64,000 bases of DNA from Selaginella moellendorffii (Eukaryota > Plantae > Lycopodiophyta). How positions within the stretch are numbered: the stretch's first letter is position 1; every line of letters begins with the position of its first letter. The stretch lies in the NCBI RefSeq assembly GCF_000143415.4, contig NW_003314339.1:179751-243750 (forward strand), given 5' to 3'. A program made the translations under genes and the position numbers. Of this stretch, positions 1 to 64,000 are shown one piece after another. The notes under the pieces were generated by a model. That model saw only the letters and a program-made list of their open reading frames with translations, was not told where the DNA came from and made no database searches.

Positions 1-927
1 GTAATCAACTCATATGTCTTCTTTTCCTCAAAATGACCATCCTCTGGATGATCATGATAATGGAATAAAACTTGAGTAATTAACACGTCCACCCATGATA
101 AATATGCACAACCATTGTAGTAGAGAATCCCATCCACCAATGAGAAAGGGGCTTCCATCTAGTCTCACAAAGAGGCCACCTCAACATCTTGAGCCTAAGC
201 ATGCTCAACCAACTGCCCAAACTCACTGACCACCATATTTAAATGATGATAAAATCATGTTTGTAATGTCATTACATGACGAACACGAGATAAAGCATCT
301 GCCACCACATTTGATTTTCCCGAACGATGCTTAATAGGAAACTCCCCAAACTCTATGATTTTGACCATCCAACGAGCTTGCCTAGTGTTCAACTCCTTTT
401 GAGTGAAAAGATACACAGGTGGTTTGTGATCTATCAACACTACAAACACTGCACCATAAAGATAGTGCCGCCACATCTGCAAAGCATGAACAATAGAGAA
501 TAACTCTTGCTTATATGTGAAATAGTGTTGCTTCACGGAATTCAAAGTTCGACTCTCATATGCAATAGGCTGTCCCTCTTGCATGAGAACTCCTCCCAGT
601 GCATAATGACTCGCATCGCATGTCACCTCATAAGGTTTCGAGGGATTAGCAATGCAAAGCACTGGAGTCTCGCTCAACAATCATTTCAGCGCCACAAAAC
701 TCTCCTCTTGTGGCTTCTTCCACTCTAATGATACATTCTTGCGTAACAACCACGTCAAAGGAATAGCCACCTCTGCAAACTTATGCTGAAAACGTCGGTA
801 GTAACTAGCCATACCAAGAAAACTGCATAACTCGGCCACTGTAGTCGGTGTAGGCCAGTTTTCCACCACAGCCACCTTCCTTGGATTCGTCTTGACACCC
901 TTAGATGTCACAATATGGCTTAGATAT
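1..927 (-). mobile_element. Ty3/gypsy pol fragment (RT thumb/connection and RNase H), disrupted
   Basis: ORF 681..911 (SFLGMASYYRRF) and ORF 255..680 (CDAS, ELFSIVHAL, DHKP, NVVADALSR), separated by a stop. Cut at 928 by a family A LTR. Confidence 0.92.
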
Positions 928-1533
928 TGTAGCGCACGTGGTTTTGACCCTTTATCCTATGGTGATTTACCATAGGATAACACCATGAAGCGGAACCTAA
1001 ACCCTCTTTGTGCCACATGACAGATGCCATGTGTCACATGCCACATGTCCAAAGGAACGTGGTGCGGAACCCAAGTTCAGGGCCTTAGGCCACTGAACGA
1101 AGGAACAGTACCAAACCCCCAAACATGGAGCCTAGGAGCAACGAAACCGAACCACGGAGCAACTCCCAAGTATATAACTCAAGGAGCGAAGGGACAGGAG
1201 GCCGGAGTGACTTTGTACAGTCCTAGAGCAACCAACATCCCAATGCTAGGACTAGCACGCAAAATGGAGTCAAACAGAGTTTGGAATTATTTTGGCATAC
1301 CAGTGGCTAACATAAGGACATGGGTACTCCACCAGCTAGCATGGAATGGAACTTGGGCTTAGACCCAAGCCAGATGCAGAACAAAGACAGGCACGCAAGC
1401 GGAAGCTATACTATGCCTCAGGTTGGTTGGCCATGCCCAACCTACCCACTATCCCTACTATACATTTGGAACCCCCCACCCCTTTGAGGAACACACGCTT
1501 TGGGCTTTCACCCCAAGCCTCCCTTAGTATCAG
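928..1533 (-). mobile_element. Partial family A LTR (U5-side ~600 bp)
   Basis: Starts TGTAGCGCACGTGG and aligns to 52281-52897 and 59515-60129. Similarity ends after CCCTTAGTATCAG. Confidence 0.9.
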
Positions 1534-2192
1534 AGCTGGGTTTACCTTCACGATTGCCACGAGCTCCTGATGCTAAGTCATGGGATCAATATTTAACAAG
1601 CATTCTTCCACTTGTCCGAGCAGAGTCTGCCAAACACTTAGGCCGCGTACAAGTGGGACAACAACAGCACTACAACTCCCATCATCGTCCACCTGCGGAG
1701 TACAAAGTGGATGATTTAGTGTTAGTCCATTTTCCCCATCTTACGGTACGTGGTTTATCTAAGGGGCTCCTTACGCAGTGGAAAGGACCGTATCGGGTGT
1801 TGTGGCAAGTTGGACCGCAAGTTTATGAGGTTTAGCATGACGTTCAGCAGGCTGATCCTCCGGAGATTGTGCATGTGTAGCGGTTAAAACGCTTCATACA
1901 AAGGGATCAGGAGCAGTTAATACCGTTTACAGATCTGCCGATGCCTCCACCTGACATTCCTCCAAATCCCGGCCCATCTACAAGAGAACCCTGACAGCCT
2001 TCCACTATTCCGAGAGGAGGGGATGATGTGAGGGCCAAATGTACGGCTACGATGCCATATACTAATATTAGCGTAGTGGGATTTTGGAAGCCGTCGGATT
2101 GGTTTCAATCCGGACCACTCGCTCCTATATATAAGCTAAGGTTTTTGGGCTAATTAATATGCACATTTCTGTATTCCCTTTCCGCACTCACA
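1526..2192 (+). mobile_element. Deleted Ty3/gypsy derivative: PBS-like 12-mer, integrase C-terminal remnant, PPT and 166-bp LTR
   Basis: TAGTATCAGAGC at ~1526; ORF 1500..1835 with WKGPYRV (GPY/F motif); PPT GAGAGGAGGGGATGA at 2012-2026; LTR 2027-2192 bounded by TGTGAG...CTCACA with an internal CTATATATAAG. Confidence 0.75.
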
Positions 2193-3044
2193 GTGGTAAC
2201 TACAAACAAATAAAAGGTTAAGAGCAATACATCACAGCCGTTGGATTAAAGGATATCTTAGAATATACCATCCAAACCGTTAGGTTTTAGTGCGGCTACG
2301 GTTTCGCGAGGTGAGAGAGACTCGGGTATTCGTCTTCCTTTGTGCAGCGGAAAGCTGCCATCTCTCGATGTTTGGGTGGCTTGAATCCCTCAGAGCTTTC
2401 CATCCGGTTGCACCCAGACAAAGGCGACGTTTTCCATCCCTTCTCTCTCAACTACACAACGGGCCTGTCGTGCCGGACTTGGGACGAGCTGGTCCAGGAG
2501 CTCAGCTGCATCTATTCTGACGCAATTGCTTCGCTCCCTGACACATCCCTTCCGGACTCCAAGACGCGGCAAAATGCGGCGATCATCCAAGGCATCCAGC
2601 CGCCCAAGGACGAAAGGGAGCCGGCTTGGATGTCGAAAACCGAAAACCGAAAGATTCCAAGGATTCAAATGAAGAAACCTCGATACCCAAAGAGCCTCAC
2701 CATGGATTTTAGACGATTCCTGGTGCCGGATAGCCACACACAAAAAAAATTCGAAAAATGGATGGATTTAACAGCAAATGAAATCAATCAAGATGTGGAC
2801 GTTAGATCTTGCTTCACCTGATATATAGAAGCGACTATGTTCAGGAAGTGAAATCTCCCATTACCAAGACAAAATATGTAGATCCTATTTTAAAAGCTTC
2901 GAAGTGATTACTGTATTGATGCTATTCGTGATGGATAAAGTAGTATCCTAAGAATTACAACGACTTCCATCATTACACCATCCAAGGCGTCGTTGCCCTC
3001 ACGAAGAACAGCTTCGGTCAAATCCCGGAGAAGAATCCAGTACC

Positions 3045-3200
3045 GTGGTTGCGAGAATGGGCATTTTGACAAGGCCGTTCACGAGATCCTGCGCAAGACC
3101 ATTGTCTGCTGGATAGCTCTCACGCAAGTTTCAACTTGAGCGCCGCCAGGAGCATGTTTGAGAGCATGAAGATGCGCACCTTGGTTTCCTGGACCACCAA
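3045..3200 (+). pseudogene. PPR gene fragment (also at 11085-11240; related to 32545-32680)
   Basis: Translates in part to CENGHFDK and ARSMFESMKMRTLVSWTT, a typical S-type PPR motif junction. Confidence 0.6.
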
Positions 3201-3253
3201 CGCTCAAAACGCTTGAAGGACAAAATCAGGAGTCAGAACCATACTCAGGTGCT

Positions 3254-3938
3254 TCAATCCCTTTCGAAAGCTTCCACAGTCAGACCGTTTGCTTCTACAT
3301 CCCAAAGAAACCAGGGGATACCTCCAAACCATTCAAACGCCATTTCAGCAGCATTCACTCTCTGCGTTATCTCTTTGGCTTCTTCCGATCCACTCTCGTA
3401 GTCTGTCACGCGTTTCCTCCAAGAAGACACAAGAGCATCGTACTCCTGCTTTTCCCACGCAGGCAGATAGCGAGTGAACGTTGTCCGCTTGGCTTTTCTG
3501 ACATTGAACTCGTCTGGTGATGAAGCAGCAACAAGGGTTTTATTTCCAACCATCCGCCACAGATCGATGAGATGGTATCTACTTTGCTGTCCAGCATGAT
3601 CTCCTGAGGGAAGTCTTCTCTATTCACCACCCTGAGCTTGTTACCCTTGAACATCAAAACAGTCGCTCTGGACTCGTAGATCATGACCGGAAGTACCAGA
3701 CGAATGCAGATTTACCAACCCCCGAATTTCCATTCAAATGGCAGCACAACATCCACATGAACGGCACCAGGATCTTCCTGATCTCTTTGTACAACCCATC
3801 GAATATCTCCTTCAGGTACAACTTCAGAATATTGCTGTGGAATGTGGTCAGACGAGCACCTTGAGCAAGAAATTTCATCCGTTCCAGATGGAACATTGAT
3901 CCACCATGCCTGCTGAGATCTCCTAACATAGACTGCAT
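3254..3938 (-). pseudogene. Crinkler/RHS-like P-loop NTPase pseudogene, copy 1
   Basis: Three overlapping frames give LYLKEIF..LY, Walker A GNSGVGKS followed by hydrophobic AFVWYF, then VAASSP, YLPAWEKQE and FEWFGGIP. This motif order matches CRN/RHS NTPases as I recall them. Two frameshifts. Confidence 0.7.
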
Positions 3939-4606
3939 GTTCCCATATTATTGTACGTTTTAATTGAAAAGCATTTAGCTCAAGCGTTACAATGAGCTAT
4001 CCAATAAGAGCACAACTCCTTAAAATGGACATTCCAACAATGGCCTAATCTTCATTATTGAGCTTAGTCTTGGGTTCATTTTAAAAGATTGTAACCGAGC
4101 TTAGTCTTTGTACTGTGGGTTCCTTGTAAAAGATTGTAATTAGAAGCTCTATTAGCTAAAAGAGTGATGGAATCACAAGGAATCCAATCACGGTGGCGTT
4201 CTTCAGGCCACTTTAGCACACGACAATGACATCCTCAATGTTAACAATCCACCTTGCGTGTACTAGTGCTCCACGATCGGGCAAGTCTCTGCATAGGTTC
4301 ATCATTTGGCGAGGAGCCCCACGTAGCTACATGTTATAACTTATGCTCTAGCATTCTTGAGGCCAGTTTCGTCCTACTAGATGGTACATCCTGACAAAGA
4401 ACTTTTCTGATTTCGGAAGTGAATGTGATCTAGTCGGGAGCCATTCCTTCCAAGACCATCTCCTGGTAGAGGATCAAATTAAAGCGTGGAAGAAATTCCC
4501 AGTGAGAGCGTAGGCCTAGCAGTCCATGCGACAATGTTGTGGCACTCGGGCATTTGATCGAACATTGCCCGTGCCATGTGTGTGTCGTTTTGAGTGTAGA
4601 ACTCAT

Positions 4607-5544
4607 GCTTTTCCACGGTATGTATGGTTCTTCTCATGCTCATTTTGCTTATACTATTGTCCAGATTGCTTCATTCCTCATAGATGTATTTTCCAAGAAT
4701 GATCTTGCGGAAGCTCCCAAGCCGGTCGAACCACCGCCTCCTAAAATCATCGAGTGGGAACCATTGAGGGGCTCTTCTCCCGACGTGGATTTGCCTGGCG
4801 CAAATGGAGGCCTGTAGTTCATCAACATCCAAGGCGTGGAGTGACCACAATGCAACTTGTGATGAGACGAGTTTGTGACCTTTGTATTATGCCTTCTGCT
4901 CTTTGGAAACTTTTGAGACAGCTTGCTCTCAGCTGATTGAGTTTAAGCTCGGTCAAGGCTTTCACAAGATTGGACAATAGTGTGAAAGACAAATGCCAAA
5001 ACCATGTGTTTGAGGACAAGCTTAACTAGCTAGTTGCACCAAGATCACCACCAATTCCATGAGGTGTAACTTGTTTATGTTGAATCTAGGATTTTCCTCG
5101 AGAGCTTCCCTGGTTTATTGGATGTCTGGTGCAACCCTGGAGTTTTTTTTGCAGGTGAGTAAGCTTTCACGGTTTCAGAGCACTATATTATTGCCAAGAA
5201 AAGGCATCAAAAGTTGGAGCAGGATTTGAAAGGATCAAAACCTATGGACCTCCAAGCTTTGACAACCAAGTGAAGAGTAGATGGGACCAGGGTGCCTGGA
5301 TCAAATCAAACTCGAGCTCAGACAAGCCATCTTCCACGACAATACCTTAAACGGCTGTTGCTGGTTCTTGTTGCAGCATACTTACGCTTTGTTTCTCAAA
5401 AGTAGCCTTTGCATCAGCTGCTTGTCAGATTGAGACGAAGAGTCCACCCATTTTGTTTGCCATGGCCTCGCCAGAGCATGGAGCAAGTGAGAGTTTCATT
5501 CCATCGAGAAGAGAATGGTTTCTTTCTTGAGCTTGACTGCAGCA
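4607..5544. repeat. Dispersed direct repeat, paralogous to 8021-8779; gene-like fragment of unknown function
   Basis: Long shared blocks such as CAAATGGAGGCCTGTAGTTCATCAACATCCAAGGCGTGG and GGTGCCTGGATCAAATCAAACTCGAGCTCAGACAAGCC, with several indels. Confidence 0.85.
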
Positions 5545-5759
5545 GATTTTTCTAGACATGCAAAACGAAAGAAATCTTATAAAACCCACCTTGCATATGT
5601 CTCATGAATAAGTTCGGACTTTTCAGGAGTATCGGTGGGCCTCAAGCTCCTCTTTGTTTATAAATTGTTTATAAATGTAAATGCTCTTGTGCAGGAAGCT
5701 TATGAATACTTCTTATGAAAAGCACCTCAACTCTTGTATCCATTTTCGTGGCTCGATTT

Positions 5760-6640
5760 TGGTAGCATCTGTAATGTTATGCGGCTGTAGAGTGGCTGTT
5801 GCCTGATGCATTCTTGAAACACTTTGCTCTCTTTAACAGAAGAAACAGTCTGTTGTAACACACAAAGCTTAGACATTTTTCACCCCAAAAGGAAAGAAAT
5901 ATACCTTGAGGTATAGCCTGAAGCCGTGTCCCACAACTTGACGCCCAAGGAAGTTAATCGCCCAAGGAAGTTAATCACCCATGTCGGAACAAGGTCGAGC
6001 TTAAGGTCCAGGTGCATTACTGCTCTGTAAAAGAAGTAGTGACTATCTTAAGAAGAAAACAAAAAAAAAAAAAGAAACTAATAGTGTACCTTATGTAGCA
6101 TTTCTCGTCGCTAATCTTCTGGAGGATGAATCCACCGTTGGCTTCCATGCGAATGACGCCCTCTTTTGGAGGAGGCAAATGAGAAGCATTAAAACCATGG
6201 ATGGTCTCCTTGACGATAGTCTCTGCTTCCTGGGGGACCTGGCAAATCACCACCATTGGAGTGAATAAAATAACAAAAGAGGCACAGTGATTGATAGCTT
6301 AACTGTTCGCAAGCAGCCAACCACGGCATCCAATTCAGGTAGCTCCAGTTCGAAAGACGTGACCAGCATTTCTCTTGTCGCAAATGGCCATGGAACCTTG
6401 CACCTGGCAAGAGCTTGTAGAATTTAAACGCGGGACAGAGGACCACCATCGCTGTGGCTTTTGGATTGATCAGCAGGGCACAAGGGATATACGTTGCAGT
6501 GAAAGCATTGCTTTCCCACAGTTCATCTTTCGCCCTTTTTGCTCTAAATACTCTTGTTGTGGACAGCCACCTTTTGGCCCCGAGTACTTTCCATGCATTG
6601 CCCCCTCTTCTTCACACAGGGTGTGACTTGAAATTTCATG
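5760..6640 (-). pseudogene. START/Bet v1-like lipid-binding domain gene with introns, frameshifted
   Basis: Exon remnants KVPWPFATREML, VIRMEANGGFILQKISDEKCYIR (then a GT..AG intron ~6088-6021) and MHLDLKLDLVPTWVINFLGRQVVGHGFRLYLK. A 17-bp tandem duplication at 5942-5975 breaks the frame. Confidence 0.7.
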
Positions 6641-7249
6641 GATTTTTTCTTGTTGCTGCTAGGAACAAGCATCAAACTTGGATAGAACACGACAAGAAAG
6701 CCCCTTGATGAAATCTCAAGCTCCCCAGGATTTGAAAGAACAGAGAAGTACCTCCAGCCTTGTACTCTTAACTTTGCTGCTAATCAAGAGTGTGCCTGGA
6801 TCAATTTAATCTTCAATGCTCAAACAAGCCATCTTCGGACATTCAGTCGTTGGATGCAGGGAAACCTTGTTTCTCAAAAGAAGAAAAGGTAGGTTATCCC
6901 AGGGATTCAGTGGTGAAATCTTCATTCCATAATGGTTGAGCTTCACAACCGCAGAAAGGATGACAGCCTTATAAAACGTTGCTTAGAAATGAGCGAGAGC
7001 TTACGCCGTTATGGTGAAGGTATGATATACGTTAAGAAGCAATTAGTGTCCGATTTGGACGGGAACCTGATGGCCGGATATCTGGCTAGAATAAACAAAT
7101 ATATTGGCAGGGTCACAGGTTCGAATCCACAGCCAGAGACCCAATCAAATTTTTTTTGCAACGCTTCTCCCTCCTTTGCATTTTGCAAGCTACTGTGATC
7201 AGAGTGAGCTCTTCTGCCTGCAGTCATCTACTTGTCGTCCATAGCCCAA

Positions 7250-7720
7250 GACTACAGCATGTCCACGATCATGGAACACTTAAGATGCTTGGTGGATCTG
7301 CTGGGGAGATCTGGGAAGCTAGACGAGGCCAGTGTCGAGCCAAATTTCAGCGCTGGAGAATGAAAGAGTGGGGAAAAGTCTGATGCTAGTGCAGCTCCAA
7401 CCATTCTTCTCAATCCCTGTCGATTACACTCGAAGGAATGTCCCCGAATGAGGCTCGAATGTGCTCTTGGCACAAGTGATCCAGGCCACAGAGTCGACTA
7501 GCGCGTGGATCTCCCCCGGATCGGCATTGATAGCTGCCAAGAGAAATAACTGGATGCTCGAAAAAAGAGTAACAAGGGCAAATGCCGCAATTGCAATCTT
7601 CCACGAGAAAGAACCTCGATCTTTCATCTTCTGGAAGATTTCCAGCGCCCGCACTTTCCATACCTTTCTATGACCAGATTAGCAAGGAACCTCGAGGCCG
7701 CTGGAGACGATTTTCCTCAT
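7250..7720 (-). pseudogene. Degraded PLS-type PPR gene
   Basis: RALEIFQKMKDRGSFSWKIAIAAFA and CSMIVDML resemble PPR S and S2 motifs; multiple frameshifts. Confidence 0.55.
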
Positions 7721-8020
7721 GGATGCGCCTTCCCCCTCCCAGATCTGTGCTCACCGCATTCTCGCCCAGGCGCCCACCGCTGGAGATCGCTCCTCCTTCC
7801 TGCAAATCTTTGCTGGATGGCACCTCCTCGTCAAGGCTCAAGAACGATGCCATGGAAAACCACCGCCATTGCCATTATACGCTACTGCTGCACATTTTCG
7901 ATCCAGGGGGCTCTTTACCCGGGCGGTCTGCTGCTGCCAGGCGTGCTCTATGAGTCGAGCAGCATGGTCTTTCTTCTCAGTCTCAGACCTCTTCAAACTA
8001 GGCTCACATGCACAAGCACT

Positions 8021-8779
8021 GCTTTTCCGCGGTATGTATGGTTCTTCTCGTGCTCATTTTGTTTATACTCTTGTCCAGTCCAGATCGCTTCATTCCTCGT
8101 CTTCGCCACCCTTTGGCCTCGAGCATTTTCCAAGATCAAATGGAGGCCTGTAGTTCATCAACATCCAAGGCGTGGAGTGACCACAACGCAACTTGTGATG
8201 AGATGAGTTGGTGACCTGGTATATGCTTTTTGTGTTATGCCATCTGCTCTTTGGAAACTTTTGAGAAAGCTTGCTCTGAGCTGATTGAGTTTGAGCTTGG
8301 TCAAGGCTCTCACAGGTTTATTGGATCTCTGGTGCAACCCTGGAGTTTTGTTTGCGGGTGAGTAAGCTTTCACGGTTTCAGAGCAATATATTATATTATT
8401 GCCAAGAGAAGGCATCAAAACTTGGAGCTCCAGAGTCTCACGCCCCGAGGATTTGAAAGGATCCAAACCTATGGACCTCCAGCTTGGACAACCAAGTGAA
8501 GAATAGATTCCCGGGACCATGGTGCCTGGATCAAATCAAACTCGAGCTCAGACAAGCCATCTTCCAGAACAATATCTTAAACGGATGTTGCTGGTTCTTG
8601 TTGCAGCATACTTATACTTTGTTTCTCAAAAATAGCTTCTGCATCAGCTGCTTGCTCAGATTGAGATGCAGAGTCCATCCAACCCGTTTTGTTTGCCATG
8701 GCCTCGCCAGAGCATGGAGAAAGTGAGAGTTTCATTCCATCGAGAAGAGAATGGTTTCTTTCTTGAGCTTGACAGCAGC
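8021..8779. repeat. Dispersed direct repeat, paralogous to 4607-5544
   Basis: Shared blocks as listed for 4607-5544. The adjacent 8835-8972 also repeats 7020-7157. Confidence 0.85.
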
Positions 8780-9129
8780 AACGCGCTGCGCGCCATGTGC
8801 CCACAAAACGAAAATCTCTTGCGCCGCTGTTTACATTATGGTATACGTTAAGAAGCAATTAGTGTAGACTTTGGACGGGAACCTGATGGCCGGATATCTG
8901 GCTAGAATAAAAAAATATATTGGCAAGGTCACAGGTTCGAACCCACAGCCAGAGACCCAATCAAATTTTTTTGTATGAACGAGGGATTTCTCTTCTCCGC
9001 AAAGTCGCTCTCGGCAGCGTTGCTGGAGCTAAATCTTCTCTCGTGCCGATCCCCCCGAATGATCCACGCCGCCGCGCCGGGTTCAGGCTCTTGGATCGCG
9101 CGATACTCCCTTTCGCTGGCAAATGCGAG

Positions 9130-9480
9130 CAGCAAGAACAGGGCATTCGATCGATGCGGCGTCAATCTTGTTCGATTAGGAGTTCCGTGATCGTCTCCTG
9201 GAACGCGATGGTGACCGGGCATCCCGCATCCGAGAGTGAGAGTCTATGTTTGATTGCGTCTCAGAGCGCCATGGAACTCGATGATAATGGCGCTCGCGCA
9301 GCAGGGGCAAATTGTGGCAGCGAAATCGAGCTTGGGCAAAAACGCCGGGCAAGGATCTGGTGTCCTGGACGAATCTACTGCCCAGAATGACAGGACGTTC
9401 CATGGGTTCCCCTTCCAGCAGTGAATAGCAGAGGGGGGATTTGGCCACCTCCAAAGAAATCTTTGATTTCATGCCGGATG
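9130..9480 (+). pseudogene. PPR gene fragment, homologous to 32160-32450
   Basis: SVIVSWNAMVTGH and GDLATSKEIFDFMP; DNA blocks such as CCCAGAATGACAGGACGTT are shared with the 32.2-kb region. Confidence 0.6.
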
Positions 9481-10323
9481 AAGACGGTATTGATTCGGCC
9501 AGTAGCTGCTCTCCAGGATCCGCGCGTGGATCGTCTGGCCTCGCAGCCCCTGGATGTCGTCCACGTGGACAATCAGATGGATTCCAAATCTTGTTTTTCA
9601 AATAAGAGGTGCTGAAATAATATTTTGTTATCTCCCAGTGTTCATGGCTTTGTGGTTATAGCATGCACGCTGTAATGTTCTATTGTGAAGGGTTGCTGGG
9701 TTCAATTCCCATCCGCCTCGACTTTCAATTAAGAATAGTACGGTGTTAGGGTCGCCCCCTAACATGAACACTATTTTATTATTTTATTATTTTATTATTA
9801 AATTAACTGTGTTGAGTTTCTGGACCATTTTATTATTTTCCTTTTTCTTAACACTATACAATTTACTAGTGAGAGTGGCTCTCCTCAAAATCTCACCTAA
9901 GATTAACTGTGTTGTTAAGTTGGTACTAGATCATAGTAAAGAAGCAAAACCAAACTTGTAATCAATGGAATCCATTATTACAGACTTAAACAAACAGATC
10001 ATTAAAAAGTATTAACTTAGGTGCATCTCCACTGTACTCATGCAATCAAATTTTGTGGAAGGGAAGATATATATTTGATTTGCTCCAGTAGCACACAAAC
10101 AGCACAAACATGCCATTGAGCTTACCAATTCGATCATATATACCAAACTCTCATCAGTTGTCACTTCAGCATAATCTATCAATCACACGCAATGTTGTGC
10201 CATTGAATTCTCAATGACCCTGCCAGCATATGCAAGCCTTCCTCACCATTTGAACAAGAAAGATGCTAGACAACAAGCTAGAAATAGTGAATGAGAATGA
10301 ACTTTTAAACGCAGTTTATATTA

Positions 10324-12812
10324 GTGGTAACTACAAACAAATAAAAGGTTAAGAGCGATACATCACAGCCGTTGGATTAAAGGATATCTTAGAATATACC
10401 ATCCAAACCATTAGATTTTAGTCGGTGAGAGAGACTCGGGTATTCGTCTTCCTCTGTGCAGCGGAAAGCTGCCATCTCTCGATGTTTGGGTGGCTTGAAT
10501 CCCTCGGAGCTCTCCATCCGGTTGCACCCAGACAAAGGCGACGTTTTCCATCCCCTCTCTCTCAACTACACAACGGGCCTGTCGTGCCGGACTTGGGACG
10601 AGCTGGTCCAGCCGGCTTGGATGTCGAAAACCGAAAACCGAAAGATTCCAAGGATTCAAATGAAGAAACCTTGATACCCAAAGAACTCAGCTGCATCTAT
10701 CCTGACGCAATTGCTTCGCTCCCTGACACATCCCTTCCGGACTCCAAGACGCGGCAAAATGCGGCGATCATCCAAGGCATCCAGCCGCCCAAGGACGATG
10801 GATGGATTTAACAGCAAATGAAATCAATCAAGATGTGGACGTTAGATCTTGCTTCACCTGATATATAGAAGCGACTATGTTCAGGAAGTGAAATCTCCCA
10901 TTACCAAGACAAAATATGTAGATCCTATTTTAAACGCTTCGAAGTGATTACTGTATTGATGCTATTCGTGATGGATAAAGTAGTATCCTAAGAATTACAA
11001 CGACTTCCATCATTACACCATCCAAGGCGTCGTTGCCCTCACGAAGAACAGCTTCGGTCAAATCCCGGAGAAGAATCCAGTACCGTGGTTGCGAGAATGG
11101 GCATTTTGACAAGGCCGTTCACGAGATCCTGCGCAAGACCATTGTCTGCTGGATAGCTCTCACGCAAGTTTCAACTTGAGCGCCGCCAGGAGCATGTTTG
11201 AGAGCATGAAGATGCGCACCTTGGTTTCCTGGACCACCAACGCTCAAAACGCTTGAAGGACAAAATCAGGAGTCAGAACCATACTCAGGTGCTTCAATCC
11301 CTTTCGAAAGCTTCCACAGTCAGACCGTTTGCTTCTACATCCCAAAGAAACCAGGGGATACCTCCAAACCATTCAAACGCCATTTCAGCAGCATTCACTC
11401 TCTGCGTTATCTCTTTGGCTTCTTCCAATCCACTCTCGTAGTCTGTCACGCGTTTCCTCCAAGAAGACACAAGAGCATCGTACTCCTGCTTTTCCCACGC
11501 AGGCAGATAGCGAGTGAACGTTGTCCGCTTGGCTTTTCTGACATTGAACTCGTCTGGTGATGAAGCAGCAACAAGGGTTTTATTTCCAACCATCCGCCAC
11601 AGATCGATGAGATGGTATCTACTTTGCTGTCCAGCACGATCTCCTGAGGGAAGTCTTCTCTATTCACCACCCTGAGCTTGTTACCCTTGAACATCAAAAC
11701 AGTCGCTCTGGACTCGTAGATCATGACCGGAAGTACCAGACGAATGCAGATTTACCAACCCCCGAATTTCCATTCAAATGGCAGCACAACATCCACATGA
11801 ACGGCACCAGGATCTTCCTGATCTCTTTGTACAACCCATCGAATATCTCCTTCAGGTACAACTTCAGAATATTGCTGTGGAATGTGGTCAGACGAGCACC
11901 TTGAGCAAGAAATTTCATCCGTTCCAGATGGAACATTGATCCACCATGCCTGCTGAGATCTCCTAACATAGACTGCATGTTCCCATATTATTGTACGTTT
12001 TAATTGAAAAGCATTTAGCTCAAGCGTTACAATGAGCTATCCAATAAGAGCACAACTCCTTAAAATGGACATTCCAACAATGGCCTAATCTTCATTATTG
12101 AGCTTAGTCCTGGGTTCATTTTAAAAGATTGTAACCGAGCTTAGTCTTTGTACTGTGGGTTCCTTGTAAAAGATTGTAATTAGAAGCTCTATTAGCTAAA
12201 AGAGTGATGGAATCACAAGGAATCCAATCACGGTGGCGTTCTTCAGGCCACTTTAGCACACGACAATGACATCCTCAATGTTAACAATCCACCTTGCGTG
12301 TACTAGTGCTCCACGATCGGGCAAGTCTCTGCATAGGTTCATCATTTGGCGAGGAGCCCCACGTAGCTACATGTTATAACTTATGCTCTAGCATTCTTGA
12401 GGCCAGTTTCGTCCTACTAGATGGTACATCCTGACAAAGAACTTTTCTGATTTCGGAAGTGAATGTGATCTAGTCGGGAGCCATTCCTTCCAAGACCATC
12501 TCCTGGTAGAGGATCAAATTAAAGCGTGGAAGAAATTCCCAGTGAGAGCGTAGGCCTAGCAGTCCATGCGACAATGTTGTGGCACTCGGGCATTTGATCG
12601 AACATTGCCCGTGCCATGTGTGTGTCGTTTTGAGTGTAGAACTCATGCTTTTCCATGGTATGTATGGTTCTTCTCGTGCTCATTTTGCTTATACTATTGT
12701 CCAGATTGCTTCATTCCTCATAGATGTATTTTCCAAGATAAATGGAGGCCTGTAGTTCATCAACATCCAAGGCGTGGAGTGACCATAATGCAACTTGTGA
12801 TGAGACGAGTTT
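10324..12812. repeat. Segmental duplication, copy 2
   Basis: Matches 2193-4873; lacks ~105 bp present at 4698-4801; ends abruptly at a gypsy RT sequence. Confidence 0.95.
11294..11978 (-). pseudogene. Crinkler/RHS-like P-loop NTPase pseudogene, copy 2
   Basis: Same three broken ORFs as 3254-3938, with the same frameshifts. Confidence 0.7.
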
Positions 12813-15072
12813 CAAAGAGTGGTAGGCAATACACATTCGCATTGAACCGTCCTTCTTCTTCACAAGCAAGACTGGAGCACCAAATGGAGACTTACTTGGC
12901 TGAATAAATCCAAACTCAAGTAACTCCTTGACTTGTCGTTGAACTTCCTTATCCTCTGCATAACTTAACCGAAATGAACGCCGGTAAATTAGCTGCATGC
13001 CTGGCTCTAATGTAATCCCATGCTCCACACCTCGTAACGGAGGCAATCCATGAGGAAGTTTAGATAGAAAAACATCAGAAAACTCGTCAAGTACATCCCA
13101 TACTGCTACTTCTCCCCACACGTGCCTTGGTCCCCCAAGTCATGAACAAACAACAAGTAACTCCAAAGTGCTTTTCCATTACGACAAGCCCGCTTTAAAA
13201 ATGTAGCAAAGAGCATAATAACTGGTGGCTGAACGCCCTCGCCAAACTACACATCTTTAACGCCACCATACTTCAGCAAAATACGCTTAATACTCCACTT
13301 TATCTTTGAATCCACCTTCACCAACCATGGTATCCCAAGAATGAGATCCACACAATGGATATCCGTGAGATAAAAAGTCTCCACAAGTGTGGTTTTGCCA
13401 ACCAACACTTCCAACCCCTCGACACAAGCATCGAAATGTTGAGTAGAGGTAGCTACACCTCCCACTATGTATGGAAGAACTCCGTGTGTGACCAAGCCAT
13501 GCTCCGCAACAAACTTTGCCGAAACAAAGTTGTCATCGCTCCCACTATCCAGTAAAATCTGCACTGGATTGCCTTGGAACACGCCCTCCAGCATTAAAGC
13601 TGATTCATGCGTATCCTCGAACTCCATCTTGTTCCACACATAGTTGAGCTGACGAGTAACGATCGAAAGTCTCTTCCTCCGACCGGAATGGTCATTTTCG
13701 TCATCCTTATGCTGCAAAGTTTGCAACTTTTTAGTATCTGACTTACCGTGAGAAGAAGATTGGCCATTCTTCTTGTCCTACTACTTGTTCTTCAACTGCA
13801 GACAATTAGCCTTGTAGTATCCAAGTTCGCCGCAATGATGACAACCCTGTATATAATTCTTCATAAAGAACTTTTGCTTCTTGGACCCCTTTGCATCCGA
13901 AGTAGTCACCACTGACTTCAACTTGTGATGCTTGTTCCCATCCTTGTGTCCATGGCGATCATCACGACAATTCTTGACAGAAGGACTCCGTGAACGCTTG
14001 CGAGATTTGTGCTTATCATTGTCAAGTCGACGAGCTGCATCAAAGAGCACCTCCAAACTCTTTTTAGGTTGAGAATGACGCAAGTGTTGCTGCATGCTCT
14101 CACTATGTAAGCCATCAATGAAGTAGGACTTATTCTGATCTGGATCTTTCGTTGGAACATGACTAATCAAGCGAGTAAGCTTTTCAATATAGTCCCCGAG
14201 CGTCATTTTCCCTTGCTGGAAATGTTGAAGTTCTATACGAGCATTCTCCATGTTGTAATAAGGGGCAAAATGTCAACGGAAAGCAGCCTCAAACTCATCC
14301 ATGATAGACACTAGTGGTTTCTTATCCGCATTATGAGACTCCTCAAGCTAATTTCACCATTGAAGACTTGCATCATGCAAAACCATTGGAATAGCCACTA
14401 AAGCCTTTGCATCTGGAGTTCCTCTAGCAGCCAAGAACTTCTTCACATTGGCTAGCCAAGCGAGACACTCGTCCATACCACCATTACCGAAAAAAGTTGG
14501 AATCTTGAGTCGATCTACCAAAGAAGGCTTACTTGGAGCGCTACCCTGTCCAGCCTCAAGTGCCTCAACACGCCCACGCATGGTATCCATCATGCCATGC
14601 ATCTCATCTTGCATCTCTTGCTGATTTCGATTAAGGGCTCGCAACTCATGAACCACATCTTGAATGGTCCAAATCTCCATAGCTTCGTCAACATCATCGT
14701 CAGCACCACCATCGACAATAGGATTCCAGTGTTCAACTTAGTCGGCCATCGCAACCAACTCCTCTGATACCAATGTTATGATCTGGCGCAAAAAGACAGA
14801 TATCGAATCACCCTAGACTATGCTATGCCTCACCACCCAACCACCCCCAAGCTACCTCAAAAGCTCCATTGCACCGCCGCTCCACTGTGAGCCCTAGGGT
14901 AGGTTAAGTCCCTTACCCTAACATGCCTTGAGCCTCCCTTTGACCGATGTTGACCACGTGGCCAAAGCTGGTGCCTAACACTTGCCCAAGCTCGATCTTG
15001 GGCACTTTAGGGGCCAGAGGGGCTGAGGTTATTTCAATAACTTTACCCCCCTTGGTAGCCAAAGTGCCCAAG
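12813..15072 (-). mobile_element. 5' half of a Ty3/gypsy element (LTR remnant, PBS, gag, protease, start of RT)
   Basis: LTR end at 14774; iMet PBS TGGTATCAGAG at 14772-14762; gag 14680-13781 with a damaged zinc knuckle CHHCGELGYYKANC; protease LLDSGS (13247..13726); RT start SPFGAPVLLVKKKDGSMRMC, truncated. Confidence 0.92.
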
Positions 15073-16139
15073 TGTGAGACATAAAATCCCTAAGCCCCAA
15101 AGAGGAGCCGAAAGGGTGCCATGTAGCAATGGCTAAAGTGGAAGCCAAATGAGTGTAGCAAATATGGACTAAAAGCTCTGACTCAAAACATTAAGAGTGG
15201 GAGTGGAACTTTCAATGAAGTGCTCAAGGAATGAGCATGAAGCGAACAATAAGTGAGTCTCTAAAAACGGGACACAAAAGGACTAACACATGACACATGG
15301 AGGAGTTCGAGATGGAATCCGAGAAAATAGAGTTTGAGATGGAGTTTGAGATGGACCCGAGATGGAGTTTGAGATGGACTCGAGATGGAGTTTGAGATGG
15401 ACTCGAGATAGAATCCGAGATGGAGTCTGAGATGGACCTGAGATGGAGTCCGAGATGCAACTAAGACCGAGACTGAGATCGAGACCAAGATTGAGTCCGA
15501 GTCCGAAACCGAGATCGAGACCGAGTTCGAGTCCAAATCTGAGTTTGAGTCCGAATCCAAAAATCCAAATACTAATATAGGTTGTTGGGTGAAAGCCCAA
15601 AGTGATCGTCCCCCGGGGCGGGGGCTGTAGAGGGTTCTAAAAGTATAGTAGGGAGAGTGTGGGGGTTGGACCCTAGTGGAGCCAGTTTGGCCAAAAAAGG
15701 TCAATTTGGCCCAAGAAGGCTGTACTTAGGTGTTGGGTGATGAAATAACTACTAGGAAGTCCAAAGTTAAAGTGAATATGGACCGATAAGTGGGGTAGCT
15801 TGGTGAAGTATTCAAGAGCCAGCTCTAGTTCCCTTAGAAGATCGAATAGTCGATACTCCCAATCCAAGCATAGGTGGCACTACCTACTTGGATACTTGGC
15901 GTGGCTCAACAAAACCTCACTCTTAGCCCATAGCTAGAGCACCCGAGACGGAGTCCGAGATGGAGTCCGAGATGGAGTCCGAGATGGAGTCCAAGATGGA
16001 GTCCAAGATGGACCCAAGATGGAGTCCAAGATGGACCGAGACGGAGTCCGAGATGGAGTCTGAGATGGACCCAAGATGGAATCCGATATGGAGTCCGAGA
16101 AGGACCTGAGATGGAGTCCGAGGTCGAGACCGAGACCGG

Positions 16140-16178
<39 letters not shown>

Positions 16179-19100
16179 TGAGACCGGGACCAAGACTGAG
16201 GCCGAGGCCGAGACCAAGCCCAAGCCCGAGTCCGAGTCCGAGTCCGAGTCCGAGTCTAAGTTCGAGTCTGAGAGGGTGAAAGCCCAAAGCATTCGTCTCC
16301 CAGACCCTGAGGGGTTTGGTGAGCTCCAAAAGTATAGTAAGGGGGAGGATTGCAGTGGAGCCAGTTTGGCCAGGAAAGGCTAGTTTGGCCAGGAAAGGCT
16401 AGTTTGGCCTAGGAAGGCTATACCTAGTGTTGGGTGATGAGCTGCCCACTGGGAAGTCCAAGACTAGAGTGAACACGGACCGATAAGTGGGGTAGCTTGG
16501 TGAAGTGTTCAAGAGCTGGCTCTAGTTCCCCCGGGAGATCAACTGGCCGATGCTCCCAGTCCAAGTGTGGGTGGCACTACCTACTTGGATACCTGGCGTG
16601 GCTCAACGGAACCTCTCTTTAAGCCCATGGCTAGAGCACCCAAAGGCGGGAGGCGGGGAGAGTACCCACGAGGCTCGTGTAAGGCCACGGTGTTCCGAAA
16701 TGTTGCCCTGAAGTCCTAGACTATGAAAAGGAAAGGGAGCCGTCCTCTAGTGTAGAGACCAAGGATACGGTCATATGAGGAGGAAGTCCCAGAGGACCGA
16801 GGGACTTAGTGGTTGGGCTTGTGGGCCTTGATCTAGTGGCAATGTTGGCGATCAAGGCCATGGACAAAAAGGGACTTGGTGGGGACTGGAAAAGGGATAT
16901 TGGGGAAAGTTAATCCCCATGTCTGTGGGCATTCTAAGGATGCTAAGGAGGGGATCTGGGATGATCACTCGTGGATAGATGGCCCAACCTTTGAGAAACG
17001 GGACTGTGATGCAGGTGGTGTGAAACCACTGGTGTGACCAAGGTGAAGGGGCATGGCTTTAGCGCAACAGGCTAATATGTCAATGGTACCTTGGGGTGTC
17101 GGTCATAGGATCGGACACGTGGAGCACTTGGACCAAGTGTAAAGGTTAAGTGGCGGGGATGCCATTTTTGGGGCTAGCAAGCTCAAGTCCGAAATAGAAC
17201 TTAGGGAGGTTCTAAGTGAGACTCCTCCAAGTGGTTGGAGGTGTGGTTAAGTGACTAAAGTAGAATGGAAAAATTAGTCACTTACAACTTGGTATCGGAG
17301 CTATTCCTTAGTGCGACTTTTATTGGTGCTCAAGTATATCACCATTAATGTTGGCATCAGAAGGTCCTAGGGGTGGGCCTATCCTTGAGTAGCATGTCGA
17401 GAGGACATGGCTCTCCACTCAAGTTCATACGTGAACTTGGGCGTGATGTGGTGGATAGAAAAGGGACAATAATGGAACGACTTTGGGATTTTGGGAATAG
17501 TATAAGGGTTTCCTCAAAGTTTGTAGGATGTGATCCAGATGAACGTTTAACGCAGCAAACGAGCTAATATAATTGTGGTAAACACCTATAGTTGGGATCA
17601 CGGGGAAGATAGAGACTCCAAAGCAATAAAGGAGTCACAAGATTACCCTCATATAGTTGAGATTGGTGCTCATGGATGTGAGACCAAAAGAAATGACCGT
17701 AGGAGGTCAAATACGGAAAATGATACAAGTCCTTGAAATGGTAGCCGAAGCTACCTCTAACAAATGCTGGAACAACCCAAGGAGTTGGGGGTGTACTTAG
17801 AGGATGAGTTGGTGTTCTCATCACATGGACAAATAGTCTTAAGGGGCAAAATGTTGCCCCAAGAGAACAAATCAAGTGTCAAAGTAACACTTGCAAAGAT
17901 GGTCTTTATGAGTAGGACCTGAATACAAGAAGTTGTATTCTAGTGAGCTGACACCTCAAAGGTAGGACCTCACGGGTCGTCGGATGACAAAGTCCAAAAA
18001 GCTGGATGACCCAAATAGAGTCAAGGAATAATCCTAAAGGATTGATGGAAGCATTTGGACTGAGGTGTGTTGTACCCCACGAAGGATGGAGGGATCATAG
18101 GATCCAAATATGAGAACAAAGGGTATCTCATCGATGGCAAAATGTGCCATGCTAAAGTCGTGGGAAAGGTGTTCCCCAAAAAAGAAAGCAACTTTGGCAT
18201 AGAGTTGTGTGGGAACACTATGGTGCAATGCTAATTGATAGTTGGCATGAAAAACAATTGCTTTGGTCTCGGCAAAGACCTAGACACAAGTAAGAAGTGT
18301 CATAGAGGTAGGCTCGTGGAGCCGTTAGTGTGGAGACACCAAATGTGCCAAAGTGAGATTCCTTGAGGTTATGTTGATGGGTTCATAGGAACCCTTTGCC
18401 AAGGGAATGGCATAGCCTAAGCTGGAAGGCATGTGGTTGGAGTGTGGTGACCCAGATAATGATGGAGGTGTGGAAGCACCAAGCAATGAGTTGTAAGACT
18501 TAACAACTATGGGGCAACTAAAGAAGAGGTGCAAGATAATTAATTAAATTGATAGAAGGTAACTACCTAAGACTTCTTATGGGCATATAAAGACCCATGA
18601 GTAGCAATGTTAATCCCGGTGTGGGGGATGACAAGGTGAGCATACTCGAATTGAGGAACCACTCCCTAGGCTATCAGGTAGGTTCATCCCTACGAATACT
18701 TGTTAAGGCATGCTGGAAAGGGCAAAGCTATCCTCCTAGTTTGGAGGAGAATAATTGAGGGAAACATATAAGACCAAAAAACAAAGTAGTAAAGGGATGG
18801 AACCGAACCATAGTAATCGAAGGGCATAACTAAAAGTAGTTATGCGAGTTAGGAGTGGAGAATCAAGGGGTGCTTGAGCAGGTTTTTATTAACGACCGGG
18901 ATGCTATGGAGAGTCTAAAATGTGGAGTTATCCATATTAGACCATATGGTGATTAAGGAGCTTGCAAAAAGGAGAGCCTTAGCAAGCTAAGGAACAAAGT
19001 TCCTTGAAGGTTCCCAAAGACCATTTTATGTAGATAAGTACCTAGAAAGCCAAGTGTAAATGGTTCCTAGAACGCGCGAAATCGGAGTGGCACAGCAGAA

Positions 19101-21545
19101 GCGTGGTCTTGAAGCTAGCCATGACACGAGGCTATCAAGGTTAGGGAAATAGTTCCCGAGTGTTCAAAGAGAGGGTTTTGAACGAAAGTCGATGGTTAAG
19201 GACTTTCATGCTTATGCATGAACCATGTTTAGATGGCCGGATAACTTGCTAAGTGAGATTGGCAAGTCGAGGGAACAAATCCCCTAGTTGAAGGTGCTAA
19301 CTTCAAAAAGGGTAGCCCATGGGGCCAAGCATGGAGGAGTCCATGCATGATCACGGACTTGCCAAGTGAGAGGACTTGTTAGTGTGGAGGAACTAAGTTC
19401 CTAAGCTGTGATCTATAGCGTGCTTTAAATATAAGTTGGTGCACTGGCGTGGGGAGTCATGCCAGGCATCTTGGATGATGCCTTCTGTAGATGCATATAC
19501 GAAGGTTGGGTTCGAGTCCCGACCCTCTAGTGCTTGGGTTCGAGTCCCAAATCACTAGGGCGTGGTGATAGTTTGGAATATGAGGACACTCATTTTTCGG
19601 TGGTCATGGACTCTTAGTGAGGAGACTGGTTTGGGCACACCGCTAAGCGAGGGATGCCTCGGAGTCGTGATGCACGGTTAAATTGTTTAGTGGGAAAGCT
19701 TGGCATATCTAACTTAAACGCTTTGGTGCAAGTGGCACCAAAGACGTGGTGAATGAGATGGGGACACACAGTCTCAGTTGCCATGGACCCTTAGCTGAAA
19801 GGGCTAGCTTGGGTGCACTGCCAAGTGTGGGGGATGCGCCTGGGGTCATGGTCAACAACTTAAAGGTCTGGAAGACCTAGTACCTATTGGCAAACCTGTT
19901 AAGGTGCCAAGGTTAGATCACTAAGTGGTCTTATGGCTAAAACAAGGACAAGGTCCTTGTGAGGTTAAGGGATAAAGTTTCTAATTCAAAAGTGTTGATT
20001 TGAACTATTGATGATGGTGTGGCTTGGTCAAGGTGACCAAGTGGGAAAAACACCTAAGGGAAAGGAGCTATGTCAATGCGATGGCATAGTAAGTTCAAGG
20101 AAAGTAGTCTTTATAAGAGATCCAAGGGAGGGTCTCAAAAGTTGGGCCGTGGATAGAGCCTACAGCAGAAAATGTTAAAGAGACGTACTAGGGGTGAACA
20201 CCCTCTGGACTTGGCAAAGCAAAGTGTTTGTTGTGGAATCGAAAGGATATTTCGAAAATGGAGGTAGTGATCCTATGTTTTTGAATGCAACAATCAAGGA
20301 TAAGAGCAAAAGACTAATGGCTAAGAAAAGAGTCATAAGAACCATGGGAAAAAATTCAAAAGGCAAAGTTAGGCCAAAAACATTAATGTGTTGGGGGCTA
20401 ACGAATTGTGAGAAAGACAAGGTGTTTCTAAGGATGGATTTTTAATTGCTTTGATTTGGCGAAAGTGGAAGTTCCAAGAGAGGGAGTGGTAAGGTAGTCA
20501 AATGATAGGGCCATGGACAACTCTAGCACAAAGTATGATAATTGGAATTTAGTGCCCAAGATGGCACGAAATAGAAGAGAGGATGATGGTGCCCTCAAGT
20601 AGAGAACTTCCTAGGATGGGGAAGTGGAGTTGCACAATATGTGCAATACAAAGTGTCGGAAACACCTAGGAAATTGACTTCAAGTAGTCAAAAGTAAAAG
20701 TTCCAAAGTGCAAAGATTATATCAATGGAAGCTGAGACTACTCAAGAAGGAGTAGTGTGATTGAGAGAGAGACGGTGTCCCTAACAGGTTTAGTGAGAAC
20801 TAAACCAATAAAAGGAGAGAACCACTACAAATGGTCCAATCAATCTCTAAGTTGGAGAGGCTATACTCCTTAGAGGATGGGGAAGGCATGGTGAGCCTCT
20901 AATATCAAACCATTAATGAATATTGGCGAGGGGTCAAGGATGAAAACGGTAATACAAGTTGGTATTACTTTATGAAATAGTTTATCGTTCAATAAAGACA
21001 TCAAACTTCGTCTATAGGTGGTGGAGTTGTGAAACACAAAATCCCTAGGCCCCAAAGTGAAGCCGGAAGGGTGCCATATGGTAGTGGCCAAAGCGAAAGC
21101 CAAACGAGCGTAACGTGTTTGGACTAAAAGCACCGACTTGAAAGGTCGAGAGTGGGAGTGGAACTCCCAACAAAGTGCTTGAGGAATGAGCACGAAGCGA
21201 GCAATAAGCGAGGCTTTAAAAAGGGACCCAAAAGGACCAACACATGATACGTGGAAGTGTCCGAAATGGACCCAAGACTGAGTCCGAGATGGAGTCTAAG
21301 ATGGACCGAGACATGGACCGAGACGGAGTCCGAGATGGATCCAAGATGGAGTCCGAGATGGACTGAGATGGTGTCCGAGATGGACCGAGACGGAGTCCGA
21401 GATGGAGTCCGAGATGGACCCAAGATGGAGTCCGAGATGGACCGAGACGGAGTCCGAGATGGAGTCTGAGATGGACCCAAGATGGAATCCGAGATGGAGT
21501 CCGGGAAGGATCTGAGATGGAGTCCGAGGTCAAGACCGAGACCGG

Positions 21546-21589
<44 letters not shown>

Positions 21590-24500
21590 TCGAGACCAAG
21601 ACCGGGACCGAGACCGAAACCAAGGCCGAGGCCGAGACCAAGCCCAAGCCCGAGTCCGAGTCTGAGTCTGAGTCCAAGTTCGAGTCCGAGTTTGAGTCTG
21701 AGAGGGTGAAAGCCCAAAGCATTCGTCTCCGGTTTGGTGAGCTCCAAAAGTATAGTAAGGGGGAGGACTGCAGTGGAGCCAGTTTGGCCAGGAAAGGCCA
21801 GTTTGGCCCAGGAAGGCTGTACCCAGTGTTGGGTGATGAGCTGCCCACTGGGAAGTCCAAGACTAGAGTGAACACGGACTGACAAGTGGGGTAACTTGGT
21901 GAAGTGTTCAAGAACCGGCTCTAGTTCCCCCGGGAGATCAATTGGCCGATGCTCCCAGTCCAAGTGTGGGTGGCACTACCTACTTGGATACCTGGCATGG
22001 CTCAACGGAACCTCGCTCTAAGCCCATGGCTAGAGCACCCAAAGGCGGGAGGCGAGGAGAGTACCCACGAAGCTCGCGTAAGGTCACGGTGTTCCGAAAT
22101 GTTGCCCCGAAGTCCCAGACTATGAAAAGGAAGGGGAGTCGTCCTCTAGTGTAGAGACCAAGGATACAGTCATGTGAGGAGGAAGTCCCAGAGGACCGAG
22201 GGACTTAGTGGTCGGGCTTGTGGCAATGTGATCCAGTGGCAATGTTGGCGAACATAGCCATGAACAAAAAGGGACTTGGTGGGGACTGGAAAAGGGATAT
22301 TGGGGAAAGTTAATCCCCATGTTTGTGGGCATCCTAAGGATGCTAAGGAGGGGATCTGGGATGATCACTCGTGGATAGATGGCTCAACCTTTGAGAGACG
22401 GGACTGTGATGTAGGTGGTGTTAAACCACCAGTGTGACCAAGGTGAAGGGGCATGGCCTTAGCGCAACAGGCTAATATGTCGATGGTACCTTGGGGTGTT
22501 GGTCATAGGATCGGACACGTGGAGCACTTGGACCAAGTGCAAAGGTTGAGTGGCGAGGATGCCATTTTTGGGGCTAGCAAGCCCAAGTCCGAAATAGAAC
22601 TTAGGGAGGTTCTAAGTGAGACTCCTCCAAGTGGTTGGAGGTGTGGTTAAGTGACTAAAGTAGAATGGAAAAATTAGTCACTTACAACTTGGTATCGGAG
22701 GTGTTCCTTAATGCGACTTTTATTGGTGCTCAAGTATATCACTATTAATGTTGGTATCAGAAGGTCTTAAGGGTCGGCCTATCCTTGAGGAGTAGCATGT
22801 CGAGAGGACATGGCTCTCCACTCAAGTCCATACGTGAACTTGGGTGTGATGTGGTGGATAGAAAAGGGTCAATAATGGAATGACTTTGGGATTTTGGGAA
22901 TAGTATAAGGGTTTCCTCAAAGGGTTGAGGATGTGATCTAAATGAGCGTTTAACACAGCAAACGGGCTAATATAGTTGTGGTAAACAACTATAGTTGGGA
23001 TCACGGGGAAGATAGAGACTCCCAAGCAATAAAGGAGTCACAAAATTACCCTCATATAGTTGAGGTTGGTGCTCATGGATGTGAGACCAAAAGTAATGAC
23101 CACAAGAGGTCAAATACGGAAAAGGACACAAGTCCTTGAAATGGTAGCAAATGCTGGAACAACCCAAGGAGTTGGGGTTGTACTTAGAGGATGAGTTGGT
23201 GTTTTCATCACATGGACAAATAATCTTAAGGGGCAAAATGTTGCCCCAAGAGAACAAATCAAGTGTCAAAGTAACACTTGCAAAGATGGTCTTTGTGAGT
23301 AGGACTTGAATACAAGAAGTTGTATTCCATGGCTCCTACTATAGTTCATGTATGAACTTATAAGCAATGTGGTGGATAGAAAAGGGCCAATAAAGGAGCA
23401 ATTTCGGGATCTTGGGAACAATATAAGTTTTTCGTTAGAGAGTTGAGGATGTGATCTAAATGAGCATTCGACTAAAAAAACTAGCTAATGTAGTTGTGGT
23501 AAACAACTATAGTTGAGATCATGGGAAAGATAAAGACTCCAAAACAATAAAGGAGTCATAAGATTATCCTCATATAGTTGAGGCTGGTGCTTATGAATTT
23601 GAGACCGGAATTAATGACCGTGAGAGGTGAAATATGGATGAGGATACAAGTCCTTGAAATGGTAACCAGGGCTACCTTTTATAAATATAGAAACAAACCC
23701 AAGGAGTTGGGGGTGTACTTAGAGGATGAGTCGGTATTTTCATCATAGGGATTGATAGTTCTAATGAGCAAAGATAGTCCATAGGGAACGAAAAATAATC
23801 AAATGTTGGAATAACACTTGCAAAGACAGTCTTTATGAGTAAGACATGAATACAAGAAGTTGTATTTCAATGAGTTGGTACGTCAAAAGTAGGATCTTAT
23901 GGGTCATTAGATTAGCAAAGTTTGAAGATGCTAGATGACTCAAGTAGAGTCAAGGTATGATACTAAGGGATTATTAAAAGCATTTGGATAAAGGTGTGTT
24001 CTACCCCATAAAGGATGGGGAGGATCATAAGATTCAAGTATGAGAACAATGGGTATTTCATTGATACCCGAATATACTATATTAAAGTGGTGGGAAAGGT
24101 GTTCCCAGACGAAAGCAACTTTGGCACAAAGCCATGTATAAACACTATAATGCAATGCTAACGGATACTTGGTATGAGAAACAACTATATTGGTTTTGGC
24201 AAAGATCTAGACATAAGTAAGAAGTGTTATAAAGGTAGATTCGTGGAGTTGATGGTGTGAAGACACTAAATGTGCCAAGGTGTGATGCCTTGAGGTCAAG
24301 TTGGCAAGTTCATGAGAACCCCTTCCTAAAGGAATCTTAATGGAAATGGGAATAGCATAGCCTAAGCTGAAAGGCACACAATTGGAGTGTGGTGACCCAA
24401 ATAATGATAGAGGTGTTGAAATATCAGTAATGAGTTGTAGGACTTAACAACTATGAGGCAACTAAGCAAAAGGTATAAAATAGTTGATTGAATTAGTAAA

Positions 24501-25966
24501 AGGTAACTACCTAAAACTTTTTATTGGGATAAGGATTATGAAGGATAAATTGCTTATGTTGTGATATAGTAAATCAATGTTGTGAAGGGAATATTCATTA
24601 TCAAAAAAGACCATCATTGAGACACCCAAACACTCTAAAACACCAGGAAGTGGTGTTTGGTATCATGAGAGCATTAGATAAGGCTTAAGGGATTAAACCC
24701 TTAGTGAATGATGGATAGAAGGTGCTATCTAACGTCCAAGGTTGTAGAGACGGGAAAAGTCCATTTATCCGAATTGGACAAAACCAAAAAAGGATTTTGA
24801 CAAAGTTAGTGATGGGCATATAAAGGCTCATAAGTAGCAATGTTAATCCTAATGTGTGAGATTACAAGGTGGGCATACTTGGATTGAGGAACCACTCTCT
24901 ATGCTATTAAGTAGGTTCATCCCTATAAATACTTGTTAAAACATGGTAGAAAGTGCAAAACTATCTTCTTAGTTTGGAGAAGAATAACTAAAGGAAATAT
25001 GTGAGGCTAAAAGCAAATAGTAAATGGATAAAATCAAACCATAGGAATTGAAGGGCATAATTAAGGGTGGTTATACAAATTAAGAATGAAAAATCAAGTG
25101 GGTGCTCGAGCATATTGTTATTAACAATTATGATGTTATGGAGAGTCTAAAGTATGGAATTATCTATATTAGACCATATAACAATTAGAAAGCTTGTGAA
25201 AGAAGAGGCTTTAGCAAGCTAAGGGATAGAGTTCTTTCAAGGTTCCCAAAGACAATTCTAGGTAGTTTATTATGTAAGAAGTCAAGTGTAAATGGTTTAT
25301 AGAATGCACAAAATTAGAGTGGTGCAGTAGAAGCGTGGTTTTGAAGCTTGCTATAATGCAAAGCTATCAAGATTGGGGAAGTAGTTCCTAAGTGATTAAA
25401 GGGATGGTTTTGAACAAAAATCGATGATCAAAAACATTTACGCTTATGCATGAAACCATATTACGTTGGTCAAATGATTTGCTAAATGAGATTGGCAAGT
25501 TAGGCCCCTAGTTGAAGGTGCTAATTTCAAAAAAGGGTGGCCCATGGGGCTAAGCATGATCACAGACTTGTCAAGTGAAAGGACTTGGTAGTGTGGAGGA
25601 ATTAGGTTCCTAAGCTATAATCTGTAGCGTACTTTAAGTATAAATTAATGCATCAACGTGGGGAGTCATGCTAGACATTTTGGGTGATGCTATTTGTAGA
25701 TGCATATATGGAGGTTGGGTTCGACTCCTGACCCTCTAGTGCTTGGGTTCAAGTCCCAACTCACTAGGGCGCAGTGATGGTTTGGAATATGAAGACACTT
25801 ATTTTTCGGTGGTCATGGACTCTTAGTAAGGAAATTAGCTTGGTATACCGCCAAGCGGGGGGTGCCTCAAAGTCGTGATATACAGTTAGATTGTTTAGTA
25901 TGGCTCGACATATCTAACTTAAACACTTTGGTGCAAGTGACGTGGTGAATGAGATGGGGACACCTA
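15073..25966 (+). mobile_element. Family B non-coding LTR element (LARD-like) in tandem: LTR-internal-LTR-internal (truncated)
   Basis: LTRs 15073-17286 and ~21027-22686 (TGTGA...CTTACA). Both are followed by PBS TGGTATCGGAG (17290, 22690). PPT-like AGGTGGTGGAGT precedes 21027. Internal regions 17287-21026 and 22687-25966 are homologous and have no long ORF. Confidence 0.85.
15945..16272 (+). repeat. LTR-borne minisatellite (GAGATGGAGTCC, GAGATGGACC and GAGACC/GAGTCC units)
   Basis: Directly visible tandem units. Other arrays at 15305-15552, 21270-21700, 27140-27767, 35405-35498, 52188-52280 plus 60663-60945, and 55345-55625. Confidence 0.95.
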
Positions 25967-28455
25967 TGTAAGAGATTAATTTTTCCATTCTACTTTAGTC
26001 ACTTAACCATACCTCCGACCACTATGAGGAGTCTCCTTCACAACCTCCATAAGTCCCACTCAGGATTTGGGGCTTGCTCGCTTCGAGAATGGCATCCATG
26101 CCACTCAACCTTCGCATTTGGTCCAAGTGCTCCACATGTCTGATCCCATGATCAACACCCCAAGGCACCACTGACATATTAGCTCGTTACGCTAGGCCAT
26201 GCCCATTCACCTTGGTCACATCGATGGCCCAACACCATTTGCATTGCAATCTTGTTTCTCCAAGACTAGGCCATTTGTCCATGAGTGGTCATCCTAGATC
26301 CACTCCTTAGCATTCTTAGGATGCCCGTAGACATGGGGAATAGCCTTCCCCAATACCTCCTTTTCGGTCCTCACCAAGTCCCTTTTTGTCCATGACCGTG
26401 TTCACCAACACTGCCACTGGATCAAGGCCCACAGGCCTAACCACCAAGTCCTATGCTCCTCTAGGACTGCCTCACCGTGTGACTGTGTCCTTGGTCACCA
26501 CCCCAAAGGGCTACTCCTCTTCCTTTCTACAGACTTGGCCTTTCAGACAACATTTCGGAGCACCGTGGCCCTACTCGAGCCTCATGGTGTAATGCACCTT
26601 ATCTCTCTCCCCTTAAGCCAACTGGAAAAGAGGCAATTGTTTGATGAGAGAGCCCTTAGTGGCTATTTTATCCCCATTTATCCCCCAAGGTTCCAAGGAT
26701 CCACGGTGACAGTATATCTAAATCTCATCCCATGATCACGTGCGCTACACATGGGTACTCTCCCCGCCTTCCACCTTTGGGTGCTCTAGCTATAGGCTTA
26801 GAGTGAGGTTTTGTTGAGCCATGCCAGGTATCCAAGTAGGTAGTGCCACCCACACTTGGACTGGGAGCATCAACCATTCAATCTCCCGGGGGAACTAGAG
26901 CCGGCTCTTGAACACTTCACTAAGCTACCCCGCTTGTCAATCCGTATTCACTCTAGTCTTGGACTTCCCAGTGGTCAGCTCGTCACCCAACACCTAGGTA
27001 TAGCTTTCCTTGGCAAAACTGGCCTTTCCTGGCTCTATTGAGCTTCAACCCCCACACTCCCTACTATACTTTTGGAACCCCCCCCCCGCCCCCGAGGGGA
27101 TGATCACTTTGGGCTTTCACCGAACAACCTGTATTAGTATTCGGACTCGGACTCAGACTTGAACTCGGACTCGGACTTGGTCTCGGTCCTGGTTTCAGAC
27201 TTGGACTCGGACTTGGTCTCGGTCTTGGTCTCGATTCCATCTCGGACTCCATCTCGGGTCCATCTCAGACTCCATCTCGGACTCCATCTCGGGTCCATCT
27301 CAGACTCCATCTCGGACTCCATTTCGGGTCCATCTCGAATTTCATCTCGGGTCCATCTCGGACTCCATCTTGGACTCCATCTCGGACTCCATCTTGGGTC
27401 CATCTCGGACTCCATCTCGGACTCCATCTTGGGTCCATCTCGGACTCCATCTTGAACTCCATCTCGGGTCCATCTTGGACTGGGTCCATCTCAGGTCCAT
27501 CTTGGACTGGGTCCATCTCGGACTCCATCTCGGACTTCGTCTCGGTCTATCTCGGACTCCATCTCGGGTCCATCTCGGACTCCATCTCGGACTTCGTCTC
27601 GGTCTATCTCGGACTCCATCTCGGGTCCATCTCGGACTCCATCTCGGACTCCATCTCGGACTCCATCTCGGACTCCATCTTAGATCCATCTCGGACTCCA
27701 TCTCGGTCCACCTTAGACTCCATCTCGAACTCCATCTTGGGTCCATTTCGGACTCCATCTCAGACTCCTTCACGTGTCATGTGTTGGTATTTTTGGGTCC
27801 CTTTTTAGAGCCTCGCTTATTGCTCGCTAGCACCTTCAACTAGGGTATTTGTTCCCCCAACTTGCCAATCTCATCTAGCAAGTCATTCGGCCAATGTAAT
27901 ATGGTTCATGCATAAGCGTGAAAGTCCTTAACCATCGACTTTCATTCAAAGCCGTTTATTTGAACACTTGGGAACTACTTCCCCAACCTTGATAGCCTTG
28001 CCTCATAGACAGCTTCAAGATCATGCTTCTGCTGCGCCACTTTGATTTCGCGCGCTCTAGGAACCATTTACACTTGGCTTTCTAGGTACTTATCTACCTA
28101 GAATTTTCTTCGGGAACTTTCAAGGAACTCTGTTCTTTAGCTTGCTAAGGCTTCTCCTTTGCAAACTCCCTACTCACCATATGGTCTAACATGAATAATT
28201 CCACATTTTAGATTCTTTATGGCACCGCGGTTGCTAGTAACAACATCCTCGAGCACCCTCTTGATTCTCCACTCCCAACTTGCAAAACCACTATTAGTTA
28301 TGCCCTTTCATTTCTATAGTTCAGTTCCATCCCAATACTTCTTGCTTTTTGGCCTCATATGTTTTCTTTAGTTATTCTCCTCCAGACTAGGAGGATAGCT
28401 TTGCACCTTCTACCATGCCTTAGCAAGTATTCATAGGGATGAACTTACCCAATAA
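25967..28455 (-). mobile_element. Family B 3' LTR (partial) plus internal fragment, opposite orientation
   Basis: Begins TGTAAGAGATTAATTTTTCCATTCTAC, the reverse complement of the B LTR end, with no PBS beyond it. Jumps to B internal sequence at ~27829. Confidence 0.85.
26588..26749. mobile_element. 162-bp solo LTR (TRIM-sized) nested in a B LTR
   Basis: TGTA...TACA ends, perfect 5-bp TSD CATGG (26583-87 and 26750-54); absent from the other B LTR copies. Confidence 0.9.
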
Positions 28456-29379
28456 CTTAGTACATTTTCCTAATCTTAAAGTATTGTTTGCAGGTGGGCT
28501 GCTGATAGCCACCCATGTTAGCACAAAGATGGTCCTTGCTTATGAAAGAGACCATATTAAATATTTCAGCAAGTTAGGCTATAAATTTTTTCATAACATT
28601 CAACAAGTAAAAGTTGCACTACCTATGTATCTCCTCTTGAATACTGCCACATCAACTAAAGAACCATAATTGCCTTACATGCTTTTGAGATGAAGGGATG
28701 ATTGATGTGAGGTTTAAATGTATGCCTATGATGTTATGTACTATTTTGGATTCAATTCAAACCTCTTACTATAAACTAAGGTTTTAGGCTATGATATTAC
28801 CCAATTAAATATTTAGTTATATAAATAAATTTATATTAAGAACTTTAAGCACTTGCTTATATATCTTTCAGAAGTGCTCTTTAGACCAGTTTGTTTTACA
28901 CATTTCATTAATTTCTAAGATGCTCTGCAAGATGCCATGAATTTTGATCTTAAAGTTTTATAAAAGCTTCAAAGTGATGTAATAAAAGTATGAATAGCAA
29001 CAGTAGTTCAACAGTTCAATAAGAAAAGAGCTAAAGGAATTCCTTGAAGTCTTTCAGCAAGTCTAGCAGTTTAATACTTGTCTAGAGTTTAGTCATGCAA
29101 GAACTATAGAAGATTAATCAAAATGTAAATGTTGGATTTATTGGAAGAACTTTCTTTCCTTCTTTATGATTTCTTTTGTTGGAAATAAAAGCTTTACACA
29201 TATATAATTTATATATTGTTGACTTCTCTCTCATTGTCAGACCATTTGTTGCTCGTCAAAAGAATGTTGATTTTTCCCGCTGAAAGTCAAAGGAAATCTC
29301 CAAAGTTGACCACCCATAAAAGAATCTTCAAAAGAATGTTGACCTTAAATTCCTCCACTGTGCAACACGCGATGGACTT

Positions 29380-31158
29380 ATGCCGGTTCTGGGCAAGAAG
29401 ATCTTCTACCAGATGCTACGAGGCGGCGCCACCAAGACGTCGTCCCACGGTTGCGAGCTCCCACCCGATGCGCAATCCATCGCCCAGGTCCTCAAATCCT
29501 GTGCCGCCGCGCGTGACATTGCCAAGGGCAGAGACATCCATGCTCACATTCTTCGCTCCCCAGACCACTCCCAGAATCGCTACCTCGCCAATCTCCTCAT
29601 CGATCTCTACTCCAAGTGCTGGAGCCTGGGCGAGGCGAGGGCGGTGTTTGATCGTATCGAGCAGCCCAATCGATTCTCCTGGAACGTGATCGTCTCCGCT
29701 TATGCCCAGAGGGGGCATTTGTTGGAAGCCAAGGCCTTGCTGGATCGATCGCCCCAGCCGCCAAGCGTCGTCGCCTCCACCGCGGTGATGGTGGCGTTCG
29801 CGCTAAACGGGCATCTGGACGAGGCCAGATCACTGTTCGCTGCGATCGATTCGCGGGACTGCGTGTGCTGGAACGCCATGATCCAGGTGCTCGTCCTCAA
29901 TGGCGAGAATTCCTGGGCCAAAGAGGCATTCAATCGGATGCCCTGCCGCGATAGCTTCGCGTGGACGACGATCATCGCCATGTACGCACAGGCCGAGGAG
30001 CCCGATCGATCCAAGGCCATGTTTGATTCGATGGAGAGCCGGGACGTGGTGTCGTGGAACGCGATGCTCGCCGCTTACGCTCAGAATGGATTGATTGCCC
30101 AATCGGACGAGCTGCTGCTGCGATTCCCCCATTGGAACCTCGTCACCTGGAGCATCATGATCCAGGCGCTCGCCCAAGCGGGGCAAATGGATCGCGCTGA
30201 GAAGTTCTTCCAGACACTTCCCAGGAAAGATCCAATGTGCTCGACGGTCATGATCTCTGGCTATGGTATCTCTGGCGATATCCAAAGAGCCAAGAGAATC
30301 TATGATCAAACTTTCGAGCCAAACGTTGTCACCTCAACCGCGATGCTTACAGCACTTGCCGCGAATGGGTATCTAGAACAGGCGGAGCTTCTGTTTGAGT
30401 CAATCCTCGACAAAAACGTGGTGACGTGGACGGCTATGGTCGCAGCTTACGCTTTAAATGGGAGGCCGTGTGAAGCCTTTTGTGCGTTTGAAATGGCACC
30501 ACAGAAGAACGTAGTATCTTGGAATACTGTCCTTGCGGCATATGCCCAAGTTGGGTATATCCAGGAATCGAAAAAGTCTTTTGGAAAGATGCCACAGCAC
30601 AATCTGGTGTCGTGGAACTCGATTGTTACGGCATCAGTGGCGTGTGGTGATCTCCAGGAAGCACAAGACATGTTTTTCCTGATGCCACACAAGAATGTGG
30701 TGTCGTGGAATGTTTTGATCCAGGCGCATGCCCAAAGCGGGCATGGGAGTGATACGCTTGGGTTGTTTCGGATCATGGATCTCGAGGGCGTCAAGAGCAA
30801 TGACAACACTCTTGTCGGGGTCTTGTCGGCTTGCAACCACATTGGCCTGCTGAGAGCCGGCAGGGAATATTTCTTGTCCATGGACAGTGACCGGGGCATC
30901 CGTCCGACATTCCAGCACTACTGCTGCGTTGTGGACATGCTTGGCCGGTCTGGACTGGTGAAGGATGCGGAGGAGCTCCTGGAAAGAATGCCCTTCTTTG
31001 CTGGATCTGCGGCATGGAACACACTCCTCAGTGCGTGCTCCAAGGCTGAGGCGACTCCAAAGATTGTGGAGGAGGAGAGATTCTCTTTGCCACTCCTGGG
31101 GGAGGATGAGGATGCTGCAACGTTTGTGTTGCTTGCAGATGTGTGTGGAAGATATTAA
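29380..31158 (+). CDS. PLS-class pentatricopeptide repeat protein with short E-like C-terminus and no DYW; probable organellar RNA editing/processing factor
   Basis: Intronless 592-aa ORF with serial motifs (NRFSWN, DVVSWNAML, NVVTWTAMV, NLVSWN) and the terminal triplet VLSACNHIGL / HYCCVVDMLGRSG / AWNTLLSAC. Confidence 0.93.
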   Translation: MPVLGKKIFYQMLRGGATKTSSHGCELPPDAQSIAQVLKSCAAARDIAKGRDIHAHILRSPDHSQNRYLANLLIDLYSKCWSLGEARAVFDRIEQPNRFSWNVIVSAYAQRGHLLEAKALLDRSPQPPSVVASTAVMVAFALNGHLDEARSLFAAIDSRDCVCWNAMIQVLVLNGENSWAKEAFNRMPCRDSFAWTTIIAMYAQAEEPDRSKAMFDSMESRDVVSWNAMLAAYAQNGLIAQSDELLLRFPHWNLVTWSIMIQALAQAGQMDRAEKFFQTLPRKDPMCSTVMISGYGISGDIQRAKRIYDQTFEPNVVTSTAMLTALAANGYLEQAELLFESILDKNVVTWTAMVAAYALNGRPCEAFCAFEMAPQKNVVSWNTVLAAYAQVGYIQESKKSFGKMPQHNLVSWNSIVTASVACGDLQEAQDMFFLMPHKNVVSWNVLIQAHAQSGHGSDTLGLFRIMDLEGVKSNDNTLVGVLSACNHIGLLRAGREYFLSMDSDRGIRPTFQHYCCVVDMLGRSGLVKDAEELLERMPFFAGSAAWNTLLSACSKAEATPKIVEEERFSLPLLGEDEDAATFVLLADVCGRY

Positions 31159-31454
31159 CAAGGTTGCGCCATAAGATTTATGGAGCGTCCAGAGTCTAGG
31201 CTCTAAGCCATTGCAAATCAATATTCGACTTCACTAACGAACTCGAGCCTTCCGATCTTGTTCAGAGAGCAAACAATGGAGAGATTTGGGGCGATTGGGG
31301 ATCCAGTGCTTGAATTTGATGATCAATGATCTTCAGATCAAGGGTCGTGTTCAAGGCCTTGAGTCCCAGGAGCTCTCGAAGTGGCGTTACACAGGATGTA
31401 AACCCGCACCCGCATCAAAACTTCGCACAAAACTTGGGTCTGTTTAAGAATTAA

Positions 31455-31473
31455 GCGGGGATAGCTCAGTTGG
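31455..31473 (+). pseudogene. 5' fragment of a tRNA-Phe-like sequence
   Basis: GCGGGGATAGCTCAGTTGG matches the 5' end of plant cytosolic tRNA-Phe as I recall it; no anticodon arm or acceptor 3' strand follows. Confidence 0.45.
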
Positions 31474-32159
31474 ACTACGCTCACTGCACCTGAGTTTCGA
31501 CTGGCGATGGTACCAACGGAGAAATGTGTTGCTCTAATCCAGGTTTGTGGCCCATCGACTCAAAGTTTTGCTCCGGTTGCCGCAGCAACCAACGAACTTC
31601 TTTTTCCCGGTCGAGCTTTGTTTGCTCCCAGCTACAGCATCTCTAATGGCTAACTCAAAGTCTCGGTATTTACTACGAGACTTATGGCGCCCAGCCGTCT
31701 GTCAGTGGTGATCGATCTTCTCTTTGGAAACTAGAAATACCAAGTGTGGATTTTCAAGGCACGCAAGCATCACATGCAGTGCTGTTTGATCATAGAGGCT
31801 ATGCCACACCGAAAGGCTGCCTCCAAGAAAACACGACTTAGGACCTTTTAGAGAAGTTTCAGAAGCATTTTGTTTTGAAAGTTTATCTCACTCTCCAAAA
31901 TCCAATTTTCTTAAATCATTTATTATTGCTAAGAACAAGCATCAACCTTAAAGGCTGATGAGTCTCAAGCTATGGCCAGCCAGCTCTGGTTCTGGCCCCA
32001 GCCGCCCTGGTTGTGTTGTGGCTAACCCTTGCTTGGCTGTAGCCCCAGTCTGTGCCACCATGGCTAACTCTGGCTTGGTTGTGGTTGTGCCTAAGTAGGG
32101 GCAAGAAGGTTTTGGTTGCTTAAAAATGCATAGAAAACTAGCCAATAACATGTTTGGTG

Positions 32160-32690
32160 GGATGGAGTTCCATGATCGTCTCTTGGAATGCAATGATTGC
32201 TGCATATGTGGAAGATCCCGGGCTATGTTTGATTGCATCCAGAGTGCCAGGCCGTCTCAATGATTGCATGCCAGGGGCAAATCGAAGCAGTGTCCTTCGA
32301 AAAAATGCTGGCCAAGAATCTCGTGCTGTGGGCGTGCTACCCCCAGAATGACAGGACGTTATCAGTTCCCCTTCATTAATGCAGTGGCACGTACTAGTGA
32401 ATGCCCACAGCCGGGATTTTGCCACTGCAAAAGAGATCTGTGATTCCATGCTGGATCAAGCTTACGGCCACAAAGGCTTTGTTGCCCTTGAGCAGAACAT
32501 CTTCGATGGAGAAGAATCCAGTCTCATGGAGACTGATGCTCCTTGCATTTGTGAAAATGGGCATTTTAATGAGGTTCTTTCACGAGATCCCATGCAAGAC
32601 CATTGTCTACTGGACAGTTCTCATGCAACTTTATGTTAACTTGGGTGATCTCGGCAGCCCCCAGGAGCATGTATGAGAGCATAGTTTGGT
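32160..32690 (+). pseudogene. Degraded PPR gene
   Basis: IVSWNAMIAAY, DFATAKEICDSM and KTIVYWTVLMQLYVNLGDL in shifting frames. Confidence 0.7.
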
Positions 32691-34362
32691 GGGTTGATTG
32701 TCAAAATGGGCATTATGATTGAGTGTGGATCACTCTTGAGCTCATAAGTTGAAGAGTTGAACTCATAAGTTGAACTCAATTTTCAATTATGATTTAATAC
32801 AAATATTATAAACTTTAAAATATTAAGGTTATGGTGAACTTAATAATTTCATAACTCTCTACACATTAAAATGTTCTAAAGAACAATTTTTTTTCTAAAA
32901 AATTTAAATATTAATTATATGCTATAATAGAGATGTTTGTTAAAACATAAAATAAAATGTTCGCACAAAAAGTATTTTTATCACTTCCTTAAATTTGTAC
33001 TCTATGCTTTCTAGCTAGTAAATATCAGGTTTGTCAGAATTTAAAAATTATTAAATTTAAAATAAGATTCTATATAAGGCCATATAACCATTTGAAATGA
33101 AAAAACACAATTGTTTAAGTAAGTTTGTTACATATAAAAGAGAGAATTGGTTCTTCTTTAGAATATATTTTTGGGTGTTTGTCATAGTATAATGTCTAGA
33201 ATTTATGGATATTCACTCACACTTTTATTCAAAAAAAGGGAAATACACACAAATATCTATGAGTAATATTGGTAATTTTAAGGTTTGTAATCTTCCTTCT
33301 AATGTAGTAATTCAAGGGCTAGAAGTTGCAATAGTAGTCCCATTGCACAACACAACTAAACTATATAAGAAAAAAAAAAAGGAGGATAGTGAAAATAATA
33401 ATCACGAGTTGGAGATAAATGCAATAACAGAGGGTGCAATAACTTGGGTGAAAAAGCATGCTCTCTTATTTGTTTTAGAAAATTGTAATTTCATGACTTT
33501 CAAGAAATGTTCTATATGTTTTTTGGCCTCCAGTGAAAATAATGGTGATGATTAGTATAATGGTATATATGTTCTTATAACACACTATAACATCACACAC
33601 CCAGAAGATTACAGAAATGGAGACACACTAGTACTATAGATAGTATGCAAAAAGAACACTTGTAAGTATATGAAATAAAAAGTGAAATGAAAGAATAGTA
33701 ATTATATAAAGTATAATAAGTTTATATTATTGATAGGGTTTCCAATCTCATCTGGCCATTCTTCAAGTATTACATTAGGTTTAGTCACTATATTGTCTTC
33801 AAGTTGTTTCATATAGTTGGCATTAATGTTGTAGCAATATAACTAATATCATCTTGAAATTCTTGTTTGCTTTTGTTCCCTATGGAAATATAGGGTTAGA
33901 ATAGAAGCAAAATTGTCATCATAGTTCTAGGCTCAACACTTGCCCCTCGAAAACATCCCCACACACTTTATATTGAATTTTGCTATTATTTAGTGGATTA
34001 CCTATTACTTCAGCTTCATGCTATGGTAAGCGATTTCAACCTGTTGTGATGTACTTCTTTATCAGCCACTTGCAGTGGCTTAGTCTAAAGCTGGCATCTT
34101 GGAGTAGAATGGTACTCAACATTAGGCCTATGAGAGCTTTTCGCTTTAAAGTCCATATCAATTTCTTCATCAACAAAGAAAAAATGATGTTTGAGCGGAC
34201 AGTTTTCATGTCACTAATAGAAGCCTAAAGAGTATATTCCATAGATGTGCTGTGAACCACTCCCTCCATTGCAACTATTCTTGTTCATGCTAGTGGAGTC
34301 ACTTTTTTCTTCATCCAATCGTGTAACATTTTAATTGAAGGTCCTGTTCCTATGTATCTTCC

Positions 34363-37300
34363 TGTAAGCGACTAAATTTTCCATTCTACTTTAATCACTT
34401 AACCACACATTTGACCACTTGGAGGAGTCTCACTCACAACCTCCGTAAGTCCTATTTTGGATTTAGGGACTTGCTAGCCCTAAGAATGGCATCCATGCCA
34501 CTCAACCATTGCACTTGGTCCAAGTGCTCCACGTGTCCAATCCCATGACTGACACCCCAAGGTACCACCAACATATCAGCCTGTTACGCTAAGGCCATGC
34601 CCATTCACCTTGGTCACATCGGTGGTCTGACACCACCTACATCACAGTCCCGTCTTTCAAAGACTGGGCCATCTGTCCATGAGTGATCATCCCAGATCCA
34701 CTCCTTAGCATCCTTAGGATGCCTATAAATATGGGGAATAGCCTTCCCCAATACCTCCTTTTCGGTCCTCACCAAGTCTCTTTTTGTCCATGGCTGTGTT
34801 CGCCAACACTGCCACTGGATCAAGGCCCACAGGCCCGACCACCAAGTCCCACGCTCCTCTGGGACTGCCTCACCGTGTGACTGTGTCCCTAGTCACCACC
34901 CTAGAGGGCTACTCCTCTTCCTTTCCACAGACTTGGCCTTTCGGACAATATTTCGGAACACCGTGGCCCTATGCGAGTCTCATGGGTACTCTCCCTACTT
35001 TCCACCTTTGGGTGCTCTAGCCATGGGCTTAGAGCGAGATTCCGTTAAGCCACGCCAAATATCCAAGTAGGTAGTGCCACCCACACTTGGACTGGGAGCA
35101 TCGACCATTCGATCTCCCGGGGGAACTAGAGCCAGCTCTTGAACACTTCACCAAGTTACAGCGCTTGTCAATCCATATTTACTCTAGTCTTGGACTTCCC
35201 AATGGTCAATTCATCATCCAACACCTAAGTATAGCCTTCTTGGGCTAAACTGGCCTTTCTTGGCCAAACTGGCTCCACTGGGCTCCAACCCCCATATTCT
35301 CTCTACTATACTTTTGGAACCCCCCATGCCCCCCCCCTTCCACTTCCACCCCCCCCCCAAGGGACGATCGCTTTGGGCTTTCACCCAACAACTTGTATTA
35401 GTATTCGGACTCGAATTCGGACTCGAACTTGGTCTTGGTCCCGGTTTCGGTCTCGGGTCCATCTCGAACTCCATCTTGGACTCCATCTTAGACTCCACTG
35501 TAAACTCGTGAACGGAAGCTGAGAGCCGCAGCTCTCCCGAGAGCCTCGCTCTCTTGACACCCTACCCCTTGGGTCGAGCCCAGCGGGAGCAAACTGGACC
35601 AGCCAGATGTCAATCAACATGTGGTGTGATTCCTTTAGCCAACCAACAGAGTCGGACCCGAGACCCCTCTGATACCAAATGTAAACTCCTGAATTTGGAC
35701 TTCCCGGGAGGTCACCCAACCCAGTACTATTCAAACCCAAGGACGCTTAACCCCAAGTATCCCAAGACCCTTAACCAATTGGAAAAGGGGGTGCACTCTT
35801 GTTCATGGGCCCTTTCCCTCTATATTTGAACCCCATGGATCGTCTCTCAAGTCGTTCCCTTTGGTTGCTTACATCCACCTTGGACTCTATCTTGGGTCCA
35901 TTTCGGGTCCTCTTGCGTCCCTTTTATAGAGACTCACTTATCACTCATTTCGTGCTTGTTCCTCGAGCCTTTCGTTGGGAGTTCCACTCCCGCTCTTGAC
36001 CTTTTAAGTCAAAGTTTTTGGTCCAAACGTGTTATGCTCGTTTGGCTTTCTCTTTGGCCATTACCACGTGGCACCCTTCCGGCTCCACTTTGGGGCCTAG
36101 GGATTTTGTGTTTCACAACTCCACCACTCATAAATGAAGTTCGATATCCTCATCGAACGATAAATTGTTTTATAAAGTAATACTAACATGTATTACCCTT
36201 TCCATTCTTGGCACCTCTCCAATATTCGTCAATGGTTTGATACCGAAGGCTTACCATGCCTTGCCCATCCTTCAAGGAGTATAGTCTCTCCAACTTAAAG
36301 ACTGATTATACCACTTGTGGTGGTTCTCTCCTTTTATTGGTTTAGTTTTCACTAAACCTGTTAGACCATTGTCTCTATCTCAACCCCACTACTCCTTCTT
36401 GAGTAATCTCAGTTTATATCGATATAACCTTTGCACCTTGGAACTTTTTACTTTTGATTTCTCAAAGTTAATTTTCTTGTCTCCAACACCTTGCATTGCA
36501 CATATTGTGCAACTCCACTTCCCCATCCTAGGAAGTTCTCTACTTGAGAGGGCACCATCATCTTCTTTTCTATTTTGTGCCACCTTAAGCACTAAGTTCC
36601 AATTATCATAATTTGTGCTAAGGCTGTCCATAACCCTATCATTTGGCTACCTCACCGCTCCCTCCTTTGGAGCTTCCACTTTTGCCAAATCGGAGCAATT
36701 AGGAATTCATCCTTAGAAACACATTGCTTTTCCCACAACTCGTTAGCACCCAACACATTAATGTTTTTGGTGTAATTTTGCCTTTTGGATTCTTTCCCAT
36801 GATTCCCATGACTCTTTCTTAGCCATTAGTCTTTTGCTCATATCCTTGATTGTTGCACCCAGCAACATCGGATCACTACCTCCATTCTCGAGGTATCATT
36901 TCGGTTCCATAGCAAAGACATTGCTTTGCCAAGTCCAGTGGGTTTTCACCCTTAGTACATCTCTTTAGCATTTTCTACTGTGGGCTCTATCCTTAGCCCA
37001 ACTTTGTGACCCTCCTATGGGTCTTTTATAAAGACTACTTTTTTCGGACTCACTATACCATCACATAGTCACAAATCATTTCCCTTAGGTGTTTTTCCCA
37101 CTTGGTCACCTTGACCAAACCACACCATCATCAATAGTTCAAACCAACACTTTGAACTAGGAACTTCATCCCTTAACCTCACAAGGACCTTGTCCTTGTT
37201 TTAGCCATAAGATCACTTAATGATCACACCTTGGCACTTTAACAAGTTTGCTAATAGGTATTAAGTCTTCCAAACCTTTAAGTTGTTCACTATAACCCTA

Positions 37301-39326
37301 GGGGCATCCCCCACACTTGGCGGTGCACCCAAGCCAGCCCTTCTGGCTAAGGGTCCATAACAATTGAGATTGGGTGTCCCCATCTCATTCACCACGTCTT
37401 TGGTGCCACTCGCACCAAAGTGTTCAAGTTAAATATGCCGAGCCACACTAAGCAATCTAACCGTGCATCACGACTCCAGGGCATCCCCTATTTGGCGGTG
37501 TGCCCAAGCCAGTCTTCTTACTTAGAGTCCATGACCACCGAAAAATGAGTGTCCTCATATTTCAAACCATCACCACGCCCTAGTGAATTAAGACTCAAAC
37601 CCAAGCACTAGAGGGTCGGGACTCAAACCCAACCTTTGTATATGTATCTACGGAAAGCATCATCCAAGATGCTTGGCATGACTCCCCATACCGGTGCACC
37701 AACTTATAATTAAAGCGCGTTACAGATCACAACTTAGGAACCTAGTTCCTTCGCACTGCCAAGTCCTCTCACTTGACAAGTCTGTGATCATGCATGGACT
37801 CCTCCATGCTTGGCTCAATGGGCCACCCCTTTCAAATTGGCTCCTTCAACTAAAGTATTTGTTCCCCCGACTTGCCAACCTTACTTAACAAGTCATCCGA
37901 CCACCATAATATGGTTCATGCATAAGCGTGAAAATCTTTAACTATTAACTTTTGTTCAAAGCCTTCTCTTTGAACACTCGGGAACTACTCCTCTAACCTT
38001 GATAGCCTCGCCTCTTAGCAAGCTTCAAGACCACGCTTCTGCTGCGCCAGTTTGATTTTGCACGCTTTATAAACCATTTACACTTGGATTTCTAGGTACT
38101 TATCTACCTAGGGGAACCTTCAAGGAACTTTGTTCCTTAGCTTGCTAAGGCCTTTCCTTTCGCAAGCTTTTCAATTGCCATATGGTCTAATATGAACAAT
38201 TCCATGCTTTAGACTCTCCATGGCATCACAGTTGCTAGTAACAACATGCTTGGGCACCCACTTGATTCTCCACTCCCAATTGGCATAACCACCCTTGGTT
38301 ATACAATTCGAGTTCTATGGTTTGGTTCTATCCTCTTACTATTTGCTTTTGGCCTCACACCTTTTCTTCGGTTATTCTCCTCCAGACTAGGAGGGTAGCT
38401 TTGCACTTTTTATTATGCCATAACAAATATTCTTAGGGATGAACCTACCTGATAGCATAGGGAGTGGTTCCTCAATCGGGGTATGATTAACTTATAATCC
38501 CATACACCGAGATTAACATTCCTATTTATGGGCTTTTATATGCCCATCATTAGCCTTGCCAAAATTCCATTTTGGCTTTGTCTAATTTAGGTAGATAGTC
38601 TTCTCTTGTCTCTACAACCTTGCACGTTTGAATAGCACTTTCTATCCATCATTCGCTAGGAACTTAGTCCCTTGGGCCTTATCTATTGCCCTTGCGACAC
38701 TAAACACCACCTCCTGGTGTTCTAAAGTGTTTGGGTGTCCTAATGATGGCTTCCTTGACAATGAGCATTTCCTTTTACGACATTGACTTACTATATCGCA
38801 ACATAAACAATTTATCCCCCGTAAGGATATATCTAACTTCCTTATGCCATTAAGCAGTCTTGGGTAGCTACCTTTTACCCGTTTAAGTAATTATTTTGCA
38901 CTTCTTGCTTAGTTGCTTTATAATTGTCAAATCCTACAACTCATTGCTAGTGCTTCCACACCTCTATTATTATCTGGGTTACCACACTCCAATCGCATGC
39001 CTTCCAACTTATGCTATGCCATTTCCATTCCCATTAGGATTCCTTTAGGAAGGGGTTCTCATGAACCCACCAACTTGACCTCAAGGTAACACGCCTTGGC
39101 ACATTCGGTGTCTTCACATCATCAGCTCTACAAGCCTACCTTTACGACACTCCCTACTTGTGTTGACGTCTTTGCCAAGACCAAAGTAGTCATTTCTCAT
39201 GCCAACTATCAGTTAGCACTGCACCATAGTGTTCACACACAACTCTATGCCAAAGTTGCTTTCTTTTGGGGAACACCTTTCCCACGATTTTAGTATGGCA
39301 CATTCTGCCATCGATGAGATACCCTA
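34363..39326 (-). mobile_element. Family B element: 3' LTR 34363-36117 plus internal region, 5'-truncated
   Basis: LTR TGTAAGCGAC...TTTCACA; PPT-like ACTCCACCAC at 36118; internal region is the reverse complement of 18.1-21.0 kb. Confidence 0.88.
35499..35873 (-). mobile_element. Cassandra-like TRIM carrying 5S rRNA promoter boxes
   Basis: TSD TCCAC (35494-98 and 35874-78); 5' LTR 35873-35680; 5S-like segment 35751-35697; PBS TGGTATCAGAG 35677-35667; PPT AAGGGGTAGGG 35570-35560; 61-bp terminal TG..CA unit 35559-35499. Confidence 0.85.
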
Positions 39327-42300
39327 TGTAGGAAGAAGAGGTGAGTAACTTTCGTTGCTTTCGTTGCTTTCCTCAAGTTTTTCTCACAGTCAATGCAAAC
39401 ACTGATCCATTGATGTATCTAGTAGGCTTTGTCTGCAGACACCAAATCCAAGTAATGATTGACACGGGAGCTACGCACATCATGATATCTGAAAACTTAG
39501 TTAAGTTGTTAGGATTGAATGCTGAGCAGATGTCGGCCATGCACTTCTAGTTTATGGAAGGTGGGCAAGTAGCTAGAAAATTTGTGAGTGATATTCCAAT
39601 AAAAATATCCAAGTGGAAAGAAAGAGTGGATTTAGTAGTGTTGAAGATACCAGATTTTCATATGGTGTTTGGTATGGATTTCTTCAACAAATATATTAAA
39701 GGGATTTATGGTGCTGGACAAAGTCATACCACATTGAAGTTAAAAGGACATCTTGATGTGTCCTTCCAGTTGCAAAAGCACTCCTAAAAGAATTGGGATG
39801 CTAAATTCCTGATTGCGAGGGCCGCTCAAAAAGCAGCTAAGAAGGGATGTCGAATCTTTTGGGTTCAAGTGATGGAAGCTGAGAATGTTGATAACAAAGT
39901 CAAACCGACTCAGGAATTGTGCCCACCTTGCTTGACCGACGGCTTAAAACTCGGGAAGTGGCAAAGTACTCAAGATTTTTGTGATCCATCTAGACTGTTG
40001 TTTGATGGCTCGCCCCCTCCAAGAAACAGTGCCACTCTCCAAAGGAATCCACGATAGCAAGGAGCTCCTTGTCGTGGATTTTGTAATTGATCTCCGCAGG
40101 CTGGAATTTCCGAGAATGGAAAGCGACCGGATGAAGTTCGTGATCCGCTCCGAGTTGAGACAGCACAGCACCAATGGCAAAGTCGGAGGCGTCAGCCTCG
40201 ATGAAGAAAGGTTGTGAGGAATCAGCATGGATCAAGACAGGAGCAGAACTGAAAGCCGCCTTGAGTGTGTCGAAGGCCTGCTGGGCAACAGCAGACCAAG
40301 AGAAGGGAACATCCTTGCGAGTGAGATGTGTGAGAGGAAGGACAATGTCAGAGTAGTGATCAATGAATTTGCGGTAGAAGTTGGCGAAGCCAAGGAAAAC
40401 CTGAACGTCCGACATTGATTGTGGAGATAGGAGGAGGCGTACGACTAAATGGAATGATGAGACGAGGATACGGTCCAGTGTAAGATGGAAGAGAGAAAAA
40501 AGAAGAGGGTGAAAACTTTATAGAGTCAGGAACAGAACCAGATTTGAGTTTAGAGAACTTTTCCTGATTCGGACTCAATGAACAGCAGGGGAAGCCGTGG
40601 GAGAGATGAGCTGTAATTCCTTCCAACAGATCTGAGGCTGATGTAGTTGGAACCAAGGAAGACCGAGCACCACAGAGGAGGACTTGCTGTTGATGATGTT
40701 GAAGGCGATATCGGTGACGGTGGACCCGATGTGTACTCGAACGGGCAACATTTCCCTAAGTCCAGAAGATGGAGACACAAAATGCCCGCCGATGCCTTCA
40801 ACCCTCAAATCCCGTATGGTAGGAGAAAGAGAAACGTGATGTCGGGCAGCAAAGTCCGTGTCCATGAAGTAGGAAGTTGCACCCGAGTCCAGTAACGCCA
40901 GAGCCTTGAGTCCTGATTGTCCGGTGAAAGAAAGGAGACATGGGACGCGGAAGTTGCGGGAATTGGTGGTGGCTTTGATGAAAGGTGGTGAGGAGCTTGA
41001 TAAAGAAGAAAAGTGATTTTTATTCGGGGAGTCCAAACAGACAGCTCTTACTCTGTTTGGACAGGGTCGTTTCCCGACTGCAATAGAGGTGGACTTTGAG
41101 GCAGAGTGAACTCGAGCAGTCGAGGAGGCTTCTTGGGACATACAGCTGCTTTGTGATTAGGATCAGCACAATAGAGGCAAAGATTATGAGATATTCGACG
41201 TTGCTTCTCAGCAGGACTCAACTTCCCTCTAATGAGTCAGGGAGTACCAGAAATATCCATCGGAACCGGAGCAGTAGGTTCAGGAGTATGCCCCGAAGAC
41301 TCAAGCTGGGATTCCTGAGTCTGGGATGGAAAAACAGCGGCGCGGCGACTTTCCTGACGACGTTCAAAGAGACGATTGTCACATCGAACAGCTTTGTTGA
41401 TGGCATCCGACAGGTCCTTGGGATCCTCCATGGTGAGCAACAAATCCTTGACACCGTTGTTGAGGCCGAAACGAAATTGGTCAATCAGGGCCCTCTCATC
41501 CCACTGAGTGTCCAAAGCAAGGAGTTGGAACTCTGCAGCGTAGATCGAGGCAGGACGAGACCCCTGAGAGAGACGTCTCATCTTTGTGGTAGCAGCCCGA
41601 ACCCGATCCGTCTCGCCAAAACATGCTTCGAGCTTCTCTTTGAACAATTGAAGATCCATCAGCTCTGGAATCACGACCCCTTTCATGCTCTTCTCCAGAA
41701 GAGGAGAAAACCATAACAAAGCTGCACCTTCGAGCAACGTCTTAATCGCGCCGATTTGAGACTCGGGAGTAGGGTACCGCCGATGTTGAAGTGCGAAGAT
41801 CAACTCCATCTGGTTCAAGAATCCGTGAAGCTCGGAACGCTTGCCTGAAAATTTCGCCGGGAAGCTCACCTTCAGTTCAGGAACTTTGCTGGATCCTTGA
41901 GCCGAAAGTGAAGCAAGCTCCTGCTGCATGCGAAGAAGGGTCGCCTTCAGCTCGGTATTCTCAGATTGGATTTTTGCAAGGACTTCAGCAAAGAAATCAG
42001 GATGGCTTGGAGACTCCATTGGCAAGAAGAAAGAAAAAAGGGGGAAAAAAGGCAAAGGTAATCAAACAATCAAAACGAAAATCAAAAAACAAAAAAACAC
42101 AATCTGAATCAAACTGTCAAGACCCCTGATAAGATCAAGACTGGAAAATGCAAAAAGACAAAGAGAAAAGCTAGTGGAAACAAAGAAAAGGCCTTAGACT
42201 GACGTTGATTCAGATTGTGGAGAAATGGAACAAGGCTAACCTATATATACTATAGGTTGATGAAGCTCCACCACTCTTGGATCGAGGACGGCCTAAATAT

Positions 42301-45300
42301 AGCTGAGGTCGAGGAGGCGCCACATCATCATCAGGAATGTGGCTCGAGACTCAGGAATCAGGGAGTGTCTCGAGAGTCAGGAATAGGGAAGTGTCTCGAG
42401 AGTCAGGAATAGGGAAGTGTCTCGAGAGTTAGGAATGTGGCAAGAATTGGGGGATTCCTGACAAGAGGTAGCGCTGGCTGCAAATCCTTCAGGAAGATAT
42501 CTTGATTCCCCGCCAACAACTCCAATATCTTCTTTGGTACGGGATCACGTCACCAATTCAAACTGAGTCACCAAGTACAGACCTGGAAAGTTTCAAGGCC
42601 TTCCTGATGCTCTTTCAAGGCGCTCCTATCTCAGTCTCAGGCCTGGTAATCCTACCTTCGATCAACAGGATCAAGTTATCCTCGGTCCTGATCGGCTTCA
42701 AGTTATGGCAATTTCCCTGGCCCCTCAGGACTCCTCCTTGATGGATGCAATCAGAAACGATCTTCAATCTGATGATCTCGCTAGCGACATCTTCCCCCAT
42801 CTTCAGGCTGGACACCCAGTGACTCCCGACTGCCGGCGATTTGACGAGTTCGAGTTCTTAGATGGCTTATTGTACCATGGGGAGCAGCTTTACGTTCCTG
42901 AAGGTGATGCTCGAAGGTTGGTCCTGATGGCGTGCCATGACAGCCCGACTGCTGGTTACTTCGGCATTGCGAAAACCTATGAGCTAGTTGCACGGGACTT
43001 TTGGTGGCCTCACATGGACGACTACATCAAAGCTTTTGCTACCTCCTGTGACACTTGTGCCCGGAATAAGGTACCTCGCCACCTTCCTTCAGGTTTGCTT
43101 CGTTCCCTTCCGGTCCCTTCAGGTCCTTGGGAATCCATCTCCATGGATTTCTTGAGTGATCTTCCGAGTTCTTGAGGCTTCAACAGCATTTTAGTCGTGG
43201 TGGATCGCTTCACAAAGATGGCGCACTTCTTGCCATGTACCAAGGAGTTTTCGGGCGAGGACATGGCAAAACTGGTATTCAGGGAAATTTTCCGACTTCA
43301 TGGGATTCCTACAGATGTGGTTTCGGATCGGGGGCCTTAGTTCATCTCTCATTTCTGGCAATGGTTTTTGCAGCTGCTTGGAGTGAAGGCCAACCTCTCT
43401 TCGGCATATCATCCTCAAACTGATGGGCAGTCCGAGCGAATGATTCAGACGTTGGAACAATTCTTGAGGTGCTTCATCAACTATCATCAGGATAACTGGT
43501 TCGATATCCTTCCCCTTGCTGAGTTCTCCTATAACAACTCTGTTCACTCCTCTCTTTGAGTTTCCCCCTTCTTTGTGAACTCTGGCCGAAATCCCCGATT
43601 CAATCTCTCACTTCCTTCTCCATCTGAATCCTCTCATTCAAATCCCCGCTCTGAGGCATTTATCTCCAACCTCCAGGAAATCCACAACTCCATCTCCTTC
43701 CACCTCCATCGTGCTCAGGAATCTCATAAAACATTTGCCAATGTCCATCGTCAGGATTGTCCCCCTTACAATATCGGGGATAAAGTCTGGCTCCTCAGGC
43801 GAAATATCTCCACCACCAGGCCCTGTCCAAAACTCGATTTCAAACGCCTTGGTCCTTTCCCTATCACTGCCATTATTAATCCTGTGACTTATCGCCTTGC
43901 ACTTCCCTCCTCATATCAAATTCACCCCGTTTTTCACTCCTCTCTCCTTGAGCCTTATATTCCCAGTCCTATTCCAAATTGGGTCATTCCTCCGCCTCCA
44001 CCAGTGCAGCTCGAGGATGGGTCTGAGTACGAGGTTCAGGACATCCTTGATTCCAAGATTTCACGGTTTAAACTCTACTATCTGGTGGACTGGAAGGGTT
44101 ACGGACCTGAGGAATGCACTTGGGAACCTGCGGACAACCTGATTCATTCTCCTGACCTTGTTCAGGACTTCCACCGCCGCTATCCTTTTCGTCCCAGTCC
44201 TCATTCTTTTTCTCCATCTCCCATCCCTCGCCGCTCATCTCATCCTCCTCTTCGTTCTCGTTCACATCCTCGTTCCACTCGTTCTTGAGGAGGGGGTGCT
44301 GTCAGGAATCCCCCAATTCTTGCCACATTCCTAACTCTCGCCGGATTCCTGACCTACAGACCACATTCCTGACTCTCGAGACACTTCCCTATTCCTAACT
44401 CTCGAGACACTTCCCAATTCCTGAGTCTCGAGCCACATTCCTGATGATGATGTGGCGCCTCCTCGACCTCAGCTATATTTAGGCCGTCCTCGATCCAAGA
44501 GTGTGGAGCTTCATCAACCTATAGTATATATAGGTTAGCCTTGTTCCATTTCTCCACAATCTGAATCAACGTCAGTCTAAGGCCTTTTCTTTGTTTCCAC
44601 TAGCTTTTCTCTTTGTCTTTTTGCATTTTCCAGTCTTGATCTTGTCAGGGGTCTTGACACCTCTTAACCGTGAGGTTAATCATCGGATTAAGGTTATTCT
44701 GGGTTCTAAACCACCTATGAAAGCTCCGTATCAATTGAACATCAAGGAGATGGCTGAACTCAAGAAGCAACTCATGGAGCTTCTTAACAAAGGTCATATC
44801 CGACGAAGCAAGTCACCTTATGGAGTGCTGGTCCTTTTTGTTATGAAAAAGGATGGAACCATGAGGATGTGTATTGACTATCGGGCACTCAACAAGTTCA
44901 CGGTCAAAAATAGTTATCCTTTGCCTCACATTGATGACTTGTTTGATCAACTGTTAAAGGCTAAGTATTTTACACGACTTAATTTGCGGTTCGGGTACCA
45001 TCAGATATGGGTGGCAGATCAGGATGTGGAAAAGACAACCTTTAAGACTTAGTATGGATCTTATGAGTTCCTTGTCATGCCATTTGGGTTATGCAATGCT
45101 CTAGCAACATTCAGCACTATGATGGATAGAATATTCAAAGATTATTTGAACATATTTGTTATCTTATATATTGACGATGTTCTAATTTTCATTGAAACAT
45201 CGAAGGATCATTTGAAACATTTGGAACGGTGGTTGGAAGATTTATTGTCCTATATATCGATAATATTCTAGTCTTTAGTGAAACATTGGAGGATCATTTG

Positions 45301-48181
45301 AAACACTTGGAGCTAGTGTTTCAAAAGTTGCACGAACACAAACTGTATACTAAGGAAAGTAAATGTGCTTTTGAACAATTGCATGTGAACTTTCTTGGAC
45401 ATATACTTGGTGGTGGTGTAATTGAGGTGGATTCAAAGAAGGTTGAAGCAGTGAAGTCTTCGGAAGTTCCAATCACTGTATCAGATGTTCATTCCTTCCT
45501 TGGTTTAACAGGATACTATTGCAAGTTTGTCTGCAATTTTGCAAGAATTGCTCTTCCGTTGACTGAGTTGACGAAGAGTAGTATACCATTTCATTGGACA
45601 CCAGTTTGTTAGCGTGCTTTTGTATGGTTGAAGGAAATCTTGACTGTGGTTTCTGTTCTTAAGATCCTTGATCTTGATAAACCTTTTGAAGTGCATTGGG
45701 ATGCATCTGGCTATGTTATAGGTGCCGTGTTACAGCAAGATTGTGATAATACGGTTGGTGTTACGCTAAGGTGACATGGTTGTCCCGTTGCATTCTATTC
45801 GAAGAAATTGGACGAAACCCAACGAAGATGGCCAACCCACGGGAAAGAAATGTTTGCTATAGTGTTGGCACTAGAACACTAGAGACACTATTTGGGTGGA
45901 CATACGAAGGTTTATATTGATAGTAACACACTAAACTCCTTTGCTACATAGCCAAAGCTTACACTGAAACAGGCTCGTTGGCAAGAGTAGCTTGCTAGAT
46001 ATGATATTGAAATCATATATAAACCTAGTAAAGACAATATTGTTCTGGATGCGTTGAGTCGTCAAGCTCAATTCCGACCAATATTGGCAATCAGTTCGGA
46101 CTAGTTGGAGGACTTTTCGGCTTCATATGAAAATGATTCATTAGTGAAGGCAATCTTGCACTGTACAAAGTTGTCGAAGCAAAACCCTAGTAGTGAAGTA
46201 GTAAAAGTTGCTAGTCAAACCATTGTAAAACTTCACTTCTCAGTTCATGATGGGTTTATATTCTATAAGCAAGAAAGATTGTATCTTCCCTCTAAGGATT
46301 TGCAGCAGTTGTTTTTGTGTGAACATCATGATATTTCGGCAGTAGGACATGGTGGAAAGTGAAAGACTCTAGCTTCGTTGAAAAGGGATTTTTTGGTCTG
46401 GTATGGAAGGTGATGTAGCGGTCTATGTCTGTTCCTGCCCTATATGCCAGTAATGTAAGCGTAGAACTGAAAGGTAGGCTGGAAAGTTGCAGAGCATTCT
46501 AGCACCGGCATAGCAATTTCAAAGTCTGATTTGATTTTGTCACTTGCTTGCCGAAGTCTAAGGGTTATGATACTTTGATGGTGGTTGTGGATTGGCTATC
46601 AAAGATTGCACACTTCATTCCAACTGTAGAAATAGTGAATACGAAGCAAGAAGCAAAGCTCTTCTTCCATGAAGTAGTGTGGGTTCATAGTCTTCCTGAA
46701 GAAATGATCTCGGATAAAGATTCGAGGTTTACAGGGAAGTTTTGGGGCACATTGTTTCAACTGTTTGGTACTAAATTGAAATTTAGTATAGCTTATCATC
46801 CTCACATTGATGGGCAGACCGAACGCACAAGTTGAGGATTATTTACGGTACTATATCGCGATGGACCAATGCGACTGGGTTGAGCATTTGGATATAGCAG
46901 AAATCTATTATAACAACACATTTCACAGCACTATTAGTTGTTCTTTATGGAAGATGTTGCAAGGGAATGCTCGTGGAGTGCCTCAACAGATTGTTGTAAC
47001 GAAACCAATGTCCAAAGTGTTAGTCCCGGTTGTTGAGACTTATGTGGAGCAGCTATGCCAAGGTTGGTTTAGAGCTACTGAGGTGATGGGCAAAGCTCAG
47101 GATAGGTATTGACGTGATAAAGATCAGCATCGTCAAAATGTATCCTATCAAGTGGGAGATTAGGTGTGGTTATCTTCCCGAAACTTGAACATTAAGGAAT
47201 CTTTGTCTCAGAAGCTATTACTGAGATATATTGGGCCCTATCAGGTATTGAAGCGAGTTGGTGATGTATCCTATAAGTTGGATCTTCCAGATGAGTTATC
47301 CCAGATATATAATGTGTTTCATGTCAATTTACTGGCACCATATCATGTTGTTGTGGAACGCTCTATGGACATTTGTCCTCTGCCAGTGATCATGGATGGT
47401 GAACCTGAGTATGAAGTTGAGTTTATCTTGGATTCTCAGTTTTGAAGACAGACTTATGCAAAGGAATATCTAGTTAAGTGGAAAGGTTACCCGACTTGTG
47501 AATCAACTTAGGAACCTCTTAGGAATCTTACACATACTCGTGAGTTTGTCACGAAGTATGAGAATCGTAATAAAGATTAGCTTTTGTAAATCTTGTAATA
47601 AATCTTGTAAATCAATAAAGTAATATATTTCTATAAATCAAAGTTTTGTCTCTTTCGTTCCTTAGTACTTGGGTCAATTTTGGCAGGCTAACTTTAACAC
47701 TTTAATGTATGGGTCCAATCCATAACCATGGGGATAACTATTATAGACTGATCACAAGTCCTTGCCTCTATCTCGATGACTCATTTTTGAAAAGGGGCGT
47801 GGTTGTGTAAACAACTTAATCTGCCAGTTTATAATAGTTGTCTAAATTTTCCCGACGGGGTTGATTTCTTGCTTAGGAGAAGTTGGGCCTCTGGCCTTCT
47901 CCCTATGTCCCTATGGGCAGGGATGTATCATTCCTTTGAGTGGTACTCGAAGCAACAAGAGTGTCTAACTCCATTAGTCATTTCCTTGTCGGCGATGGTT
48001 GGAGGGTGTTTGAGTTTTAACATCTTTGGACGTAAAGGAGAGGTCGTTCCATAATTCATTTAAGTCAGTGTGTTTCCTACATAGTGTACTTTCTGTTAAC
48101 TTTCAAAGTTGTTTCCTTGATAGTTTGCTAGACTTGGTTATGCATCGACAAGGATATCAATCTTCCCCAAGGGGGGTAGAG
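39327..48181 (+). mobile_element. Ty3/gypsy element C (protease, RT, RNase H, integrase, chromodomain), decayed, interrupted by a nested chromovirus, ending in a family A LTR
   Basis: MIDTGA protease (39341-39550); [18 protein letters not shown] and YIDD (44660-45612); integrase VVVDWLSK and YHPHIDGQTER; YIGPY; chromodomain EYEVEFILD...YLVKWKGY (~47405-47570); PPT AAGGGGGGTAGAG at 48169-48181. Confidence 0.9.
39888..44659. mobile_element. Nested chromovirus (Tcn1/Tf1-like) with deleted RT core and inverted 5' half
   Basis: LTRs 42115-42463 (minus) and 44300-44659 (plus) are inverted copies. gag 41237..42055, protease LLDSGA and RNase H 39990..40415 lie on minus; integrase and chromodomain 42705-44288 lie on plus. 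PPT 44287-44296. TSD CCTCT at 44660-64, present as AGAGG at 42464-68. Confidence 0.92.
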
Positions 48182-48542
48182 TGTCGTGAATGTGACTTCA
48201 GGTATTGAAAGATACTTGTTAGCCAGTCCTTATGGACACTCTTTCCTTACTACTATAACAACAGGAGGTCAATATAGTTGATTCCCTTCAGTAGCCCCTC
48301 TTATCCAAGTGTTAGTTTACTGGGCTTAGCATCAATACTTAGCCAGATGAACATAAGGTAGGAACTCCTATGTGTTTCTAGCTGAGCATTCTTGGCCTAG
48401 CTCTTAGTTCTCTTTTATTCTGTTTTGCACTGGCTTGGTGTATTAAGATTAGTCCCTCAATATCACCAAATGATAGCTTACCATATCTACTAAACACCCT
48501 CGCTATTATGCCCTTTGCGTTAGTCTCATCTCGGTCCCAAAT
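48182..48542 (+). mobile_element. Family A-type LTR (U3 part), the 3' LTR of element C, interrupted
   Basis: TGTCGTGAATGTGACTTC corresponds to the reverse complement of the A LTR end at 53424/60657. Confidence 0.85.
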
Positions 48543-48733
48543 TGTAAGCAACCAAAGGGAACGACTTGAGAGACAATCCATGGGGTTCAAATATAGAGGG
48601 AAAGGGCCCATGAACAAGAGTGCACCCCCTTTTCTAATCGGTTAAGGGTTTTGAGATATTTGGGGTTAAGTGTCTTTGGGTTTGAATAGTATTGGGTTGG
48701 GTGACCTCCCGGGAAGTCCAATTTCAGGCTTAC
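48543..48733 (+). mobile_element. Second Cassandra-like LTR (lone)
   Basis: Reverse complement of 35680-35873 with scattered substitutions; 5S-like segment at 48665-48719; no matching TSD. Confidence 0.88.
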
Positions 48734-50740
48734 TTGTTAATTGGTATTGTAAATAGGCCTTGTATAGTTTTCCATGTTGGCATGTCAATTTCACCTCTAT
48801 TGATATTATTTAGTTGCTTTTAGTTTGTGGTGTTGAATTATATTAAGTCTTAGACATAGTGATTTCTTCTTTGATGATATGTCATTTGTAGCTTACTATT
48901 GTTGAAAGTTTTCTCTTGAATACTAAGTAAGTATTTTTAACCTTTGTTAGTTTGGTTGCTAAAAAGGTATGAATGGTGGTTCACTCGTTTTCTTGTAGCA
49001 TTGTTCTAGTATGATAGTATTGAAGTGATGCCTTAATATTGATATTGTTAGGTTGAAGTGATATGAGATGTTTTCTTCATGAGCATAGTTGAATTAGAAT
49101 TTCCATCTATAGTGATAGATGGTTAGGGATTGGTTAGAGCTCATTGGACATAAACATTTTTTTTTCACTAGTCTCAATGAAGATGGTGTTAATAGTTGAC
49201 TGTACCTTTGTGCCATTGGCATTTATGCATTTTTTTAATTAACAACTATGTTGGCATTCAAATAAATTGAGTGGCAAGTTAAGTTAATTGTGTTATAGAT
49301 GAGATTATTTAGTAGGGTTGAGTTTTGTCTTTTCCTTGAAAAGTGATATGGTCATAGATTATACTAACTTTACAAGAGGAAAAGTTAATGATTGCTTGGA
49401 GTTGTTATATACTTGTTAAAGTTTATCTGAAGTTTAATTAGTCATTGATAATTCTTCTTATACTTGTTATGAAATGAATTACATTTTGCTGTAGAAGATG
49501 GATTAATAGAGGATTATTTAATGATCACAAGTAGTAAGCGCTTCGAGATCGTGGCAAGATGGTCTCTTGGGTTTGAGATATTAGTAGGATGTTACTACAC
49601 TTACTTGATCAACTTTAGTTCTTTAGTGTTGTTGACAGAAATCTATTCAAATCAGTTAATATGATGATTGGCATGAATGAGTGTTTATTGGCCTTGCAAC
49701 ATTTATTTTATTCTGTTAATTGTTGCTACAATTGATTCTACTAGATTAGAGTGTTATTTCCCTCAGTGATACATTCACAAGCATTATGCTTGTATATCAT
49801 CAATACTTTGTGTTCTTTAAATTATCTTTCATAAATTGTTGACATATTATCGGCAATCTTTAGTAGTTAAGTTTTTTCATTATGTTTACTTAATGGTATA
49901 CTTACTATTAAATATTGTTGGATGGTTAATCTTATGTCTTCAACCTATGATGATCTTGATGATTCCTATTCTATCCTAGTTTATTAGATGATAACTTGGT
50001 TTAGACTAAAGTATAGGAGATTGATGCTATTAGCTAAGAAAATTTTGCTTCGTAAGGAGTTCCCATCTTATTATGTTTTACACTGGCTAGTGACAAAAAC
50101 CTCTGTGTATTGAGGTCTAGTCCCTCAATATTGCTAAATGATAGCTTACTGTGTCTGCCAAAACACCCTCACTATTATGCCCTATATGTTTATTCCATTG
50201 GGTTTTATTGACTATTTATGGAAAGTGTCCAAATCTGTTAGTGAGGCATATCTATGGAAGGTAGAGATTGTTTTGAACACAATTGTATTATTTTTGCGTC
50301 CAAATTCACAATTTAGCACAATTCCATATTTAGTAAGTTTTATGATTATCCCAAAGACTAACTTTTAGGACTACAGTGAAAGCCCAAAGCGTGAATTCCT
50401 CTAGAGGGGACAACACTATAGAGGGTTCTAAATGTATATTAGGGATAGTGTATAGGTCAAGCATGGCCAACCAACCTAAAGCACGTTAGACCACTAGTAT
50501 GCTAAAATAGTGTTAGACTTCATTTAATTCCATTTTGTGTGTTGGCCCTGACATTGGGATATTGGATGCTTTAAGATTGTTCCAAAATCACTCCATGCTC
50601 CTTTTCCTTTGTTCTTTAGATTGTACGCTTATAAGCCATTTCGTGCTCTAGTTCCTTTGCTCCTTAGCTGTATGCTCGGGAGTTTGGCTCCATCCCTTTG
50701 TTTAAAGACCCAAGGCCCTAAAACTCAAGTTTTACTCCAA
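48734..50740 (+). mobile_element. Old, AT-shifted family A internal region and LTR remnant
   Basis: Aligns by eye to the reverse complement of ~54100-56910 (without the solo LTR), and from ~50110 to the A LTR. Confidence 0.7.
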
Positions 50741-51216
50741 TTTTAAAAGCTTAGTATTATTATTTATTGTTACTAGCTCCCAATATAATTTACACACTTA
50801 TTGCCTTCCTTAGATATGGTAATCTTGTCTCAAGCTCCCTCTCAAGAATAAAACCCTAATTCTACATTACCCATCACTACCATAGTAGGCCTTTATTCTA
50901 CCATTGAAATTTGATAGGGCAAAAATTTGATTGAAGCATTGCCAACACGAGAGCTGCACAATTTGACAAGTTAGCATGAATCACTAAGAATATAGACAAG
51001 TTTGCATCAGCCTTGAATCTAGTAAGTGTCTCTTCCAGAGTTTGGGACTCTTTATATATATTAGCTCTATAATTACTACAATTATTCGAGTAGTAAGGTA
51101 CCTATCAAATAAACTATTTTGATTTAATGAGCCATTCATAGTTTCACAATACAAAAAAGTTTACACTTACGCATGTATGGCTTAATTTTTTAGATAAGCA
51201 TGACTACTAGCATGAT
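50734..51216 (-). pseudogene. Decayed 18S rRNA gene fragment (5' ~500 nt)
   Basis: Minus strand gives GTAGTCATGCTT..ATTAAGCCAT, GAATGGCTCATTAAATCA, GTAATTATAGAGCTAATA, TGCCCTATCAA, GAATTAGGGTT, GAGAGGGAGC and AAGGAAGGCA in 18S order, with many transitions. Confidence 0.9.
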
Positions 51217-52280
51217 TTGTAGCTACTATCTAAGGATGCAAGGCACATAGGTCTTAACACCCAAATATTGAGCAAAAGCAATGTACAACCAGTATCAACT
51301 AGGATGCTAGAGCTTGGAGGGTCAAATTTCAAGTGCTAAGGCTAATTAAATCCTTTAGTAGCTAAATGAAGTCTATATATGGTGAGAACACATGCACATA
51401 CCCTTTGCCCACCCTAGCTGGATGTAAACTACAAATTATTTTTTTCTAATTTGCCAGTTTACCTTGTCAATTTAACCACCTTTGCCTTGACCTTAGCTAA
51501 GTTCTTTTGCAAAAGTTTCTACATATTGTACAAATGTAAGTGACTAAATTTTCCATTCTACTTTAGTCATTTAACCACACTATCGACCACTTAGAGGAGT
51601 CTCACTCACAACCTCTATAAGTCCTATTTTGAACTTGGGGATTTGCTAGCCCCATGAATTACATCTATACCACTTAGCCCTTTCACTTGGTCCAAGTACT
51701 ATGTGACTGTATCCTTGGTCACTATACTAAAGGATTACTCCTCTTCTCTTCCATAGTTTGGGATTTTGGGATAACATTTGGAAACACCATGGCCCTATGC
51801 AAACCTTGTGGGTATTCTCCCCATCTTTTGCCCTTAGGTGCCCTAGCCATGGGGCTAGAGCAAGGTTCTAATGAGCCACATAAGGTATCCAAGTAGGTAG
51901 TGCCACCCACACTTGGATTGGGAGCATTGACCATTTGATCTCTTGAGGGAGCTAGAGTCAACTCTTGAACACTTCACCAAGCTACCCTGTTTATCTATCT
52001 ATATTCATTTTAACCTTGGACTCCTCAGAGGATATATCATCACCAAATACATAGGTATAACCCTCATTGGCAACACTAGCCTTTTTCTAGTCAAATTGGC
52101 TCCACTGGAGTCCTTCCCCTACTATCCTTTTGGAGCTCACCAAACCCCCCAAGGTCTAGGAGACAATTGCTTTATGCTTTCACCCTCGGATTTAGACTCA
52201 AACTTGGATTTCGACTCAATCTTGGACTCGGTCTCACACTCGGTCTCGGACTCCATTTCAGACTCGGTTTCGGTCTCGGC

Positions 52281-55200
52281 TGTAGCGCACGTGGTTTTGA
52301 CCCTTTATCCTATGGTGATTTACCATAGGATAACACCACGAAGCGGAAACTAACCCTCTTTGTGCCACGTGACAGATGCCACGTGTCACATGCCACGTGT
52401 CCATGCCACGTGTCCATAGGAACCCGAGGTTCAGGGCCTTGGGCCACTGAACGAAGGAACGGTGCCAAACTCCCAAGCATGGAGCCAAGGAGTGATGGAA
52501 CCGAACCACGGAGCAACTCCCAAGCATGAAGCCCAAGGAGCGAAAGGACAGGAGCCCGGAGCGACTTGGAACAGTCCTGGAGCAACCAGCATCCCAATGC
52601 CAGGACCAGCACGCAAAACGGAGCCAAACGGAGTCTGGCGCTATTTTGGCATACCGGTGGCCTAACGCGAGGACATGGGTACTCCACCAACTAGCATGGA
52701 ATGGAACTTGGGCTTAGACCCAAGCCGGACGCAGAACAAGGACAGGCACGCAAGCGGGAGCTAGACTATGCCTCAGGTTGGTCGGCCATGCCCGACCTAC
52801 CCACTATCCCTACTATACATTTGGAACCCCCCATAGCCCCCCCCCCTTGAGGAACACACGCTTTGGGCTTTCACCCCAAGCCTCCCTTAGTATCAGGAGT
52901 TAGTCTCTGGGACAAGCTCGAAACTTACTAAATATAGAATGTCCCTAGATTGCGAATTTGGACACGGGACGAACACCATTGTGTTCAGGACAATCTCTAC
53001 ATTCCGTAGATATGCCAAATAAGCAAATCTGGACACTTTCCATAAATAGCATTTGGGACCGAAATGAGACTAACACAAAGGGCATGATAGCGAGGGTGTT
53101 TGGCAGACACGGTAAGCTATCATCTAGCAATATTGAGGGACCAATCTCAATATCACGGGGGTTCTTGATACTAGCAAGTGCACGCCAATGACAGGAGTTT
53201 CTCAAACCAGGCCGAGTATGCTCAGCAAGAAACACATAGGGTTCCTACCTTATGTTTATCCGATCTAAGTACACGGTCATTGACCAGTTTCTCAACTAGC
53301 TCAAGTGGGAAACTGATAACGGGTCCAGCAATACCGACCTCCTGCCATCGTGGCAGTAAGGTAAAAGTGTCCGTAAGGACTAGCCGACAGGTAACTTTCG
53401 ATACCCGAAGTCACATTCGCGACACTCTCCCCCCCTAGGGAAGATCGACGTCCTCGTCGATGCATACTCGAGTCTAGAATACCGCCAAGGAAACAACTCC
53501 AGAAAAAGTTCATGGTATTCACACTATGTGAGAAATGCACCAACTTAAATGAGTTAGGAGGCAACCTCTTTGTCTAACGCAGATGCGCTACCAGCTCAGA
53601 CACCTTCCGGCCGTTGCCGACAAGGAAATGACCAACAGAGTTAGCCACCCTTGCTGCTCTGGGTGTCACCTAGCTTACAAAAGTGTGATATGCCTTGCCC
53701 GCAGAGACATAGAGAGAGAAGCCGGAGGCCCCAACCCTCCTAAGCAAAGAAACCAAACCCGTTGGTAAGGTTTAGATAGACTACTGTAAACAGGCAGTTA
53801 GAGTTGTTTACACGGTCACGCCCTTTTAACGGAATAAGGAACATCGACAGAGAGGCGGGTTATGTGACCAGTCGACAGTAGCTACCCCATGACTAGAGAT
53901 TTCAACATGCACACGAAGTGCCGAAGCCAGTCTGCCTATTATTGGCCCAAACTCAAAGATCAATAGATGGACAATATCAAAGTCATAGACAATGATATCT
54001 TAGAGACTTAATTATGAGTGAATATATCGTAGATTAGAACACAAAAGTATTCTAAGCAAGTTATCATCCGATAAACTAGTATTATAGTGCAGAAACCACC
54101 AAGATTGACATAGGATTCACCATCAAACAAAATTCAATAGCAAGTATATCACGAAGTAAACTCAATGATGAAACTTAACTACCGAAGATAGTAGACAGTA
54201 AGCCAAACAACTTACCAAAGAAAACTCAAAGAACACAAAATATCATTTGACTAGCAAGCAAAATGCTTGCGAATGTATCACCTGAAGGAAATAACGTCCT
54301 GATCTATCAGAACTAACTCGAGCAATAATCAACAAAACAGAATGAATGCAGTAAGACCAACAAACACTCGTTAATGCCAACTATCGCACTAGTCAATCTG
54401 AACAGATCCCAGCCAACAACACTAAGGAACTCAAGTTGCCTAAGCAAGTGTCAGCAACATCCTACTGATGTCTCAAACCCAAGAGACCAATCCAGAGCAA
54501 ACCACAAAGAACATGTGGTATTGCGAAAAGCCAAAAACCATCAAAGAGAACAATGAACCATCATGAAAGATCATCAATCATCCTATCAATAAAGAAATGC
54601 ATAATCATCACCGAAGAATGAATCTACCATCCCGAAGAACAACAAATCATTCTATACCAACAATAATCAAGCAAAACCCTTTGACAAGGATAATTAACTA
54701 TCCTAGATGATAGTCAATCATCATCAATGATTGCCAAATGCAAAAGCCAACTTCAATATCGAAGCTAATGAGCCAAAATGCCTTCCCCAACAACTTCTAA
54801 CAAATGGACCACAAGTATTAAAACTCAAGGAACCAAAAGCTCGAAGAAGCCTATAGCCAAGTCTTGCCTAACAATGATCACAAGTCTTGCATTGAACTAA
54901 CTTCAATGCTAAAGAAGAAATTATGGTGTAACCCACAATATCCTCTTCAACACATCCATAAGCTAAACTTCATAATACCAAAACTAATGAAGAGCATGTC
55001 TGCATCAATCCAAAAGCTAAGCATAACGAAGCTATGCTCAACAAGTGATCACAAAACGATCCTCCATGAATCCATCTATAGCAAGACGTAACTCACTTCA
55101 TAACAAGCACAAGAAGAATCACCAATGATTGATATATCCCAATGCAAACCCAACAAGGGACCAACATCTTCAATATCAATCACTAACTCTTCATCTCGTA

Positions 55201-58200
55201 AAGTTAGCATAGTCCATGACTGAATCACTTTTCAAGGAAAAGCCGAAGCTCAACCCTCTACTAAATTGTAAGGAACCAACTCGCCGAGGTGTCGTAGGCT
55301 AAGGGAACCCCGAAAGCATGACCAAAATGACAAAGAGTTCATCGGATGGGACCAAGTCAAAGATCGAGTCCAAGACCGACTCTAGGACCGAGTTCGAGAT
55401 AGGGTCCGGAATCGAGTCCAAGACCGACTCGGGGACCGAGTTCGAGTCCGAGTTCGAGACCGAGTTCGAGACGGAGTCCGAGATCCGAAATCGGGTCCGA
55501 GACCGAGTCCGAAGTCGAGTCCGAGGTCGGGCCCGAGATCGGGTCCGAGATCGAGTCCGCGATCGAGTCCGAGACCGAATCCGAAGTCGGATCCGAAATC
55601 GGATCCGAGATCGAGCCAGAGACTAAGTCCAAATACTAATACGGGTCAAGGGGTGAAAGCCCAAAGTGTGCGTCCCCCAGGGGGGGGGGGCTGCAGGGGG
55701 TTCCAAAAGTATAGTAGGGATAGTGAGGTCCAGGAACCAGTTTTGAAGGGACTCTCCAGTTGGGCTTCCAAACCGACTTGAGGTTGGGACTGGGACTAAG
55801 GGGCCTTGGGTGGGAGTGAGCATGGACTTGGCTGGTGCCGGAGGGGCCATCCAAGGAAGTGCTCAAGAGCAGCTCCCACTCCCGAAAGGGAAACCGATTG
55901 CGGTGCTCCCGGCTCATGTGGAGTGGTGCCCCACTTGAGTACCACGCGGCTCATTGGTCCTCGCCCTGCCTAGGGGCTTGGGCCTTCCTTCGGGATGGAA
56001 GTGGGGGGCGAGAGGTACCCAGACCGGGCCGCTAGGCCACGGTGTTTCGCCCCGGCGTCCCGAAGCAAGTGTTGCACTCAAGACTTAGGATTTAGAGGGT
56101 CCCATGATCAAGTCTTGTGGTACCAAAGGATGTTAGGAACCTGGAAGCTTGGTGTGCTTGGCTGCTTGTGCTTGCGGGGAGTGTAGCCGAACCTTAAGTC
56201 CAGTCTAACCCGGGGAGGGGGATTGGGAGTGATTTGGGAATCCGTGGATGGTGGCTAACACTCCGTTGCTCGTGCAGTAAGTAGCTGAGACCAAGTAGGA
56301 GCTGGTACCATAGGCGAGAACCTTGGCAAGGGAACTTAGCAAAAGCCAAGGCGGTGTTGGACGGATAGGTGAGGTAAGCTGGCAAATTGGAAAGGAAAAA
56401 TTTGTGGCTTACATAAATAATCTCGTCTAGAACACAACTAACCCAAACTTGCCACTCAGTTCATTTGAACGTCAACACAGTTGCTAACTAACAAATGCAT
56501 GAATGCTAATAACACAAAGCTATAGCCAAATCATCAACACTATCTTCATCGAGAGCAATGAAACTCAATATCAATCCTAAGGATAGACATCTCATCTCAT
56601 TTGAATCTCAACATCAATAATATCAATGACAAGGCATCACTTCAATGCCATCAACACCATAACAAAGCTAGAAGAAAGCAAAAGTGAATCACCACTCAAA
56701 ACTTTCTAGCAACCAAGCTAACCAAAGTCGAAGATACTTAACTTAGTATCCGAGACCAATCCTTTAGCAAAACTCAGTTACAGATAACACTTCCTCAAGG
56801 AGTGAATCACCACGTCTAAGACTCAATGAAATCCAACACTATGAACTAAACGCAACCAAATGATATCAACAGAGGTAGAGTCGACATGCCAACATGGAAA
56901 ACCCATGTAAGTCTAACGACACGATCCTCCGCAACCCCATCCGGTAAAGCAAGCCCATCACTGCTAAATCATCATCGAGTGAAGCAAGTGTCACAGTCTT
57001 TCGACAAAGTTTACAAGCAATCACTAGTTGCCAAGTAACCAACAATCACTCTTCAACTTGTCTTCACAAGACTCAAACACTAAACTCACGTCATCGAGTC
57101 ATATACTTGTCCAACATGAACGTAATACCCCAGGTATGAGATAAAAGTTCATAGGCAAGCACAAACCAAATGACCACTCAAATCCAACTCAACCACGATA
57201 AGCTCATCAATGCATTTAGCCACTAGCTCTGAGCATGCCTTGAAGAGGCTAGCTATGCATGATCAACACTTAGCCGAAACTAAAGTGAAGACCATGAGAT
57301 GAACTCATATCGGTACACAACCTCCTCATAGACAAAGCTATAGTATGGGTACTAACATCTCAAACTCAAACAACTAAGTTGGACATCACCATCCTCAGCC
57401 AAGGCGCAAGGCTACCAAGACCAAGTCAAGATCAGTGAGAGCTCACTACTCTCATAGAGTCTAATGAAATGCAAAGTGCAACCTGCCACCAAGCACAACG
57501 CTACAAAAGAAAGGCATAAGTGTCACCCTTCTTAGAAAAGTGCAACGGCCACTTTTCTACATTAACTCCAGACTCTATCCAACTCAATTGCCTTAGCCCC
57601 AAAAGTTAGCATCCCTTTCGGGCCGCATCATACAAACTATCTACTAAGGTCTAAGCTAACCGAAGTCAACTCCAACCCCTTCACTAGTTTGTATTGGCTT
57701 ATGAAAACGGAATGGTTTTCGAACAAAGTGATAACAGATCAGCCATTGAAAAAGTCTAAGAAAATTTGTGGAAAATTTCCATTCTAGAGAAAGAATGACT
57801 CTCAGTCCAGGAATACAAACTTTCAAGACTCAACCAACTTCCTCCTACTAACAACTTCACATAGGTTCACCTCAACACAAATTCTCATGACCCATAGTAT
57901 GCTTAAGCCTCAAACATTTTTCTGCCCATTCTGGAACATCTAAGGTTTGATCATGAAGACCACATCTTTGGATATCCATATTGCACTAACACTCTTCTTC
58001 AACCACTTTCAAGATCCAATGTGAAGCTAAAACACTAACAAGAAAAATGACATGGAAAATCAAGCTCTAAGGAAAATTCCTTATCACTCGAAGTAACAAT
58101 GCCACTTCCACTAACACAAGTGCTAGTGATGTCAATGCCCCAGCTACACATCTTCTCCATCCAACAATCTACTCCAAGTGTTAATGGATCAATTGATGAG

Positions 58201-60657
58201 TTATAGCAAATGATTGCTACAACCCTTTTCCAACACTTTATGGGCAAACTCAAGGAAACAAGGTACCAACTTAAGCTTAGCATAATGGACCACCATCGAG
58301 AATCCAGTCAAAGCTACTTCAATGTTACTACTTGTAAGTAGACTAGCATCACCATCAACCACTTTGGGGTTGATCATCGTTTAACCAAGCAACTTCGTAA
58401 ACACATTGCTCACTATCACATGGATATGATATAAGTATCACAATGAGTTGATCATCAATTGAGTAACACCACGAGCAATGCCAATGTCATTACTTCAAAG
58501 GTTTATGTGACTATCAAGTGCCAACTCAATTCGACAAAATGCAACATAAATGCCACACTCCACCGATAGAGATTTACAACACTGAACACCACCAACTTTT
58601 GTTCACAACACGGACAAGCTCATGCCACTCGCTTTTCGACCAAACTCAAAACTTAACCCAACACCAAGCTACTCAAGGAGCAATAGCAAGGTTCCCCGGA
58701 AAAGAATTGAGCATTGCAACCCAAGTCTTCCAATAGCAAGCCTAGACAAAATGGTATAGCGCTTCACTGCTATCCATCCCATAACTCACCATTTGTAAGA
58801 CCATCATCTCCAACATGTATCAAGATAGGGACTCTTGATTGCATGATGTGAACACGAGCAATGAGTCACCCCTCGTTGCAAATCATCTCTCCAAGAAGAG
58901 AAGATGATTTACGTGTTTGATCCTTTGTCCCCGACGACTCTCTTTTCGGTCTTATCTTTTGACTTCACCTCAAGCTTGCTTTCGCACTGCCTTCAGTCCA
59001 ATCCAAGAAAAGTTTATGAGAGAGTACGGCAATGATTACTTGAACCAATAGACTAATCCCTACAGTCTTGACTGATCCACTTGTAACCATGCCTAGGAAG
59101 GATCCACTAGTGCCATGCTAAACAGCTACAGACCAGCCTATTTGCCACTCATAGCAAACTCAGGGAAGGTTTGCTCTTACCCACGGTACATGGAACAACT
59201 CATGGAACCACTGAGAGGCTAACATTAATCCTGCCAACTCAAAGTGTAACCTTAAGTTGCTAATGTGCCTCACTCACGAGCCCAAGCATAAACTCGTGTA
59301 ACCAGAACAACTCAATCCCTTTTGTGAGCCCAAGCTCAAGCTTACAGAATATGGTACAAAAGGTAACCAAAATCATACCCAAGGAACGAATGTGAACCCT
59401 TTGCACCAAACGTGTACCCACTCGGATCATCGTCTTCATCTCTGCGTATGCAATGAGACTAGTTGCCCAATCTCATTGGATAGTACTCGCCGAGACTCAC
59501 TCTCTGATACCAAATGTAGCGCATGTGGTTTTGACCCTTTATCCTATGGTGATTTACCATAGGATAACACCACGAAGCGGAACCTAACCCTCTTTGTGCC
59601 ATGTGACAGATGCCATGTGTCACATGCCATGTGTCCATGCCACGTGTCCATAGGAACCCGAGGTTCAGGGCCTTGGGCCACTGAACGAAGGAACGGTGCC
59701 AAACTCCCAAGCATGGAGCCAAGGAGTGATGGAACCGAACCACGGAGCAACTCCCAAGCATGAAGCCCAAGGAGCGAAAGGACAGGAGCCCGGAGCGACT
59801 TGGAACAGTCCTGGAGCAACCAGCATCCCAATGCCAGGACCAGCACGCAAAATGGAGCCAAACGGAGTCTGGCGCTATTTCGACATACCGGTGGCCTAAC
59901 GCGAGGACATGGGTACTCCACCAACTAGCATGGAATGGAACTTGGGCTTAGACCCAAGCCGGACGCAGAACAAGGACAGGCACGCAAGCGGGAGCTAGAC
60001 TATGCCTCAGGTTGGTCGGCCATGCCCGACCTACCCACTATCCCTACTATACATTTGGAACCCCCCATAGCCCCCCCCCTTGAGGAACACATGCTTTGGG
60101 CTTTCACCCCAAGCCTCCCTTAGTATCAGGAGTTAGTCTCTGGGACAAGCTCGAAACTTACTAAATATGGAATGTCCCTAGATTGCGAATTTGGACACGG
60201 GACGAACACCATTGTGTTCAGGACAATCTCTACATTCCGTAGATATGCCAAATAAGCAAATCTGGACACTTTCCATAAATAGCATTTGGGACCGAAATGA
60301 GACTAACACAAAAGGCATGATAGCGAGGGTGTTTGGCAGACACGGTAAGCTATCATCTAGCAATATTGAGGGACCAATCTCAATATCACGGGGGTTCTTG
60401 ATACTAGCAAGTGCACGCCAATGACAGGAGTTTCTCAAACCAGGCCGAGTATGCTCAGCAAGAAACACATAGGGTTCCTACCTTATGTTTATCCGATCTA
60501 AGTACACGGTCATTGACCAGTTTCTCAACTAGCTCAAGTGGGAAACTGATAACGGGTCCAGCAATACCGACCTCCTGCCATCGTGGCAGTAAGGTAAGAG
60601 TGTCCGTAAGGACTAGCCGACAGGTAACTTTCGATACCCGAAGTCACATTCGCGACA
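52281..60657 (-). mobile_element. Full-length family A non-autonomous LTR retrotransposon (LARD-like)
   Basis: LTRs 52281-53424 and 59515-60657 (~99% identical by eye); TSD TCGGC; iMet PBS at 59512-59502; PPT AGGGGGGAGAG ending at 53425; no long internal ORF. Confidence 0.95.
55267..56413 (+). mobile_element. Solo LTR (family D, B-related), 1147 bp
   Basis: TGTAAG...CTTACA ends; TSD TAAAT (55262-66 and 56414-18); GC-rich, with a GAGTCC-type minisatellite. Confidence 0.92.
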
Positions 60658-61267
60658 TCGGCTCTTGGTCTCAACCTTGGACTCCATCTCAGACTCCATC
60701 TCGGGTCCATCTTGGACTCCATCTTGGGTCCATCTTAGACTCCATCTCAGGTCCATCTCAGGTCCATCTCGAACTCCATCTCGGTTCTATATCGGGTCCA
60801 TCTCGGGTCCATTTCAGGTCAATATCGGACTCCATCTTGAACTCCATCTCGGACTCCTTCTTAGACTCCATCTCAAACTCCTTCTTAGACTCTATCTCAA
60901 ACTCCTTCTCAAACTCCTTCTCAAACTCCATCTTGGACTCCTTCTCAAGCTCCTTTGCAGACTCATTCATGACACTTCCATATGTCATGACACTTGCCAT
61001 GTATTAGTCCTTCTGGTGTCCCGTTTTAAAGACTCATTCACTGATTGCTTTGGCCTCATCTCTCAAGCACTTCATTCAGAGTTCCACTCCCACTCTCAAC
61101 TTTCCAAGTTAGAGCCTTTAGTCCAAACATATTATGCTTGTTAAACTTCCGCTTTGATGAAACGTGTATGTACATTCCCCAATGTCCCGTAGGGACTAAT
61201 ACAAAAACTGGGCATGCTGCCCAAAGCTCATGCTACCTAGTGGTGATCTCCCTCATCTAAAGTGAGA

Positions 61268-64000
61268 CTAGGCCTGCAGTAGAAGCGGCTGCGGTCGTCT
61301 CCGTCGTATCACGTCCAGATCCATATCCCCCCTTCGTGCTGACCGCAAGATCGACTCCGGGGGGCGCCATCTCCAACGAACCTCCTTGTGATCTCCTCTA
61401 CCAAAACATGGCAGCCATGCTTTTTGCCACTCCTCGAGCCTCTCGAGCTTCCCCCTGTCCCGGAGGATAGCATGGTGAAGCCGTATTGCCGCCAGTGTAA
61501 GTCTCCACCACTCTGCCAGTACCTGTGATACTCTGACCTGTGTCCCTTCGAAGTGTGCCCGGTTGCGTGCTTCCCAAAGGGCCTGGACTCCCGTCGCTCG
61601 CCATATCGCCCATCGAGCATGTCCAAGCGCCTCCCACACGGGGACTCCTACCTCCGCCCCGGTCGTGTCCCACCGGACCTGACTCCCCCAGCCGTGTCGT
61701 CCTCTGCACCTAATGTGTCGTAGGGCTGGGCCCTGGGCAGGGCCCCTCGCTTCCTCAAACCAGTGAAGCACATCCCCACTGCGGGCCTCAAAATCCTGTG
61801 TCACGCCCAACTCCTTCCCTGCCTTAATAATCTGGCGCCACACTTCCTTTGCAGTGTCACACTCCCACAGTGCATGCTTGACTGTCTCGATTTTGTCACA
61901 CTCCCTGCACCTGCGACTCGCGTCGTCCTGGAATCGCTGTCCAACCGGAAGTCCGTTGTTTGCTACCAACCACGAGGTGACTTTCACTTTTTCCTGCACG
62001 GGCAACTTCCAGAAGTGAATCGTGTTGTCCACCACTTGCTCCGCGCCAACCCCCTGTGCTATCCATTTCTGCCACAGCTTCGGAATCTCCTCTCTCGCCT
62101 CCTCTCGTGATGTCAGTAGTCCATTCCGCGCTTCCTTGACTGCATAGGAGAAAAAGCTTCCTGTCCCTCGTCGCCATGCAGCAGGGTCCCAGTCCAGATC
62201 TTCTAGTAGCTGCTGTCGCCACCATATCAGTGATCCATCGCCCTCCAGCAGGTCTTCTGAGTCCACCACGTCCAGCCTCTTGGGTGAGTGCCTAAGCACA
62301 CGAATCCTCCCACGTACCTCATCGTCCGTGACGTCTGGCATCTCTTGTCTCTCACCCATCGGGAGAAGCGTGTCTCCTCTCGTGATGCGAAACGGCAGTC
62401 CTATGTTGAGCTCTGGTGCGGCAACGAACCACACCTCAATGTCCCCTTCTTCCCATGCTGGTGTAGGTGCGGTGAATGCTCGAGTCCACGTCCCTAGCGG
62501 ACATCGCACAGCATCGTGTTCCTCCCACTCTGTTTGCCGCTGGATCGCCACAAAGTCCCCTGCTTGAAGGCATCTTCTCGGCCACTTCGTCCCTGCTTTC
62601 GTGTTGTTCACCACTCGGAGGAGTCGCAGAATGTCCAGCAGGATGTTACGTCGCTTCCAAGGTCCAAACACTTGAGTCCTTCTCGCTGTTCGCCACCAAT
62701 CCCTATCAATCACTCCCGTCAGCTGCTTCATTGTCCGGAATCCATTTGCGTGCATTTTCCTCCAGATCGTGTGGTGTGTCTCTCGTCCTAGTGTCACACC
62801 TCCCTCTTTGAACAGTGCATTGAAAAACAAAGGCTGGTTGAGCCACTCCTCGGCCCTGGTCGGTGGTGTTTGCTCCAGCGGAAAGGCTCTCCACAGTCGA
62901 TGAAGGCTCTGGACGAAGTTGCCCCCCTTCACTACCTGCGTCGGTCCTTCTGCGAAGAGCCACCGTGGGTCCTCCTCCCACGGTTTGGCTGCATTGTGTT
63001 TGGGGCGTATCGCTAGGAGGCTCTGCCGAAACATGAGTCGCCACGGCTGTCTCCCCTGTTGCAAGCCCATGAGAAAAATCTTGTACCTCATCGCCTTCGC
63101 CATGTCGCTGGGGTCAATGATCCCTAGGCCCCCTAGAATGCGCGGCCTCGCTGTAGATTGCCACGCCACCTTGGCCATGGTTCGCCCTGTAGCCAATGCT
63201 CCACGCCATACGTAGGTCCGCACCATCTGTCTCACCTTCTGCAGTGTAGTTTCCAGCACCGGCCAAATCGAGAGGTGGTACCAGATGCTAGGGAGGATCA
63301 CACTCTTGACCACTACAATCCGGGCTGGGAGTCCGAGTTTCCTCGGTGTCCATTTCTGAACTGCAGTCCGGATCCTCCTGAGAAGCGTATCATCCTGTGT
63401 AGCCGCATTGTACCGGGTCCCAACCTGGATGCCGAGGTACCGAGTGTCTTCGCCGGGGCGAAGCCACTGAAAGCCTATCTCCTGTCCCCAGGTCTCAATG
63501 CCTGGCTCTCCCCAGTTCACGCCTACTGACTTGTTCCAGTTTATGGCTGCCCCCGCTGCCCTGTTGAAGATCTCCAGCTTGGACCTTGCTGCGTCCAGAT
63601 TCCTCGGGGTGGCAAGTAGGAAGAGTGTGGTGTCATCTGCAAATGCCCCGTCTTGCAGCTCTTGTGTCACAACTTGAGTTCCTGGGAGTTGTAGCCGTTC
63701 AGAGGGCAGCACCAGGCCTTTTACATCCTCTCCATGCGCGAGGAAAGAGCCCAGTGTTTCTGCTACTATCAGGAACAGGTAGGGGGCAAGTGGACATCCC
63801 TGTCTCACTGAGCGTCCCAAGTGGAAGGTCGGGCCTATCTCTCCATTCAGTGTGACCCGGCTTGTAGCTCCCCTATAGAGAAGTGAAATACGCGAGACAG
63901 TCCTTGCCGGGATCCCTATCCTCCGCATGCAATCCTCCAAGAAGTCCCAATCAACTCGATCATAGGCCTTCTCAAAGTCTAGTAGCCATGCTACAATCTG
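61268..64000 (-). CDS. LINE (L1/Tx1-like) ORF2: reverse transcriptase plus zf-RVT-like zinc finger, 5'-partial
   Basis: Open frame from the window edge: LDFEKAYDRV, VRQGCPLAP, FADD, YLG, GGLG and CRECDKIETVKHALWEC. No stops over ~900 aa. Element 3' end at ~61156. Confidence 0.95.
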   Translation of the reverse strand, partial: QIVAWLLDFEKAYDRVDWDFLEDCMRRIGIPARTVSRISLLYRGATSRVTLNGEIGPTFHLGRSVRQGCPLAPYLFLIVAETLGSFLAHGEDVKGLVLPSERLQLPGTQVVTQELQDGAFADDTTLFLLATPRNLDAARSKLEIFNRAAGAAINWNKSVGVNWGEPGIETWGQEIGFQWLRPGEDTRYLGIQVGTRYNAATQDDTLLRRIRTAVQKWTPRKLGLPARIVVVKSVILPSIWYHLSIWPVLETTLQKVRQMVRTYVWRGALATGRTMAKVAWQSTARPRILGGLGIIDPSDMAKAMRYKIFLMGLQQGRQPWRLMFRQSLLAIRPKHNAAKPWEEDPRWLFAEGPTQVVKGGNFVQSLHRLWRAFPLEQTPPTRAEEWLNQPLFFNALFKEGGVTLGRETHHTIWRKMHANGFRTMKQLTGVIDRDWWRTARRTQVFGPWKRRNILLDILRLLRVVNNTKAGTKWPRRCLQAGDFVAIQRQTEWEEHDAVRCPLGTWTRAFTAPTPAWEEGDIEVWFVAAPELNIGLPFRITRGDTLLPMGERQEMPDVTDDEVRGRIRVLRHSPKRLDVVDSEDLLEGDGSLIWWRQQLLEDLDWDPAAWRRGTGSFFSYAVKEARNGLLTSREEAREEIPKLWQKWIAQGVGAEQVVDNTIHFWKLPVQEKVKVTSWLVANNGLPVGQRFQDDASRRCRECDKIETVKHALWECDTAKEVWRQIIKAGKELGVTQDFEARSGDVLHWFEEARGPAQGPALRHIRCRGRHGWGSQVRWDTTGAEVGVPVWEALGHARWAIWRATGVQALWEARNRAHFEGTQVRVSQVLAEWWRLTLAAIRLHHAILRDRGKLERLEEWQKAWLPCFGRGDHKEVRWRWRPPESILRSARRGDMDLDVIRRRRPQPLLLQA

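Follow-up and report, generated by a model that had tools for sequence, protein, structure and literature searches.

The DNA analyzed here (the window) is a stretch of 64,000 nucleotides from Selaginella moellendorffii (contig NW_003314339.1, positions 179,751 to 243,750), in which position 1 is the first letter. Direct reading of this sequence reveals, on the minus strand, an insert of 375 bp (35873..35499) flanked by a 5-bp target-site duplication. Read along the minus strand, the first GTGGA is followed by a 194-bp unit, TGTAAGC..GAGTTTACA (35873..35680), by the dinucleotide TT, and by TGGTATCAGAGG (35677..35666), which serves as the candidate primer-binding site (PBS). About 108 bp beyond the PBS lies the purine tract AAGGGGTAGGG (35570..35560), and after it come 61 bp reading TGTCAAG..GAGTTTACA (35559..35499) and then the second GTGGA. 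The original prediction for this locus was a TRIM of the Cassandra type, carrying 5S rRNA sequence and bounded by two different LTRs; all of the sequence features that it described, including the 375-bp insert with its TCCAC duplication, were found in place (Table 1).

TABLE 1 Features of the insert, its host sequence, and a related LTR copy in the window
Feature	Position	Strand	Remark
Host 12-nt minisatellite	35403..35498, array resuming 35874-35906	.	Within 3.8-kb repeated element 34363-38194
Target-site duplication, upstream copy	35874..35878	-	GTGGA in element sense, TCCAC on plus strand; identical 5-mer on both sides
Target-site duplication, downstream copy	35494..35498	-	Identical 5-mer on both sides
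5' LTR, 194 bp, TG..CA	35680..35873	-	Contigs genome-wide enter varied flanks at either border; second copy at 48543-48728
T4 run, LTR positions 88-91	35783..35786	-	Just upstream of 5S-like part; sequence reading
Two box-A-like motifs, GGTTAAGGGTCTTGGG and GGTTAAGCGTCCTTGG, 24 nt apart	35737..35776	-	Direct-repeat family D5, 81% identity; the upstream motif is the duplicate
5S rRNA-derived segment, LTR positions 104-191	35683..35770	-	Rfam RF00001 match; 5S-like reads/contigs overlap 35695-35751
Putative right-breakpoint marker TTCAGGAG, 5' LTR positions 181-188	35686..35693	-	Marks the site in the lost 3' LTR; direct-repeat family D6
Presumed primer-binding site TGGTATCAGAGG	35666..35677	-	11/12 to plant initiator-Met tRNA PBS; 2 nt past LTR
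Internal domain kept in the copy, 175 bp, including 55 bp once taken for LTR	35505..35679	-	Even depth; contigs bridge 35559/35560; other copies diverge at 35505
Purine tract AAGGGGTAGGG, then TGT	35557..35570	-	PPT/LTR-start look-alike, internal in the family; crossed by contigs; unique in the window
Putative left-breakpoint repeat TTCACGAG	35505..35512	-	5' arm of the hairpin preceding the family's PPT in other copies
3' LTR remnant TTTACA, last 6 bases	35499..35504	-	Identical to LTR end; absent from other copies' internal domain
Another LTR copy of the family, truncated at LTR position 186	48543..48728	+	94.6% identity over 186 bp

The insert and its target site

The insert interrupts a 12-nt minisatellite that forms part of a 3.8-kb repeated element. 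Paralogues of this element occur in the window at 22686-18933, 17286-15073, and 25967-28199; their arrays differ in length, and the Cassandra sequence is absent from them. Excision of the 375 bp together with one GTGGA regains the 12-nt phase of the host minisatellite, and retention of both copies of the 5-mer leaves the array 5 nt off phase. The TCCAC variant of the unit stands on both sides of the insert and is found in only 3 of the 99 units that make up the paralogous arrays of the window. The target-site duplication is real, and it is better than chance would provide. We also considered whether the upstream GGTGGA might be the tail of a preceding internal domain, which in other copies reads ..GTGGTGGAT before the LTR, and rejected this because the 5-mer keeps the phase of the host array of 12-mers and a clean empty site can be rebuilt.

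TG..CA termini are present in the copy along with the 5-bp duplication. The two ends of the insert are alike at 13 of their 14 terminal bases (TTCACGAGTTTACA versus TTCAGGAGTTTACA; direct-repeat family D6), a longer agreement than the 9 shared terminal bp that had been proposed. As to the host sequence itself, the length of the minisatellite in the 3.8-kb element varies from copy to copy, between about 200 and 500 bp, and genome-wide its array is as abundant as the Cassandra LTR, judging by the read and contig depth at 35442-35487.

The 5' LTR carries a 5S rRNA-derived segment

Reads and contigs were placed on positions 35350-36020 from same-species DNA contigs (X1), a second organism (X4), a possible-RNA run (X8), and raw RNA reads (X21). 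At positions 35680 and 35873, contigs enter varied flanks exactly at the LTR borders (loose-end agreement of 0.38 and 0.42, respectively), showing that the 194-bp LTR is correctly delimited. Inside this LTR, the Rfam 5S_rRNA model (RF00001) matches 35770..35683 of the minus strand with 37.4 bits (E value, 3.9e-6). This score is 0.6 bit below the curated cut-off of 38, which is why the match goes unlisted in a default whole-window Rfam scan. The LTR follows the model closely over the 3' two-thirds of 5S rRNA (model positions 58 to 120, comprising box A, IE, and box C). Of the 5' half, ∼32 nt are absent, model positions of about 22 to 57 being swapped for 4 nt. The earlier recognition of 5S-like boxes A, IE, and C in the LTR is thus supported by the model search, marginally under its cut-off. 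We take GGTTAAGGGTCTTGGG and GGTTAAGCGTCCTTGG to be box-A-like motifs on the basis of the Rfam alignment and of general knowledge of 5S promoters. The feature that characterizes Cassandra elements, 5S-derived sequence with predicted internal polymerase III (Pol III) promoter motifs inside the LTR, is therefore present here, as seen from the Rfam match and from the 5S-like reads at 35695-35751. No run of four or more T residues directly follows the 5S-like part of the LTR. The T4 run that lies just upstream of this part is a possible Pol III stop if read in a 3' LTR.

The molecules that align at 35695-35751 with at least 88% identity (raw RNA reads and second-organism contigs) extend on both sides as 5S-like sequence and finish in a T10 run. 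They differ from the Cassandra copy at ∼4 to 5 of the 57 positions and are probably the species' own 5S genes. These cross-mapping 5S-like genes, in runs X4 and X21, have the tail ..GTGACCCCCTC before the T10 run and the sequence ..GGCACTGGATCCCATTAGACCTCC in their 5' half.

Primer-binding site and internal domain

The initiator-Met PBS that had been predicted to follow the 194-bp LTR holds up, with TGGTATCAGAGG matching at 11 of 12 positions; the assignment to this tRNA presumes what is established knowledge of plant initiator-Met PBSs. Further PBS motifs of the initiator-Met type, belonging to other LTR elements, occur in the window at 14762-14774 and 59502-59514, both on the minus strand. 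Folding of the internal-domain RNA gave no unusual stability (z = 0.55) and just two small local hairpins. As a protein query, the longest reading frame that spans the element (105 codons, antisense, 35512-35826) returned no match. Searches of metagenome contigs with the exact 23-nt internal-domain pattern, and with a general Cassandra pattern (5S end, 5- to 35-nt gap, initiator-Met PBS), likewise found nothing.

The 61-bp unit is not a second LTR

Under the original prediction, the 61 bp at the downstream end of the insert are a second, different LTR, and the purine tract before them is its PPT. Several properties of the unit show otherwise. In X1, the depth over the unit (35511-35556) is 0.62 to 1.17 M, about that of the internal domain (0.86 to 1.2 M), and the LTR has a depth of 2 to 3.4 M. 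The supposed PPT/LTR border at 35559/35560 is crossed unbroken by contigs of X1, X4, and X8 (records 1, 2, 10, 17, and 18). Other copies of the family part from the 35499-35873 copy at position 35505 (...CACGAG) and run on into a normal LTR. This joint was observed in two forms. In the direct form, which is documented by five X1 DNA contigs, one X8 contig, and four raw RNA reads of X21, position 35505 is followed immediately by the LTR start (35873). In the alternative form, ∼30 extra bases stand between the two, extending from the 3' arm of a 7-bp hairpin to a purine-rich ..GGGAAGCGTGGTGGAT. Loose ends before 35505 in X8 and X21 continue in the element sense as GGCGTGAAC.. and end in ..GTGGTGGAT, and the same purine-rich ..GGGAAGCGTGGTGGAT end recurs in X1, in loose ends that immediately precede the LTR start (behind 35873). 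No varied flanks are listed in the contigs at 35499, unlike at the true LTR borders 35680 and 35873.

Since the depth of the unit is that of the internal domain, since contigs traverse its start, and since the LTR start follows 35505 elsewhere, the 61-bp unit is not an LTR; it is composed of 55 bp of ordinary internal domain and the last 6 bases of the LTR. What stands of the original prediction is therefore the 5S-carrying, Cassandra-type TRIM with its true duplication, and the two different LTRs fall away as a false lead, given that the unit is contiguous with the internal domain and equally abundant. The same applies to the proposed PPT, as the tract AAGGGGTAGGG is internal in the family. 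The Cassandra PPT that adjoins the LTR start is deleted in the 35499-35873 copy, and other copies have the purine-rich ..GGGAAGCGTGGTGGAT in that place. The internal domain of the family holds a look-alike of a PPT followed by TG, which can mislead annotation into calling a second LTR, in this window and in others from the same genome. The purine tract and TG at 35557-35570 may themselves be left over from a former LTR border or from a different element.

Probable loss of the 3' LTR by deletion

With other copies carrying a regular 3' LTR, the 35499-35873 copy appears as a deletion derivative, in essence the result that the original prediction had named as speaking against two different LTRs. 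Positions 1 to 188 of the 3' LTR and the PPT-proximal end of the internal domain are absent from it, and TTTACA adjoins the duplication. The look-alikes at the two breakpoints, TTCACGAG and TTCAGGAG, agree at seven of eight positions. The mean depth in the bin 35488-35510 is 0.26 M, about what the edges of the neighboring repeats supply, and depth falls over the junction (35490-35504), indicating that few if any other copies have the junction of this copy.

We consider the insert to be an ordinary Cassandra copy from which a deletion, most likely after insertion, took nearly all of the 3' LTR, a reading to which we assign a probability of about 0.78. According to this proposal, a canonical Cassandra-type TRIM would have inserted into the 12-nt minisatellite of the older repeat and generated the 5-bp duplication. 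A later deletion of ∼188 to 218 bp would then have taken the end of the internal domain, including the real PPT, together with positions 1 to 188 of the 3' LTR. The break would have joined two 8-nt look-alikes, one in the internal domain (TTCACGAG) and one close to the end of the LTR (TTCAGGAG), and would have left TTTACA beside the intact duplication. Microhomology-mediated illegitimate recombination or slippage after integration could account for the loss. The size of the deletion is uncertain, because the other copies show the two junction forms (direct, or with ∼30 nt between).

In the standard scheme of reverse transcription, only a complete 3' LTR on the minus strand can serve as template for a 5' LTR with an intact U3. 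Given the intact 5' LTR with its complete U3, the cDNA must thus have contained a full 3' LTR, and we infer that the deletion most likely took place after integration. Deletion at microhomologies is the usual path of decay of plant LTR elements, and copies of LTR retrotransposons are reportedly truncated by illegitimate recombination between short direct repeats (Devos, Brown and Bennetzen 2002; Ma, Devos and Bennetzen 2004). The present copy resembles such truncations in that a few bases of microhomology border its internal deletion and both the termini and the duplication are preserved. Nothing substantive sets it apart from them, its sole peculiarity being that the remaining end mimics a natural LTR terminus (13/14). 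Having neither a 3' LTR nor a canonical PPT, the copy is dead. Nine listed sites set it apart from the majority of the family, and at eight of them the copy has a C>T or G>A change of the cytosine-deamination type, so that it is aged and was probably methylated. By itself it has little significance, being a single decayed member of a TRIM family that is widespread in plants.

The deletion might instead have preceded integration. At the hairpin before the PPT, reverse transcriptase would have switched from TTCACGAG to TTCAGGAG, 188 to 218 nt ahead, during plus-strand completion over the right end of the cDNA, and the shortened cDNA would have integrated normally. Such a switch would agree with the location of the left breakpoint in the loop of a 7-bp hairpin (GTTCACG / CGTGAAC, from the loose-end consensus) and with the duplication and both termini being perfectly intact; the rebuilt end TTCACGAGTTTACA, identical at 13 of 14 positions to the natural (U5) end of the LTR, would also be usable by integrase. 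We nevertheless regard this course of events as unlikely, because the intact 5' LTR needs a complete minus-strand 3' LTR, so that a heteroduplex would have had to be resolved toward the deleted strand. The depth hole at 35490-35504 argues against a recurrent junction, and deletions between short repeats after insertion are common in plant LTR elements. That the shortened cDNA integrated as such, as a one-LTR Cassandra with a right attachment site rebuilt from the internal 8-nt look-alike and the last 6 LTR bases, is in our estimate quite improbable. If it did, the helper integrase would accept an end with only ∼14 nt of LTR identity, and the hairpin before the PPT would be a hotspot of template switching.

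The 61-bp unit would be a second LTR if the element were a recombinant of two copackaged TRIM RNAs or if the ends of the family were asymmetric by design, and the purine tract and TG in front of the unit and the CA end that adjoins the duplication are what such an LTR should have. Both alternatives are very improbable in view of the other copies. In these, as three runs show, the unit continues the Cassandra internal domain unbroken, is as abundant as that domain, and leads into a regular LTR start; the present copy is peculiar only in the last 6 bases of the unit. The want of listed varied flanks at 35499 also sets the unit apart from true LTR borders. We give hardly any credence to an assembly artifact, in which the assembler would have collapsed a full-length copy between short repeats. 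In its favor, the DNA runs used do not cover the unique junction of the copy, but collapse over only eight imperfect bases is not how assemblers fail, and the flanks, the duplication, and the region otherwise are clean. The post-insertion deletion of the 3' LTR from an ordinary copy is therefore the reading that we retain.

Relation to known Cassandra elements

The canonical layout of the family in this genome would be a 194-bp LTR, the initiator-Met PBS, an internal domain of about 175 to 205 bp, and a second 194-bp LTR, amounting to ∼563 to 593 bp, as reconstructed from short contigs, from joints, and from loose-end consensuses of 30 letters. With respect to the two near-identical LTRs of such an element, the present copy has 6 bp of the 3' LTR, and the family-level evidence consists of the joint from internal domain to LTR and the depth profile. 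For the Cassandra family of this genome, the borders of the LTR are thereby fixed, and a probable canonical layout is available in approximate form. The smallest published Cassandra has 563 bp, and elements of ∼600 bp with LTRs of ∼200 bp have been found in Piperales and Polypodiales (PMC10853983), so that the size inferred for the family, with LTRs of ∼200 bp, is inside the published range.

Like the Cassandra TRIMs described so far (Kalendar et al. 2008; Kalendar et al. 2020, PMC7215508; Maiwald et al. 2024, PMC10853983), the element is a short noncoding LTR element that has a 5S segment with motifs resembling box A, IE, and box C, an initiator-Met PBS, and a 5-bp duplication. It departs from them in that the 35499-35873 copy has only one LTR, and in its 5S-like part, which is without ∼32 nt of the 5' half, has a duplicated box-A-like motif, scores 0.6 bit below the Rfam cut-off, and is not directly followed by a run of four or more T residues. 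Cassandra arrays in which LTRs and internal domains alternate in tandem (LTR-internal-LTR) are known (PMC7215508), and the copy is comparable to these arrays and to solo LTRs as a recombination product of the same family. Unlike a solo LTR, it has kept one LTR and the internal domain, the other LTR having been lost through nonhomologous breakpoints and not by LTR-LTR exchange. The ratio of LTR depth to internal depth (∼3:1) suggests that solo LTRs, tandem arrays, or other LTR-only copies are common in this genome.

Expression of the family

In the raw RNA run, no reads were at least 99% alike to the stretch 35350-36020, and expression of this particular locus was thus not seen. Among the RNA reads of the family, the first mate is on the plus strand in nearly all cases, which in most stranded libraries denotes sense RNA. 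These data, which comprise few reads, fit transcription of the Cassandra family in the sense direction, with RNA depth rising at the 5S-like part. Depth is 13 to 16 over U5 and the internal domain, declines over LTR positions of ∼117 to 73, and is 1.7 to 4.6 over U3 (small numbers in each case); the minimum is located just upstream of the T4 run (bin 35787-35809). No cluster of starts or ends was reported for the RNA reads. Within the limits of these small numbers, the profile fits RNAs that start at or near the 5S-like part and end early in the next LTR.

A second LTR copy and an 18S rRNA fragment in the window

The second LTR copy of the family, at 48543-48728, matches the Rfam 5S_rRNA model with 27.1 bits and has many C>T changes. 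The remainder of this element was sought from 48729 onwards with a transition-tolerant alignment, which was patchy and unconvincing, amounting to no match, and a recognizable internal domain was not found there. Positions 48729-48780 (plus strand) are occupied by unrelated AT-rich sequence, with a TTGGTAT motif 12 nt on. The LTR copy stops within a few bases of the inferred right breakpoint of the main copy, which could be a coincidence or could point to a fragile spot. About 2 kb from this truncated LTR, in AT-rich DNA that is rich in transposable elements, lies an isolated fragment of 18S rRNA (50672-51201, minus strand; Rfam SSU_rRNA_eukarya, 177.7 bits) that covers model positions 28 to 600 only and looks like an rDNA pseudo-fragment.
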